Shown: positions 1 to 64,000, numbered from the stretch's first letter. The stretch: DNA of 64,000 bases from Phormidesmis sp. (GCA_965248535.1 CBDFJR010000002.1:928001-992000), one strand, 5' to 3'. The notes: generated by a model not told the origin, from the sequence alone. Numbers and translations: made by a program.

Positions 1-929
1 GGTTGCAGCATAAAACTAATCCAAGCATAGGCTGCATCTGGGTTAGGAGCCGTTTTAGGAATCACCATCGTATCGCTCCATAAAGAGGTGCCACTGGCTG
101 GGATCACGTAGTTGAGCTTGGGATTTTGAGTCATGACGGTGACCGCATCGGCCGAATAGCCCATCGCGATCGTCAAATCGCCCGCCAATAGCTGATCGCG
201 CCATGCGTCGGTGGTAAACGTCGTAATCGCGGGTTTAAGCTCTTGCAGCTTTTCATAGGCTCGCTTGATCTGCTGGGGATCGGTGGCGTTATAGGAATAG
301 CCCAGCGATCGTAGCACTGCCCCCATCACCTCTCGCACATCGTCCATCAAGGTCAAGCGGCGCGTCAGTTTATCTTTGTGCTTCCAGAGATAGTCCCAAT
401 CGGTGGGCGGCTCGGTCAATTTTTCACGGTTGTAGATTAGCCCAGTCGTGCCCCAACTCACCGGGACGCTGAAGCGATTGCCCCGATCGTGGACAGACTG
501 CTGAAATCTCGGCAAAATGTTGCGAAGCCCATCTAGACGCGAATGGTCTAACTCGCTCAAATAGCCCAATTTCACCATCTGAGACACTTTATAATCTGAT
601 GGGTAAATAATGCTGTAGGTTCCGGCTTTGCCCGCCTGAAAGGTCGCCAACATCGTCTCGTTAGAGTCAAACACATCCGCGATCACTTTGATGCCCGTCT
701 GCGATCGAAATGCATCAACCAAATCTTGATCGACATAATTTGACCAAGTGTAAATATGCAGTTCGTCTGCCGCTCCACGCCGCACTTGGTCGGTTTGCAC
801 CTTGGCCAACGTCCAGCCACAGCTTGAGAGTGCCACGCCTGACAACCCCGCGATCGAGGTCTGCAAAAACCGCCGCCTTGATTGAGAGGCATGAAGAGGG
901 CGAGTTGAAAAATCAGGCATAAGATTCAT
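1..929 (-). CDS. potD: Spermidine/putrescine ABC transporter substrate-binding protein (3' end outside window)
   Basis: Manual translation from ATG at 929: MNLMPDFSTRPLHASQSRRRFLQTSIAGLSGVALSSCGW...ELHIYTWSNYVD...FSVPVSWGTTGLIYN; ATGA overlap with the potA stop; not in the ORF track because it runs off the window. Confidence 0.9.
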   Translation of the reverse strand, partial: MNLMPDFSTRPLHASQSRRRFLQTSIAGLSGVALSSCGWTLAKVQTDQVRRGAADELHIYTWSNYVDQDLVDAFRSQTGIKVIADVFDSNETMLATFQAGKAGTYSIIYPSDYKVSQMVKLGYLSELDHSRLDGLRNILPRFQQSVHDRGNRFSVPVSWGTTGLIYNREKLTEPPTDWDYLWKHKDKLTRRLTLMDDVREVMGAVLRSLGYSYNATDPQQIKRAYEKLQELKPAITTFTTDAWRDQLLAGDLTIAMGYSADAVTVMTQNPKLNYVIPASGTSLWSDTMVIPKTAPNPDAAYAWISFMLQ

Positions 930-2053
930 TCGGGTAAGGCCAGACAATCATCTGCGCCCCAGTGCAAATAAATCGGCGTATCGCTACTAGGAGCGTTAAG
1001 CGCGTTAGGTTGCCGAACAGTTAGCTGATCGCCCGATCGTAGCTGCACCACATAGTGAACATGAGTGCCCAGATACATGACGTGCTTGAGCCGCCCTTCA
1101 AAGCAGTTAATCGTGTCATCGGGGGGCGAAAAGCTGACCTGCACCTTTTCGGGGCGCACACTCACGACCACAGCCCCCGATGTGAGCGGCAACCCACTGC
1201 TGTCGGTCGGCTGCACCTTAATTTTTAACCCCTTATCGGTGATGATCCACAGCATGGTAGGGTGAGCACCCTCAATTTTGCCGCGAAATAAATTAGTGTC
1301 TCCGATAAAGTCAGCCACGAAGGGCGTTTGAGGACGATCGTAGATCTGGCTGGGCGTGCCCATTTGCTCGACTTTGCCCTCGACCATAACAGCGATGCGA
1401 TCGGACAGACTCAGCGCCTCTTCTTGATCGTGCGTCACCATCACAAAAGTCACGCCCAATTCTTGATGCAAATTTGATAACTCGACCTGCATTTCTTTGC
1501 GGAGCTTGAGATCCAGTGCTCCTAGAGGCTCGTCTAACAAGACGACAGTCGGACGGTTGACCAGCGCTCGTGCTAAGGCGACGCGCTGCTGCTGCCCCCC
1601 CGACAGTTGAGCCGGAAAGCGGTTAGAAAACCCATCCATTTTCACCAGCTTTAGCGCTTCTTTGACGCGCTCTTGCATCTCTGCCTTGCCGCGTTTTTTG
1701 ATGCGTAGCCCAAAGGCGACGTTTTCCCACACGGTCAAATGGCTAAAGAGAGCATAGTTTTGAAAAACCGTGTTAGCCGGGCGGCGATAGGGCGGCACAT
1801 TGAGCATCGACTGTCCGCGAATCAGCACATCACCAGCCGTAGGGGTTTCAAACCCGGCAATCAACCGCAGCGTGGTGGTTTTGCCACACCCAGACGGGCC
1901 GAGAATGCTAAAGAATTCGCCGCGTTGAATGCTGAGATCAACGCCTCTAACGACCGTATCTCCATTGAACACTTTGAATACTTTCCGCAGTTCAACATCA
2001 AACCCTACCTGGGTGCCTGTGGTTTGCTGATTCTGCGTTGCCGTCTGAGACAT
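926..2053 (-). CDS. potA: Spermidine/putrescine ABC transporter ATP-binding protein
   Basis: Walker A GPSGCGKT, signature LSGGQQQRVALARAL, Walker B LLLDEP-like VLLDEP, C-terminal TOBE-like region; directly upstream of potD. Confidence 0.92.
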   Translation of the reverse strand: MSQTATQNQQTTGTQVGFDVELRKVFKVFNGDTVVRGVDLSIQRGEFFSILGPSGCGKTTTLRLIAGFETPTAGDVLIRGQSMLNVPPYRRPANTVFQNYALFSHLTVWENVAFGLRIKKRGKAEMQERVKEALKLVKMDGFSNRFPAQLSGGQQQRVALARALVNRPTVVLLDEPLGALDLKLRKEMQVELSNLHQELGVTFVMVTHDQEEALSLSDRIAVMVEGKVEQMGTPSQIYDRPQTPFVADFIGDTNLFRGKIEGAHPTMLWIITDKGLKIKVQPTDSSGLPLTSGAVVVSVRPEKVQVSFSPPDDTINCFEGRLKHVMYLGTHVHYVVQLRSGDQLTVRQPNALNAPSSDTPIYLHWGADDCLALPE

Positions 2054-2360
2054 AGTGACGATTTCCTACGGTAGTTCCCGGTCTGCACCGAAAGTATCTT
2101 GCCTGATCCCCGATGAAAATGTTAGATCTAACGTCTGGTCTATCTTACTCGCCTATTTTGGAGTCAGTAAGGGAGATTGTTCGCCTGTTAACGTTCAGGT
2201 AAAGTTATGCAACGAATGATCACAAAACTGTCATCATAAATGGTTAGGTTAGCCTAGATTGCCCATCTCGATCGTTGAATTCCCCACTTAGATTAATCGA
2301 TCTTTATCGCATCTGAACTTTTTTTGTTTACGCTCACCTTAGAGATGTCTGCGGTCAATT

Positions 2361-4184
2361 ATGGCTTTGATTCAATCGCCTCCCACTACGATCGCTCATC
2401 AAAAACACGCCCGTAGTGTCGGCCGCAAAAACCAGGCCCTAACGCTGATGCTAGGAGTCGCTGCCATCTTATTAGGTGGGTTAGGGGGTCGCCTGGCTTA
2501 TCTTCAGCTAATGCAGGGCACCCAAAATCGAGAACTGGCAGAAAGTAATCGGATTCGACTGCTGCCCAAACAGCCAGAGCGCGGCAAGATTCTTGATCGT
2601 AAGGGCAAAATTCTGGCGGGCAGTCGCCTGTCTCACTCGGTCTTTTTGTGGCCGCTGGCTCAAAAGAAAGCTGAGTGGAGCCGAACCCTAAAGCACGTCT
2701 CGCAAATTCTCAATATTCCCGTCGTTGACATTCAAAAGCGCCTAGAGCAAGAAGGCTATAACTCCCCCTACCGAGTGCGAATTGCCCGCAGCATCAGCCC
2801 TCAAAAGGTGACGGCTCTGGCTGAAAACATCGGCGAATTAGACGGGGTGCAGGTCGATGCAGAGGCCGTGCGGAACTATCCCAATGGTGATCTGGCCGCG
2901 CACGTCTTGGGCTACACCGGAGAACTGACCGACGAAGATTTTAAGAAATATCACAAAGACCACTATCGTCTGGGGGATGTGATCGGGCAGATGGGCATTG
3001 AGTCATCGCGTGAGCAAGAGCTTCGGGGTGAGTGGGGCGGTCAACAGGTCGAAGTGGATGGGGCTGGCAACGTCGTCAAGATTTTAGGCGAAAAGCAGAC
3101 TCACGCAGGCAAAGATGTGACACTGACGATCGACCTCGATCTGCAAAAAGCGGCTGAGACGGCCCTAGGCAATCGCAAAGGCTCGATCGTGGCGATCGAC
3201 CCCAACAATGGCGCAATTTTGGCGATGGTTAGCCGTCCGGCGTTTGACCCTAACTTATTCTCAACGCGCATCTCAGAAAAGCAGTGGGCGCAGTTGCAGA
3301 GTGAAGACCATCCCTTTGTCAATCGGGCGTTGCAGGGCTATCCGCCTGCGAGCACCTTTAAGATTGTCACCACCACCGCAGGTCTTGAGTCAGGGAAGTT
3401 TTCGCCCGACACGGTGCTAGCTACGTCGGCATCCATTCGCGTTGGCGGCATTGATTTTGGCGACTGGAATCATGCAGGCTTTGGCCCTCAAGGATTTGTG
3501 GGCGCGCTCACTTGGAGTAGCGACACTTTTTTCTACCAGATCGGCATGGGCGTGGGTGACCAAACCCTGATTCAGTGGACTCGGCGCTTTGGGTTTGGGC
3601 AAAAAACGGGCGTAGAGCTAGGCAATGAAGAAGCCGCAGGTCTAGTGCCCGACAATGAATGGAAGCAAAAAGAAGTCAAGGAAAGCTGGTTTTTGGGCGA
3701 CACGGTGAATATGTCGATCGGGCAAGGTTTTTTGCAATGCACCCCTCTCCAAGTCGCGGGAATGTTTGCCATTGCGGCCAATGGCGGCTATCGCGTCAAG
3801 CTGCATCTGCTCAAAGACAACGAGGCGGCTCAACACTGGCGCGAGTCTCTCAACCTCAAGCCCGAAACCGTGCGGATTTTGCACGAGGGGCTGCGGGGCG
3901 TGGTGAATGGGGGCACGGCAACGGCGGCGTTTAGTGGCACCGATTTGGCGATCGCTGGCAAAAGTGGCACCGCCGAAGATTTTGGACGCGAATCTCACAC
4001 CTGGTTTGGCTCGTTCTCGCCCGTCGATAAACCTCAAATTGTGGTGGTTGCCTTTGGCGAAAACTCTGGCGGCGGGGGCGGCTCGTTTGCGGCTCCGATG
4101 GTGCGACAGGTGTTAGAAGCCTATTTTCACCCTGATAAAGCGCAGAAAAAACAGTCCGACGTGGTGGCTGCACCGAGGGATTAA
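2361..4184 (+). CDS. mrdA: Penicillin-binding protein 2 (class B transpeptidase)
   Basis: N-terminal TM, RGKILDRKG dimerisation motif, SxxK (STFK), SSD at the SxN position, KSGTAE. Confidence 0.92.
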   Translation: MALIQSPPTTIAHQKHARSVGRKNQALTLMLGVAAILLGGLGGRLAYLQLMQGTQNRELAESNRIRLLPKQPERGKILDRKGKILAGSRLSHSVFLWPLAQKKAEWSRTLKHVSQILNIPVVDIQKRLEQEGYNSPYRVRIARSISPQKVTALAENIGELDGVQVDAEAVRNYPNGDLAAHVLGYTGELTDEDFKKYHKDHYRLGDVIGQMGIESSREQELRGEWGGQQVEVDGAGNVVKILGEKQTHAGKDVTLTIDLDLQKAAETALGNRKGSIVAIDPNNGAILAMVSRPAFDPNLFSTRISEKQWAQLQSEDHPFVNRALQGYPPASTFKIVTTTAGLESGKFSPDTVLATSASIRVGGIDFGDWNHAGFGPQGFVGALTWSSDTFFYQIGMGVGDQTLIQWTRRFGFGQKTGVELGNEEAAGLVPDNEWKQKEVKESWFLGDTVNMSIGQGFLQCTPLQVAGMFAIAANGGYRVKLHLLKDNEAAQHWRESLNLKPETVRILHEGLRGVVNGGTATAAFSGTDLAIAGKSGTAEDFGRESHTWFGSFSPVDKPQIVVVAFGENSGGGGGSFAAPMVRQVLEAYFHPDKAQKKQSDVVAAPRD

Positions 4185-4220
4185 AAGGATCAATCCATGC
4201 CTCTACGGAGTTCCCGGTGC

Positions 4221-4529
4221 TTATTTGACTGGGAGAAACGGAAAGAATGTCTTGACGAATTTTCTGAGACGCAGCAGCCCGATCGTCTTTCTCACTTTTG
4301 GCGAGAGTTCGGGCTGGATGGGTGGCCCTATTTGCAGTTCGGCTTGCAGGTCAGCATAGTCGGCAGCCGTTAGGGGTTTGCCATCGATCGGCGATCGGGC
4401 TTCGGTGATAATCTCCGATCTCAGCACCTCTTCGGGCGGGTCATCAGCCGGAGGCAGCGCCAAAGCCGCCAGCGAGTAGAAGGGCGACGAAAGCAGGAGC
4501 AGGCTGAGAATTTGAACCGGTTTCGTCAT
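4221..4529 (-). CDS. Conserved cyanobacterial hypothetical protein with signal peptide
   Basis: Hydrophobic N-terminus; PEEVLRSEIITEARSPIDGKPLTAADYA motif; co-oriented downstream of the GST gene. Confidence 0.65.
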   Translation of the reverse strand: MTKPVQILSLLLLSSPFYSLAALALPPADDPPEEVLRSEIITEARSPIDGKPLTAADYADLQAELQIGPPIQPELSPKVRKTIGLLRLRKFVKTFFPFLPVK

Positions 4530-4566
4530 AGACGGCTGCGGAATTCAACGTCTCTACTATACCCGT

Positions 4567-5247
4567 TCAGGCTGGCTCTAAGCCCGGTGGCAATGGCTCT
4601 TGACAGGTTTGATGGACTTCGACCAGACGTTTGAACAGCCAGGGATAATTTTTTTGATAACTGGAAATTCGGGCCAGGGGACTGAGCAACGCCGCCGCCG
4701 CAATATCTGCCACACTTAAGCGATCGCCTACCAAAAAAGGCTGATCTTGCCAGCGCAGTCTCAACGCCTCTAAGCCAGTCACTAGACGCTTTTCGGCCAA
4801 CTCAACGCTGGCTGAATTAATGCGATATTGCCGCTTCACGACTTGAATCACCATCTGACTCATCAGCGATGGATCAAGGGATTTGCCCTCGCCCGATCGG
4901 AACTGATAATAGACAAATCGAGACGCAATGCCGAGACTTTCATCAAGCCAGTCTTCGAGCAGCCAAGCCTGCGATCGCTCCTCCGCATCTTTTGGAATCA
5001 GGGGCGGCTCAGGACAATAACTCTCTAGAAAGTGAAAAATTTGGGTCGAGTCGGCGATCGCCACGGGCTGTCCTTCAATCTGCGGCATCAACACCGGAAG
5101 GGTAGTCAATCCGCCTGTGAGGGGCTTGAGTTTGAGGGCGTGCAGTCCAGGCGTGAGATTTTCGACTTGATAGGGAATTTGCTTATAGCCCAGTGCCAAT
5201 CGAGCTTTGCGACAATAGTGAGACGTGCTGAATTGCAGAAGCAGCAT
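4567..5247 (-). CDS. Glutathione S-transferase family protein
   Basis: MLLLQFSTSHYCRKARLAL...TLPVL...IADSTQI and C-terminal FLVGDRLSVADIAAAALL; start moved to ATG 5247 because the track extension runs into the IS-derived element. Confidence 0.85.
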   Translation of the reverse strand: MLLLQFSTSHYCRKARLALGYKQIPYQVENLTPGLHALKLKPLTGGLTTLPVLMPQIEGQPVAIADSTQIFHFLESYCPEPPLIPKDAEERSQAWLLEDWLDESLGIASRFVYYQFRSGEGKSLDPSLMSQMVIQVVKRQYRINSASVELAEKRLVTGLEALRLRWQDQPFLVGDRLSVADIAAAALLSPLARISSYQKNYPWLFKRLVEVHQTCQEPLPPGLEPA

Positions 5248-5386
5248 AGGAATTAGAGATGCCAACGCGTTATTTTCTCGAAATGTCATGGAAATGGGAG
5301 AGCCTAAGAACCCGCAAAACCCATCGTGCTCTAGCCATGGGATGTAGCGGGTTCTCGCGCCTGCGACCGCAGGCAGAGTCAATCGT

Positions 5387-5395
5387 TGGTATAAT
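5387..5395 (+). promoter_or_regulatory. Extended -10 promoter inside the IS-derived element
   Basis: TGGTATAAT is a perfect TGn-TATAAT and lies directly upstream of the hairpin-rich RNA region. Confidence 0.6.
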
Positions 5396-5559
5396 CATAC
5401 TGTCAAGGTGAAACTCCTTTGCCGTCGTGAAACCGTTAAGACACACCTTCAGGCATCAAGTTAATAGGGCAAAGAGCGGCGAAAACTCTTAAAACAGTCA
5501 GGGATAGCAACGTCTTCCCAACACCAGAGAACCGAATATTGTTTGTGAGTCCGAAAACG

Positions 5560-5757
5560 TAAGGCGGGGCACGCCTAAACGCTAGGTTCGTATCCTAGTA
5601 CGCTTGGGGAGATCGACTCTCTGGGATTCGCTAAGTTAGACTCGTCAATTGGTGCCATGGCACGGTTGAAAGGTTTAAGCACTGCCGCAAGGATAGTGAA
5701 TTTTAAGGTCATTCGTAGAGCCAAGAATCCCACTCTCTTGAGAGGTGGGAGTGTCAA
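5560..5757 (+). ncRNA. TnpB omegaRNA (reRNA)-like scaffold
   Basis: Hairpin AGGCG-GGGCA-CGCCT, ACGCTTGGGGAGA, CTTGG..CCAAG pairing, terminal right-end hairpin and TCAA; matches 54691-54827 with compensatory changes. Confidence 0.65.
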
Positions 5758-5792
5758 TTTAAATGAGTGCCATTGAGTTGAGGGTTTTTGAC

Positions 5793-6518
5793 ATGACTCT
5801 TTCGATCGATCAACTCGATACTGAGCTTTTTTATCCTGACGCTGATGGTTTACCAATGGCAGAGAGCGACCCCGCCCGCGATTATCTCCTCTATGGGGTC
5901 GAAACTCTGAGCCTCTATTTTCAAGCCCGATCGGATGTCTATGTCTCTGGAAATCTATTTATCTACTACAAGCGAGGCGTGCCCGATGCGGTCGTTGCGC
6001 CCGATGTGTTTGTGATTTTTGGGGTCGAAAACAAAAAGCGCCGCAGCTATAAAGCCTGGGAAGAAGGCGGCAAATTGCCCGGCTTTGTGTTAGAAATCAC
6101 TTCTAAAACGACTCAAGAAAACGATGAAGTAGATAAGCCCAAAAAATATCAAAGTCTGGGAGTCACCGAATATTTTCAATATGACCCGACGGGAGATTAT
6201 TTGAGACCTCAGCTAAAAGGGGTGCGCCTGATTGAAAATCGCTATCAGCCGATCGAGGGTCATTTCTCAGATCAGACATTTTCACTGCACAGTCAAACGC
6301 TGGGGCTAGATCTGCGGCTCACCGATGGAGAACTGAGATTTTATGAGCCTGCAACCGATCGACGGCTCTTGAGTCACGCCGAGCTAGACGCAGCCCGACA
6401 GCAAGCCGAACAAGCTCAACAGCAAGCTGTTCCTCGATTGTTGGAGTTAGGGCTAACAGTAGAGCAGATTGCCGCAGCATTAAGCTTGTCTATTGAAGCA
6501 GTCAGACAAATTTCTTGA
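5793..6518 (+). CDS. Uma2 (DUF820) family putative endonuclease
   Basis: YPDADGLPMAES, VAPDVFVIFG, FVLEITS, GVTEYFQYDP motifs; C-terminal QQAEQA plus LGLTVEQIAAALSL tail; start ATG 5793 or 5763. Confidence 0.92.
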   Translation: MTLSIDQLDTELFYPDADGLPMAESDPARDYLLYGVETLSLYFQARSDVYVSGNLFIYYKRGVPDAVVAPDVFVIFGVENKKRRSYKAWEEGGKLPGFVLEITSKTTQENDEVDKPKKYQSLGVTEYFQYDPTGDYLRPQLKGVRLIENRYQPIEGHFSDQTFSLHSQTLGLDLRLTDGELRFYEPATDRRLLSHAELDAARQQAEQAQQQAVPRLLELGLTVEQIAAALSLSIEAVRQIS

Positions 6519-6535
6519 GCTAGATCGCTGGATAG

Positions 6536-6595
6536 TTGCATTCCAAACAATCTAACGCTATAGTCTAATCATTCGAGAATATCGAACTAACGAAT
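6536..6595 (+). promoter_or_regulatory. sigma70-type promoter overlapped by a palindromic operator
   Basis: TTGCAT(6536-6541)-N17-TATAGT(6559-6564), then ATTCG-N15-CGAAT (6571-6595) containing TTCGA-N5-TCGAA at the expected start site. Confidence 0.55.
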
Positions 6596-6748
6596 AACTG
6601 AGTCAAGAGCCGCCTCAACTACCCCAAAAATCGGTTCTAAGACAACTTGCTAGAAGACGGGTTTGACAGCGATCGCTACAACTTTACGTCGTGATGCCAG
6701 TCGCTCTCAGCTTCTAGCCTTCACCCCTACTTTCTCCTACAACCTTTT

Positions 6749-7837
6749 ATGGATCTCTTCACTCCCATTCAGCTAGGGCGATATACGCTCCCTAATCGCA
6801 TTATCATGGCACCTTTAACGCGTTGTCGTGCCGGAGCCGGAAATGTGCCCACGCTTTTGAACGTAGATTACTATGCTCAACGGGCATCGGCTGGGCTGAT
6901 TGTCAGCGAAGGCAGCCAGGTATCTCAGCAGGGTATGGGCTATCCGGCAACGCCAGGCATTTATTCGTCAGAGCAGATTGCTGGTTGGAAACTCGTAACC
7001 GATGCCGTGCATCAAAAGGGCGGACGAATTTTTCTGCAATTGTGGCACGTTGGCAGAAGTTCTCACTCGTCGTTTCAGCCAGGTGGCGCTTTGCCCGTTG
7101 CGCCGAGCGCGATCGCTATTGAGGGCGAGTTGCTCACCTATCAGGGCATGAAGCCCTATGAGACTCCTCGCGCCTTAGAGTTGTCTGAGATTCCTGGACT
7201 GGTTGAACAATTTCGTCAGGGGGCTGAAAACGCTCTGGCAGCAGGCTTTGACGGGGTTGAAATTCACGGGGCAAATGGCTATTTACTCGACCAGTTTTTG
7301 CGGGATGGAGCCAACAAACGCACCGATGAGTATGGAGGCGCGATCGCCAACCGCGCCCGTCTGCCGTTAGAAGTCACTGAAGCTGTGGTTGGCGTTTGGG
7401 GCAGCGATCGGGTGGGCATTCGCCTTTCGCCCAGCAGCACGTTTAACGGGATGTCTGACTCTAACCCCAAAGCGACATTTGGCTATTTGGTCGAGCAACT
7501 CAATCGCTTTAATCTGGCTTATCTGCACTTGTTAGAACCCAGCGAATCTGATTTGAGACATGGAGGAATTGCCGTTCCGACGATCTATTTCCGTCCTATT
7601 TATCAGGGAAATCTGATGGCAAATTGGGACTATGACCAGACCAAAGCCAATGACGCGATCGCCAGTGGCAACGCGGATCTAATCTCCTTCGGCAAAGCGT
7701 TTATCGCTAACCCAGATTTGCCAGAGCGCTTTAAGCTCAATGCACCCTTGAATCCGCCCAACCCAGACACGTTTTATGGCGGTGCTGAACACGGTTACAC
7801 CGATTATCCAACCCTTAAAGAACTGCAAACGGCTTAA
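6749..7837 (+). CDS. nemA: Old yellow enzyme / N-ethylmaleimide (alkene) reductase
   Basis: NRIIMAPLTRCRA, QLWHVGR, GFDGVEIHGANGYLLDQFL, NPDLPERF, GYTDYP. Confidence 0.92.
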   Translation: MDLFTPIQLGRYTLPNRIIMAPLTRCRAGAGNVPTLLNVDYYAQRASAGLIVSEGSQVSQQGMGYPATPGIYSSEQIAGWKLVTDAVHQKGGRIFLQLWHVGRSSHSSFQPGGALPVAPSAIAIEGELLTYQGMKPYETPRALELSEIPGLVEQFRQGAENALAAGFDGVEIHGANGYLLDQFLRDGANKRTDEYGGAIANRARLPLEVTEAVVGVWGSDRVGIRLSPSSTFNGMSDSNPKATFGYLVEQLNRFNLAYLHLLEPSESDLRHGGIAVPTIYFRPIYQGNLMANWDYDQTKANDAIASGNADLISFGKAFIANPDLPERFKLNAPLNPPNPDTFYGGAEHGYTDYPTLKELQTA

Positions 7838-7895
7838 GTCGCCGCGTGTAGGCAACCACACTTTGTTGAACTTGTAAAATCAGGAGCACCTATCC

Positions 7896-8594
7896 ATGAT
7901 TGAACTTTATTATTGGACAACGCCCAACGGTCACAAAGTCACGATGTTTTTAGAAGAGGCTGAGTTGCCCTATACGATCGTGCCTGTCAACATCGGCGCG
8001 GGCGATCAGTTTAAGCCTGAGTTTCTCAAAATTGCGCCCAATAATCGGATTCCGGCGATCGTCGATCATGCTCCGACGGCCGGGGGCGATCCGATCTCGG
8101 TGTTTGAGTCGGGGGCAATCTTACTCTACCTGGCAGAAAAAACAGGAAAGCTGATTCCATCCGAAATCCGGGGTCGAGTTGAGGTGTTGCAGTGGTTGTT
8201 TTGGCAGATGGGCGGTTTGGGGCCGATGGCCGGACAAAACCATCACTTTAGTCAATATGCGCCCGAAAAAATTCCCTATGCGATCGAGCGCTATGTCAAA
8301 GAGACGGGACGGCTGTATGCCGTGCTCAACCAGCGATTAGCCGAGCGTGAATTTGTCGCAGGTGAGTATTCGATCGCCGACATCGCCGCCTATCCGTGGA
8401 TTGTGCCCCACAAGATTCAGGGTCAAACCTTAGACGATTTTCCCCATCTCAAGCGCTGGTTTGAGGCGATTCAGTCTCGCCCGGCAACGATACGGGCTTA
8501 TGAAAAAGCTGAAGCGTTTAAAAATCAGCAGGTAGATATGGAAAAAGCGCGATCGCTGTTGTTCAACCAATCGGCAACAACGATTCAAAAATGA
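7896..8594 (+). CDS. Nu-class GST / GSH-dependent disulfide oxidoreductase (YfcG-like)
   Basis: MIELYYWTTPNGHK, PNNRIPAIVD, FESGAILLYLAEK, WQMGGLGPMAGQNHHF. Confidence 0.9.
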   Translation: MIELYYWTTPNGHKVTMFLEEAELPYTIVPVNIGAGDQFKPEFLKIAPNNRIPAIVDHAPTAGGDPISVFESGAILLYLAEKTGKLIPSEIRGRVEVLQWLFWQMGGLGPMAGQNHHFSQYAPEKIPYAIERYVKETGRLYAVLNQRLAEREFVAGEYSIADIAAYPWIVPHKIQGQTLDDFPHLKRWFEAIQSRPATIRAYEKAEAFKNQQVDMEKARSLLFNQSATTIQK

Positions 8595-8596
8595 AA

Positions 8597-8628
8597 CACG
8601 GGGGCGAATGGCATTTGCCCCCATACGT
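8597..8628. repeat. REP-like palindrome downstream of the GST gene
   Basis: GGGGGCGAATGGCATTTGCCCCC imperfect inverted repeat, similar to 56742-56769. Confidence 0.55.
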
Positions 8629-8938
8629 TGATCATGAAGAACCGTCGCTAAAAAAACGCAAGAATCAACACAAAGCACAAGAATCTATAAGTTGACAATG
8701 CTATAGGCTGAATCTCGTGACCGCTAAAAACCTAAAAGCGGGGTTGCGAGACGTTCTGATTAACATCGCTGCATGGGTGAGGAAATAAACTCTGACTCTA
8801 TGCAAAATAAAAGACTTGATTAATCAGTTAGAAATGGGATGATAACAGTTGAGAACTCCTGCAACGAACGCTACATTCTTGCTTTTGAACACTATGGTAT
8901 CCAAGATTACACATCTTGATTTAATGGAGTGGGCAACG

Positions 8939-10288
8939 ATGATCACGCCTCGACCCGTCAACCCATTGAGCAAATTTGCCCCGATCGTGCTGACCCTCTC
9001 CCTTCTAGGTGGTTGCCGACCAGCAGAGCCACCAGCCGAGGCGGGTCAAGGGGTTCCGGTAAAAATTGCGGCGGTGGAATCGGCGATCGTAGACAACAGC
9101 GAAGGCTATGTGGCTTTTTTAGAATCGCGTCAGTCAGTTGAGCTTAAACCTCGCATTGAGGGGCAAATCTCCCGCATCTTCGTCAAAGCCGGAGACTCGG
9201 TGAAAGAAGGCGACGCGATCATGCAGATCGATCCGCGCAAACAGATTGCCTCAACTCAAGGTGTGGCCGCCTCGGCCGAGTCAGCCGCCGCGACTGTCGA
9301 AACGGCCCGATCGGGGGTTGCAACGGCTCAAGCCAATCTTGAAAACGCTAAAGCCACTCTCAAAACCTATCAAGCCGATCGCGTCGCTAGAGTTGCTGAT
9401 CTCAAGTTTAATCAAGAGCAATATCAGCGATTTAACCAACTCTATAAAGAGGGCGCTACAAATAAGCAGTTGCTCGATCAATACGGCAATTCGCTAGAGG
9501 CAGCGCAGGCTAATCTAGGCGCAGTCGATGCCCGCATTCAAGCCCAACGCGCAGAAGTGGCTTCTAAACAGTCTGAGATTGGCGCAAAACAGTCTGACAT
9601 TGCGCGCACCTCTAAGCTCTATCAGCAGGCTCAGGCAACCACTGACGAGCAAAACGTTGAACTGCAATTTTTTAAAATTTCGGCTCCTTTTGCGGGCACG
9701 ATCGGTGAAATTCCAATTAAAGAGGGTGACTTTGCCGACAAGACAACTAAATTGGCCACGCTGGCCCAAAACAGTCAGCTAGAAGCCAACATTCGCATCC
9801 CGACTGAGAAAGCCCCCCAACTGCGCGTCGGCACTCGCGTTGAGCTATTCAACGACAAAGGGCAAAAAGTGGGCAGCAGTCGCGTGTTTTTCATCTCGCC
9901 CAAAATTGACCAAGAGACGCAATCTGTGCAAATCAAAGCGCTAGTAGACAATTCGACTGAGCAACTCCGCACTAGCCAATACTACAAAGCCAAAGTCGTG
10001 TGGGAGCGCGCTCCCGGTATGCTGGTGCCGATCACGGCGATTTCTCGCATCGCTGGGCAAAACTTTGTCTATGTGGCCGAGCAGGGCGAAAAGAGTTTAG
10101 TAGCCAAACAAAAGCCGATCAAAGTTGGTGTGATTAGCGGCAACAATCAGCAGGTGACAGACGGACTCAAGCCTAGCGATAAAATCATCACGTCTGGCAT
10201 TCAAAAAATCGCCGACGGTGCCCCGATCGTGGATGAAGCCACGATCGCAGTTCCCAAAGAAAAACCGGAGGGCAAGCCTGCTTCCTAA
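8939..10288 (+). CDS. RND efflux periplasmic adaptor (MFP), lipoprotein
   Basis: ATG 8939 after GGAG; lipobox LLGGC; PRIEGQISRIFVKAGDSVKEG and ISAPFAGTIG lipoyl halves; long coiled coil. Confidence 0.9.
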   Translation: MITPRPVNPLSKFAPIVLTLSLLGGCRPAEPPAEAGQGVPVKIAAVESAIVDNSEGYVAFLESRQSVELKPRIEGQISRIFVKAGDSVKEGDAIMQIDPRKQIASTQGVAASAESAAATVETARSGVATAQANLENAKATLKTYQADRVARVADLKFNQEQYQRFNQLYKEGATNKQLLDQYGNSLEAAQANLGAVDARIQAQRAEVASKQSEIGAKQSDIARTSKLYQQAQATTDEQNVELQFFKISAPFAGTIGEIPIKEGDFADKTTKLATLAQNSQLEANIRIPTEKAPQLRVGTRVELFNDKGQKVGSSRVFFISPKIDQETQSVQIKALVDNSTEQLRTSQYYKAKVVWERAPGMLVPITAISRIAGQNFVYVAEQGEKSLVAKQKPIKVGVISGNNQQVTDGLKPSDKIITSGIQKIADGAPIVDEATIAVPKEKPEGKPAS

Positions 10289-10342
10289 TCTGTCTCAAGT
10301 GTCCATCCATCAAACCTTCACCCCCTCGCTCGGAGCAATTTT

Positions 10343-11023
10343 ATGAATCTTATCAACTCAGACTCTCAATTGCAGTCAACTGTGCTGGATGTGCCCAGCG
10401 CGATCAAGCAACGGCGATCGATCAAAGCCTTTAAGCCCGATGCGATTGCCCCAGAATTGCTTAAACAGTTAGTCGATTTAACGATCGCGGCACCGAGCAG
10501 CTATAACATTCAATCTTGGCGCATTGTTTTAGTGCAGGGTGACGCACCAAAAGCAGCCCTGACCGCAGCCTGTTGGAACCAGCAGCAAATTGCCCAAGCG
10601 CCCGTCACCTTTGTGTTTGCCGCCGATGCAACTGCTGGAGAAAGCGACCTCACACCCATCTATGAGCAAGGCATCGCCACCGGAGCTTGGACTCAAGGCA
10701 CCGTCGATTACTTCAAAACTGCCATTCCTCAACACCAAATCGGACTGGGCGACAAGCGACGAGAATATGCCATCAAAGACGCGATGATTGCCGCGACTCA
10801 TCTGACGTTAGCGGCTGAAAGTTTGGGCTTATCCACCTGCATGATGAATGGCTGGCTAGAAGATCAAGTGAAAGCCGTCATCGGGGCAGAGACTAATTTG
10901 GATTTGGCGATCGCCGTCGTTGTTCCCGTCGGCTATGCCGCCGAACCCCGCAAAGATCCTGGTCGCCTTCCCTACTCAGCTAACGTGTTTGTAGACAAAA
11001 TCGGCAATCCCTACCCCGGCTAG
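10343..11023 (+). CDS. Nitroreductase family protein (DrgA-like)
   Basis: AIKQRRSIKAF, APSSYNIQSWRIV, LAAESLGLSTCMMNG. Confidence 0.9.
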   Translation: MNLINSDSQLQSTVLDVPSAIKQRRSIKAFKPDAIAPELLKQLVDLTIAAPSSYNIQSWRIVLVQGDAPKAALTAACWNQQQIAQAPVTFVFAADATAGESDLTPIYEQGIATGAWTQGTVDYFKTAIPQHQIGLGDKRREYAIKDAMIAATHLTLAAESLGLSTCMMNGWLEDQVKAVIGAETNLDLAIAVVVPVGYAAEPRKDPGRLPYSANVFVDKIGNPYPG

Positions 11024-11061
11024 GCTGTTAGACTCCAGCAAATTCTATTGCTCAAAACCTT

Positions 11062-14000
11062 ATGTTTGTTGATTACTTTATTAAACGCCCCGTTCTCGCC
11101 AGCGTTTGTTCGCTGATTATCGTGATTGCAGGTGCAGTGAGTTTACCGTTGCTGCCCATTGAGCAATATCCCGATATCAGTCCTGTGCAAGTTGCCGTTA
11201 GCTCTGTCTATCAAGGTGCCAGTGCTGATGTCGTTGAAAAAACCGTTACAAGCGTTTTAGAACGGCAGATTAACGGGGTAGAGGGCATGAGATATCTGAC
11301 CTCTAAGAGCAGCAATGATGGCTCTAGTCAGATCACCGTCACCTTTGAGCCAGGGCGCAACAAAGATCTGGCGGCAGTAGACGTGCAAAACCGCGTTTCT
11401 CTGGCAGAGCCACAGCTGCCCGATACAGTGCGGCAAACGGGGGTGCGAGTCAGCAAACAATCTAGCTCGATCGTCCTAGGCATGGGCGTTTATGGCGACA
11501 AAGGGCAATATGACAACATCTTTTTGAGCAACTATGCAGACTTGTATGTGCTCGATCGCTTGCGGCGCATCAAAGGGGTTGGCAACGTGCAGCCCTTTGG
11601 CGAACGCCGCTACTCAATGCGAATCTGGCTTGACCCCACCAAAATGGCGAGTCGAGGATTATCGGCGCAAGATGTCGTGTCTGCCCTCCAAGAGCAAAAC
11701 TTGCAGGTTGGTGCCGGGCAGATTGGGCAACCGCCCAGCAAAGAAACTCAGATGTATCAAATCGATTTAATCGCGATCGGGCGATTGGTCGAAAAATCAG
11801 AGTTTGAAGACATCATCATCAAAACAGGAGCCGATGGTGCCCTTGTCAAGGTCAAAGATGTCGGCCGGGCAGAACTCGGCGCAGAAAGCTACACAAGTTT
11901 TTCGCGCTATAACGGCTTACCCTGCTTTGGTATGGGCATTAATCAACTCCCCGGCAGCAACGCCCTAGAGGTTGCCCACGCCGTTAAAGAAGAGATGAAA
12001 TTGCTGTCAAAAGAATTTCCGGCGGGCATGACCTATTCCATTCCCTATGACCCGACGGTGTTTGTTGAAGAGTCTCGCAAAGAGGTGATCAAAACCCTCT
12101 ATGAAGCAATCTTGCTCGTGGTGTTTGTGATTTTCATCTTCATTCAAGATTGGCGGGCAACGCTGATTCCAGCGATTACGATTCCCGTTTCACTGATTGG
12201 CACCTTCGCATTCATGAAGGTGTTTGACTTCACATTCAACAGCCTGAGTTTGTTCGGCATCACGCTAGCCACAGGCTTAGTCGTAGACGACGCAATTATC
12301 GTGATCGAAAACATCGATCGCTTGATGAAAGAGCAGAATCTGCCTCCTCTAGAAGCCGCATCTGCTGCGATGAAAGAAGTGACGGGAGCGGTGATCGCGA
12401 CTTCGTTAGTCTTAATGGCGGTGTTTGTGCCCGTGGCGTTTTTTCCGGGCACGACAGGACAGCTTTATAAACAGTTTGCGCTGACGATCGCGTTCTCAGT
12501 TGCCATCTCTACGTTTAATGCGCTGACGTTTACGCCTGCGCTCTCGGCGCTATTGCTGCGCGGTGATGAACCTCATAATTGGTTCTTTGATGCGGTCAAC
12601 AAAGGCATCAACGCCATTCGTGCCACCTATGCGCGATTTTTATCCGTCGTGGTGAGGCTAAAGTATGTGGTGTTAGCGATATTTGTCGCCTCTTTGGGGC
12701 TGACAGGGTGGGTCTACCTGCATACACCCACTGCCTTTCTACCAGAAGAAGATCAGGGCTATTTTATTAACGTCATTCAAGGGCCAGAAGGCACATCGAT
12801 TAATTACACGCGCAACGTGATCGCTCAAGTCGAGAAAACGGTGCAGATGATCAAAGAAGAAGTCGCAGGAACTTTTGCGCTAGGCGGCTTTAGCACTGTG
12901 AGCGGCAACACGGCTAACAATGGCGTGATGTTCGTGCCGCTTAAGCCGTGGGATGAACGGCGTAAACCGGAACAAGCCTCTACTGCATTGATTTCTAAAG
13001 TGCGCGGAGCCTTACTAGGCGGCATTTCTGACGCGGTGGTCATTCCCATTAATCCACCCACGATTCAGGGGTTGGGAAGCGTCGGCGGCTTCACTTTTGA
13101 GCTTCAAGATCGGGGCAGCAATGGCATCGAAAAACTGGTCGCCGCTAAAGAAGCGTTAGTGGCTAAAGCCAATCAACAACCTCAGCTTAAAGGCGTATTC
13201 ACCACATTCTCGGCGAATATGCCCCAGTTCAAAATCGATGTCGATCGCAACAAAGCCAAAGCCCTCGACATTCCCCTATCGGAGATTTTCAACACGCTGC
13301 AAACCTTTCTGGGCGGGCGCTATGTGAACGATTTCAACCTGTTTGAGCGCAGCTATCGCGTCTATGTCCAAGCTGACGAACAGTTTCGATCGAACCCTCA
13401 AGACATCGGCTTGCTGCAAGTGCGATCGAACAAAGGACAAATGGTGCCGTTGACCAACTTAGTTACTCTCACTCCAACCACAGGCGCGCAGACGATCAAT
13501 CACTATAATCTGTTTCGCTCGATCGAGATCAACGGCGTAGCGGCTCCGGGGTTCAGTTCTGGTGAGGCGATCAAAGCGATGGAACGCGCTGCAACCGAGG
13601 CGCTACCCAAGGATATGGGCTTTGAGTGGTCAGGCATCTCACTAGAGGAGTTAACCTCTGGCGGTCAGGCTCCGATTATTTTTGGGCTGGGCTTGGTGCT
13701 GGTGTTTCTCGTGTTGGCGGCTCAATATGAGAACTATGTTGACCCGGTAGTAATTTTGCTGTCGGTGCCGCTGGCGGTTTTGGGGGCACTGGTGGCGCAG
13801 AATATTCGTGGCTTTGCCAACGATGTCTATTGTCAGATTGGGCTGGTGATGTTGATTGGTTTGGCGAGTAAAAACGCGATTCTGATTGTTGAGTTTGCTA
13901 ACCAACTGCGGGAGAAAGGATTGTCGGTGACTCAGGCAGCGATCGAGTCTTCAAAAGCCCGATTGCGCCCGATTTTGATGACCTCGTTTGCCTTTATTTT

Positions 14001-14217
14001 GGGACTGATGCCGATGGTGTTTGCGAGTGGCGCAGGTGCTGTCAGTCGTCAATCTTTGGGCACAGCAGTCAACGGCGGAATGCTAGTTTCGACCTTCTTA
14101 AGTCTGTTTATTGTTCCGGTGCTCTATATCGTGATTGTTGGGCTGCAAGAGCGAATTCAAAAGCGGCTGGGTCACGGGCGTGAGGTTAGAACAGCGATCG
14201 AGGAACCCAAACTCTGA
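11062..14217 (+). CDS. HAE1/AcrB-family RND efflux permease
   Basis: MFVDYFIKRPVLA, EQYPDISP, GLVVDDAIIVIEN, KNAILIVEFA, RLRPILMTS. Confidence 0.95.
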   Translation: MFVDYFIKRPVLASVCSLIIVIAGAVSLPLLPIEQYPDISPVQVAVSSVYQGASADVVEKTVTSVLERQINGVEGMRYLTSKSSNDGSSQITVTFEPGRNKDLAAVDVQNRVSLAEPQLPDTVRQTGVRVSKQSSSIVLGMGVYGDKGQYDNIFLSNYADLYVLDRLRRIKGVGNVQPFGERRYSMRIWLDPTKMASRGLSAQDVVSALQEQNLQVGAGQIGQPPSKETQMYQIDLIAIGRLVEKSEFEDIIIKTGADGALVKVKDVGRAELGAESYTSFSRYNGLPCFGMGINQLPGSNALEVAHAVKEEMKLLSKEFPAGMTYSIPYDPTVFVEESRKEVIKTLYEAILLVVFVIFIFIQDWRATLIPAITIPVSLIGTFAFMKVFDFTFNSLSLFGITLATGLVVDDAIIVIENIDRLMKEQNLPPLEAASAAMKEVTGAVIATSLVLMAVFVPVAFFPGTTGQLYKQFALTIAFSVAISTFNALTFTPALSALLLRGDEPHNWFFDAVNKGINAIRATYARFLSVVVRLKYVVLAIFVASLGLTGWVYLHTPTAFLPEEDQGYFINVIQGPEGTSINYTRNVIAQVEKTVQMIKEEVAGTFALGGFSTVSGNTANNGVMFVPLKPWDERRKPEQASTALISKVRGALLGGISDAVVIPINPPTIQGLGSVGGFTFELQDRGSNGIEKLVAAKEALVAKANQQPQLKGVFTTFSANMPQFKIDVDRNKAKALDIPLSEIFNTLQTFLGGRYVNDFNLFERSYRVYVQADEQFRSNPQDIGLLQVRSNKGQMVPLTNLVTLTPTTGAQTINHYNLFRSIEINGVAAPGFSSGEAIKAMERAATEALPKDMGFEWSGISLEELTSGGQAPIIFGLGLVLVFLVLAAQYENYVDPVVILLSVPLAVLGALVAQNIRGFANDVYCQIGLVMLIGLASKNAILIVEFANQLREKGLSVTQAAIESSKARLRPILMTSFAFILGLMPMVFASGAGAVSRQSLGTAVNGGMLVSTFLSLFIVPVLYIVIVGLQERIQKRLGHGREVRTAIEEPKL

Positions 14218-14270
14218 AATCGACATAACCAAGTGCTAGGATTTCATCAACTCGATTTGGTGAAATCGTC

Positions 14271-14522
14271 ATGAAAATTCAACAAATTCTCGATCGTCAA
14301 GGGGTTGTTTACACCGATCCAGAAATTATGAGTGGAGTTCCTGTCTTCGTTGGCACACGAGTTCCTTTGCAAACGTTTTTTGATTACCTAGAAGGTGAAT
14401 CAGGTTTAGCTGAGTTTCTGGAAGATTTTCCCCATCTAAAAACACCAGCATTGCAAGTTTTGGAAGCGATCGCGAGAGCGGTGCTAAATCATAGTACTCT
14501 CTTTAACCTAAGCAATGGTTGA
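14271..14522 (+). CDS. DUF433 family protein (putative antitoxin)
   Basis: DPEIMSGVPVFVGTRVPLQTFFDYLEG..LAEFLEDFPHL. Confidence 0.85.
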   Translation: MKIQQILDRQGVVYTDPEIMSGVPVFVGTRVPLQTFFDYLEGESGLAEFLEDFPHLKTPALQVLEAIARAVLNHSTLFNLSNG

Positions 14523-14612
14523 CTTTCATGAATCAACCAATCGAAGATCGATCACATCGATGGATGTTGGGTCTTCTCGCGTCAATCTAATCTGCGGTGC
14601 AGGGCGATCGCT

Positions 14613-16703
14613 CTACAAACAAACGCCAAAAACGCATATCTTGGGAGGCTTGATGATCTCGCCAATCGGCTTCAGGGTCGGAATCTTCAATCCTGGGAAC
14701 AGTTGCTTGACAACATCGATATAGCCGTTGACTTCTGCGGTAGCGCGAGCAAACTCAGAGAAGCCAGAGAAGCCAACATCAAAGATGCAGCCTTCCATCA
14801 AATCTTGGGTCACATTTGCCTCTGTGCAGGCATTCTGTGCTTTTTGGATCTGGTCAGCAGACAGCATATTGAGCGTTAAGTATTTGTCTGGAAAAGCAGG
14901 ATCGACATAGTTTTTGGTGGTTTTGCCTGCTGGATAATCGAACAAGGATTCTTCTTGTTTGACGCGCCAGCTATTACCAAACTCCTTGTAAAGTTGGTCG
15001 AAATAAAGCTTTTCGGCTCCACTCAGCGCCCCTGGAATTCTCAAACCAGCGAAACTTAGGACTTGCTTCACATCGCCATAAGTTGATTTGGAGTCCAAAG
15101 AGTTTTCTTTGCCGCGAATCCTTTGGTCATCATTGGGATTGCCATTGACATTTCCAAGCAAACCGTTATATTTTCCTGCTCGGTTATAGACAAAGGGTGA
15201 AACGTTAAAGTATGAATTTCCCCCAGCACTGATTGGGCTAACTATGACCTTTTCACCTGTAGAAAAATTAACCACGTAAGCATTCCCTTGTTTCAAGATC
15301 TCACCATCACCTGGCAAATCTAGTTTATTACCTTGAATTGTCGTCGGGTTACCATTCACCCGTAGAGGCGTGCTGATATCCGCATCGGGAAAATCTTTTG
15401 AATACAAAGCAACGCGGGTGCTTCCCACTCTCATCGCTACGGCACTATTGAGTGAAAGAGAAGATCTAACAGGGGCTTGTCGAGTTTGAACTTCAAATGC
15501 ACCATCGTTGGACTTTGATAAGATGAATTCTCCTACTGTTTGAAAGCTGTATCTCATGCCATCAAACGTGGCGATATGCGGGTCACCGTAGCTTTTTCCT
15601 GCTTTCAGTTTGCACTCTTCACTATTTTGATTGTTTTCGGTTTTACATGGGTCTTCCTTTTTTTTGCAAGGTGCTGACACGCCGTATTCGTCTCGAAACT
15701 TGTCTAGCTTGTCACCTAATGAAGCCTGTTTTGCTGCCGCTTCTTCTAACCTGTCGTATGATTTCTTGACAGCATCATCCAAGACACCACTTCCTCGCAT
15801 TGGCCCTAGTAATCCAAGTGCTTTCCCATACGGTTTCGATGCAGAAGGAATCACTTGAAGCCCTCCTACAAGACCGACACAAGCTGATCCATATATTAAG
15901 AAACCGAAATCAACAAGTTCCAGTACGGGTAACACTGCCGCAGTAGCAGCTAAACCCCAAGGAGTAAGGCCAGCCCAACTCATGATTGAGATTTGAGACC
16001 ATGCAAGGCTATTACTCATATCATCAACAGTTGCACAGAAGCGTCTTGCAGTTCCACAGAAACCAGATTCCGATTCTTTTTCGCTACTTTTATTACTACT
16101 TTCGCTTCTAGGATTTATATCCCTAGGCAAATCTGATTTTAGGTTATTTGGTAGATTAACTTTATGAGTTTCACTTTTTCCAGAGCCATCATCATATGTA
16201 AATTGATACTCCTCACCTGAAAAACCACCAGTATAAGTTTTAATCTTTCCACCTGGGTAAGTACTTATTATTTGTATTCCCCTTCCTGGCTTATTTTTTA
16301 CCTGATGTTTGACACTACCGTTTTTCGTGTCTTCAATAATTGTTACGCCATTCCCCTTTTCATCAATACGACTGATAAAAGAGTTGCCACAAGATTTCTT
16401 ATTGTTAGCAATATACTCAATGTTGTCAGGAAGAGGTTTTCCATCTACATTTCTCGCGTTTAGAATTATTTTGCATCCTTCTGGAGTGGTTGATGATATT
16501 GCTCCAGAGTTCAGTGCAAGCATCCGATTTGGTGGTACCGTTGCATTGACGGTTTCGCCCCAGTTTAAGAAACTATAACAACTCGCCGAGTTAAAGCTAA
16601 GAATCCCGCACAGTAGGAAAGCGATCGCTTTCCGCCAGAAAACAGCGTTCACTACAAAGAGAGACGTAATGAGCGCAATAAAAATAAATCTTAACTGTCG
16701 CAT
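14613..16703 (-). CDS. Secreted/membrane VWD-domain protein with GDPH motif
   Basis: N-terminal hydrophobic segments; SYGDPHIATFDG..YSFQTVGEFIL..FEVQTRQ; GLLGN.NGNPNDD; FGNSWRV..SLFDY; ACTEA..EGCIFDV. Confidence 0.8.
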   Translation of the reverse strand: MRQLRFIFIALITSLFVVNAVFWRKAIAFLLCGILSFNSASCYSFLNWGETVNATVPPNRMLALNSGAISSTTPEGCKIILNARNVDGKPLPDNIEYIANNKKSCGNSFISRIDEKGNGVTIIEDTKNGSVKHQVKNKPGRGIQIISTYPGGKIKTYTGGFSGEEYQFTYDDGSGKSETHKVNLPNNLKSDLPRDINPRSESSNKSSEKESESGFCGTARRFCATVDDMSNSLAWSQISIMSWAGLTPWGLAATAAVLPVLELVDFGFLIYGSACVGLVGGLQVIPSASKPYGKALGLLGPMRGSGVLDDAVKKSYDRLEEAAAKQASLGDKLDKFRDEYGVSAPCKKKEDPCKTENNQNSEECKLKAGKSYGDPHIATFDGMRYSFQTVGEFILSKSNDGAFEVQTRQAPVRSSLSLNSAVAMRVGSTRVALYSKDFPDADISTPLRVNGNPTTIQGNKLDLPGDGEILKQGNAYVVNFSTGEKVIVSPISAGGNSYFNVSPFVYNRAGKYNGLLGNVNGNPNDDQRIRGKENSLDSKSTYGDVKQVLSFAGLRIPGALSGAEKLYFDQLYKEFGNSWRVKQEESLFDYPAGKTTKNYVDPAFPDKYLTLNMLSADQIQKAQNACTEANVTQDLMEGCIFDVGFSGFSEFARATAEVNGYIDVVKQLFPGLKIPTLKPIGEIIKPPKICVFGVCL

Positions 16704-16889
16704 AATTAGAACCTGCTGAGGCGGCACAACGAACTAACATTCAGCGATAGAATATCATGCGACTTTGGAGATAGTCAGTGATTTTACAGATTTTTTCAGA
16801 AACTTTATATATTTTTATAACGAATGGGAGTTTATTCTTACGCAAGTTCACTAGTTCGATCGGGTCTTTTTTGGGTGCCTAATTCTCGC

Positions 16890-18597
16890 TCACGGCTTGC
16901 GATTGACCTGGAGCCAGATTTCTAACGTGACCAGCAGCCAGAGTTTTAAGCCATATCGGTGCCCGTCTCGGCGATCGTCGAGCCAATCTCGAATCAAAGC
17001 CTGATTTAAGTAGGGCGCGATCGCTGCTCTCTTGTTAAGCAATAAAGCTCTAGTTCGGCGGTGCCATTGGCTGCGAAACCACTGCTGCATGGACATGATC
17101 ATGCCGCTTTTGGGACGGTTGAGGATCGCGTCAGGCAACAAATCAGCGACAGCAGACTTCAAAACGGCTTTTTCTTGCGCTCCTGAAAGCTTGTATTGAG
17201 GCGGAATTTGCAAACTCAGTTCGACCATGCGCGCATCAAAAAGCGGCGATCGTCCCTGCACTCCGGCGGCTTGAGTCAAGATTGTTGACTTTTGTGAGAA
17301 TGTAGTCTGCTCCTTTGAAGTTAATGTTGAGCAACATCAATCGATTCAGATAGGTTTGATGATCGGATTGCAGCCCGATCGTAAACACCGATGGAACGGA
17401 GGCGATCTCATGATAGATTTCTGGCTTTAACAACTGAGGCAAGTCTAAAAAACACTTTTGAAACGAAGTTAAATACGCTGAAGTAACGTCATAGTTAACG
17501 GATTCGACAACAGAACCGTAAAGATTATTTAACAGCATCGGCTTATTTTTAGGGCCCGCAAAACAGGGATCTCCGCCCTCACCGTTGAGAATCACACCCA
17601 CCGATCGGCGGGCGGCTTGTCCCAAAATTAGGTTAGGAACGGTCAATCCTTCCCCGATCGGGTCATCTAAACAAGCCAGCGTTTCGGGTAGCTGTTGCCA
17701 AATTGTTTCTGGGGAGATCTCTAAGATGTGATGCTCGGTTTGGCAGTGAGCGGCCACCAGATTAGCAAACTCTAACTCATGGGGATAGTTAGAACCAAAG
17801 TGCATCGAGTAGGTGTGAACCGGACGATCGTGCAGTTTTTTGGCCAGCGCCACAATGCAGCTAGAGTCGATGCCGCCCGATAGATAAGCGCCGACAGGCT
17901 GATCAACCGGGAGCGATTCTTGAACAATTTGTTCTAACAGCGATCGCACTTGTTTGCCATGCCATTCTAAAGATTGTTCCTCGTTGCAGATCTGTTCTTG
18001 GGGTTGCCAGTAGGTTTGTAGGTGATCATCGGGCATTCTCAAAACGGTTCCCGGACGCAGTTCTTTCACGTCTCGCCACAGGGTTTGACTGCCCGGCACA
18101 AACGCGCAGCAGAGATAATCGCGCAGAGCAACCAGATCAAGTTCATCTGATCGATAGGGGGTGAGCGATCGTAGCTTCAGCGAGATCCAGCGAGTCGTTC
18201 CATTAATAGTGTAGTAGAGAGTTTTAGACCCCACGCGATCGCGCCCTAACCAAAGTTCTTGTCGTTCTCGATCCCAGACCGCAAAAGCAAACATTCCTTG
18301 CAGCAACGTCAGCGTTTCGACCTGATAGTGCTGCCACAACTGCGCTACTAGTTCGAGGTCGGTGAGAATTGGGACTGTTCCCTCTAATTTTTTGAACAAA
18401 TCACTGCGATTGATTAACCACACATCGCCTACAATCACAAATCTCTGGTTTGGGGTCAGAGTCGGCGACCCATTGACCACCGCAAACCGAGCATCAGACC
18501 AGCTAACGGCTCCTGGCAAGTGCTCATAGTTCCACGCTATCAACCAGCCTGGGGCGGCAGCTAGGGGCGGCGAAGCGATCGGACGAGGAAATAGCAA
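16890..18597 (-). pseudogene. Asparagine synthase-like ATP pyrophosphatase, split by a +1 frameshift near 17277 (pseudogene or sequencing error)
   Basis: GMFAFAVWD, RDRVG.K.LYY, YLSGGIDSS, LNGEGGD in 17236-18597; C-terminal RSPLFD..K.VLK.AV..LLPDAILNRPKSG in 16890-17279; removing one base in AATCTTGACTCAA joins the frames. Confidence 0.75.
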
Positions 18598-18662
18598 AGC
18601 AAGAATCGGCAGAAAGGTTTGTCTGTCATGCTACTCGCAAGCGGCAGAATCAACAACTCCTC

Positions 18663-18696
18663 CAGATTTCCGACTTCTCTGAAAAGTCGGAAATCT
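18663..18696. repeat. Intergenic inverted repeat
   Basis: AGATTTCCGACTT-N-AAGTCGGAAATCT perfect 13-bp arms between divergent genes. Confidence 0.6.
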
Positions 18697-18788
18697 TAAA
18701 CCTTTCGCGTGCAGGAAATCATTCTGTTCGTGATCCTCCGATCGTCAGTGCGGTTACAATAAATCGATAGTTTCATAGGAACTGAGTT

Positions 18789-21539
18789 TTGTCTCAGACT
18801 AAGATTCGCCGCACCTGGCTTCCTCATATTATTTTAGGAGGAACGTTATTTTTAACGCTGCTCTCTTCTAGCTATGCTGCGATCAGTGGCAGAGTGCGAG
18901 ATCAGTTGCAGTTTGAAAATGCTGTACAGCTAAGTCAAAGCGAGATTCAAAACCGTCTTGAGACCTATACGGCTCTGCTGCGGGCGGGCAGTGGCTTATT
19001 TGCAGCCAATGAGCAGGTCAGCCGATCGCAGTTTAGCGCCTATGTCAACCGCTTGAGGCTGCGCCAGCGCTATCCGGGGGTGCTGGGCATCGGCTATGCC
19101 CAGCGAATTTCATCGGCCGATTTAGAAGGGTCGGTGGCAGCGATTCGTCGAGAGATGCCAAAATTTGAGATCAGACCCGATCGTCCCCTCCGAGACGACT
19201 ATTTCCCGATCGTCTATATCGAACCCGCAGAGCCGCGCAATCAGAAAGCGATCGGCTTTGATATGTTTTCGGAGATAACCCGACAAACGGCGATGGAGCG
19301 GGCACGAGATTTAGGTGACCCCGCCGCCTCTGGGCGAGTGATCTTAGTTCAAGAAGTTGAGGCGACCAAGCAAGCCGGATTTTTGCTCTATCTGCCCGTC
19401 TATCGAGGCGGCGGCATTCCTGAGACCGTCAGCGATCGTCGGGCCGCCTTAAAAGGATTTGTCTACAGTCCCTTTAGAGCCGATGATCTGCTCAAAGGCA
19501 TCTTTGACGGCAAAGAGCCGCTGCCTATAGACTTTGAAGTTTATGATGGCACTGAGTTGCGTGCTGAAAATCTGCTGCACCGCTTTAATTCACCCAGTCA
19601 AGCGCCAAAATTCACCACGACTCGCACCTTTGAAATCGCAGGACGCAACTGGACTCTAGTCTTTGTCTCGCGCCCCGAATTGGGATCAGACTCACGATCG
19701 CAGCAAGCCCCTCTGATTTTGGGCGGCGGCGTGATTTTGAGTTTTGTGCTGTTTGGGGTGACCCGTGCCCAAGTGCAGGCAAGACTTGCGGCCGAGCGGG
19801 CGGCGGCAGATCTTCGCAAGTCAGAGGCGGCGCTGCGGCTGAGTGAGGCCCGACTGCAACGCCTCGTAGATGCCAATGGGCAAACCAATCAACGGCTGGG
19901 TTTTTTATATGCCATGTCGAGCAGTCTGCTTATTCATCAGCAGCCGAGCCAGTTTATCAGCAGCTTATTTAGTCAACTCTCGCAGCAGTTGAAGCTAGAA
20001 GTCTATATTAATCATCTGTTTGACTCCGATCGCCAAATGCTGCACCTGCATTCTCATAGCGGCATCTCTGAGGCTGACGCGTCAACCGTTGAGTGGCTAG
20101 CGTTGGGGCAGTCGATCTGTGGAGCGGTGGCTCAAACGCGATCGCCGATCGTGCTAGAGCGAGTGCAGCAAACCAAGTCTCCCCAAGCTGAGTTGGCCCG
20201 CTCGATCAGAGTCACCGCCTATGCCTGCTATCCGCTATTAGCTCGAAATCAGTTAATGGGCACGCTGGCCTTTGGCACTCGCAATCGATCTAGCTTTGAC
20301 ACTGACGAACTGGCGTTGATGCTGGTGGTCTGCGATCAGGTTGCAACCGCGCTAGAACGGGCCAAACTCTTAGCCCAATTGCAGCAGCAAACCGAAGAGC
20401 TAAAGCAAGCCAATCGCATGAAAGACGAGTTTTTGGCGATGCTGTCTCACGAGCTTCGCACCCCGCTTAACGCCATGCTGGGGTGGATCACCATGCTGCG
20501 AACTCGTCACCTTGACGCAGCCACCACTACACGAGCGTTAGAAAGCATCGATCGCAACACGAAATCCTTGGCGCAACTGATCGAAGATGTGCTAGAAGTG
20601 TCGCGAATTATCACAGGCAAACTGCGGCTAAAGTTGAGTCGGGTATCTCTCGCTCAAGTCATGGTGGGCGCGATCGAGACTGTGCGAGCTAGCGCAGAGG
20701 CTAAAGAGATTCAGATTGAGTCGTTTAGTGATGCGACAGTGCCCCCGATCGTAGGAGATGCGACCCGACTTCAGCAGGTGATTTGGAACTTGCTCTCCAA
20801 CGCGATTAAGTTTACGCCCCAAGGCGGCCGCATAGAGATGACGTTGGTCAGTGAAGACAACCACGCCAAAATTACGGTCACAGACACCGGACAGGGCATC
20901 AGCGCTGACTTTTTGCCCTATGTTTTTGATCGCTTTCGGCAGGCAGACAGTTCGACGACGCGATCGTATGGCGGGCTGGGGTTGGGGCTAGCGATCGTGC
21001 ATCACATCGTGGAACGACACAACGGCACGATCGCTGCCGACAGTCCCGGAGAAGACCAGGGAGCTACGTTTACGGTGCGGCTGCCGCTTGAGCCACCAGA
21101 CAATGCCGTTTCTGTGGCTGAAACTGCGCCTGTTGATGTTCTGCCCAACCCATCAATTCCGGGTTCGACGCTTAGAGGCGTTCGGGTTTTGTTAGTAGAT
21201 GACGAAACCGATGCCCGCGAATTGGTGACGACAGCGCTAGCGCCTTCAGGGGCGATCGTCACCGCCGTCTCTAGCGCCAAAGCGGCCCTGGCCGAGATAT
21301 CGCAGCATTTGCCCGATCTGCTGATCAGCGATATTGGGATGCCCGAAGCCGATGGCTATGCGCTGATTCGCCAACTTCGTGCTCTGAGCTACGAGATTCC
21401 GGCGATCGCCCTAACGGCCTATGCCGGGGGTGAAAATCGAGACCACGCGATCGCGGCGGGCTTTCAGCAGCATTTAGAAAAACCCTTTAACCCAGACGAA
21501 TTAGTCGCGATCGCATCCAGTCTGGTAAACAAACCTTAA
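18789..21539 (+). CDS. Hybrid sensor histidine kinase: CHASE-GAF-HisKA-HATPase-REC
   Basis: Two TMs flanking CHASE (YIEP..NQKAIGFDM), GAF (AYACYPL..GTLAFG), FLAMLSHELRTPL, NLLSNAIKFT, GLGLGL, REC LLISDIGMPEADG. Confidence 0.92.
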   Translation: MSQTKIRRTWLPHIILGGTLFLTLLSSSYAAISGRVRDQLQFENAVQLSQSEIQNRLETYTALLRAGSGLFAANEQVSRSQFSAYVNRLRLRQRYPGVLGIGYAQRISSADLEGSVAAIRREMPKFEIRPDRPLRDDYFPIVYIEPAEPRNQKAIGFDMFSEITRQTAMERARDLGDPAASGRVILVQEVEATKQAGFLLYLPVYRGGGIPETVSDRRAALKGFVYSPFRADDLLKGIFDGKEPLPIDFEVYDGTELRAENLLHRFNSPSQAPKFTTTRTFEIAGRNWTLVFVSRPELGSDSRSQQAPLILGGGVILSFVLFGVTRAQVQARLAAERAAADLRKSEAALRLSEARLQRLVDANGQTNQRLGFLYAMSSSLLIHQQPSQFISSLFSQLSQQLKLEVYINHLFDSDRQMLHLHSHSGISEADASTVEWLALGQSICGAVAQTRSPIVLERVQQTKSPQAELARSIRVTAYACYPLLARNQLMGTLAFGTRNRSSFDTDELALMLVVCDQVATALERAKLLAQLQQQTEELKQANRMKDEFLAMLSHELRTPLNAMLGWITMLRTRHLDAATTTRALESIDRNTKSLAQLIEDVLEVSRIITGKLRLKLSRVSLAQVMVGAIETVRASAEAKEIQIESFSDATVPPIVGDATRLQQVIWNLLSNAIKFTPQGGRIEMTLVSEDNHAKITVTDTGQGISADFLPYVFDRFRQADSSTTRSYGGLGLGLAIVHHIVERHNGTIAADSPGEDQGATFTVRLPLEPPDNAVSVAETAPVDVLPNPSIPGSTLRGVRVLLVDDETDARELVTTALAPSGAIVTAVSSAKAALAEISQHLPDLLISDIGMPEADGYALIRQLRALSYEIPAIALTAYAGGENRDHAIAAGFQQHLEKPFNPDELVAIASSLVNKP

Positions 21540-21652
21540 GCTGCGGCTCGCTCAACAAAGCTGCATCTATCGATAGAGGGTTAAATCAGAAGTCTGACCT
21601 ATCCTACAGGTAGATTTCTCACCCACGTCTACGCCGTTACGCCTTTGTTTCC

Positions 21653-24064
21653 ATGTATGAACTGGTTCACGCTGTCATTAACAGTGACGAAAAAATAGAT
21701 CTCCATCAGGTGATCGAGGCGCTCTCCACTTCAGAAAAGCGCTACTTCTTGAGAACTGAGATTCTGCAAACCTTCGCAGATTATTGCCACAAATTCCAAA
21801 AACCGGCCTACTTTTTTCATGCCTCCTCGATCGGGGAGTTGATGAACCACACCCACGAGATTATTCTTCAAGACGGTGAAACCTGGCTTTTGCTCAGACC
21901 GTGGATCGGCAGTCAACAGATTTGGCGGTTGAGCGCTGATTTTAGCCAGTTTGCAAAGATGACCCCCGAAGCGTTGTTGGAGGTGCGCGATCGCTTTGTC
22001 GATCGCGTTCAGCCTCGCATTCTAGAACTGGATCTGCGGCCGTTTTATAAAGATTCTCCTACCATTCGCGACCCTAGAAATATCGGGCAAGGGTTAGCGT
22101 TTCTCAATCGCTATCTGTGCGATGAGTTGCTCAACGATGCAGACTATTGGCTAGAGGCGTTGTTTAATGTGCTGCATCTCAGCCGTTATGACGCGATTCA
22201 GCTATTGATTAACGATCGCATTCCGTCGGGTCAAGCTATGGCAGCGCAAGTTAAGCAAGCGCTGCGGTTTTTGCGGCTGCGGGCCGAAGACGAGCCTTAT
22301 CGCGAAGTGCATCAACACCTGCAAGAGCTAGGATTTGAGCCAGGGTGGGGCAACACCGCCGGGCGCGCCTCTGACACGCTGGAACTGCTCGATCGCTTGA
22401 TCACCAGCCCTGAGCCTGCGATTTTAGAAGCGTTCGTCAGCCGCATTCCGGCTACGTTTCGGGTGGTGCTCGTCTCGATTCATGGCTGGATCGGGCAAGA
22501 AAGCGTTTTGGGTCGCCCCGAAACCACCGGACAGGTAGCCTATGTTTTAGATCAAGCCCGCAGCCTAGAAAACAGACTGCAAGACGACATCCGGCTGGCG
22601 GGGCTAGACTTGCTCAACATTCAGCCGCAGGTGGTGATTTTGACGCGCCTGATTCCCAACTGTGAGGGCACTCAGTGCGCTGTGCGGCTGGAAAAAGTGG
22701 ATGACACCGAAAACGCCTGGATTTTGCGCGTGCCGTTTAGAGAATTTAACCCCAAAGTCACTCAAAACTGGATGTCTAAATATGAGATTTGGGGCTATCT
22801 AGAAAGTTTTGCGATCGATGCCGAAGCCGAAATTCTCAAACAGTTGGGCAGCAGCCCCAATTTAATTATTGGCAACTACAGCGATGGCAATTTGGTTGCG
22901 TTTCTATTATCGCGCCGTCTCAAATCGATTTACTGCACCATTGCTCATTCTCTCGAAAAACCAAAACGGCTGTTTAGCAATCTCTATTGGCAAGATCTCG
23001 AAGATCAGTATCATTTTTCTGCCCAATTTACAGCAGATTTGATTACGATGAATGCGGCGGATTTCATTGTCACGTCTTCTTATCAAGAAATTGTAGGAAC
23101 ACCGAACGCCATGGGTCAATATGAATCCTATAAATGCTTTACGATGCCCCGGCTTTATCATGTGGTGGATGGCGTTGATCTGTTTAGCCCCAAATTTAAT
23201 CGGGTGCCGCCCGGCGTGAATGAGAAGTTTTTCTTCCCTTATAGTCAGGCAGACGATCGCTATGTGGGCTTGCAGAGCCGCATCGATCAGTTGCTGTTTG
23301 TGCGTCAAGATGCGACGGCGATCGGGGCCCTGTCCGATCCACACAAGCGCCCAATTCTCGCTCTTGCACCTCTAACGGCGCTCAAAAATCTAACGGGCTT
23401 GGCGGAAAGTTTTGGCAAAAGTCAAGACCTTCAGAACCACTGCAATCTGATCATCGTGACGAACAATCTAGACCCCAATCAGTCCAGAAATTCTCTAGAA
23501 GCTGAGGAGATCAAAAATCTACACGCCATTTTGGAGACCTATCATTTGCACGATCGGGTGCGGTTGATTGGGATGCAGTTCACGAGTTTAGAATTGGGCG
23601 AGATTTATCGCACGATCGCCGATCGCCAAGGAATCTACGTCCAGCCCGCCCATTTTGAAGCGTTTGGACGCACCATTTTAGAAGCAATGATTTCGGGGTT
23701 GCCGACCTTTGCGACTCAGTTTGGGGGCGCGTTAGAAATCATTAATGACAAAGAAAATGGGTTTCATATCAATCCCACTAATCAAGCAGAAATGGTTCAC
23801 GAAATCTTAAATTTTGTCACCCAGTGCGAAACCGACCCATCGGTTTGGAAAACGATCTCCGATCGGGCGATTAAGCGAGTGCAAGAGCAATATAGCTGGC
23901 AATTACACACCCAGCAGTTGCTTTTGTTGGCAAAAATTTATGGCTTTTGGAACTTTGTTTCTGGCGACGATCGCGAAGCCCTGCTGCGCTATCTAGACGC
24001 GCTATTCTATCTGTTGTATAAGCCAAGAGCCGACTTGATTTTAGAAGCCCACGGGCAGCGCTAA
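21653..24064 (+). CDS. Sucrose synthase family GT4 glycosyltransferase (divergent, SusB-like)
   Basis: GFEPGWGNTAGR, VVILTRLIPN, LIIGNYSDGNLVA, IAHSLEK, EAFGRTILEAMISGLPTFATQFGG. Confidence 0.88.
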   Translation: MYELVHAVINSDEKIDLHQVIEALSTSEKRYFLRTEILQTFADYCHKFQKPAYFFHASSIGELMNHTHEIILQDGETWLLLRPWIGSQQIWRLSADFSQFAKMTPEALLEVRDRFVDRVQPRILELDLRPFYKDSPTIRDPRNIGQGLAFLNRYLCDELLNDADYWLEALFNVLHLSRYDAIQLLINDRIPSGQAMAAQVKQALRFLRLRAEDEPYREVHQHLQELGFEPGWGNTAGRASDTLELLDRLITSPEPAILEAFVSRIPATFRVVLVSIHGWIGQESVLGRPETTGQVAYVLDQARSLENRLQDDIRLAGLDLLNIQPQVVILTRLIPNCEGTQCAVRLEKVDDTENAWILRVPFREFNPKVTQNWMSKYEIWGYLESFAIDAEAEILKQLGSSPNLIIGNYSDGNLVAFLLSRRLKSIYCTIAHSLEKPKRLFSNLYWQDLEDQYHFSAQFTADLITMNAADFIVTSSYQEIVGTPNAMGQYESYKCFTMPRLYHVVDGVDLFSPKFNRVPPGVNEKFFFPYSQADDRYVGLQSRIDQLLFVRQDATAIGALSDPHKRPILALAPLTALKNLTGLAESFGKSQDLQNHCNLIIVTNNLDPNQSRNSLEAEEIKNLHAILETYHLHDRVRLIGMQFTSLELGEIYRTIADRQGIYVQPAHFEAFGRTILEAMISGLPTFATQFGGALEIINDKENGFHINPTNQAEMVHEILNFVTQCETDPSVWKTISDRAIKRVQEQYSWQLHTQQLLLLAKIYGFWNFVSGDDREALLRYLDALFYLLYKPRADLILEAHGQR

Positions 24065-24100
24065 TCTCTCTATAAACCTCCTCTACCCAATGTCGTGACG

Positions 24101-27058
24101 ATGGCTAACCCAGTTTCTACTTCACCTTTTATCTATAAAGATTGGCTGCTGATCGAGCCGAGCTTTGAGCCTAATCAACTCCATCATCGAGAAACGGTCT
24201 TCACGATCGGCAACGGTTATTTAGGAACACGGGGCACCTTTGAGGAGGGCTATCCCCGTGCGTCGCCATCTACTTTGATCAACGGCGTTTATGACAGCGT
24301 TCCGGTGATGTATACCGAGTTGGTCAACTGCCCCGATTGGCTGCCGCTAGTGGTGATCATCAACGGCGATCGCTTTCGGATGGATCAGGGCGAGGTGTTG
24401 AGCTATGAGCGCCGATTGGATCTACATCGGGGGCTGTTGAGTCGCTCCATCCGGTGGCGCAGTCCGGGGGGCAAAACGGTTGATTTGAATTTTGAACGGT
24501 TTGCCAGTCTCGCCGATCAGCACGTCTTAGCACTGCGATGTCAGGTTACGCCGATCGATTTTGACGGCTTTATCGAGGTGCAGGCGAGCATCAATGGCTA
24601 TCCCGAAAATCAGGGATTTAACCATTGGGAATGGCTCAATCAGGGCAAAACCGAGCACGGAGTTTGGCTGCAAGTGCGAACTCGTAGCTCTCGCATTGAG
24701 CTAGCGATGGCATCGGGCATCACGCTGTCGGGAGCCGAGGCTTCTCAGCAGGGGTCGAGCACTCCGGGCTATCCCACCTTGGCGGCTAGTTTTATGGCGA
24801 CCACGGGACAAACGGTGACGATCGAGAATCTGCTCACGGTGTTTACCTCGCGAGAAGTCGAGTCGCCCGTCACCATTGCCCAAGAAAAACTCGCGGATCT
24901 ACCCGACTATGCGACGCTGTTAGCCGCTCACGAGCAAGCCTGGAGCCAAACCTGGGAAACTAGCGATATTGTGATTGAGGGCGATGTCAGAGCGCAGCTT
25001 GCGGTGCGATATAACCTGTTTCAAATGTCGATCGCGGCTCCTCGTCACGACGATCGGGTCAGCATTCCGGCTAAAACGCTATCGGGATTTGGCTATCGCG
25101 GTCATGTTTTTTGGGACACCGAAATTTTCATTCTGCCGTTCTTTATTTACACGCAGCCCGCGATCGCCCGCAATCTGCTCAATTATCGCTATCACACGCT
25201 GCCGGGTGCTCGACGCAAAGCGGCCTACTACGGTTATAAAGGGGCAATGTTTGCCTGGGAGAGCGCTGACACGGGCGATGAAGTCACGCCACGCTGGGCC
25301 TCGCCCAATGACCCCTATGCCGAAGATATTCGGATCTGGTGTCGCGATCGGGAGATTCACATCAGCGCCGACATCGCCTATGGCGCTTGGTATTATTGGC
25401 AGGCGACGGGCGACGATGAATGGATGCGCGACTGTGGGGCAGAGTTGATTCTCGACACGGCGGTGTTTTGGCGCAGTCGAGTCGAATGGAACACCAAACA
25501 GGAACGCTATGAGATTCGCGAGGTGATTGGCGCAGACGAATATCACGAACACGATGTGCACAACAGCGCGTTCACCAACCGCATGGCCCAATGGCATCTC
25601 GAAAAGGCCCTGTTTGTGTTTGATTGGTTGTTTACTCACTATCCCGATAAAGCGATCGAGCTACAAAAAACGCTGCAACTGACATCTGAGCGGCGATCGC
25701 GCTGGCAAGACATTATCAATAATCTGTTCATTGCTTACGACTCAACAACAGGTCTGATTGAAGAGTTTGAAAACTTCTTTAAGATCGAAGATATTAATTT
25801 AGCTGACTATGAGCCGCGCACAAAATCCATGCAGTCTATTTTGGGCATTGATGGAGCCAATAAGCGGCAAGTGCTCAAGCAGCCCGATGTGCTGATGCTG
25901 ATCTATTTGATGCGTCAGTCGCGAGAGTTTCCTTACGATCCTAAAATTCTCAAAACTAATTGGGACTATTACGCCCCGCGCACCGATATTACCTATGGTT
26001 CGTCGCTGGGGCCGGCCATTCATGCGATCTTGGCCTCTGATTTAGGCGATGTGCAAGAGGCTTCCGATCGCTTCTGGCAAGCCGTTTTAGTCGATATTGA
26101 AGACACCAGAGGCAACGCTGCCGAAGGCATTCATGGCGCGTCTGCGGGGGGCATTTGGCAAGTGCTGGTCTGGGGGTTTGGCGGCGTAAAGCTGACGGAA
26201 AAGGGCCCGATCGCTCATCCTCATCTGCCGCCTCACTGGACTCGCCTAAAATTTAAGCTGCATTGGCGCGACCAATGGCACGAATTCGATCTAAAGAATG
26301 AAATTCACACCACGGATGTAACACAATCGACCATGACAGAGTTAACCAATTCTCCATCAATTTCCACAACGCAAAATGCTTCCGGCGTGCAGGGGTTTAT
26401 TTTTGACTTAGATGGCGTGCTCACCGACACCGCAGAGTTTCACTATCGGGCGTGGCAGCGATTGGCAGACGAAGAAAAGCTCCCCTTTGATCGCCAAGCC
26501 AACGAGGCGCTGAGAGGCGTGTCTCGTCGAGAATCGCTGCTTAAGATTACGGGGGACAGACCCTATTCTGAAGCCCAACTGCAAGCGATGATGGAGCGCA
26601 AAAACCATTACTACGTGGAGTCGATTCAAGATATTTCTCCGGCCGACCTGTTGCCCGGAGCGCGAGAGTTACTCACTGAATTGCGACAAGCTGGGATCAA
26701 GATTGCCCTGGGTTCAGCCAGCAAAAATGCCCGTCCGGTGATTGAGAAATTAGGCATCGCCGATTTAATGGATGCGATCGCCGATGGTCACAGCGTAGAG
26801 CGCCCAAAACCAGCCCCAGATCTTTTCCTGTTCGCCGCCGATCAGCTAGGCTTGCAGCCTGCCCAGTGTGTGGTCGTCGAAGATGCAGCCGCCGGAATCG
26901 AAGCCGCGATCGCCGCCAAAATGTTAGCGATCGGGTTAGGTCCCGTTGAGCGCGTGGGCGAGGCAGACCTCGTTTTGCCCAGTCTAGAAGGCGTTCACTG
27001 GGCAGACCTGCAAGTGAAATTAGGGGCCGTGAGACAACAGCCTGCGCCTTTTAAGTAA
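24101..27058 (+). CDS. GH65 disaccharide phosphorylase fused to beta-phosphoglucomutase
   Basis: ETVFTIGNGYLGTRG, GYRGHVFWDTE, GADEYHE, KQPDVLML, GSSLGP; C-terminal HAD FIFDLDGVLTDTAE, KPAPDLF, VEDAAAG. Confidence 0.92.
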   Translation: MANPVSTSPFIYKDWLLIEPSFEPNQLHHRETVFTIGNGYLGTRGTFEEGYPRASPSTLINGVYDSVPVMYTELVNCPDWLPLVVIINGDRFRMDQGEVLSYERRLDLHRGLLSRSIRWRSPGGKTVDLNFERFASLADQHVLALRCQVTPIDFDGFIEVQASINGYPENQGFNHWEWLNQGKTEHGVWLQVRTRSSRIELAMASGITLSGAEASQQGSSTPGYPTLAASFMATTGQTVTIENLLTVFTSREVESPVTIAQEKLADLPDYATLLAAHEQAWSQTWETSDIVIEGDVRAQLAVRYNLFQMSIAAPRHDDRVSIPAKTLSGFGYRGHVFWDTEIFILPFFIYTQPAIARNLLNYRYHTLPGARRKAAYYGYKGAMFAWESADTGDEVTPRWASPNDPYAEDIRIWCRDREIHISADIAYGAWYYWQATGDDEWMRDCGAELILDTAVFWRSRVEWNTKQERYEIREVIGADEYHEHDVHNSAFTNRMAQWHLEKALFVFDWLFTHYPDKAIELQKTLQLTSERRSRWQDIINNLFIAYDSTTGLIEEFENFFKIEDINLADYEPRTKSMQSILGIDGANKRQVLKQPDVLMLIYLMRQSREFPYDPKILKTNWDYYAPRTDITYGSSLGPAIHAILASDLGDVQEASDRFWQAVLVDIEDTRGNAAEGIHGASAGGIWQVLVWGFGGVKLTEKGPIAHPHLPPHWTRLKFKLHWRDQWHEFDLKNEIHTTDVTQSTMTELTNSPSISTTQNASGVQGFIFDLDGVLTDTAEFHYRAWQRLADEEKLPFDRQANEALRGVSRRESLLKITGDRPYSEAQLQAMMERKNHYYVESIQDISPADLLPGARELLTELRQAGIKIALGSASKNARPVIEKLGIADLMDAIADGHSVERPKPAPDLFLFAADQLGLQPAQCVVVEDAAAGIEAAIAAKMLAIGLGPVERVGEADLVLPSLEGVHWADLQVKLGAVRQQPAPFK

Positions 27059-27086
27059 CTTAACAGTCAAATTTAGGACTGAGTAG

Positions 27087-27128
27087 TGCGATCGTTTCTG
27101 AATTAAATTTCAGTAGAAGCGATCGCAA
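27087..27128. terminator. Hairpin between convergent genes, arms built on HIP1
   Basis: TGCGATCGTTTCT...AGAAGCGATCGCA inverted repeat after the GH65 stop, at the edge of the AT-rich island. Confidence 0.45.
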
Positions 27129-27220
27129 GTTGTATGAATGGCTAGTCCGTCTTTTTAATTACCAATAAACCAAAACGAACATCGATTCGATATCTCTACT
27201 CACTACAGAAAATGGTCTGA

Positions 27221-27802
27221 CTACCTCTGAACCATAGTTTCAGAATCATCAGGACGCAAATACTTAATAGCAAATTTGGTGATAAATAAATACCAACCTT
27301 TATCAGTCAATGAATGTTTTCGAGAAACGTCATCTTCTTCAATTCTTTTCTCAATTCGCTGTCTAGGCAACGTCGTCGGATGACTTAAATCAACAACCCA
27401 TTCATCTCCTGTGAGACACTTTCCCAGGAAAAGAAAGTCAAAAACAGTATTCTTAGGTATATCTTTGTATGCGCTTAATTGTTTCAAATCAGTCAGCATG
27501 ATACAAGGACAAAGAACAATGTTCTCTTTTCTATCTAAATCACATGTGCTGTTCATGATCATGCCAGGAGCATTGAAAAAAACTGGTTCTCCTTCTTCAG
27601 ACCAACTGATGAATGGAATCGGGTCAAGAATATCACCCTGCGCCCAAATCGGAAGAGGATTTCTAATCATTTGAATTGTACCACTCTCCTCGGCATAAAA
27701 CTGCCGAAGGGACTGGTCAGGCTCCCTTAAAGGAGAGCCTGGTAGAATTGGGAATGCTTCATTGAAAAGTTTGATCAGTTCTCCAAGTGAAATGCCAGCC
27801 AT
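27221..27802 (-). CDS. Hypothetical protein, putative PemK/MazF-like fold
   Basis: AQGDIL, GMIMNSTCDL, IVLCP, VVDLS, SLTDKGWYLF..K pattern resembles PemK/MazF-like proteins; third gene of a coupled operon. Confidence 0.5.
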   Translation of the reverse strand: MAGISLGELIKLFNEAFPILPGSPLREPDQSLRQFYAEESGTIQMIRNPLPIWAQGDILDPIPFISWSEEGEPVFFNAPGMIMNSTCDLDRKENIVLCPCIMLTDLKQLSAYKDIPKNTVFDFLFLGKCLTGDEWVVDLSHPTTLPRQRIEKRIEEDDVSRKHSLTDKGWYLFITKFAIKYLRPDDSETMVQR

Positions 27803-27806
27803 GCTT

Positions 27807-28181
27807 CTAGAAACGTGGAATTCCAGGTTGTGATTTCGACAGGATAACCTTTCTTAAAATTTGTGCATCCTCATGGGACAAAGACATGCTTTTTCTTTGA
27901 AGCTCTGTACTAAAGGTAGTTATAGCAGTTTGCGATAAGCGCCTTGTTCTACGGAAAGAATATGCACCTATATCAGTTGAAACCGCCGAGCCAATAGAAA
28001 TTGATTGAGTGGGCAATGTTGAAGCTGAAGTCATAATAGTTGCAGCAAAAATTACTCCAGTTAACTGAAAAGATAGGTTATTATATGCGTCTGCAAGTCC
28101 TTTGCTTCCTGAAGGAACGTATTTTTCTGAAGAAGCTGAAGCTGAGTTAGTGCTTAAATTTTTGTCTGCATTAATGTTCAT
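27807..28181 (-). CDS. Small Ser/Thr-rich hypothetical protein
   Basis: 124 aa; ATGA overlap with the upstream gene and a 4-bp gap to the downstream gene support a real gene. Confidence 0.6.
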   Translation of the reverse strand: MNINADKNLSTNSASASSEKYVPSGSKGLADAYNNLSFQLTGVIFAATIMTSASTLPTQSISIGSAVSTDIGAYSFRRTRRLSQTAITTFSTELQRKSMSLSHEDAQILRKVILSKSQPGIPRF

Positions 28182-28888
28182 ACTCTTACTCCTTTTTCAT
28201 GTTGAGAAATCAGGTTTTGAAAGTTCTCCCATATAACGTCATGCGCTTTATCATTCCAGTCTAATATCATTTCGATGTCCCATGATTTCTGGGAAGAATT
28301 TAAGGACACATCTATGTCTAATATTAAATCCTTTGGCTCCACTGGAAACTGCACGTTAATACTTAAGAGAGTCCCTTCATCATCAAGCTTATTAATCTCC
28401 CTAAGCTGAAGAAGTTGCGTCCTGGAAATATCAGTATTTTGAAACGGAAGGTTAATGTTCAAAATTGAGGGCGGATAGTCAACGTTGGAGAACCTATTGA
28501 TATAACGAAGCCCTAGTCTATTAAGAGTAGATAGACTGACAAATTGTTCGGTGGCAGTTAGAATTTTCCTAATATTTTCAAGGAAGCTGGAAAAGCCTCT
28601 GTAGGAAACAGCATTGATACTCAATACATCGGTGCCCGTTTGAAATAGTAACGATTTATCAGAATTAGTAAAGCGGTGTTTCACTAACCCTGCCAGTTCA
28701 ACAATTTCAGGGATCTCAGCAGTCGGAAGCTTTTGAGTGACCGGAAACTCTTTTTGCTGAGACATTGCCATTCCTCCAGCGAACAGCGCATAATCACTTA
28801 CTGTTGGAAAGCGGATCTCAAAAACTGCTTCCTGCAAGGGAGGATTACGCCAAGGTTCATGATTTTTCACAATCTTTAACCACTGCAA
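28178..28888 (-). CDS. TIGR04255 family protein
   Basis: NPPLQEAVFEIRF, RLGLRYINRF and LILDIDV motifs typical of the family; start uncertain (28888 or 28870). Confidence 0.8.
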   Translation of the reverse strand: MQWLKIVKNHEPWRNPPLQEAVFEIRFPTVSDYALFAGGMAMSQQKEFPVTQKLPTAEIPEIVELAGLVKHRFTNSDKSLLFQTGTDVLSINAVSYRGFSSFLENIRKILTATEQFVSLSTLNRLGLRYINRFSNVDYPPSILNINLPFQNTDISRTQLLQLREINKLDDEGTLLSINVQFPVEPKDLILDIDVSLNSSQKSWDIEMILDWNDKAHDVIWENFQNLISQHEKGVRV

Positions 28889-29063
28889 CGAAGACCATAA
28901 GTTTACAAGTCCAGCTTAATCGATTTGCAGGAGCATTATAGCCAATACAACTACTAGATTTTCAGTGCACATGAGTTGAGATTTTTGGAACCCTCGTAGC
29001 ATATACATATTGTGTAAAGTCGGCTTAGACAGACAATACACCGAAATTCCTCAATGCGACAAA

Positions 29064-29093
29064 GGCTACCCACGTCTAGAGAGTTGGGTAGCC
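29064..29093. terminator. Inverted repeat, possible terminator of the 29146-30042 gene
   Basis: GGCTACCCA-N12-TGGGTAGCC. Confidence 0.4.
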
Positions 29094-29145
29094 AAGCGGA
29101 ACTGAGTGGGCATTAAATGCTCTTCTCTCTTACCCAAAACTTCCC

Positions 29146-30042
29146 TCATCGCTGTAGGCAAATCGTCAAAACGCGGCTCTGACGTTCATTAGGTTGCAGT
29201 TGAGCCGCCGTTTCATTTTGGCAAGCCACATCTAAATCGTAAGGAATCGTCGTGCAGGGCTGCATCACCAGCACATAGTGATCGCGCCAGCCGCCATAGC
29301 TTTGCAAAACCCAAACATAAGGAAAGTCAGCCTGATCAAAGGTCATCAGCAGGGCAGTCCCCGATCGCTGATGACGAACGCCGCACTCGCCTTTAGCCAG
29401 ATCAGAACTGTAGAAATATTCTTGCGATCGCGACGATCGCGGCAAAACTTTGCGAAGATCGACTTCTTGACCGTTGGCGGCAAACGCTTTGGGAAACCGA
29501 GTTTTTTGAGCGCGTCCGATCAGGGTGCTAAAGCCCAGCATGACTGGCTCGATCAGACAATCGGGCAGCAAAATTTCGTCTTCGGCTTCAATCGCGATCG
29601 CGGCATGGTGTTTAAACAAAAACGGAATCGTTTCGTCAGATTTATTGTGAAACTGAAACTCAATCCGAGCCTGAGGGCCGTCTAACCGAATCGTTTTTTC
29701 GACCCCGATCGGCACCGTCTCGCAAAATCGCGTCATCTTGATGCTAGAAGGCGTTGTTTCCAACACATTCCACGCCTGCGACCACAGTTCCCCGTGATCG
29801 ACCAGGTGCCGATTTTGAAATAACCCTTTGCCATCATTGGGAAACATCTCATCCCAGCCGCCTGACCAGTGTTCATCAAAGGGGGCACCTACGGGCAGCG
29901 ATCGGGGCTGACTTTCGTCATAACTAGGCGGGTGCCAAAGCCACTCACGCCCGGTTTTTTGGTCTAGGAGTTGATCAATTCGTCCGCCCAGGTCGGGGCG
30001 AATCGTCAGCTTCAGTTCAGAGTTTTCTAGAACGGTCTGCAT
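29146..30042 (-). CDS. Galactose mutarotase / aldose 1-epimerase-like protein
   Basis: PDLGGRI, GREWLWH, GGWDEMFP, DHGELWS, FPYVWV..SYGGWR. Confidence 0.75.
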   Translation of the reverse strand: MQTVLENSELKLTIRPDLGGRIDQLLDQKTGREWLWHPPSYDESQPRSLPVGAPFDEHWSGGWDEMFPNDGKGLFQNRHLVDHGELWSQAWNVLETTPSSIKMTRFCETVPIGVEKTIRLDGPQARIEFQFHNKSDETIPFLFKHHAAIAIEAEDEILLPDCLIEPVMLGFSTLIGRAQKTRFPKAFAANGQEVDLRKVLPRSSRSQEYFYSSDLAKGECGVRHQRSGTALLMTFDQADFPYVWVLQSYGGWRDHYVLVMQPCTTIPYDLDVACQNETAAQLQPNERQSRVLTICLQR

Positions 30043-30126
30043 CAGCGTCCTCGCGTTTAGAAATCGAGCGCATTTCTGAAAATACCGGGGATGCTGCGAT
30101 CGCGATATACGTCTCTAGGAATAATT

Positions 30127-30483
30127 TTAAGCGCTAACTTGCACTTGCTGTTCGACCACTCTCACCGCAAAAGTGCGGACACTGACCGTCTCATCGTCCA
30201 GACACTGCCCCGTTTGCAAACTAAAATTTTGCTTGTAGATCGGCGAAGCGACTTTAGCAACACCGTTGCGATCGCCCACAATGCCCCGCGACAGCACAAA
30301 GGCTTTACTAAAGGGATCATAGTTGCTCAGAGCATAAACCTCGGTGCCGTCTCCGACCCGAAAGACCGCAATCTGCTGACCTCTGACCAGGGCGCAAACC
30401 CCTGTGTTGGGCAAAATTTGCTCGATCGTGCAAACAGTGACCCATTGATTAGTGAGCGGTTGAGTAGTCAAGGCTGGAATCAT
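30127..30483 (-). CDS. nirD: Nitrite reductase small subunit NirD-like (Rieske-like fold lacking cluster ligands)
   Basis: PNTGVCALV.GQQIAVFRV, LSNYDPFSKAFVLSRGIVGD, VASPIYKQNFSLQTGQCLDD; start at ATG 30483. Confidence 0.85.
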   Translation of the reverse strand: MIPALTTQPLTNQWVTVCTIEQILPNTGVCALVRGQQIAVFRVGDGTEVYALSNYDPFSKAFVLSRGIVGDRNGVAKVASPIYKQNFSLQTGQCLDDETVSVRTFAVRVVEQQVQVSA

Positions 30484-30653
30484 AGGAGAGAAGGATTTTT
30501 GATAGTTTAGACCTTTTTTTGGAGCCGGGCAAGCTGCCCACCTTGGGGTTTCGGGCAAACGCACACGTTTCTTTACAATTTGCGGGAGGGTGTAGGCACT
30601 TGAGCCAAAATCTTGGTGAGATAGTGATCATCCCAACCTGCTTTGGGGCGTTT

Positions 30654-30782
30654 AGTGCGCGTGCTGACTTGTGGGGCATCTCTCTCGATACCTACATCAT
30701 TTTTTATCAGGTTGTTGCTGATGGCATCGTGATTGTCAGTGGATGTAGAGATCTATTTTCATTGTTTGAGGAAAGTAATTAG
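30654..30782 (+). pseudogene. C-terminal remnant of a RelE/ParE toxin
   Basis: RADLWGISLDTYIIFYQVVADGIVIVSGCRDLFSLF resembles ParE C-termini (YIIFY..IEIVRVVSG.RDL..LF) with an internal deletion; no intact N-terminus. Confidence 0.6.
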
Positions 30783-30818
30783 GTCTCGATCGCTCATCTG
30801 CCAACGCCGCCAAAATTC

Positions 30819-31574
30819 TTAGGGTTGTTGTTCAATTCTAGTGCGATATTTTGGTGGCACTCTAGCGCAATGAGGATCAAGAAAATCGATCAAGTCGATG
30901 AGCTTACTGTGGATCAACACGAGTCTCTTCGCGTCAATCTTTGGCGCATTTGCCATCTCGTCAATATCGTTTTTTAGCTTTGTAAACCAGCTTGCAAACT
31001 CTGGATCGCCCATCTTTTTTATAAACGTTGCATAGCCGATGCACTCATATCCAATCACTTCACTACTAGCACGAGAAACCATCATGATTTCCCCGATCGC
31101 TCGCTGTTCGCCGTTATGAAGTTGGAAGATTTCCCCCGGTTTATAATGGGAAAATGCTTGGTTAATGTTGGTCAGTAGCTCACTCAATTGACGATTTAGT
31201 TCTAAATCACCCAAGTCTAAAAACTGAATTTCTCGACGCAAAATCTCCACCCACCCAAGATACTCCGCCACCACATAGAGCGTGTTGTGAATGGCATAGC
31301 TTTCGGCAGATGGCGATTGTTGATAAAAACGCTTTAAAAAATCTTGCTGATGAATGTTATACAGGCGGCTTTGGAGATCAATGGCCGATCGCAACAAAGG
31401 ATTGCGGTATTTAGACATCAACGCTGCCGTCTGAGCTTCTCGCGATTCGGCTTCACGCTGCTTGGTGAGTCGGTCAGTCAATCGGGCAATGCGAGTTTGA
31501 CCGTAAACACTGATGATGGCGCTAATCACCGCGATGATTGCAGCGATCGTGGCCGTGATAACTTCAGGCTTCAT
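30819..31574 (-). CDS. Hypothetical protein with N-terminal TM helix and helical soluble domain
   Basis: VITATIAAIIAVISAIISVY TM; YRNPLLRSAIDLQSRLYNI, EYLGWVEILRRE, EQRAIGEIM; immediately downstream of tRNA-Gly. Confidence 0.7.
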   Translation of the reverse strand: MKPEVITATIAAIIAVISAIISVYGQTRIARLTDRLTKQREAESREAQTAALMSKYRNPLLRSAIDLQSRLYNIHQQDFLKRFYQQSPSAESYAIHNTLYVVAEYLGWVEILRREIQFLDLGDLELNRQLSELLTNINQAFSHYKPGEIFQLHNGEQRAIGEIMMVSRASSEVIGYECIGYATFIKKMGDPEFASWFTKLKNDIDEMANAPKIDAKRLVLIHSKLIDLIDFLDPHCARVPPKYRTRIEQQP

Positions 31575-31641
31575 AGTAATCGCCTCTAGGGTGAAGCGTA
31601 AATGTCCGATCGCTTCCCTCAAAAACCATCAATCTCAAATA

Positions 31642-31712
31642 AGCGGGTAGCGAGAATCGAACTCGCAACTAATGCTTGGGAAGCATTCATTTTGCCACTA
31701 AACTATACCCGC
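31642..31712 (-). tRNA. tRNA-Gly(CCC)
   Basis: GCGGGTATAGTTTAGTGGCAAAATGAATGCTTCCCAAGCATTAGTTGCGAGTTCGATTCTCGCTACCCGCT: acceptor stem GCGGGTA/TACCCGC, anticodon loop TTCCCAA, T-loop TTCGATT. Confidence 0.95.
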
Positions 31713-31737
31713 GACTAGTTATCTAGCCATCATACCG

Positions 31738-34700
31738 CTATTTGTGAGCAGAAAAACTACCCGATGGTCCATTTGCCCCGATCGTGTCTTCCGATCGCCG
31801 TTTCATCGAGCCTTTGAGCAACTTGCCAAAAATCAGCACCTGCCAGCGATCGATATAGGTAAAGATCACCGGAACCACCACCAGCGTTAGCAGCGTTGAG
31901 GTGAGCAAACCGCCGATCACGGCGATCGCCATCGGGCTTCTCGACTCAGAGCCAGCCCCAATGCCCATCGCGATCGGAATCATGCCCGCAATCATGGCGA
32001 TCGTGGTCATCAAAATCGGGCGCAGTCTCGCCACCCCCGAATCGAGAACAGCATGATAGATCGATTTGCCTTCTTTTTGGTTGATCAGAGCATAATCTAC
32101 GAGCAAGATAGAGTTTTTGGTGACCAGACCCAGCAGCAAAACCACGCCAATGATGGCGATCAGTCCGAGTTCTTTATGGGTGAGCAGCAGTCCGAGCATG
32201 GCACCCCCGATCGAGAAGGGCAGCGCCACCATAATCGTCACAGGATGCAGAAAATCATTGAACAGCAGCACCAGCACGGCGTAGATAAACAGAACCGCCG
32301 CTAGCAGTGCGCCCCCAAAGTTGCTAAACACCTGTCCGAGAATTTTTGCATTCCCAAAACTCTCTCGCGTCACCCCAGATGGCAGCGATTTTAAGATCGG
32401 TAGCTGATTGATTTTTGCTAACGCGTCTCCGAGGGCTAGCCCTTTGAGGTTGGCTTCGACAGAATATTGCGCGATCGGTTGTAGCGATCAATCTGAGAGG
32501 GGCCGCTCCCAAAACGAATATCTGCCACCGTTTGCAGCGGCACTAACGCCCCGCTTTTGTTTTGAATTTGCAGACTTTTAATCGTCTCAAGATTGTTGCG
32601 TGATTTTGGGTCAAGCTGCACCCGGATCGGAATCTGACGATCGGGCAAATCAAACTTCGCCAAGTTAGCATCAAAGTCTCCCAGGGTGGCCAGGTTTGCC
32701 GTCCGAGCGATCTGCTGAACGGTAATCCCCTGATCGGCAGCGCGTGCCGGGTCAGGCGTGATTAAAATTTCCGGCTTTACCAAACTAGCCCCAGAGGTGA
32801 CTTCGACCAATCCCGTGATTTGGCGCATCTGCGTTTCTAGCTCGTTGGCCGCTTGAGTCAGCGCCGCCGGATTTTCACTCTTCAGCACGATCGACACTTC
32901 TTTTGAGCCGCCGCCCGGCCCCCCTTTGACAAAGCTAATTCGAGACCCCGGCACTTGAGCAAACACCGGCCGAATCTGATCTTCAAACTCTTTGCGAGTC
33001 ATCTTTCGCTCTGACTTGGGCTTGAGTTTGGCATAGAGCGTAGACTTAGCCACGGCTTGACTGGTCTGCACTTCCTCAACAGCAGGATGCTTTAACAGCA
33101 GAGTGGTCAACTGCTGAGTGGCTTGATCGGTGTCTTCGATCGTGGAGCCAGGAGGCAGTTGCAGCGCGATCGTCGATAGACTCACATCGGCATTTGAGAA
33201 CAACCCTACCGGAATTTTAGGCACCAAACTTAAGCTGCTGATTAGAAACGCGATCGCCACTGCCAGCGTGATTAACCGATGTTTGATCGACCAAGTGAGC
33301 AACCGCCGATATTGAGCCGAGAGGCGATCCTCTTTAGGGGCTTTGGCGTGGTCTTTCATCAGATAAGCCGCCATCAACGGCGTGACCATTCGAGCAACCA
33401 GCAGCGAGAAAAGCACCGAGGCCGCCACCGTGATGCCAAAGGGACGAAAAAACTGTCCGGTGATGCCCGTCATGAAGGCAACGGGGCCAAACACGGCGAC
33501 GATCGTAAACGTGGTCGCCACCACCGCTAGCCCAATCTCATCAGAGGCATCGATCGCGGCTCGATAGGCTGATTTGCCCATCTGCATATGGCGTTCGATG
33601 TTTTCAATTTCGACGATCGCATCATCGACCAAAATTCCGACGACCAGGGCTAACCCCAGCAGCGTCAAGTCGTTCAGCGTGTAGTCCATCACTTTCATGA
33701 CGATAAACGTGGGAATCAGGGACAAAGGCAGCGCCACCGCCGTGATCAACGTCGCCCGCCAATCGCGCAAAAACAGCCAAATCGTCACTACCGCTAACCC
33801 TGCACCAAACAGAACGGCATCGACCGAGGCCGTAAACGATTCTCGAATATACTCTGCCTGCACATTGTTAATCAGCCTCAATTTAATGTCTTGAGGCAGC
33901 GTAGTTTGCAGCTTGTCGATAGCGGCCCGCACCGCTTCTTCAACAGAAACCAGCGTCGTACCCGAACTTCGCAAGACCGAAAAGACCACCGCAGGCTGAT
34001 TGTTTAACCGAGCGATTTTACGCGGGTCTCCCGTCCCATCGGTGACGACTCCTAGGCTAGAGAGTGGGGTATAGCCGCCTTGCGGAAGGGTGATTTGCAG
34101 ATCTCGGAGGGTTTGCACACTGGCGCTACTGCCCAAGGTGCGAATGCTTTGTTCACTGCCGCCCACGTTGCCCCGCCCGCCCGAAAGATTGGTGTTAAAC
34201 GTGCGGACTTGATCATTGACTTGGGTGGCGGTGATGCCTAGAGATTGCAGCCGATCGGGGTTTAAGTTCACCCGAATCTCGCGATCGACTCCGCCGACGC
34301 GCTCAATTTGCGCCACGCCGGACACGGCTAACACAGCCCGGCTAATGGTTTGATCCACCAAGTTGCTCAACTCGGTCACCGATCGCTGATCCGACGAAAC
34401 AGCATAGGTCGTGATCGGCCCGCCGCTGGCAAATTCAACCCGTTTGATCACAGGTTCGTTAATATCTTGCGGTAGGTTTTGCCGAATCTGAGAGATTGCA
34501 TTTCTCACATCATTGGTAGCGCGATCGGTGTTCGTTCCCAACACAAAATTGATCACCGTATTAGAAACACCATCGTTAACGGTTGAAGTAATGTCGTCAA
34601 TGTTGCCTAAACTAGCAACCGCATCCTCAACTTTCTTGGTGATCTGTGATTCTAACTCTGAAGGATCGGCTCCCGGCTGGGTGACCGTTACTATCACACT

Positions 34701-34835
34701 GGGAACATCTACATTAGGATTGTCATTAATTCCTAGAAACGGGAAAGCGATCAGTCCTGCTAACGTCAAAATGACAAACAAAACAATCGTAGGCACCGGA
34801 TTGCGAATCGACCAGGCAGAAATATTAAAAGACAT
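31738..34835 (-). pseudogene. RND efflux permease split by a -1 frameshift near 32463 (pseudogene or sequencing error)
   Basis: MSFNISAWSIRNP, GILVDDAIVEIENI, then KNSILLVDY and RLRPILMTT in the downstream ORF; adding one T (AAT ATT TCT GTC GAA) restores ..RSRNISVEANLKG..GVTRESFG. Confidence 0.85.
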
Positions 34836-34876
34836 AGCAAACCACAAAGGTCAAGAATCAAATCACAGAAGTTAAA

Positions 34877-36332
34877 TTATTTTGTAACGGTGACGCGATC
34901 GCCGTCTTTGACAAAGCCTGCACCCGCAATCACCACCCGATCGTCAGGGTTAATGCCGCTAGTGATCACGATTTGTCCATTATTGCGATCGCCCGTCTCA
35001 ACGGGTTTAGCACGAGCCATATCTTCACGGTCTAAGACATAGACGATTTTGCGTCCATCTGCCTCTGACACCACCGCTTTTTCGGCAACTACCACAGCCT
35101 GAACTTTTTGGGTCACGATGTCCGATCGTAAAAACATACCGGGTTTTAATAACCCACTTTCGGGTAGGTCAATTTTGACAATGGCTTGACGAGTCTGCTG
35201 ATTGATCACAGGCTCGACCTCGCGCACTCGACCCTGGACACTGATGCGTTTATCGGCATCAGACGTGATCTTGGCAGGTTCGCCCACTCTCACTTGGGCC
35301 AGCAGATTTTCGGGCACGTTCACCTGAAGCTGGAGTGAGCTATTTCGCACGATATAAAACAGGGGACTCGATCCCGTCAGTTCGCCCACTCTAGCAAGGG
35401 CTATTTTTTGGTCGTTGGGGTTACGCTTTGCCAAAATGCCACTCGCCGGGGCGCGCACGGTGGTCTGAGCAATCTTTGTCTCAAGCTGTTGAATGCGAGT
35501 CACGTTGGTGTCAATGCCCGCCTGAGCTTGAGTCACCCCTGCCTGAGCCTGATTGACCCCGGCTTGAGCTTTAACGACATCGGCTTGAGCGCTGCTGATA
35601 TTGGATTGTGCGACGTTGATCGCTTCTCGTGCAGTGGTGGCTGATGTGGTGCGCGACTCTAGATCTTGACTGCTGATTACGCCATCATTTCGCAGACCTT
35701 GATAGCGCTGCAAATTGCTTTCAGCCTCGGCTAACACGGCCCTTTGTTGTTTCAGCACGGCCTCTTTTTGCTGCACGATCGAGCGATCAGATGCCACCTG
35801 TGCCTGAGCCGAACTTAATTGCGCCTGAGCCGAACTTAAGCTGCGCCTGAGCCGAATTAAGCTGTGCCTTTGCTTCATTTAACTGATCGCGCAAGACAGA
35901 ACTGTCTAGAACCGCGATCGCTTGCCCGGCTTGCACGGTGTCGCCCTCATTCACCAAAATTTGTTGAATCTGCACCCCCGTTGCCTGGGGCGTGACCTGC
36001 ACCCAATCTTGAGCATCGACACTGCCAGTGGCGCTAAAGGTTTTGGGCACAAAGGCCAGCTTTGCCGCCTCGACGCTCACGCTCTGACCCGCCACTGGGG
36101 CGCTTTGTGGGTCTGCCGCCGGAGCCGCCGCAGGTTTGCCCGTCTGGGAGAGCAGCGTCATGCCACCTGCCGCGATCGCGATGCCAATGCCCACCCCGGC
36201 TAAGAGTCCTCGTGTTCCTGCCAAGGGCCCGCGAGCCGGAGGAGCGCCTATCTCTGAAGCGCCCTCAAAGTCAGCCCTGCGAGGTGGCTGCGGTTCAGGA
36301 GAATCAGATTCTGTCAGGGTATTTAATGCCAC
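34877..36332 (-). pseudogene. RND periplasmic adaptor (MFP) split by a +1 frameshift in a tandem repeat near 35838
   Basis: N-half VTPQATGVQIQQILVNEGDTVQAGQ (35787-36332) and C-half VRAPASG..LKPGMF (34877-35878). Confidence 0.85.
35802..35865. repeat. Three tandem units of 21/22/21 bp encoding heptads (AQLNSAQ/AQLSSAQ)
   Basis: GCCTGAGCCGAACTTAATTGC, GCCTGAGCCGAACTTAAGCTGC, GCCTGAGCCGAATTAAGCTGT. Confidence 0.85.
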
Positions 36333-36641
36333 GATGCTTCCTCTACAAACCTTTTTAGGGCGGTCTAACGTAAAAAACTGAACCTAAAGTTGTTCTGTCA
36401 ATTAATCTCTCTCTCGATTATGACGTATGCGAAATGTTTCTACGCTAAGTAGCTATTCAGATTTCTCACCGCGAAATCCCACCGCGAAATTTCACAGTAA
36501 ACTAGTCATAATCGCTTTGCCATTCTCTCAATGATTCACCAAATTGCAGGAAGTCAATCTAAATTTGGCAAACCTATCTGCGATCGCCAGCAGAGCGGGA
36601 AGACTAGAGAGATTCCAATCGTCCAGCGGTGAGTGCCCCTC

Positions 36642-37472
36642 ATGTTTAATGCCACCGAACTTTTAATTGATGACTTTGTTGCCAAGCTCAAAGATGGCTA
36701 TCGACGCACCTATGGCGGCTGGAAGTCTGACTATGAAGACATCATTGGCTGGGTTGGGTCAATGGCCATGGAAAATATCGCCAACAGTGACGCGCTCTAT
36801 CACAACGTTGAGCATTCGATTTTGGTGACGCTGGTGGGTCAAGAAATTCTGCGGGGTCGTCACATTCGGCAGGGGGGCGTTTCGTGCGAAGACTGGCTGC
36901 ATTTTGTGATCTCGCTGGTCTGTCATGACATTGGCTATGTCAAAGGCGTGTGTCGTCGAGACGGCGACAGTTTGTATGCAACGGGCAGAGATGGGGCAAA
37001 GGTGGCGCTGCCTCAGGGTGCCTCAGATGCCGCGTTGACTCCTTATCATGTCGATCGGGCCAAACTATTTGTCGATGAGCGCTTTGGAGGGCACAAACTC
37101 ATTGATGCCGAGCTAGTCAAACGCAACATTGAGTTGACTCGTTTTCCGGTGCCGACGGCTGAAGATCACCAAGACACGATCAGCTATCCGGGGTTGATTC
37201 GCGCCTCGGATCTGATTGGTCAACTCAGCGACCCCCGCTATTTAAAGAAAATTAGCGCGCTCTATTATGAGTTTGAAGAAACCGGGGTGAACAAAGCCCT
37301 GGGCTATCGGCATCCTGGAGATCTTCGCAAAAATTACCCCAAGTTTTATTGGCACGGCGTTCATCCCTATATCAAAGATGCGCTGTATTATCTGTCTCTA
37401 ACTCAGCAGGGCAAACAGATTATTGCCAATCTCTATTCCAATGTCTTTGTCGTCGAGCATGAGCCTGACTGA
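36642..37472 (+). CDS. HD-domain metal-dependent phosphohydrolase (Npun_R2479-like)
   Basis: DALYHNVEH, CHDIGY, YHVDR, RASDLIGQLSDPRY. Confidence 0.85.
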   Translation: MFNATELLIDDFVAKLKDGYRRTYGGWKSDYEDIIGWVGSMAMENIANSDALYHNVEHSILVTLVGQEILRGRHIRQGGVSCEDWLHFVISLVCHDIGYVKGVCRRDGDSLYATGRDGAKVALPQGASDAALTPYHVDRAKLFVDERFGGHKLIDAELVKRNIELTRFPVPTAEDHQDTISYPGLIRASDLIGQLSDPRYLKKISALYYEFEETGVNKALGYRHPGDLRKNYPKFYWHGVHPYIKDALYYLSLTQQGKQIIANLYSNVFVVEHEPD

Positions 37473-37572
37473 AGCCCGCAAAGTCCCAGTGAACCATCAG
37501 AGCGATAGGATAGAAGCACTGACCGCCGCGATCGCGCTGGCGCAGTTCCTTCTAGCCCCTGAGTCTTAGCCG

Positions 37573-38712
37573 ATGGATCGTTTTTTTTCGCCAATTCAGC
37601 AATTTTTAATCACCTGGCTGCTGATTTTGGTTACGGGTTGGTTGAGTCTCAACGCGCTCACCTATTTTGGTGAACTTCTCAGCGTTTTGGTGACCGCCGG
37701 GTTGATTGCCTTTTTGCTCAATTACGCCGTTGAGCGATTGCACCCGATTTTGCCTCGCCCGATCGCGGCCGCTCTCGTTTATTTACTCGCGGGATTGGTG
37801 TTGGGGTTTGCAGCCGTGACGATCGCGCCGCCGATCCTATCCCAGGCCCAGCAGTTGACCGTTAATCTCCCTGGGCTGATTGAGTCGGGGCAACAGCAGC
37901 TAAATGATCTAGAGACTTGGAGCACGGCCCGGCACTTTGCGTTTGATCTCTCGTTTTTAGAACAGCAGCTTTCGGCCCAGGTGCAAGGACAGGCTAAAAC
38001 GATCGCATCCACAGGCATCGGGCTAGTCTTGGGCACGTTTAACTGGGTGCTAGACTTCATTTTGATTTTGGTGATCTCGTTCTATTTGCTGCTAGACGGG
38101 GGAAAAATCTGGACGGGCTTGACGAGCATTTTTTCGGCCCCTATTAAAGAGCGTTTGACTAATTCTCTGCGCGATAGTTTGCAGCGATTTGCATCGGGAC
38201 AGCTATTGCTGGGGCTGTTTATGGCGGCCACGCTATCGCTGACCTTTTGGTGGTTAAAAGTACCGTTCTTTTTGGTGTTTGCAGTGTTTATCGGCGTGAT
38301 GGAGGTGATTCCGTTTATCGGGGCGACCTTGGGCATCGCGGCCGTCTGCATTGTTATCGCCTTTATCGACTGGTGGTTAGCCCTACAAGCGTTGGGCGCA
38401 GCGATCGCGCTTCAGCAGGTCAAAGATAATTTCATCGCCCCTCGGATCATGGGCAACTTGACAGGGTTTAGTCCGGTGATTATTCTAACCTCGCTGTTGA
38501 TTGGTGCTAGAGTTGCAGGGCTGTTGGGCGTTATTTTAGCGATTCCGCTGACCAGCGTCACTCGCACGATCGTCGAGATTATCCTCGACCCGACCCTGCC
38601 GCCCCAGACGGGTTCTATCTTCTCGGAGACTATGGAAAATAGCATTCTAGAACCCATGCTCTCAGTCGAAGCTGATGACGATCGGCTGATCGCTGTGAGC
38701 AAAAAGCATTAG
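37573..38712 (+). CDS. AI-2E (PerM) family transporter
   Basis: Multiple TMs; IPFIGA, QQVKDNFIAPRIMG, GLLGVILAIP. Confidence 0.88.
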   Translation: MDRFFSPIQQFLITWLLILVTGWLSLNALTYFGELLSVLVTAGLIAFLLNYAVERLHPILPRPIAAALVYLLAGLVLGFAAVTIAPPILSQAQQLTVNLPGLIESGQQQLNDLETWSTARHFAFDLSFLEQQLSAQVQGQAKTIASTGIGLVLGTFNWVLDFILILVISFYLLLDGGKIWTGLTSIFSAPIKERLTNSLRDSLQRFASGQLLLGLFMAATLSLTFWWLKVPFFLVFAVFIGVMEVIPFIGATLGIAAVCIVIAFIDWWLALQALGAAIALQQVKDNFIAPRIMGNLTGFSPVIILTSLLIGARVAGLLGVILAIPLTSVTRTIVEIILDPTLPPQTGSIFSETMENSILEPMLSVEADDDRLIAVSKKH

Positions 38713-38741
38713 ATCACCCCTTCACCCTTGACGCTGCGCTT

Positions 38742-39878
38742 ATGGACTGGTGGAAACGACTGCAAAAAAACCCGCTTGCTAAGTTTGGCGCGCTGCTGCT
38801 GCTGGTGTTTTATCTATCCGCGATCGCAGCAGAATTCGTTGCCCCCTACGATCCCTATGCGTCTCAAGCAGATGGGGCACTCTTGCCCCCGACTCAGATC
38901 TATTGGAGCGACCAAAGCGGGAACTTTATTGGCCCTCATGTCTATCCGACGACTCAAGGTGCGGTCGATGTGCAGACGGGCGATCGGCAGCTAAAGGTCG
39001 ATCGGTCAAAGCCATCTCCGATTCGGCTGTTTGTGCAGGGAGATACTTATCGGTTTTTGCAGATTCGCCTGCCCTTGCCGACTCACGTTTCCCTGACTGA
39101 CCCAAAGTTTGAGGAGGTCGAGCTATTTCCCGGAATTTCTGGCAATCTCCACCTGTTTGGCACGGCTGGAAACGGCAAGTTTAACCTGCTAGGAACCGAT
39201 GAACAGGCGCGGGATCAGTTTAGTCGTCTGGTTTACGGTGGGCGGGTCAGCCTGAGTATTGGATTGGTCGGGATCGCGATCGCGTTCCCCTTAGGGATGC
39301 TAGTCGGTGGCATCTCTGGCTATGCGGGCGGTTGGCTAGATAGCGTGTTGATGCGCTTTGTCGAAGTCTTGATGACCATTCCTGAGATCTATCTGCTGGT
39401 GGCGCTAGCGGCAGTGTTGCCGCCTGGTTTGACCAGCGCTGAACGGTTTTTGCTGATTATTTTGATCACGTCGTTTATTCGCTGGGCGGGGTTGGCGCGG
39501 GTGATTCGGGGGCAGGTGCTGTCGATTAAAGAGCAAGAATTTGTTCAAGCGGCGAGAGCAATGGGCGGCAAGCCTCTCTACATCATTGTTCGACACGTTT
39601 TGCCCCAGACCGCGACTTACATTATTATTGCGGCAACGCTTTCGATCCCAAGTTTTATTGTGGCAGAGTCAGTGCTGAGTCTGATTGGGTTAGGCATTCA
39701 ACAGCCTGATCCGTCTTGGGGCAATATGCTGACGCTAGCGACTAATGCTTCTATTTTGGTGCTGCAACCTTGGCTGGTTTGGCCGCCTGCCCTGCTGATT
39801 ATTTTGACGGTTTTGGCGTTTAATCTATTGGGAGATGGGCTGCGAGATGCGCTCGATCCCCGAAGTTTGCAGCGCTAA
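38742..39878 (+). CDS. Peptide ABC transporter permease (DppC/OppC type)
   Basis: LGTDEQARDQFSRLVYGGRVSL, EFVQAARAMG, SWGNML, FNLLGDGLRDALDP. Confidence 0.92.
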   Translation: MDWWKRLQKNPLAKFGALLLLVFYLSAIAAEFVAPYDPYASQADGALLPPTQIYWSDQSGNFIGPHVYPTTQGAVDVQTGDRQLKVDRSKPSPIRLFVQGDTYRFLQIRLPLPTHVSLTDPKFEEVELFPGISGNLHLFGTAGNGKFNLLGTDEQARDQFSRLVYGGRVSLSIGLVGIAIAFPLGMLVGGISGYAGGWLDSVLMRFVEVLMTIPEIYLLVALAAVLPPGLTSAERFLLIILITSFIRWAGLARVIRGQVLSIKEQEFVQAARAMGGKPLYIIVRHVLPQTATYIIIAATLSIPSFIVAESVLSLIGLGIQQPDPSWGNMLTLATNASILVLQPWLVWPPALLIILTVLAFNLLGDGLRDALDPRSLQR

Positions 39879-39912
39879 AGCGAGAATTTTAGCTTTGTAA
39901 CGGAACCGTTTT

Positions 39913-40863
39913 ATGCGTGACCTCTACCCTGCGATCGCTCCCTATCAGTCGGGCGCGCTGCGGGTTTCTGACCTGCACACGATTTATTTTGAGCAATCGG
40001 GCAATCCCGACGGTAAGCCCGTAGTGTTTTTGCATGGCGGGCCCGGCGGCGGTAGTTTGCCCGTGTTTCGGCAATATTTTGACCCAGCAAAGTGGCGAAT
40101 TGTGATCTTCGATCAGCGAGGCTGTGGTCGCAGCACGCCTCATGCCGAACTGCGAGAGAACACCACCTGGGATCTGGTGAGGGATATTGAGGCCCTCCGA
40201 TCGCACCTGCAAATCTCTCAATGGGTCGTGTCTGGGGGCAGTTGGGGCAGCACCTTATCGCTGGTCTATAGTCAAACTCACCCCGATCGCTGTCTGGGTC
40301 TAATTTTGCGAGGCATTTTTTTGCTGCGTCAACAGGAAATTCTGTGGTTTTATCAAGAAGGTGCGAGTCGTCTCTTTCCTGATGCCTGGGAAGACTATCT
40401 CCAGCCGATTCCGGTCGAAGAACGCAGTGATTTACTGTCGGCGTTTTATCGTCGTCTAACCAGCGAGGATGCCCAAACTCGTCAGATCGCGGCCCGGGCC
40501 TGGTCAGTCTGGGAAGGCAGCACGAGTAAGCTGATTCCCGACCCAGAACTGCAAAGTCGATTTGCCAATGCTGGGTTTGCCGATGCCTTTGCGCGCATTG
40601 AGTGCCATTACTTCATCAATCGGGGCTTTTTTGAGCAAGACAATCAGCTTTTAGACCACTGCGATCGCATTCAATCTGTGCCGACGGTGATCGTGCAGGG
40701 TCGCTATGATGTCGTCTGCCCGATGTCTTCAGCGTGGGATCTGCACAAAGCCTTGCCCCATGCCGAGTTAATCGTAGTTCCCGATGCGGGACACTCCATG
40801 ATGGAGCCGGGCATTCGCAGCGCTTTGATCGAAACCAGCGATCGCTTCGCCCGTGATTTTTAG
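39913..40863 (+). CDS. pip: Proline iminopeptidase
   Basis: FLHGGPGGG, FDQRGCGRS, GGSWGSTL, QGRYDVVCP, DAGHS. Confidence 0.95.
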   Translation: MRDLYPAIAPYQSGALRVSDLHTIYFEQSGNPDGKPVVFLHGGPGGGSLPVFRQYFDPAKWRIVIFDQRGCGRSTPHAELRENTTWDLVRDIEALRSHLQISQWVVSGGSWGSTLSLVYSQTHPDRCLGLILRGIFLLRQQEILWFYQEGASRLFPDAWEDYLQPIPVEERSDLLSAFYRRLTSEDAQTRQIAARAWSVWEGSTSKLIPDPELQSRFANAGFADAFARIECHYFINRGFFEQDNQLLDHCDRIQSVPTVIVQGRYDVVCPMSSAWDLHKALPHAELIVVPDAGHSMMEPGIRSALIETSDRFARDF

Positions 40864-41022
40864 CCCAAAATCTGACCTTCTGACCCTCTTTTCTCCCGTC
40901 CCATAAGTATAAGTAGATTAAACAGGCGAGATTTATTACGAATCCCGTTCACCCCAGAGGTGGATTGTAGGTTTTAATTCATAAGTTTTCCCGTAGTATC
41001 AGAATTGGAACTGACTTACTAA

Positions 41023-41403
<381 letters not shown>

Positions 41404-41413
41404 ATCCTTTCTC

Positions 41414-41459
41414 CCCAGATAGAGAGCCTTGTTGATGTTCACAGGCGCTTTATCTGGGG
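41414..41459 (+). terminator. Stem-loop after petF
   Basis: CCCCAGATA...TATCTGGGG inverted repeat with an inner GCCT..AGGC stem. Confidence 0.5.
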
Positions 41460-41490
41460 CAACGTTTAACTGCCATTATTTTTCAGATTA

Positions 41491-42366
41491 ATGCTAGAGC
41501 CTGGAACGCTGTGGGCACGGGTGATCAAACAAACGCGGCACGCTCTAGACTGTGGGGCGTTGCGCCCAATTCCGACTAACTATGAAATTGTCGAGCAAGA
41601 CGGGGCGCATTTCTTAGTGCGAATCTTGGCAAACCTGACGCGCAAAGAGCGCGCTAACCAACAGCAAGCCCAAATAGCCGCCGTGACGGGCGAAGCGCTC
41701 AATCCTTTTTTGCCTTATGAAACAGATCTGTTTGTGGCTGATCTATCAGAGACTCATGTGTGTTTGCTAAATAAATTCAACGTGGTTGACTATCACTTGT
41801 TGATTATCACGCGATCGTTTGAAGAGCAAGAAAGTTTATTGACGCTGCAAGATTTTTTAGCCCTGTGGACGTGCTTAAAGGAATATGACGGATTAGCATT
41901 TTATAATGCTGGAAAGAATGCAGGCGCAAGTCAACGCCACAAACATTTGCAACTGATTCCATTGCCTTTGTTATCAGGAACTGAGATCGCCATTGACACT
42001 TGGTTAGCTTCAGCCGAGTTTGAGGGCGCGATCGCCACCATTCCACAGTGGCCCTTTGCCCATGGGCTGATGCGGTTAGAGTCTGGTGAGATGTTGCCGA
42101 GCCAAGCGGCCGAGGCGACGATCGCGGGTTATCACACGCTGCTAGAGCGGCTAAAGTTAAGCGCCGGATCTGCCTATAATCTGTTGGCGACGCGAGAATG
42201 GCTCTTGGTGGTGCCGCGATCGCAAGAAAGTTTTGAGTCGATATCCGTCAATTCTCTCGGCTTTGCAGGCAGTTTGTTTGTGCGTGATCAGGCGCAGATG
42301 CAGCATCTCAAAGATCAGCGACCGATGACAATTTTGACTCAGGTGGCCGTGCCCCGCGATCGCTAG
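41491..42366 (+). CDS. ATP adenylyltransferase (Ap4A phosphorylase, HIT-like)
   Basis: NPFLPYE, LLNKFNVVDYHLLI, GASQRHKHLQ, SVNSLGFAG. Confidence 0.9.
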   Translation: MLEPGTLWARVIKQTRHALDCGALRPIPTNYEIVEQDGAHFLVRILANLTRKERANQQQAQIAAVTGEALNPFLPYETDLFVADLSETHVCLLNKFNVVDYHLLIITRSFEEQESLLTLQDFLALWTCLKEYDGLAFYNAGKNAGASQRHKHLQLIPLPLLSGTEIAIDTWLASAEFEGAIATIPQWPFAHGLMRLESGEMLPSQAAEATIAGYHTLLERLKLSAGSAYNLLATREWLLVVPRSQESFESISVNSLGFAGSLFVRDQAQMQHLKDQRPMTILTQVAVPRDR

Positions 42367-42532
42367 GCAAGGTGATGCCGCAAACACAGACGTGCATTCA
42401 CGAGAAAAATCTGAAGGATCAGGGCAAGCTATGACTGGACAGGCGCTAAATTAATCCCATCGGAACTTTCTTAAGTTCTGTGCATTCAGGTATTATGGCG
42501 CAAGCTTTCTGACTTTCCTCTATCCACTTTCT

Positions 42533-43225
42533 ATGATTAAAAACTTCAAGACTAGTTTGGTGGCGCTTGTGTCTTTGCTTGGGCTGTTGGGGTTGGTCAA
42601 TCAGGTCTCGATCGCCCAGATGAAGCCAGACAAACTGGGCGAATTAGACTGGTGGCGATCGAAGGTGAAAGCACAAGCGCAATCTAGTCAGAGTCAGCGA
42701 TTTCACGGCTGTCTGTTTGGAGATTCGATTTCGTCGGGGTTGGGCAACCCGCTCAACAAAAATATTGCCAATTTTGCGATGGGCGGCTTAAGCACCGTGT
42801 CGCTGTTAGAGCAGCTAAAAACCCTTAAAGCCTCAAACGTGCAGTGCCAAAATGTGATGATCGCGATCGGCACTAACGATGCCTGGTATGCGATTCGCAA
42901 TGATGAGTTTGTGAGCAATCTCGAACGCATTGTGGTGCTGACTCGATCGATGGGAGCTAGCCAAATTACGGTGGTTCCTGCGTTTTATTCGACGGTGGAG
43001 GCGAGTCATAACCCTAATGTGGCGGGCACTGTGGAACGGGTCGAAGAAATTAATGCGCTAATCCGGCAGGTGGCCGATGTTGAAAATGTCGGGCTGGTGA
43101 CGGATGAAATTGATCCGTTGTTTGCCGATCGGAGTTTGCGACAAGACCTGACCTTCGATGGGGTTCACCTCAATGAAAAGGGTCAAAAGCTTTATAAGAG
43201 AATCGTTTTAAATATTCTCAATTAG
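42533..43225 (+). CDS. SGNH/GDSL hydrolase, exported
   Basis: Signal peptide; FGDSIS, IGTND, DGVHL blocks. Confidence 0.88.
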   Translation: MIKNFKTSLVALVSLLGLLGLVNQVSIAQMKPDKLGELDWWRSKVKAQAQSSQSQRFHGCLFGDSISSGLGNPLNKNIANFAMGGLSTVSLLEQLKTLKASNVQCQNVMIAIGTNDAWYAIRNDEFVSNLERIVVLTRSMGASQITVVPAFYSTVEASHNPNVAGTVERVEEINALIRQVADVENVGLVTDEIDPLFADRSLRQDLTFDGVHLNEKGQKLYKRIVLNILN

Positions 43226-43280
43226 TACCGTGCCCAGACGTATCGCGGATTGGAGACGATCACGAATCCCTAAAATCCAC

Positions 43281-43712
43281 TCACGGATGGTCATAATAAT
43301 TTGGCTCACTTTGAGGCGAAGCCAGACTGACCGTTGTTGACGGGAAAACGGATGGCTGCGATCGCTGAGGCCCGCTAAAACCCAGCAAGCGATCGGCATC
43401 TCGCAGATAGGTGACAGCAGAGCGAAGATCAGGCTGTTTTTGCCAGTCAGCCCGCGTGACGCGAACGTAGAGAATCGGAGCGGTGAGTCCTTCGCGTTCT
43501 GCTAAAATTCTCATCTCGACAACCGTCGTTGATGGGCTAGAAAACCCCTGTTTGACGAGCCGCTCTGCGATCGATTTAGCTTGCTCAATCAGCCCGCTAA
43601 ACGACTGGTTAGCATCAGACATGAGAGTATAGTCTAGTTGCCTAGTTTCAGCACAAGCTGGAGCAACAAAACTCGACAAAAGCATTCCCACCAATAGCAG
43701 CTTGATACGCAT
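43281..43712 (-). CDS. Hypothetical exported protein
   Basis: Signal peptide MRIKLLLVGMLLSSFVAPACA; start at 43712 preferred over 43790. Confidence 0.6.
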   Translation of the reverse strand: MRIKLLLVGMLLSSFVAPACAETRQLDYTLMSDANQSFSGLIEQAKSIAERLVKQGFSSPSTTVVEMRILAEREGLTAPILYVRVTRADWQKQPDLRSAVTYLRDADRLLGFSGPQRSQPSVFPSTTVSLASPQSEPNYYDHP

Positions 43713-43841
43713 TGCTGAAGACTTACTGAGATTTCTGTGGTCATTAGCTACCGTATCATTGGTGATTTGTTTCTCCGTGTTGTCTGGCATACATAGATTG
43801 CTTTAGTCAAGATTAATCAGATCGCTCTCACACTAGTTGAA

Positions 43842-45026
43842 ATGAATCGAACTTTTTGGATTACGGCTCTCGTTGCGTTTATCAATGCTCTCAGCTTGAC
43901 GATTCTGATTCCCGTTCTTTATTTATATGGCAGACAGTTTGGTTTAAATGATTTTCAGACGAGTTTATTGTTTTCGATCTATGCGATCGCTCAATTTTTT
44001 GCCACGCCGATTATTGGCAAACTCTCCGATCGGTTTGGGCGCAAACCCCTACTAATCATCAGTCTCGCGGGAACGGTGATCGCCAATCTGATCGCTGGCA
44101 CGGCGACCACGGCCAGCGTTTTATTCATCGCCCGATTTTTAGACGGCATCACGGGGGGCAACGCATCGGTTGCTCAAGCGATCATCTCAGATGTGACGAC
44201 TCCGGCTAACCGGGCCAAAGGGTTTGGAATTTTTGGGGCAGCGTTTGGTCTAGGGTTTGTGTTGGGCCCGGCGACGAGTCTGTTTGCCCAACAGATTTCT
44301 CTCGGAGCGGCGTTTTTGGTGTCTAGCGCGATCGCGCTGATTGCCCTGCTGATCACCTTCTTTTTTCTACCCGAAACGCTGCCCCAGAGAGCGGCGCGAT
44401 CAACCAATATTTTTGATCTCGGTTTAGAAAATCTAATCAAAGGATTGACCATTCCTAGAGTCGGCATTCTGCTAATCATTAACTTTTTTATTGGCACAAC
44501 GTTTACGATCTTTACCTATGCCTTTCAGCCTTATTTTTTGCATGTGCTCAATCAAGATAATCGTGCTCTGACGATGATGTTTTTTCTATTTGGCGTACTG
44601 GGTGTAATCATGCAAACCTGGGGCGTTTCAGTGCTTAATCGCAGATTTAATCTAGTAAGCATTTTGCTGTTTGCGTTGTTTATCCGCAGCTTATCGTTTG
44701 TGTTAATGCCAATATGGGCAAATATTTCCTATTTTGTGATTGTGAGCGTTCTCTTTTCTCTTTTTAATTCGTTAGTTCAGCCGATGATTAACACCTTGAT
44801 CTCGTTGAATTCTAATCCTCAAGATCAGGGCACCGTGATGGGAATTAACTCATCCTATCTAGGCGTTTCAAATGCCTTTGGGCCGGTGATCGCAGGGCTG
44901 ATCGTCAATCAAAATCACCCGGAGACCTATCGTTATCCTCTATATCTAGCGGGAGTTTTGACCTCGATCGTGCTGGTGGTTGCGATCGTCACTCGCCGCC
45001 GCTATGCCCCGATCGTGACTGAATAA
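43842..45026 (+). CDS. MFS transporter (TetA/DHA1-like)
   Basis: GKLSDRFGRKP motif A, ARFLDGITGG, GAAFGLGFVLGP. Confidence 0.9.
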   Translation: MNRTFWITALVAFINALSLTILIPVLYLYGRQFGLNDFQTSLLFSIYAIAQFFATPIIGKLSDRFGRKPLLIISLAGTVIANLIAGTATTASVLFIARFLDGITGGNASVAQAIISDVTTPANRAKGFGIFGAAFGLGFVLGPATSLFAQQISLGAAFLVSSAIALIALLITFFFLPETLPQRAARSTNIFDLGLENLIKGLTIPRVGILLIINFFIGTTFTIFTYAFQPYFLHVLNQDNRALTMMFFLFGVLGVIMQTWGVSVLNRRFNLVSILLFALFIRSLSFVLMPIWANISYFVIVSVLFSLFNSLVQPMINTLISLNSNPQDQGTVMGINSSYLGVSNAFGPVIAGLIVNQNHPETYRYPLYLAGVLTSIVLVVAIVTRRRYAPIVTE

Positions 45027-45184
45027 TCTGATTACTGTGAACTTAAGTGAAGCTGAAACGAGAAGCTGAAACAAACGGTAACATTTGCTAGCCCCGATTG
45101 CCCCAGAATAATTTTCGCCCTCAGTTTTGCTTTACAATTTTGGCAACTCTTCCCAGTTTTTCAACCTCTACACCCGAAAGTCTT

Positions 45185-46774
45185 ATGAGCATTGGATATG
45201 TTGCCCTCGTTTTGCACGCCCACTTGCCCTTCGTTCGTCACCCCGAAAGTGATTATGTGCTAGAGGAAGAATGGCTTTATGAAGCTATTACAGAAACCTA
45301 TATCCCCCTGCTGCAAGTCTTTGAAGGTTTAATTCGCGATGGTGTAGACTTCAAACTCACCATGAGCATGACTCCGCCGCTGGTGTCGATGTTGCTCGAT
45401 CCACTGTTGCAAGACCGCTATGATGCCCACCTCGCGCAGCTTGAAGAACTCGCCGAGATGGAAATCGATCGCCACGCCCACAACGGGCACATGAAATATC
45501 TGGCAGAACACAATGCCAGAGAGTTCAACGCTGTGCGCGTTTTTTGGGAGAAACACGATCGCAACCTCGTCAAAGCGTTCAAACAATATCTCGACAGCGG
45601 CAACCTAGAGATCATCACCTGCGGCGCAACTCACGGCTATCTGCCGTTGATGAAAATGTATCCACAGGCGGTGTGGGCCCAGATTCAAGTAGCCTGTGAG
45701 CATTACGAAAAGACTTTCGATCGCCCCGCTAACGGCATTTGGTTGCCAGAATGCGCCTACTATGAGGGGGTCGATCGCATGTTGGCCGATGCCGGGCTGC
45801 GCTACTTTCTCACCGACGGCCACGGCATTCTCTACGCCCGGCCCCGGCCCCGGTTTGGCACCTACGCCCCGATCTTCACCGAAGCCGGAGTTGCCGCGTT
45901 TGGTCGTGATCATGAATCGTCTCAGCAGGTTTGGTCGTCAGAAGTCGGTTACCCCGGTGCTGCCGAATATCGAGAGTTTTATCGCGATTTAGGCTGGGAT
46001 GCCGAATATGACTACATCAAGCCCTACGTCATGCCCAACGGTCAGCGCAAAAATGTAGGCATCAAATATCACAAAATCACGGGCAAAGGGCTAGGGCTAT
46101 CTGACAAACAACTCTACGATCCCTATTGGGCTAAAGAAAAGACAGCCGAACACGCCGCCAACTTTGCCTACAACCGAGAGCGGCAAGTTGAGCACTTGCA
46201 CGACATTATGCAGCGCCCGCCGATCATTGTCTCGCCCTATGATGCCGAGCTATTTGGGCATTGGTGGTATGAAGGCCCGTGGTTTATCGACTATTTGTTC
46301 CGCAAGTCGTGGTTTGACCAAGGCACCTATGATATGACGCACCTAGCCGACTATCTCAAAGCCGAGCCGACGCAGCAGGTCTGCCGCCCATCTCAGTCGA
46401 GTTGGGGCTATAAGGGCTTTCATGAATATTGGCTCAACGAGACCAATGCCTGGATTTACCCTCACCTGCACAAAGCCGCCGAGCGAATGATCGAGCTTTC
46501 TAAAAAAGAACCAGAAGATGAATTAAGCTGGCGGGCGCTCAACCAAGCCGCGAGAGAAGTGCTGTTGGCACAATCATCTGACTGGGCATTTATTATGCGA
46601 ACTGGAACGATGGTGCCCTACGCGATTCGCCGGACACGATCGCACCTGATGCGCTTCAACAAACTCTATGAAGACATTAACCAAGGCAAAATCGATTCGG
46701 GCTGGATTGAAAAAGTCGAAGCGATCGACAACATCTTCCCTGACATCAACTATCGCGTCTACCGTCCGCTTTAA
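45185..46774 (+). CDS. GH57 glycoside hydrolase / glycogen branching enzyme (DUF1957)
   Basis: LVLHAHLPFVRH, GIWLPECAY, PYDAELFGHWWYEG, LAQSSDWAF; start ATG 45185. Confidence 0.92.
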   Translation: MSIGYVALVLHAHLPFVRHPESDYVLEEEWLYEAITETYIPLLQVFEGLIRDGVDFKLTMSMTPPLVSMLLDPLLQDRYDAHLAQLEELAEMEIDRHAHNGHMKYLAEHNAREFNAVRVFWEKHDRNLVKAFKQYLDSGNLEIITCGATHGYLPLMKMYPQAVWAQIQVACEHYEKTFDRPANGIWLPECAYYEGVDRMLADAGLRYFLTDGHGILYARPRPRFGTYAPIFTEAGVAAFGRDHESSQQVWSSEVGYPGAAEYREFYRDLGWDAEYDYIKPYVMPNGQRKNVGIKYHKITGKGLGLSDKQLYDPYWAKEKTAEHAANFAYNRERQVEHLHDIMQRPPIIVSPYDAELFGHWWYEGPWFIDYLFRKSWFDQGTYDMTHLADYLKAEPTQQVCRPSQSSWGYKGFHEYWLNETNAWIYPHLHKAAERMIELSKKEPEDELSWRALNQAAREVLLAQSSDWAFIMRTGTMVPYAIRRTRSHLMRFNKLYEDINQGKIDSGWIEKVEAIDNIFPDINYRVYRPL

Positions 46775-46805
46775 ACTAGAAACCTCAGACTAAGAATCGG
46801 TTAGC

Positions 46806-46866
46806 TAACGGTTAGTGATTAGAAAAAAGTATTCTGGATACAAAGACTACTAATCGCTAACCGTTA
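46806..46866. terminator. Long inverted repeat between convergent genes
   Basis: TAACGGTTAGTGATTAG...CTAATCGCTAACCGTTA. Confidence 0.55.
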
Positions 46867-46870
46867 ATTT

Positions 46871-47149
46871 TTATCGCGCTATGGTGTTTGCTAACGCAAA
46901 GGTCGCTAACACGCCCAAAACATGACCAAAACTCATCGAAGCTAAAAATCCTGCAACGCTAATGTCATTAAACAATAATTTTGAGAAAGGCAGCGGCATC
47001 TTAGCTCCCGTATGGGGATAGTTAATGGTGCGGCTAGCAATCAATAAAACCAGCAGGCAGGCCCCAATCATGATGGGAGTGCCTTCCCAGTGCCAAAGCA
47101 GAGTGCCAGGAATCCCGAATTGAGCCACAAAAAATAGAGAATTGATCAC
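46871..47149 (-). CDS. psaK: Photosystem I subunit PsaK (divergent)
   Basis: Two TMs; I.YP..G.KMPLP and FLASMSFGHVLG motifs. Confidence 0.75.
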   Translation of the reverse strand: MINSLFFVAQFGIPGTLLWHWEGTPIMIGACLLVLLIASRTINYPHTGAKMPLPFSKLLFNDISVAGFLASMSFGHVLGVLATFALANTIAR

Positions 47150-47301
47150 AACAAATGTCCTTTTTTGGATGTGGTGTTCTCTAAGATTGTTCCGCGATCG
47201 CTGAGATTTAGCCTCCTTCTAGTGTGAGACACTGACTCTAACTAGCGAAAGATTTTTGATGGTGAGCTTGGCGAGGGAACCCGATCGCCAAGCTGAACCA
47301 T

Positions 47302-48459
47302 TCATCTGGGATCGACGATCGAGATTTTAGGACTAGCGTCGCGTCGCTTTAACACCAGTGAACTGAGTAGCCCGATCGCTACAATCCCTATCGCCGCACC
47401 CGGCTCAGGAACTTTGATCGCTGTATAGGTGATTCCGATCGGGCGATTTAAGGCTTTAGTCTGTGACACATAAACTGCACTAGAGTTGCCAGCAGACGGC
47501 AGCGGCACCCCCGTTAAGCCGTCATAGCGCAGAATTGTACCTTGGTTAGTCTTCTGGTCAAACCCAACACTATAGAGCTTTCCACCTGGGTCAAAGGTCA
47601 GGTTGCCGATAAAGCTGGTGCTTGGAACCACCCCCGTGTAATTGGTGGAGAGTGTTTGTTTAATGGCTCCACTAGACCCGTCATAGCGGCGAATGTCATT
47701 GGCAAAATCACTCACAAACAAGTCACCTTGAGGGCCCGTAGCTAACCCCAAAAAGCTCACAAACCCAAAGCTGTCAGGTGAAGGAGTCGGCTGATCTACC
47801 AAAACTGACGACGCACCTGTGGCGAGGTCATAGCTTAAAACTTGACTAGCAAACCCACCGCTAAAATCTGCCTGAAATGAACCAGGTTTAGCAGCGTCAG
47901 AAATCGCCACACTGCCCTGGGTGGTCACTAGCAGCCGCCCATCTTGGGTAAATAACAGATCGTTGGGACCGTTAAGCTGCCCTGATTTGCGGGCAGAGGG
48001 TGGAATGTTTTTAGCAGAGGCAAACACATCGATAAAGGCACCTGTCTTGCCGTTATAGCGCAAAATCTGGTCGGTCAAAAAGCTGCTCACATAGAGGTTG
48101 CCATCGGGCCCAAAGGCGTTGCCATAGGGACGAATCAAGCCCTCGCTAGCAAACTTGTCGATAAAGCTGCCCGTTTTGCCGTCATAGCGCAAAATTTCGC
48201 CTGTTGAATTGCTGCCACTGCTGATATAGAGGTTGCCATCGGGGCCAAAGGTGAGATCATCGGGGTCGAGCAATCCGCCGACTTTAGGAGCAATAAAATC
48301 GCCTCTAAAGTTTCCAGCATCGTCATAGATCACCACATTGTTGCCTCTGGTGTTGCCCACCAAAAGGGCCGCATCAGCCTGGGCGATCGCTCCTACACTG
48401 ACTATCGAGCTAATGCCCAAGCCGATCGTCGATCTCAAAAGCGGTAGACTAAGGTTCAT
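47302..48459 (-). CDS. PEP-CTERM-anchored beta-propeller (NHL/Vgb-like) protein
   Basis: Signal peptide; repeated TFGPDGNLYISS..ILRYDGKTG blades; C-terminal VPEP-TM-KRR. Confidence 0.85.
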   Translation of the reverse strand: MNLSLPLLRSTIGLGISSIVSVGAIAQADAALLVGNTRGNNVVIYDDAGNFRGDFIAPKVGGLLDPDDLTFGPDGNLYISSGSNSTGEILRYDGKTGSFIDKFASEGLIRPYGNAFGPDGNLYVSSFLTDQILRYNGKTGAFIDVFASAKNIPPSARKSGQLNGPNDLLFTQDGRLLVTTQGSVAISDAAKPGSFQADFSGGFASQVLSYDLATGASSVLVDQPTPSPDSFGFVSFLGLATGPQGDLFVSDFANDIRRYDGSSGAIKQTLSTNYTGVVPSTSFIGNLTFDPGGKLYSVGFDQKTNQGTILRYDGLTGVPLPSAGNSSAVYVSQTKALNRPIGITYTAIKVPEPGAAIGIVAIGLLSSLVLKRRDASPKISIVDPR

Positions 48460-48623
48460 AAAATCTTGACTAGTAGATGATCTGGAGATTCCTATTCTTA
48501 AGAAATTCTGAGGTGAGAAGTGTCTTCTCAGCTACAAAACATACTTAGATTCTCTGATTTTTAACAGTATTTTTACTTAAATTTTTGATAAAAGGAAAGT
48601 TCGTTTTGTGAAGATTAAATAAA

Positions 48624-49496
48624 GTGTACGATACAACTCGGTCTCTTCGCTCAGAGTTGACCCTCTGCGATCGCGCCTTTAGTTGGGGTCAACAAACCTA
48701 TTTGATGGGTGTTCTCAACGTCACCCCTGACAGCTTTAGCGATGGCGGACAGTTTGACACCCTAGACGCTGCCCTAGCTCAGGCTCACAAAATGGTCGCT
48801 GACGGAGCCGACTTTTTAGACATTGGGGGACAATCGACCCGACCCAATGCCGAACCTGTGACGCTTGTTGAAGAACTCGATCGGGTGATCCCTGTCGTTG
48901 AAACGTTGCGGCAGCGGTCAGAATTCTCCCAGGTGCCGATCTCAGTAGACACGACGCGATCGCAGGTGGCAACGGCCGCGATCGCCGCAGGGGCAGATCT
49001 GATCAACGATATCTCTGGCGCAACCTTTGATGCAGAAATGCTCTCGATCGTGGCCAAGCTCAAGGTGCCCATTATCTTAATGCACACTCGCGGCACTCCT
49101 AAAACCATGCAAACCCTCACTGAATATGGAGATCTGATCAGTGAACTTGTCGAATTTTTAGCAGCGCGGATTGACGCGGCGATCGCGGCAGGCATCGATC
49201 GCCGCCAAATCATCATTGATCCCGGCATCGGCTTTGCCAAAAAAACCGCGCAGAATTTAGAAATCCTGCGCCAGCTTCCTGCTTTTCAAGAGTTGGGGTG
49301 TCCGATTTTGGTTGGGGTGTCTCGCAAACGGTTTATCGGTCAGATTCTCAATCAGCCAGACCCGCAAGCTAGAGTCTGGGGCACGGCGGCAGCCTGCGTA
49401 AGCGCGATCGCCCAAGGCGCTGACATTTTACGAGTTCACGATGTAGCCGAAATGCACGACGTTTGCCGCGTTGCAGATGCCCTTTGGAGACCCTAA
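48624..49496 (+). CDS. folP: Dihydropteroate synthase
   Basis: MGVLNVTPDSFSDGG, DIGGQSTRP, IDPGIGFAK, SRKRF, LRVHDV. Confidence 0.96.
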   Translation: MYDTTRSLRSELTLCDRAFSWGQQTYLMGVLNVTPDSFSDGGQFDTLDAALAQAHKMVADGADFLDIGGQSTRPNAEPVTLVEELDRVIPVVETLRQRSEFSQVPISVDTTRSQVATAAIAAGADLINDISGATFDAEMLSIVAKLKVPIILMHTRGTPKTMQTLTEYGDLISELVEFLAARIDAAIAAGIDRRQIIIDPGIGFAKKTAQNLEILRQLPAFQELGCPILVGVSRKRFIGQILNQPDPQARVWGTAAACVSAIAQGADILRVHDVAEMHDVCRVADALWRP

Positions 49497-49500
49497 CCTA

Positions 49501-50316
49501 TCAATTTGTGCTGTTGCCTCCCGCAGAATTGCTCGACCCCGAATCAAATTCGTGGGGTCTAATCAAATCTGTGATCGCCTCATTCAAGGCTTTAGGATCC
49601 ATAAAGACGATTTTAGAATTATCACTCTTGCCAATTTCTAGACTGGCATTGACATAATCTCTGGCAACTAAATAACGCAAGACTTCCTGGGCGTTGGGTT
49701 GAGCCTGCAACGCTCGTGCCAGTTCTTCGATTGATTTCACCGTGGCTTCGGTTCTCGAAAGGGCAGCGTTTTTCTCACTCTTAGCAATCTGCTCTTGCTC
49801 TAGAGACGCTCTCAAAGCAGTAGACAGCGTGACAGCCTGCACCTCCACTCGAATCACCTCAATGCCCCATTCACGAGCCGCCTTATCTAGAGGCCTGCGA
49901 AGCTCAGAGTTAATTCTATCGGTCGATGAAATAGCTTCGGTCAGTGAGAGCCGACCGATTTCACCCCGCAGATTGGTGATCACGAGTTGCTTGAGGGCTT
50001 CCTCTAGATCTTCAACCGCATAGTAGGCTTTTTGAAGTTCTAAAATTCGCCAAAAAATAATGGCATCAATCTCGATCGGAACGTTGTCTTTAGTCAGCAC
50101 CTGCTGAGGGTCAATATCTAAAAGCTGTTCTCGAATCGTCTCGACTAAAACGGTGTCCATAAACGGGATCACAAAGTTGAGTCCCGGCTTTAAGGTGCGT
50201 TTGTATTGCCCTAATCGCTGCACCAAAGCTTCGTCACCCTGGTCAATGATTCTGACAGAACCAATCATGTATCCAAGAATAATCAGTGTGAATGCACCAA
50301 GTAGGGACTCAATCAT
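49501..50316 (-). CDS. SPFH/band 7 (stomatin-like) protein
   Basis: N-terminal TM; RLGQYKRTLKPGLNFVIPF, TKDNV, WGIEVIRVEV. Confidence 0.9.
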   Translation of the reverse strand: MIESLLGAFTLIILGYMIGSVRIIDQGDEALVQRLGQYKRTLKPGLNFVIPFMDTVLVETIREQLLDIDPQQVLTKDNVPIEIDAIIFWRILELQKAYYAVEDLEEALKQLVITNLRGEIGRLSLTEAISSTDRINSELRRPLDKAAREWGIEVIRVEVQAVTLSTALRASLEQEQIAKSEKNAALSRTEATVKSIEELARALQAQPNAQEVLRYLVARDYVNASLEIGKSDNSKIVFMDPKALNEAITDLIRPHEFDSGSSNSAGGNSTN

Positions 50317-50523
50317 ATGCGCGCTCCCGTTGAGCTTAATTAGAGACTAAAAAGAAAAGTGGAAGAATTTTGAGTGATCTTATTGAAAACAAGGACTCAT
50401 TTCGTCGCGATCGGGCAAAACCAGAGGTGATTTCTCTAACCGTACAACGCTATAACGTGCATTCTACAGACATTTTCGCGATTCAAAACTCTAAAATCAA
50501 AACTCTCACAGGTTTGTCATGAT

Positions 50524-52230
50524 TCACCGTTTGCTATCTTGCCAAGCGTTCCCAATTCCTTTGACAATGCCGCGACCGATCAGCCCTAATCCTCGCCCAA
50601 TCACATCGGTGAGCAGATAGATCAGCCCACTGCCGACCCAAGCGATCGTGGCTTTTAATCGGGGTGAAATGGCATCTCGCGTTTCTAAAGCCAGCGTCAC
50701 GGCTAACCGCACCCCTGCCAATTGCTCAAGCTCAGGGCGACGGGGGGCATAGATCACAACCTGTCTAATGCCGGGCGAAGTCAACACAAACAGCCGATGT
50801 TGACTCTCAAAGATGGCGGTTGGCTCAGACACATAGCGATCAACGCGATATCTCCACGATAGATCATTGCGAAAGCGCTCAATGTCGCGAGTCGAGAGCA
50901 GGCGACGATCGTAAAAGCTTTGCTTGATGGCTTCTAAATCTGAAAACCGATTTAGCAATGGCTGCACGACCGCGTTGGCTAGCTGAATGGCAAGATTTTC
51001 CAACAGATCGGCGGCCCGATCGATCGCGTCTGGCGACCCGATCAAAGAGTCGGCATTGTCGATCGTCAGCGCTGACTCAAACAGCAGATGAGCATATAAA
51101 TCGACGACTAGAGGAATCTTATTCAGAATCTCTGCCTGAACGGTTTCTTCGTCTTGCAGCAGGGCCGTCACGACCTCTATATCCTGGTTTTTGACCCGCA
51201 GGGTGTAATATCGGCCAAAAAAGTCGATCGTCACAGCCTGCCACAAATCGCGCACGATCGCCGCCTGTTTTTCGGCAAGCTGATCGGGCTGAATCTGAGA
51301 AAACCGCAACTCGTCTAGACTCGCCTCAATCTGCCGCAAAATGATGTAGAACAATTCTCGCTTGCGCTCTGTCCGAAAAATATCGATTTCGAGCGGCGAA
51401 CTCGTCAAGTTTTCTAAACTCGATTGCAGTTTGGCAGAAATGGCATCAAACAGCGTTGATTGAAGCTCTCTAGCCGTTAAATCTGAAGTCCGATCAGGCA
51501 CAAGTTGAGAACTAGCCGGAAGCTGAGGCAAGGATTCTCTGACGGGAGATAGCGTTCTTGCTGACTCTGCCGTTGAGCTAGAAAGAACTCGCTTCACCAA
51601 CCATCGGGCAGCTTTAAGCTCTCTGCGCTGTCCGGTCAGGATGGCTTTGTCGAGCAACGATAGCCCAGGCAACTCAAGTTGAGCATTGAGATCGGTGAGT
51701 GCCGCTTCAATTTGCTGAAGGCTAGACGATCGTAGGGCTGCACGCACCCGGCTCAACAGACGCAACTGCTCAGATCGAGGAGCGATCGTCAAACGTTTCA
51801 CCTGGTCTGCATTCCAATAACGTTGACCCGTCGCCACCTGTCGAATCGCGTTCACCAACTCAGCGATCGAGCTTCCCCTAGGGCAATAGCCTTCAACACC
51901 GATTTGCAGGGCTTCTATCAGGAGAGAATCTGGCAGCGACCCGATCAGCAAAATGGGCAAGTCAGGCTGCTGAGTCTTGAGTTGTCGCAATAGCTCTAGA
52001 TCCACGGGCGATCGCGCCGCCAGTCCGCTGGTTTCTAACCCGACCAAAATCAGATCGAGCGGTGGGCTATCTGCCAGAGATCTCAAGGCTGCTGCGCCTG
52101 TTTCTGCCTCGATCGCCACTTGCAGATCAGACCATCGACTCAGCCCAGTCAACAGCCCCAGTCTCACAATGGGGTCTGCCTCAATCAACATCAGGTGTAA
52201 CCAGCGACTTGTCGGACGATCGAGCGACAC
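50524..52230 (-). CDS. Response-regulator-like protein with DUF3685 (Ycf55-like)
   Basis: Degenerate REC N-terminus; C-terminal LSTRDIERFRNDLSW, LETRDAISPR, GRGLGLIGRGI. Confidence 0.85.
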   Translation of the reverse strand: MSLDRPTSRWLHLMLIEADPIVRLGLLTGLSRWSDLQVAIEAETGAAALRSLADSPPLDLILVGLETSGLAARSPVDLELLRQLKTQQPDLPILLIGSLPDSLLIEALQIGVEGYCPRGSSIAELVNAIRQVATGQRYWNADQVKRLTIAPRSEQLRLLSRVRAALRSSSLQQIEAALTDLNAQLELPGLSLLDKAILTGQRRELKAARWLVKRVLSSSTAESARTLSPVRESLPQLPASSQLVPDRTSDLTARELQSTLFDAISAKLQSSLENLTSSPLEIDIFRTERKRELFYIILRQIEASLDELRFSQIQPDQLAEKQAAIVRDLWQAVTIDFFGRYYTLRVKNQDIEVVTALLQDEETVQAEILNKIPLVVDLYAHLLFESALTIDNADSLIGSPDAIDRAADLLENLAIQLANAVVQPLLNRFSDLEAIKQSFYDRRLLSTRDIERFRNDLSWRYRVDRYVSEPTAIFESQHRLFVLTSPGIRQVVIYAPRRPELEQLAGVRLAVTLALETRDAISPRLKATIAWVGSGLIYLLTDVIGRGLGLIGRGIVKGIGNAWQDSKR

Positions 52231-52272
52231 AGATCCACTCTCCTATTCCCTAGCTCCATAGTCCCACACTCG

Positions 52273-54300
52273 TCACTGAGGCGGACTTGGCTCTGAAGAG
52301 TCTGCGGGCGACTCTGATGCAGACGGCTCTGGAGACGATTCTGGGGCAGGGTCACGCCGACTGGCTGCTTCTTGCTCTCGTGCTCTCAAGATTGTGGCCC
52401 GCTCAACTGACCAGCGCGAAATGGCACCTTGAGCCTCTCGATAAAGCCCGCGTCTGGGTGAAATCTGAGCCGCTAGGTCGATCGCCCGCGTCAAATAGCC
52501 GCCACTAGCCAAGCTAGCCGCTTGATTGAGAATCGGCCGATCTTCAGCAATTTGAATCTGATAGACCCATTCTCCCACCAGAGATTGAGCCTCTCTATAG
52601 AGCGCCCGACCCGACTGCACTCTTGCAGCGACTTGAATCGCCTGCCCCAATTTGCCAGAGGTTGCCACTGCTTTAGCTTCGTCTAAGATCGGCTTGTCTT
52701 CGATGGTTTGGATCTGCACCGTCCAGTCCACAATGCTCGACTGCGCTTCTTGAGACAGCGCCCGCTGCGGCTTGACCAAACTCGCTAACGCCACCGCCGA
52801 TCGTAGAGGATCGAGCTTGCCCGTCTTGGCCAACTGTTGAGCCTGCCGCAGCACCGGGCGGTCTTCCATCCACTCGACTTCTTTTTGCCACTGAGCCAGC
52901 AGCGTTTGGGCATGAAGGCGACGCGGATGCTTGGGCGGAATCTGTTGGGCCTGGGCGATCGCCAGTTGCAGCGTGGAAATCTGCTGCACGTTGGATAGAG
53001 TGCTAGCAACATTTAGCTGCACGAGACCCTGGGCTTGCAGGTCTAATCGGGGCAAGAGGGCTTTAGCCTGGGCATAGAAAGGACTCTGAGCATTAATCTG
53101 CCGCAATAGCTGAATCGCCAGCCACAAAGGGGCAAGGCGCTCTAAAGCAGGCTGTCGATAGTCAGTGTCGGCATCGACTTCTTTAGCTCGAATTAACCGA
53201 ATCAGGTCTTGATGATCTGAAGTGAGGTTGACACTAGCGGGAATCGAACTGACTAGCGCGCTGGCTCCGGCTAGATCTTGTTTTCCTAAACGCACGACTG
53301 CTAGCCCAAAGACGGCATTGCGCCACTGCAACACGTCGGCTTTGGCTTGATCCCACACAAAGGTTTTGCGATTGATGGGGTCGGTGATGGCGATCGCCCG
53401 TCCCCACTGGTCAGGTGAGGTCGATTTGACAAAGTTTCGCGCATCTTTCAAATATTGCCACGCCACTTTTTCGTCGGTGGTGCGCTGCCGAATCTCACCT
53501 AGCCGATCTTGCCAGGAGGGATCGTTGATTAGACTCAGGGTAGCAATATGCTCAGAGGCAAGATCCCAGTTCTGCTTTTTGAGCGCGCTGAGAATCTTGT
53601 CATAGAGAATTTGCCCTTTGTTAAATTCTTCTCGCCAGCGTTTAACGGCGGTTTGAGCTTCTTTATAAACAGCACTTGATGCCGGAATTTGATTGGCTAA
53701 CGCGATGCCGCCTTTGAGATCTTTTTGAGCGACTCGATCGCGGGCCAACATTAACAAGGTGTTTGACCACTCTTGCATGAGAGCTTGGGCCTGACCATAG
53801 AGCGGGTGCTCTGAAGTCCAGTCTTTGACCAGTTTGATCGCGTCTAAAATTTGCTCTGGCTTTCCCGACCCTGCACTTTGTTGAGCACAAAACAGCCGCT
53901 CAGACTCAGCCGACCAGTTAGAAATCTGCTTACAGTCAACGGCTGGGGGAACTTTTGAGAGCCAGATAAACGCTGCGATCGCAGTTCCGCCCGCCGCCGC
54001 GAGAATTCCTAACCAGATTAGCTGCCACCTCAACGCTCTGGCGATCGGGCTTAAGGTTCGCAAGGTGCCTTGTGCGCCCAATGAGATTGTGCGGGCAGCG
54101 CCTTTCTGAAGCCTGGCAAATCGCGCAGCGGCTGGGCGCTGTTTGGGGTGAGTGGGAGGAGTGATGTCTTCGCGAATCACGTCTAAATCGGCTTCTAGCT
54201 GGTCATTCTGCGGTTTAGAAGGCAATGCACGGTCTGCTTCTTCAAATTTAGGTTTTTGAAAGACCTGAAGCCAGGAAGGAGTCGGGGGTTTTCTAGCCAT
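52273..54300 (-). CDS. Conserved cyanobacterial membrane-anchored helical-repeat protein
   Basis: Single TM, C..ASERLFCAQ-like motif, three repeats of ED[RK]P[IV]L..A...A..G.L..A. Confidence 0.75.
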   Translation of the reverse strand: MARKPPTPSWLQVFQKPKFEEADRALPSKPQNDQLEADLDVIREDITPPTHPKQRPAAARFARLQKGAARTISLGAQGTLRTLSPIARALRWQLIWLGILAAAGGTAIAAFIWLSKVPPAVDCKQISNWSAESERLFCAQQSAGSGKPEQILDAIKLVKDWTSEHPLYGQAQALMQEWSNTLLMLARDRVAQKDLKGGIALANQIPASSAVYKEAQTAVKRWREEFNKGQILYDKILSALKKQNWDLASEHIATLSLINDPSWQDRLGEIRQRTTDEKVAWQYLKDARNFVKSTSPDQWGRAIAITDPINRKTFVWDQAKADVLQWRNAVFGLAVVRLGKQDLAGASALVSSIPASVNLTSDHQDLIRLIRAKEVDADTDYRQPALERLAPLWLAIQLLRQINAQSPFYAQAKALLPRLDLQAQGLVQLNVASTLSNVQQISTLQLAIAQAQQIPPKHPRRLHAQTLLAQWQKEVEWMEDRPVLRQAQQLAKTGKLDPLRSAVALASLVKPQRALSQEAQSSIVDWTVQIQTIEDKPILDEAKAVATSGKLGQAIQVAARVQSGRALYREAQSLVGEWVYQIQIAEDRPILNQAASLASGGYLTRAIDLAAQISPRRGLYREAQGAISRWSVERATILRAREQEAASRRDPAPESSPEPSASESPADSSEPSPPQ

Positions 54301-54510
54301 GAATTACAGCGATCGCACAGGTCGGGTTCGGCTATTCTACAGTCGGTTTGGGCAGTTGATTGAGCCGATTTTGAACCAGTCCAACCCCAACTTGCCTGAG
54401 CTATTTAAATATCCCCAGCAGGCAGAGCGGCTAGATTTCGGGAAGCAATCGCACGCGATTAAGAAATGGAAAATCAACCACTTTAAAAACCTTGCTGTCG
54501 GAGACACGCT

Positions 54511-54522
54511 GAACCTTGAAAA
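54511..54522 (+). promoter_or_regulatory. boxA-like antitermination motif
   Basis: GAACCTTGAAAA, the boxA sequence of cyanobacterial rRNA spacers (from recall), upstream of a hairpin series. Confidence 0.5.
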
Positions 54523-54636
54523 TCTATGCGGTTCTACTGCATTTTTCTAGACTCCCCCTCGCAGTAAGATTCAGAGGAGCTAGACAAACAGCATTTTGAG
54601 GCCTATCTGCTTCAAACTTAAACAGGACTTGCGGCG

Positions 54637-54676
54637 CTCAGTGCTGAAGACGGGTTTCCCGTCGCAGGCAACTGAG
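54637..54676. repeat. Small dispersed repeat-like hairpin
   Basis: CTCAG..GACGGG-TTT-CCCGTC..CTGAG nested stem. Confidence 0.5.
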
Positions 54677-54690
54677 TAATAGAAGCGCAA

Positions 54691-54827
54691 ATAGGGTAGG
54701 GCATACCCGAATTAACGCTTGGGGAGAATCCCACCTCTGGTCTAGATGACGCAAGGACTCTAGGTTAAGTGGTTTCATTGAACCAAGAATCCCACGGCTT
54801 TAGCTTTGCGGAGCCGTGGGAGTGTCA
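54691..54827 (+). ncRNA. TnpB omegaRNA-like scaffold and IS200/IS605 right end, without tnpB
   Basis: GGGTA-GGGCA-TACCC hairpin, ACGCTTGGGGAGA, CCAAGAATCCCACGGCT..AGCCGTGGGAGTGTCA right-end hairpin; homologous to 5560-5757. Confidence 0.75.
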
Positions 54828-54909
54828 TCCCCGCATTAATGAAGTGGCTAACCGAAGATTTAACGTACAAGTCTTTGGCGATGAGGCGATAGTCTTGGGC
54901 GGCCGATCC

Positions 54910-54933
54910 TTGGGGGCGTGCCCCCAAACCCCC
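54910..54933. repeat. Short palindromic repeat
   Basis: TTGGGGG-CGTG-CCCCCAA followed by ACCCCC. Confidence 0.5.
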
Positions 54934-55023
54934 TGCAAACGAAATCTTGGCTAAGGAGTTCGATATGACTCTTCAGAGTTAGTTTGGCGGACTACTAGGA
55001 GCAAGGCATGGCATTGCTTTATC

Positions 55024-55144
55024 TAAGTAGGTAGGCTGGATTAAACGTAGGATGGTCTAGAGCAGCATAACCCATACTGGTCAAGGATTTTGCGCTTTGT
55101 GAAGAGCCTACGGCGTTTTACAAATAGTTACGCCCTCCTACTTA
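55024..55144. mobile_element. MITE of about 120 bp with terminal inverted repeats and TA ends (IS630-like)
   Basis: TAAGTAGGTAGGC ... GCCCTCCTACTTA, 11 of 13 bases complementary; TA at both termini; no ORF. Confidence 0.65.
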
Positions 55145-55199
55145 TGGGAGGCTGCCAGTTGCCGCTCTGATTTAGTTCACGATCGCTAAGTTCATCGTT

Positions 55200-55646
55200 C
55201 TAGGGGGTTTGCTCAGTGCGATAGCCGTAGAAATCAATGTGATATTCGGTGATGCGAACTCCGGTCTGGGCCTCCACCTGACGAATCAGATCTTCGGGCA
55301 AGTCAATGTGAATATCTAAAATTTGCTTGGTGTCGATGCAGTTGACATGGCTATGAGCGTCGCTGACGTTGCCATAAAGACGACCGTCTGAGCGCTCAAT
55401 GCACTCGATAATGCCTTGCTCAGACAGGGCTTCGAGATTTTGGTAGACCGACGTGTGACCAATATCTTTGCCCTGACGGTTGAGCCGATCGTAGATCTCG
55501 CGAGCCGATAGGTGCTCTTGCTCGTGCCAAAGTAGCTCCAAGATAAAACGACGCTGACGACTCAGGCGCATTCCTAAATTCTGACAGCGCTCGATCGCAT
55601 CGTCTAGCGATCGAATCGGTTTTGAGATGGGTGCTTCGCTTTGCAT
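55200..55646 (-). CDS. furC: Fur-family regulator, cyanobacterial FurC/PerR type
   Basis: GMRLSRQRRFILELLW..EHLSAREIYDRL..IGHTSVYQNLEAL..DAHSHVNC. Confidence 0.85.
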   Translation of the reverse strand: MQSEAPISKPIRSLDDAIERCQNLGMRLSRQRRFILELLWHEQEHLSAREIYDRLNRQGKDIGHTSVYQNLEALSEQGIIECIERSDGRLYGNVSDAHSHVNCIDTKQILDIHIDLPEDLIRQVEAQTGVRITEYHIDFYGYRTEQTP

Positions 55647-55887
55647 ACTAAAGTTAGAGGGGTAGGCTATCAGTTGCGTAATCTGCGGTCAAGAATTCAG
55701 AGTTAAACCCGATGAATAGGAGTGATTCTTAATTTATGACTCTGAAAAATCGATTCTTTACGTCCTTTCGGTAGATTACAGCTTGACACCTACCTGCTTT
55801 AGTTCTATCACACGCTAAAGCAAACTCGCTACAACTTTATCTTAGTCTCAGTTCTAAAGTCTTTAGTTTTTCGGTCATCTCAAGCTA

Positions 55888-56217
55888 ATGGCAGTTTATC
55901 AAGTCAGACTGGTTAACCTCGATTTAGGACTCGATCGCACGATCGCCGTCCCTGATGATGAATACATTTTAGATATTGCTGAAACGATGGGCATTAGGTT
56001 GCCGTCGGGGTGCAAACAGGGAGACTGCTCGGTCTGTATTGCCAAACTTGTTGAGGGCGACGTTGACCAAAGTGAGCAAGAATTTTTGCGCGATGGTGAA
56101 GTGGCGGCAGGCTATCGGGTGACGTGTGTGGCCTATCCCCGATCGGACTGCACTCTGTTGACTCATCAAGAGCAGACCCTCTATCAATCATCGCTTTATC
56201 ACAAACCCGAAGGCTGA
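55888..56217 (+). CDS. 2Fe-2S ferredoxin (minor plant-type)
   Basis: LPSGCKQGDCSVC..VTCVAYPRSD. Confidence 0.9.
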   Translation: MAVYQVRLVNLDLGLDRTIAVPDDEYILDIAETMGIRLPSGCKQGDCSVCIAKLVEGDVDQSEQEFLRDGEVAAGYRVTCVAYPRSDCTLLTHQEQTLYQSSLYHKPEG

Positions 56218-56636
56218 TGATTTAAATCAAGTCCTTGCTGAATCCAGATCAAACACTCTGACTCACTTTTAAAGATTTTGGGAGCTGCGATGTTTGTCAA
56301 CTCGCTCGGAGGGTAGTGATCATAAAAAATCTTTCTGCCTTGACGCAGGACGATGATCAGATTATTTCGGTAGGTGTAGCGGCATCGGAAATAATCAGTG
56401 TCATTCTCAATTTCTGAGTGGTGCGTCAGGTGAGTTTGGGCAATTTTGATCACGTTCTCAATTTGACTTGAAAACTCATCAGGCGGATTGGTTGCCTTGT
56501 GAAAACGTCCCCGATGTCCTGACTCTGACAGCAGCGTGTAGGAATAAATGTCTTCTCCAGCGATCGACCCGACACTAAACGGAATAATCAGATATCCCTG
56601 GTAAGTGACGGAGTTTTCGTAAAGCAGTCTTGCCAT
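56199..56636 (-). CDS. Conserved cyanobacterial hypothetical protein
   Basis: LLYENSVTYQGYLIIPF, FYDHYPP.ELTNIAAPK; about 145 aa. Confidence 0.65.
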   Translation of the reverse strand: MARLLYENSVTYQGYLIIPFSVGSIAGEDIYSYTLLSESGHRGRFHKATNPPDEFSSQIENVIKIAQTHLTHHSEIENDTDYFRCRYTYRNNLIIVLRQGRKIFYDHYPPSELTNIAAPKIFKSESECLIWIQQGLDLNHQPSGL

Positions 56637-56741
56637 CGTTTTTTGCCGCAAACCCTAAATAACAATTTATTTCTGTGGTCATTCAGGGTTGAAAAAGTTT
56701 CTTGGAGCGTGGGTTGAATAATATTGGTTATTCGCAGAGAT

Positions 56742-56795
56742 TAGGGCACGGCATTGCCGTGCCCGTACGATCAGCTTGGGCAGGGCATTGCCATA
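56742..56795. repeat. REP-like palindrome plus a partial second copy
   Basis: GGGCACGGCA-T-TGCCGTGCCC followed by GGGCAGGGCATTGCC. Confidence 0.6.
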
Positions 56796-56832
56796 ACGTG
56801 GAGTCTGTTGGGTTTGGTTTGAGAGACGGCTC

Positions 56833-58005
56833 TTAGTGATGATGTCCGTGATCGTGGCTGTGCCCGTGGCCGTCGTGGCTGTGATGATCGTGATGGTGGG
56901 CTTGAGAAGCGGCCAGCGTCGGGTTTACCGCCATGGCTTGCTCTGACAGCAGCGCTTCGATTTGAGGATGGGCCCAATCGGCCACCATCTGCAAAAAGTC
57001 AGGATCGTCATTGGCACAAGCCATTTGCACATAGGTTACATCAGGACGCTTTTTGCGTAACCCATGAATGATGTGATCGACATCTAGCAGCGTTTCGTGA
57101 TTTTCGGTGGCAAAGCCGATCGGCATAAACACCAAGGCGGTGGCTCCCAAATCGATCAGGTTTCTTGCGGCTAAGTCTGCGTTTGGCTGCGTCCAGTCGA
57201 TCAGCGGCGTTTGGTGATTGAGCCAGCCGACTGAGATCAGAGGATATTTGTAAAGTAGACGTTCGCGCACCCGATCGTAGAGTTTTTGACTCTCGTCGAT
57301 GCCAGATGTAAAGCCCTTTGCCTTGTGGGGGCACCCGTGATTCATCAGCACGATGCCAATTTGGGAGGGCAAGTGGGCCACTGCCAACTCAGATTTGATC
57401 TTGGCTTCGACCAGGTTTGCCATCAAATCGATATATTCTGGCTCAGAATAAAACGAAGGAATGTAGCGAGTTCCTTTTAGCCAGTGTTCTTGACCGGGGT
57501 CTGCCAAAGCTGAGAGCGCCTTGTTGACTTGCTCAACGGCGATGCCGCTCGTGAAGATAGAATCGACGACCAAAAGCGGGTAGATCAGAATCTTGTCAAA
57601 CCCTTCTGCTTTGACTTCTTCTAAAACTTGATCGGGCAAGAAAGGCTTGCAGAAGTTGAAAGCCTTAAAGACTTTGACGCGATCGCCCCAGCGATTTTGC
57701 AACGCCTTTTCAACCCCGGCGCGCTGCTGCTCAAAAATGGCATTGTGAGGCGAGATGAAGTGATCGTGTTGATGACTCCACTCGTGCAGGTCAAACACCG
57801 CTAGAAGCTTTGCTAAAGGGGGATAGACCCAGGTTGGAACGGGGGCAAACTTGGCGGTTAAGAGATTTAACGCCTGCTCGTTATAGTTGGCAAAATCTTC
57901 ATAGCTCTCGACTTCGCCATAGCCCATGAGCAAAACGGCAACGCGATCGCCCGAAGTCGAGGCTTCTAATCCAGACTGATAAATTTTTTCGGGGGTAGCA
58001 ACCAC
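56833..58005 (-). CDS. Ferrochelatase-family (class II chelatase) protein with His-rich tail
   Basis: VLLMGYG, ISPHN, ILIYPL, LMNHG, W..P, PIGFATENHETL; C-terminal HHHDHHSHDGHGHSHDHGHHH; no CAB domain. Confidence 0.8.
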   Translation of the reverse strand: MVATPEKIYQSGLEASTSGDRVAVLLMGYGEVESYEDFANYNEQALNLLTAKFAPVPTWVYPPLAKLLAVFDLHEWSHQHDHFISPHNAIFEQQRAGVEKALQNRWGDRVKVFKAFNFCKPFLPDQVLEEVKAEGFDKILIYPLLVVDSIFTSGIAVEQVNKALSALADPGQEHWLKGTRYIPSFYSEPEYIDLMANLVEAKIKSELAVAHLPSQIGIVLMNHGCPHKAKGFTSGIDESQKLYDRVRERLLYKYPLISVGWLNHQTPLIDWTQPNADLAARNLIDLGATALVFMPIGFATENHETLLDVDHIIHGLRKKRPDVTYVQMACANDDPDFLQMVADWAHPQIEALLSEQAMAVNPTLAASQAHHHDHHSHDGHGHSHDHGHHH

Positions 58006-58159
58006 TTTTTGTCTCTCAAATTAACGTGGACAGGTGTAGGTGCACCAAGAATAAGGGTGTGGCACAACTCTCACGCTACTTAGGCTAACATCCCCTACTG
58101 GGGGATAACTGCACCAAAGGTTATGACATCGTTAAAATCAGTTTAGAGAGCGTGGAGAA

Positions 58160-58711
58160 TTGGCTGTGAAACTTGTGATCTGTCCCGGAATCCATCGATC
58201 GCACCTCACTCAAAGCTTTGTGGCGGCCCTGCATCTCCAGCCAGAGACCTTGATTTTTCCGACTGATGAGGCTCCTGCTTATTCTCCGCATCACCTGTTA
58301 GAGTTTTTGTCCTCAACTGAGGCGACGACTCCCCTAACATTCATTGCCTTTAGCGCCGGGGTTGTGGCTGCGATCGGGGCGGCTCGTCTCTGGCAAAAAC
58401 AAGGAGGCACCGTTTGCGCCCTGATTGCCCTCGATGGGTGGGGCGTTCCGTTAGGGGGAGATTTTGCGATTCATCGGGTCAGTCACGATCGCTTTACGGC
58501 CCAGAGTTCGGCTTGGCTGGGGGGAGGTGACGCAGACAGTTTTTATGCTGACCCTGCTGTGGATCATTTGACCCTGTGGCGATCGCCCCAAACCGTTCGA
58601 GGCTATCGAGTCGTCGCTCGTCAACCATCAGGCACACCCTCCACCACGGCCGCCAGTTTTATAACTGCGCTATTGCAGCACTACGATCCTTCTCTGTCAA
58701 CGAGACACTAG
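58160..58711 (+). CDS. Alpha/beta-hydrolase-like conserved hypothetical protein
   Basis: ICPGIH, AFSAGVVAA, ALDGWGVP, SHDRFT, VDHLTLW. Confidence 0.7.
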   Translation: MAVKLVICPGIHRSHLTQSFVAALHLQPETLIFPTDEAPAYSPHHLLEFLSSTEATTPLTFIAFSAGVVAAIGAARLWQKQGGTVCALIALDGWGVPLGGDFAIHRVSHDRFTAQSSAWLGGGDADSFYADPAVDHLTLWRSPQTVRGYRVVARQPSGTPSTTAASFITALLQHYDPSLSTRH

Positions 58712-58886
58712 AGGTGAATCCTAATTTGTCTTTGCGGCTTCATGGTTGCTTAAAACAATCCTGGTCGCCCTCTCGTCGAGGTGTATTTCAGATAAAGTTG
58801 TGATGGATCGGGTCTAAAGGCTGCATAATGCCTAGACCTGACCCACAGAGAGGGTTTTCACCTGATTTCTAAAATCTCTCCACTCT

Positions 58887-60185
58887 ATGCTTCCTACTCG
58901 TTCTCAGCCCTCTCGTAATGGCTTTTTAGCGCTGCTTCACAATCGCCCCTTTATGATGCTGTGGAGTGGGCAAGTTTTGTCCCAACTGGCTGATAAAGTT
59001 TTTTTTGTGCTGCTGATTGCGCTTTTGAGTGACTATGGTTCTTCGCCTGAAACTGAGAACTCCATGCGATCGGCAGTGATGATTGCAGCGACGCTACCCG
59101 CGATTTTTTTTGGCTCGGCGGCGGGCATTTTTGTCGATCGCTATGACAAAAAAACCATTCTGAGCGGCTGCAACATCTGGCGCGGTGTGATGTTGCTGCT
59201 GTTGCCACTGCCGTTTTTGCCCAAGGCCTTTATGATCTTGGTGGCGATCGCGTTTTTAGAATCCGTCTTGACTCAGTTTTTTGCCCCCGCAGAGCAAGCC
59301 ACCATTCCCCTTTTGGTGAAACCAGAGAATCTGCTAACGGCCAATGCGCTGTTTACCACGACGATGATGGGGTCATTGATTGTGGGGTTTGCGATCGGTG
59401 ACCCCCTGCTTAAACTGGCGAGTGGATTTAACTCAGAGTGGGGACGAGAACTTCTAGTCGGAGGCTTGTATCTGCTAGCGGGAATCGTGCTGTATTTGAT
59501 GCCCATCCAAGAAAAAAAATATCAGAGTGACGCGATCGCTCCGGTGCATCCGTGGAGCGACTTTAAAGAAGGGCTGTCTTATCTGCGTCAAGACTGCTTG
59601 GTGAGATATGCCATGCTGCAACTCATGATTCTCTACTCTGTTTTAGCTGCATTGACGGTGTTGGCGATCAACCTGACGCAAAAAATCGGGCTAGAAAAAA
59701 CTCAGTTTGGCTTGCTGCTGGCGGCAGCGGGTGTAGGCATGGTGTTTGGTGCAGGAGCGTTGGGTCATTGGGGCGATCGCTTTCGGCAAAAACCCTTGCC
59801 TCTGGTCGGCTTTGTTTGCATGGCGTTTGTGCTCACCATGTTTTCGTTTACCTCCGATCGGGGGTTGAGCTTGGCGTTGTCGGGCTTTTTTGGGTTAGGA
59901 GCCTCTTTGGTGGCCGTTCCGATGCAGACTTTAATTCAGCAAAGAACGCCAGAGGCCATGCGAGGAAAGGTGTTTGGCTTTCAAAATAACATTGTCAATA
60001 TTGCCCTCAGCCTGCCCCTAGCCATTACTGGGCCGCTCATTGATGCGATTAATAACCTGGTCGCCCGCAATCCTCAGTCTGAATTGGGATTGAGATCGGT
60101 GCTGATTGGCATGAGTGTGGTGGTGACGATCGTCGGCATCTGGGCCTGGCGCAGCACTCGACGGGGTTTGCAAAACGCGGTTTGA
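58887..60185 (+). CDS. MFS transporter (DHA3-like)
   Basis: LWSGQVLSQLADK, AGIFVDRYDKK, QFFAPAEQA, MRGKVFG. Confidence 0.9.
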   Translation: MLPTRSQPSRNGFLALLHNRPFMMLWSGQVLSQLADKVFFVLLIALLSDYGSSPETENSMRSAVMIAATLPAIFFGSAAGIFVDRYDKKTILSGCNIWRGVMLLLLPLPFLPKAFMILVAIAFLESVLTQFFAPAEQATIPLLVKPENLLTANALFTTTMMGSLIVGFAIGDPLLKLASGFNSEWGRELLVGGLYLLAGIVLYLMPIQEKKYQSDAIAPVHPWSDFKEGLSYLRQDCLVRYAMLQLMILYSVLAALTVLAINLTQKIGLEKTQFGLLLAAAGVGMVFGAGALGHWGDRFRQKPLPLVGFVCMAFVLTMFSFTSDRGLSLALSGFFGLGASLVAVPMQTLIQQRTPEAMRGKVFGFQNNIVNIALSLPLAITGPLIDAINNLVARNPQSELGLRSVLIGMSVVVTIVGIWAWRSTRRGLQNAV

Positions 60186-60203
60186 TCGATAGTTTTGATC
60201 GCG

Positions 60204-60653
60204 TCAGCCTGAATGGGGAGCAAACGGCTGAACCGGAACCGTTGTTTGCGATCGGGTTAGCTGCACCGACGGCGGCGCAAACATAAAAATATCTTTCCAG
60301 ATGCGGCTTTGATGACCGTCGATCGCATAGACAGCCCCCGCTAAGAAATCGACGGCTCGCTGGGCTTCTCTCGGCGATCGCATCTTAGCGCATTTGAGAA
60401 TTAAAACTTTTTGGGCCAGCAGCGCGTCTACAGCTTGAGGAATTTCCTCAAACGATCGGGGTTCTAGCACCACGCATTCTTGAGAACCCGTCATGATCGG
60501 AAGAGGCACCTGCGGGTCAAGCGATCGAGGTAGCTCGGCAGGTTGCCCAGCTTGATGAACGGGAGTCTCCGCAAAATCAAGAGCCTCCTCAGTCTCAAAA
60601 CTCTCATGTCCCCAGAAGCTAAACACCTCAGAAAACCGTCTGAGAAGACGCAT
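60204..60653 (-). CDS. SepF-domain cell division protein (probably a paralog)
   Basis: VVLEPRSFEEIPQAVDAL, AQRAVDFLAGAVYAIDGHQ, FMFAP. Confidence 0.8.
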   Translation of the reverse strand: MRLLRRFSEVFSFWGHESFETEEALDFAETPVHQAGQPAELPRSLDPQVPLPIMTGSQECVVLEPRSFEEIPQAVDALLAQKVLILKCAKMRSPREAQRAVDFLAGAVYAIDGHQSRIWKDIFMFAPPSVQLTRSQTTVPVQPFAPHSG

Positions 60654-61044
60654 AATTCACCACTGGTCGCAGGTTTTAGTACTTTTGTTCTTAGTATAGT
60701 CTGCTGAGAGCAGTTCTACCAGACCGTCAAACGCTGAAGGACAGACCGTGAAAGACTTCTATAGATGAACAGTTATAGATGGACAGTAGGCACTGACAAA
60801 ATTGTCACATTTTTTTGAGAGGATTTCTGCTCAATCTGAGAAAATCCGGCAATCTCAATCTGCCCCTTAACCCTTGGCGGCGATCGCGGCCCGTTTTGAG
60901 CAGACCCGAACCGTGGTCAACCCTTGCAAATTGCCTTGAAAACATCGAAAGCCTGAAATTTCTTTGTCACACGAATTAATCATAATAGTCAATGTGAGGG
61001 TTGCGGGATTAACGCTCCATCATTCTTTCTTTGGTAATTTTGAC

Positions 61045-62160
61045 ATGGCTTCTAATCCTCTTCTCAAAAAGTCGATCGCGTCTCTAGCTCTCGTCTCAGT
61101 GGGCGCGGTGTCTGCACTAATCGGAACCCAGCTAAACCCAACCAACGCGGTGCAGACTCAGCCCTTGGTTGCTCAGATGCCAGGCCCAGCAGGCAACGCG
61201 GCTAACGAAAACTTTATTTCGGCGGCGGTCGATAAAACAGGTGCTGCTGTCGTGAGAATTGATTCTTCGCGGACTCGATCGTCGGGGTCAGGGCAAAAGG
61301 TGGCCCGGGGCACTGGGTCGGGCTTTGTCGTCAAAGCTGATGGGTTAGTGATGACCAATGCTCATGTGGTGGATGGAGCCGATCAGGTCATCGTCAAGCT
61401 TAAAGATGGGCGAGAATTCACCGGGCAGGTGGTCGGAGAAGATCAACTGACTGATGTGGCGGTGGTGAAAATTCAGGCCAGCAATCTGCCGATCGTAGCG
61501 ATCGGCAACTCTGACCAACTGCGACCGGGTGAGTGGGCGATCGCGATTGGCAATCCGCTAGGGTTAGACAACACTGTCACAGCCGGAATTATTAGCGGCA
61601 CCGGCCGATCGAGCAGCGAAATTGGATCGCCCGATCGTCGCACTAACTATATTCAAACCGATGCGGCCATTAATCCTGGCAATTCGGGTGGGCCGCTCTT
61701 AAATCAAAGTGGGCAGGTGATTGGCATCAACACGGCAATTATCGGCGGTGCTCAAGGGTTAGGGTTTGCGATTCCGATCAATAAGGCGCAGCAGATCGCT
61801 AACCAACTGATTGCCAAAGGCTCGGTTGATCATCCCTATTTGGGCGTTGAGATGACCGATCTTTCTGCTGCCACGCGAGACCTGATCAATCAAAATCAAG
61901 ACTTGGGCATCAAGGTGCAAACCGATCGGGGGGCGCTGATTACTAACATCGTTCGCAACTCTCCGGCGGCTCAGGCAGGGCTGCAAAAAGGCGATGTGAT
62001 TCAGGCGATTAATGGTCGAGCGATCGCTTCAGCCAATGAGGTGCAGCAAGCCGTAGAGAACAGCACGATCGGCCGTAGCCTCTCTCTTGAAGTCAATCGC
62101 AGTGGTCGCACGGTGACGCTTTCGATCCGTCCGGGAGAGTTTCCGGTAAATGCGGGTTAA
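61045..62160 (+). CDS. HtrA/DegP-family serine protease with one PDZ (HhoA/HhoB type)
   Basis: GTGSGF, TNAHVV, TDVAVVK, QTDAAINPGNSGGPL, C-terminal PDZ; start ATG 61045. Confidence 0.93.
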   Translation: MASNPLLKKSIASLALVSVGAVSALIGTQLNPTNAVQTQPLVAQMPGPAGNAANENFISAAVDKTGAAVVRIDSSRTRSSGSGQKVARGTGSGFVVKADGLVMTNAHVVDGADQVIVKLKDGREFTGQVVGEDQLTDVAVVKIQASNLPIVAIGNSDQLRPGEWAIAIGNPLGLDNTVTAGIISGTGRSSSEIGSPDRRTNYIQTDAAINPGNSGGPLLNQSGQVIGINTAIIGGAQGLGFAIPINKAQQIANQLIAKGSVDHPYLGVEMTDLSAATRDLINQNQDLGIKVQTDRGALITNIVRNSPAAQAGLQKGDVIQAINGRAIASANEVQQAVENSTIGRSLSLEVNRSGRTVTLSIRPGEFPVNAG

Positions 62161-62746
62161 CCGATGATGGGCCCGGTGCCTGCTCTTAGGGAGATTCTGA
62201 TTTTGTAATCCTTCGCGATCGCGCCCATCAATTCCTCTGCTCGTCAAACTTTGCGGCAGAGGATTTTTTTGGGCCAATCCTTCTGGTTTGCCGATCCCAA
62301 GGGCGATCGCCCGTCTAGAACTCTTGAGCTTAAACCCTAGAACTGAAGTTCCCAATTCTAGAGAATTTCCGTTGAAAATAACCCTAAAAAACCTCTGTAA
62401 GCTTGACCTAATCTTTACGAGTAGGCTTTTATACTTATGTCTTTTGGCACCTGATAACCTCCGTGTGACAAAACACTCACTGACCGAGTTAGAACACTCT
62501 AAACTTCAGTGCTGATCTTGAGGAATGAACTTAATCCGGACGATTGTTGTAATGTTTTCATGAAGATTATAAGTTAGCTCTGTATTTATCTCTACGCACA
62601 GGCAACAATCCCAACAACAACTCTTTTGTAATCTGCAATAAGAGTGAGATCGGCTGAGTTGTCCCTCTCAGTCGTTAACGAGTTCAAGTTCCTGTTGATT
62701 AAGTTCTCTAGTTCGATTCAATACTCAGATCTATTGGTGACCACCC

Positions 62747-64000
62747 GTGAAGCTTTCTAGCAAGACATCTGACAAACTATACAGCCCCCTAAAGACTGCG
62801 GCAGATTCTAAACCTCATCAGTTCCCGTCACGATCGCTCGTTTCAAATCTATTTTTGATCCTCCTCAGCGCCGGATTAGTGATTTGGTCTCTGAGATTTC
62901 TCAAGACTCGGCTCACCTCAGTGGTCAGCGTTGATGCCGTGGTCAACGCCCCCGTCATGGATATCAAAGCACCCGGCGAAGGCGTGATCACCGCCGTTGA
63001 CATCAGCACAGGTGAAAAAATCGCTCAAGGACAGCCGCTGTTGACTCTAAAACCTACGCGAGTTAACGCGCCGTCGTCACAAGCGTCAGTTAACCAGATC
63101 GGGCAGCAGCGATCGCAGCTAAAACAAGCCCAAGAACGATTGGCTTCTCAGTTAGCTCTATTAGACACACTGGTCGAAGATGAGCACAACCAAGGGCGAC
63201 TCGAAGTTTCCCAGGCGCAGCAGTCGGTTGATCAATTTGCCTCTGAGCTAAAAGGTGCCGACGCTCAATATCGGTTAGCAAAGCTCAACTATCAGCGCAC
63301 CCAGAAACTTAAATCAGAAGGCGCGATCGCTCAAGCCAGTCTAGATGCGGCTGAAATCGATCTCGAAAAGCGCCGCAGTGAGGTCAATAGTTTAGAAGCC
63401 CGCCTCAGTGGGATGCAGGTGAACAAAGAAGCCGTCGAGCGCGGACTGTCTTTGTCTAAAACTCGCAGCAACTATGACCCCCGCATTCGTCGCCAAGAAC
63501 TCGAACTGCAAATTAGCGATCAGCGCCAGATCATTCAGACCTTAGAGCGATCGGTTAAAGAGAGTGAGTCATCGCTGGCTCAAACCCAAAAAGACGCGAG
63601 TGGCCCGCAGCAGACGGTGATCAGCGCCCCGACTTCGGGCGTGCTCTGGCAACTGTCTGTCTCACCAGGGCGAGTGGTGCAACCGGGCGAGTTTATGGGC
63701 AAAATCGTAGACTGCGATCGCCGCTGGGTTGATGCCGTGGTTGAAGAGTCGGCCATGCGAACCCTCAAAATTGGTGACTCTGCCACTGTTGAACTCTATG
63801 CCAATCAAGATGCGGTCAGCTTTCAGGGCAAAATCAGCCTGATCCGATCGGGCTTAGGGCGGGTGTCATCGCCGGGTGAAGACATCACCGGAGCCGTCGA
63901 TCTCAATTTGCCGCGTCACACCCAAGTGCGAATTGCTTTGGATACGATCGACAAAGAAAAATCTGCCACAGATGCCGCTCAGAAAAATTTCTGCTATGTC
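62747..64000 (+). CDS. HlyD-family secretion/adaptor protein (3' end outside window)
   Basis: Manual translation from GTG 62747 is open to the window end: TM LFLILLSAGLVIW, SVDAVVNAP..IKAPGEG, coiled coil, ISAPTSGVLWQL..IVDCDRRWVDA, ..QKNFCYV. Confidence 0.82.
   Translation, partial: MKLSSKTSDKLYSPLKTAADSKPHQFPSRSLVSNLFLILLSAGLVIWSLRFLKTRLTSVVSVDAVVNAPVMDIKAPGEGVITAVDISTGEKIAQGQPLLTLKPTRVNAPSSQASVNQIGQQRSQLKQAQERLASQLALLDTLVEDEHNQGRLEVSQAQQSVDQFASELKGADAQYRLAKLNYQRTQKLKSEGAIAQASLDAAEIDLEKRRSEVNSLEARLSGMQVNKEAVERGLSLSKTRSNYDPRIRRQELELQISDQRQIIQTLERSVKESESSLAQTQKDASGPQQTVISAPTSGVLWQLSVSPGRVVQPGEFMGKIVDCDRRWVDAVVEESAMRTLKIGDSATVELYANQDAVSFQGKISLIRSGLGRVSSPGEDITGAVDLNLPRHTQVRIALDTIDKEKSATDAAQKNFCYV

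Follow-up and report, generated by a model that had tools for sequence, protein, structure and literature searches.

The question raised by this locus is whether three small genes in a low-GC island of a Phormidesmis sp. genome act together as an antiphage toxin-antitoxin system and, if so, by what logic. The genes lie in a window of 64,000 nucleotides (the whole stretch of DNA that was analysed, GCA_965248535.1 CBDFJR010000002.1:928001-992000), and all three are on the minus strand. Gene 1 (28178..28888) encodes a TIGR04255-family protein of 236 aa when read from a TTG and likely of 230 aa when read from a GTG at 28870; since most homologues are 229–232 aa long, the GTG is probably the true start. 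It is followed by gene 2 (27807..28181), encoding a proposed antitoxin of 124 aa that was studied through an alignment of 38 sequences, and by gene 3 (27221..27802), encoding a proposed toxin of 193 aa with a MazF/PemK/CcdB fold according to an AlphaFold2 model and structure comparison. The initial annotation had described three co-oriented, tightly coupled genes, and the minus-strand open reading frames (ORFs) were found in those positions, as were the ATGA overlap of genes 1 and 2 (28178–28181) and the 4-bp gap between genes 2 and 3 (27803–27806). All three genes are under purifying selection, with dN/dS values against the related locus L021 of 0.10, 0.23, and 0.07 for genes 1, 2, and 3, respectively.

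The GC content of the cassette is 39.4%, compared to 50.4% for the genome, in agreement with the earlier description of a low-GC block, and values this low were found in 4 of 3011 same-sized segments of the genome. The HIP1 octamer is indeed missing from the cassette; as it is also missing from 614 of the 3011 segments, its absence alone is a weak sign, while absence of the CGATCG core, which the cassette lacks as well, is rarer (32 of 3011). HIP1 density and the naming of close homologues indicate a cyanobacterial host. A TATAAT hexamer 5ʹ of gene 1 on the minus strand (28935..28940) is present as described and is a candidate −10 element by its sequence; it was not in the list of a promoter scan, which found four sites where 4.8 were expected (chance level). 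Hairpins fold on both sides of the cassette, as had been noticed, at about −20 and −17 to −19.5 kcal/mol in folding without a shuffle control. The left hairpin (27087..27128, assigned to no strand) lies where the GH65 gene and gene 3 converge, between their 3ʹ ends, includes a HIP1 site, and could be a terminator; the fold of 27080–27135 gave −20.4 kcal/mol on the plus strand and −15.1 kcal/mol on the minus strand. The right hairpin (29064..29093, minus strand) lies 3ʹ of the upstream minus-strand gene, is likely the terminator of that gene, and would insulate the cassette; the fold of 29055–29100 gave −19.5 kcal/mol on the plus strand and −17.4 kcal/mol on the minus strand. A terminator scan of the region listed neither hairpin, and no RNA holder was listed for the region. 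The two flanking genes had both been taken for carbohydrate genes, which held for the left one, a GH65 hydrolase/beta-phosphoglucomutase fusion; on the right, the DUF4432/DUF5107 matches were all below cut-off, so that the label is unconfirmed on that side.

The three genes co-occur elsewhere. Close relatives of gene 3 were located at 17 distinct loci (eight genome and ten metagenome loci minus one duplicate, L066 being the same as L026), and 15 of these carry all three genes in the order seen here; the other two are cut by contig ends with gene 2 or its end still present. The GC content of the triad was below that of its flanks in all 11 loci measured, and the surroundings vary among loci. 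Among six other genomes of the same genus, the triad was found at the same site in one (G007); in the remaining five, the genes that flank it here do not lie side by side, and none of the genus genomes examined offered an empty insertion site. Judged by these sequence comparisons, the three genes are a conserved mobile cassette.

The assignment of gene 1 to TIGR04255 was borne out by an NCBIfam match with an E value of 3e-28 and 99.3 bits against a cut-off of 30, spanning profile positions 3–245 of 252. The distribution of this family is patchy, with members in 48 of 401 genomes of the phylum and in 15 of 61 relatives. Within the 401 genomes, 13 of 17 matches to the gene-3 profile have a co-oriented TIGR04255 match within about 3 kb upstream (coordinates compared by hand). 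The remaining four comprise one with a gene-1 remnant, one with a different first gene, and two without gene 1 (L047 and L121), indicating that gene 1 is not needed by every member of the gene-3 family. When we started from gene 1, the 72 ORFs examined gave 65 three-gene chains, which became 63 after removal of two artefacts of one broken locus; the seven ORFs outside chains were accounted for by contig ends (three), broken copies (two), an insertion between genes 2 and 3 (one), and a third gene missed by the script (one). The order of accessory gene, middle gene, and toxin-type gene was the same in the window and in all 63 chains.

The third genes of these cyanobacterial chains are diverse. 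They belong to the gene-3 family in 30 chains, to HEPN in three (two over the Pfam cut-off), to PIN in two, and to DUF7689 in one; one more carries a metallo-beta-lactamase-type motif, one is papain-like by motif only, and 25 are without a family match. An 'ART-like' label for the last 25 was dropped, as no library match was found and an iterative search did not join them; the label had rested on an Arg...Ser...His pattern. The first genes of L052 and L057 failed to align to the gene-1 profile and were therefore left out of the TIGR04255 counts. On a quick tree of the 63 gene-1 proteins, which carried long-branch warnings, the MazF label needs 11 changes, at least six of them forced by well-supported branches, indicating that third genes have been exchanged repeatedly. 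Since related loci are not independent, the counts overstate the evidence.

The middle genes group into about 24 mutually unrelated clusters, some of which gave sub-cut-off matches to HTH or HEAT, and what the middle genes have in common, in terms of composition, is a Ser/Thr-rich N-terminal tail. The mean S+T content of residues 2–61 was 0.22 in the middle genes (68 proteins) compared to 0.12 in the third genes, and 1867 long ORFs from the genome that contains the window gave 0.14. The S+T content of the middle-gene N-terminus was above that of the third gene in 21 of 24 sequence clusters, and in all 24 the N-terminal 60 residues of the middle gene were richer than its C-terminal 50. In gene 2 of the window, residues 1–82 are Ser/Thr-rich (S+T of 29% over residues 1–80) and contain a conserved hydrophobic stretch near 38–56, and a conserved C-terminal block (about 83–124) follows that ends in G-x-P-x-F. 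Residues F90, S98, G120, and F124 are invariant in the 38-sequence alignment, and dN/dS was 0.26 for residues 1–82 and 0.14 for residues 83–124. Gene 2 had no match over the cut-off in the domain and family libraries searched, and no DNA-binding domain match. The initial annotation had pictured a largely disordered protein with one hydrophobic stretch; the stretch is present, but a protein with a conserved C-terminal block as well is not simply disordered.

Natural rearrangements separate the two parts of gene 2. Loci L113 and L118, which have a MazF-like toxin, and loci L116 and L117, which have an unrelated third gene, are 93–96% identical in gene 1; the DNA identity spans gene 1 and stops inside gene 2, and the C-terminus of gene 2 changes with the toxin. 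At L120, a deletion has joined residues 1–21 of gene 1 to a stub whose final 41 residues are those at the end of gene 2; a full-length toxin ORF follows, gene 1 and the tail having been lost together. The deletion mirrors the removal of the addiction tail in toxin-antitoxin-chaperone (TAC) systems, as described in the TAC preprint (10.1101/2024.02.24.581848). Gene 1 is broken at three loci, where the toxin is either broken (G007) or gone (L105 and L019), and broken toxins behind an intact gene 1 were found at L027 and L114. None of the loci examined combines a broken gene 1 with a gene 2 of full length and an intact toxin. The swap counts as one event and the deletion as one event, and the loss pattern comprises three loci, one of them in a fragmented assembly with possible errors. 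These arrangements fit a gene-2 tail that is inherited with gene 1, a gene-2 C-terminus that is inherited with the toxin, and a protective gene 1, and the swap and deletion loci mark exactly the candidate fragments.

The reading that we favour, with a probability of about 0.55, is that the cassette is a guardian-dependent toxin-antitoxin switch against phages, built as a mirror image of TAC systems. In this view, the N-terminal tail of the gene-2 protein, Ser/Thr-rich and hydrophobic, would be bound by the TIGR04255 protein, which would thereby stabilise the antitoxin. Neutralisation of the MazF-fold gene-3 protein would fall to the conserved gene-2 C-terminus. Once a phage protein occupied the guardian, the toxin would be released and the infected cell stopped. 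We infer every binding step, the toxicity, and the phage trigger in this model. Gene 1 would be the guardian (chaperone or sensor) of the antitoxin, as judged from the three-gene chains and the natural swap and deletion. A complex prediction for genes 1 and 2 (score 0.01, mark 0.32) weighs neither way. The antiphage role is suggested by the genomic contexts of relatives and by DefensePredictor, whose supplement lists TIGR04255 proteins as 'putative novel defense gene' (PMC13092281).

Several of these contexts are mobile or defensive. At L065, the triad seems to be all that a type V-K CRISPR transposon at tRNA-Val carries as cargo; it is flanked by cas12k with a small regulator-like neighbour and by tniQ-tnsC-tnsB, and CRISPR-like repeats and the tRNA-Val adjoin. 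A distant triad with a true TIGR04255 first gene adjoins the portal gene of the P2-like Pseudomonas phage Dobby, and the portal-side position is described as a defence hotspot of E. coli P2-like phages (PMC9122126). Another distant triad, the first gene of which fails the TIGR04255 profile, immediately precedes an HXS cluster in a Leptospira phage record, and HXS is reported as antiphage (PMC13128918). At L023, a type II restriction-modification (R-M) pair lies within about 0.8 kb of the triad; at L027, about 2 kb separate the triad from a type IIG gene. In total, R-M or CRISPR-transposon genes were near the triad in 4 of 11 related loci scanned (L021, L023, L027, and L065), a count that has no matched background and includes several short contigs.

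At the window copy, none of 21 window ORFs within about 15 kb of the cassette matched PADLOC at E ≤ 1e-15, the surroundings being housekeeping genes, and one further window ORF was a weak match. With PADLOC-DB 2.0.0, none of the three cassette proteins had a match at E ≤ 1 and no family was common to more than one of 144 gene-3 relatives, while 1 of 22 related-triad proteins had a weak PDC-M32A match. Neither of two gene-3 alignments picked up a relative in scans of viral contigs, and searches of plasmids gave nothing with gene 3 or with one relative; a plasmid search with the Dobby protein found one unannotated plasmid, and E. coli genomes gave no DNA match to the Dobby triad. As the broad alignments were too variable for contig scans, what is known of the contexts of distant gene-3 relatives comes from the two phage records and the cyanobacterial sample.

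The same three-part wiring could also serve as an addiction or stress module that holds mobile DNA or pauses growth and has no antiphage role. This would suit a low-GC, patchy cassette (48 of 401 genomes) that is carried by transposons and phages and has no strong defence neighbour at the window copy, and the loss of the toxin along with gene 1 is what addiction alone predicts. We nevertheless consider it unlikely, because the repeated toxin exchange on the gene-1 tree and the P2-type hotspot and HXS-adjoining positions fit an arms race better, and because both characterised E. coli TAC systems compared are antiphage.

A second alternative concerns gene 1, the AlphaFold2 model of which (pLDDT 90.6) is a two-lobed alpha/beta protein. 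Among the matches listed, the closest solved folds were guanidino-kinase/McsB catalytic domains and the TATA-binding protein, which would be compatible with a gene-1 protein that acts as a nucleic-acid sensor or a modifying enzyme, detects infection, and, by tagging the gene-2 tail for removal, activates the toxin instead of restraining it; the Ser/Thr-rich tail could then be the modification target. These matches are weak (Z ≤ 7.9, rmsd of about 4–5 Å, 7–8% identity), at the level expected of common arrangements. Moreover, an activator predicts that loss of gene 1 is harmless, whereas none of the loci examined has a broken gene 1, a full-length gene 2, and an intact toxin, and we regard this alternative as quite unlikely. 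SecB was not in the best 50 of 48,161 chains aligned to gene 1 (60 of which had Z ≥ 5), a result that does not exclude a family outside those 50, and it was absent from the Foldseek matches listed for gene 1 with the whole-protein model as query. Gene 1 had no Pfam match at E ≤ 0.5, and profile searches of solved structures with gene 1 and gene 3 gave nothing significant. The clusters found in a protein atlas were either unnamed or TIGR04255, and a viral library gave one good match, which is unnamed (A0A515MGR4, E 6e-9).

If gene 2 were a membrane-anchored or exported partner and gene 1 its targeting factor, envelope damage or phage entry would release gene 3. The 38 homologues conserve the hydrophobic stretch, after which come small residues and proline, and the best 19-residue hydropathy rises to 2.0, a membrane-span value, in some relatives, as expected of such an anchor; however, the best value is 1.34 in gene 2 of the window, and on inspection no such stretch is evident in many of the middle genes from other TIGR04255 triads, which makes this reading very unlikely.

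The proposed toxin was examined by structure comparison. The AlphaFold2 model of gene 3 had a pLDDT of 85.0, and the top Foldseek matches were all MazF with a probability of 1.00. After an N-terminal extension of roughly 50 residues, residues 51–185 matched S. aureus MazF (4mzm_A) with Z 12.4 and an rmsd of 2.6 Å over 112 residues; CcdB (Z 10.8) and Kid (Z 10.6) were also matched. Ranks 1–11 (Z ≥ 8.3) were all MazF/PemK/CcdB-type toxins, compared to Z ≤ 3.7 for unrelated folds. Cleavage by MazF needs an Arg and a Thr, R25 and T48 in B. subtilis, according to PMC10893535, and in 24 canonical cyanobacterial MazF proteins the catalytic Arg is invariant and the Thr nearly so. These residues map to about A78 and I101/M102 of gene 3 in a profile alignment with a probability of 7% and an E value of 0.005. 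No conserved Arg or Thr was found at these positions in 144 gene-3 family members, and a register shift of one or two residues likewise supplies none. What is invariant across the 144 sequences is Q55, D57, and C87, with N118, K176, and R183 nearly so. Thus, of the PemK/MazF-type ribonuclease fold that had been suggested, the fold stands, while the catalytic pair is apparently lacking and 'ribonuclease' is not established. None of the 144 members matched PemK (PF02452) in Pfam at E ≤ 0.05, and the family, comprising 320 clusters at 50% identity, is without a Pfam or PADLOC name.

On the model and the alignment, gene 3 is a proposed toxin with a non-canonical active site. There is about an even chance that it cleaves RNA through a rewired active site; action as a protein poison in the manner of CcdB, or a cysteine-dependent activity, is a less probable but serious candidate, and a non-toxic protein is unlikely. 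That the triad as a whole would be a regulatory unit around a non-toxic MazF-fold protein (e.g., an RNA-binding or anti-sigma-like regulator) is highly improbable, since, despite the missing canonical catalytic residues and the invariant cysteine, HEPN and PIN nuclease families occupy the same slot, the gene-3 family also forms two-gene units with other small upstream genes, and gene-3 loss tracks gene-1 loss.

By profile comparison, the triad matches no named system among the PADLOC-DB 2.0.0 models. TIGR04255 and its aliases had no mention in the main text of the papers searched, and no description of the triad or of a role for TIGR04255 was found in the literature searched, represented mostly by titles and the starts of abstracts. 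A SecB profile had no match over the cut-off in the 401 genomes of the phylum, compared to 48 of the same 401 with TIGR04255, and the TAC systems in the compared papers all depend on SecB-like chaperones. If the guardian-dependent switch is real, TIGR04255, a family of unknown function, would turn out to be an immune sensor of wide distribution that had arrived at the logic of TAC systems in mirror image. The model would also provide a mechanism to test for many unannotated three-gene cassettes, possibly including DS-42, and would add a family of MazF-fold toxins (the 320 clusters) with chemistry unlike that of MazF. A broader reading, which we hold tentatively and at somewhat less than even odds, is that TIGR04255 founds a second class of TAC immunity, one independent of SecB, and serves as a universal sensor platform that may also account for the working of DS-42, with the MazF-fold toxin here having a new cysteine-centred active site. 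As TIGR04255 would grip a Ser/Thr-rich N-terminal addiction tail, any toxin-antitoxin unit could be plugged in by recombination inside the antitoxin gene, and the pluggable units would be MazF-like, HEPN, PIN, MBL, and probable ADP-ribosyltransferases.

A TAC-like layout had been proposed at the outset, and the comparison with known TAC systems (HigBAC, CmdTAC (PD-T4-9), and MqsRAC) supports it in part. In these systems, the antitoxin has a disordered C-terminal tail that is held by a SecB-like chaperone, for which a phage protein competes; once the tail is removed, the toxin-antitoxin pair no longer depends on the chaperone (10.1101/2024.02.24.581848; PMC11618068). The cassette likewise has three genes with exchangeable toxin-antitoxin units and one accessory family, an antitoxin with a low-complexity tail, and a natural loss of accessory gene and tail that leaves a two-gene unit, so that the swap and deletion inside gene 2 support the logic. 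The parts differ: no SecB match was listed for gene 1, and the order is accessory gene, antitoxin, toxin, whereas that of TAC systems is toxin, antitoxin, chaperone. The low-complexity tail is N-terminal and Ser/Thr-rich, whereas in TAC systems it is C-terminal with spaced aromatics, and the toxin is of the MazF fold, whereas MazF occurs zero times in the TAC preprint (10.1101/2024.02.24.581848). By tail position and gene order, as read from the sequences, the cassette is not a TAC member.

With MazEF/PemIK, whose fold relatives include CcdB and ToxN/AbiQ, the cassette shares the MazF-type fold of gene 3 and a partner gene directly upstream. It differs in a toxin of 193 aa with an extended N-terminus, in which the Arg and Thr are not conserved and Q55, D57, and C87 are invariant, in a third gene at its head, and in a partner without a DNA-binding domain match. 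Judged by its predicted active site, it is not a canonical MazEF. Type II Gabija (Liu-DS1) is a validated antiphage system in which GajC is a divergent MazF-like protein, but its partner is a UvrD helicase, its MazF domain is split by a helical insertion, and the available part of the report describes neither TIGR04255 nor a small antitoxin (PMC13069673). A three-hypothetical-protein system from the P2-like phage hotspot, as presented in PMC9122126, resembles the Dobby triad in having three unannotated genes at that site. Identity with the cassette was rejected by eye, its proteins being larger and without the QGD...CD motif of gene 3. We take this system to be Rst_3HP.

The nearest validated system by layout is DS-42 (PRO1) of DefensePredictor (PMC13092281), in which three co-oriented genes were validated as defensive. 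Its first gene ('hypothetical protein', 238 aa), its 190-aa middle gene, and its effector recall the cassette, whereas the effector is an MBL hydrolase in place of the MazF-fold gene 3, and its first gene is at most a candidate TIGR04255 relative. The first gene of L052, judged by eye to be a DS-42 look-alike, did not align to the TIGR04255 profile. At L119, by contrast, a true TIGR04255 match stands in a layout of the DS-42 type, together with a 139-aa gene and a third protein bearing a motif of the metallo-beta-lactamase type.

The complete triad, consisting of gene 1 (TIGR04255), gene 2 (the proposed antitoxin) and gene 3 (a MazF-fold protein, the proposed toxin), appears to be the sole cargo of a type V-K CRISPR-associated transposon located at tRNA-Val (L065:3032-11949). 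At a further locus, L027, the triad immediately follows this same tRNA-Val, and the transposon genes are absent.

In the window, the GH65 glycoside phosphorylase/hydrolase and beta-phosphoglucomutase fusion gene (24095-27058, plus strand), preceded by a gene that we take to be sucrose-synthase-like, has a 3ʹ junction that varies between genomes of the genus. About 2 kb from the triad, a 267-aa open reading frame (30819-31622, minus strand; GC 45.6%) gave a weak PADLOC match (E 1e-7) to RTasTM, a DRT-associated membrane protein.

The genome from which the window comes carries a second TIGR04255 triad (G000:C5:1746447-1747172), in which the middle gene encodes a helical protein of 217 aa and the third gene a cysteine-rich protein of 173 aa that is not assigned to a family. 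A subtype found at L003, L005, L070-L072, L075, L079 and L082 combines an HTH-containing middle gene with a longer MazF-like toxin of about 260-320 aa that has an extra C-terminal domain. When the gene-1 model was searched against BFVD, an unnamed viral protein of 202 aa (A0A515MGR4) was matched with an E value of 6e-9 and a TM score of 0.56-0.64, far better than every other row of the search.

Among the 144 aligned relatives of gene 3, one is also matched by retron-type reverse-transcriptase models and is possibly a chimeric or fused entry. Members of the gene-3 family also occur without TIGR04255 in two-gene units (L047:366-1248 and L121:3284-4443); the small genes ahead of them presumably resemble AbrB-type and Phd-type antitoxins, judging from their motifs, and a Pfam search with these small genes returned no match. 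Besides TIGR04255 and the first gene of L052, a third first-gene family was observed at L057. At L052 (811-2661), a 214-aa first gene and a 92-aa gene stand ahead of a MazF-like gene that matches the gene-3 family weakly. The 214-aa protein did not align to the TIGR04255 profile; judged by eye only, it is similar to the 238-aa protein 1 of DS-42, a validated three-gene defence system of DefensePredictor.
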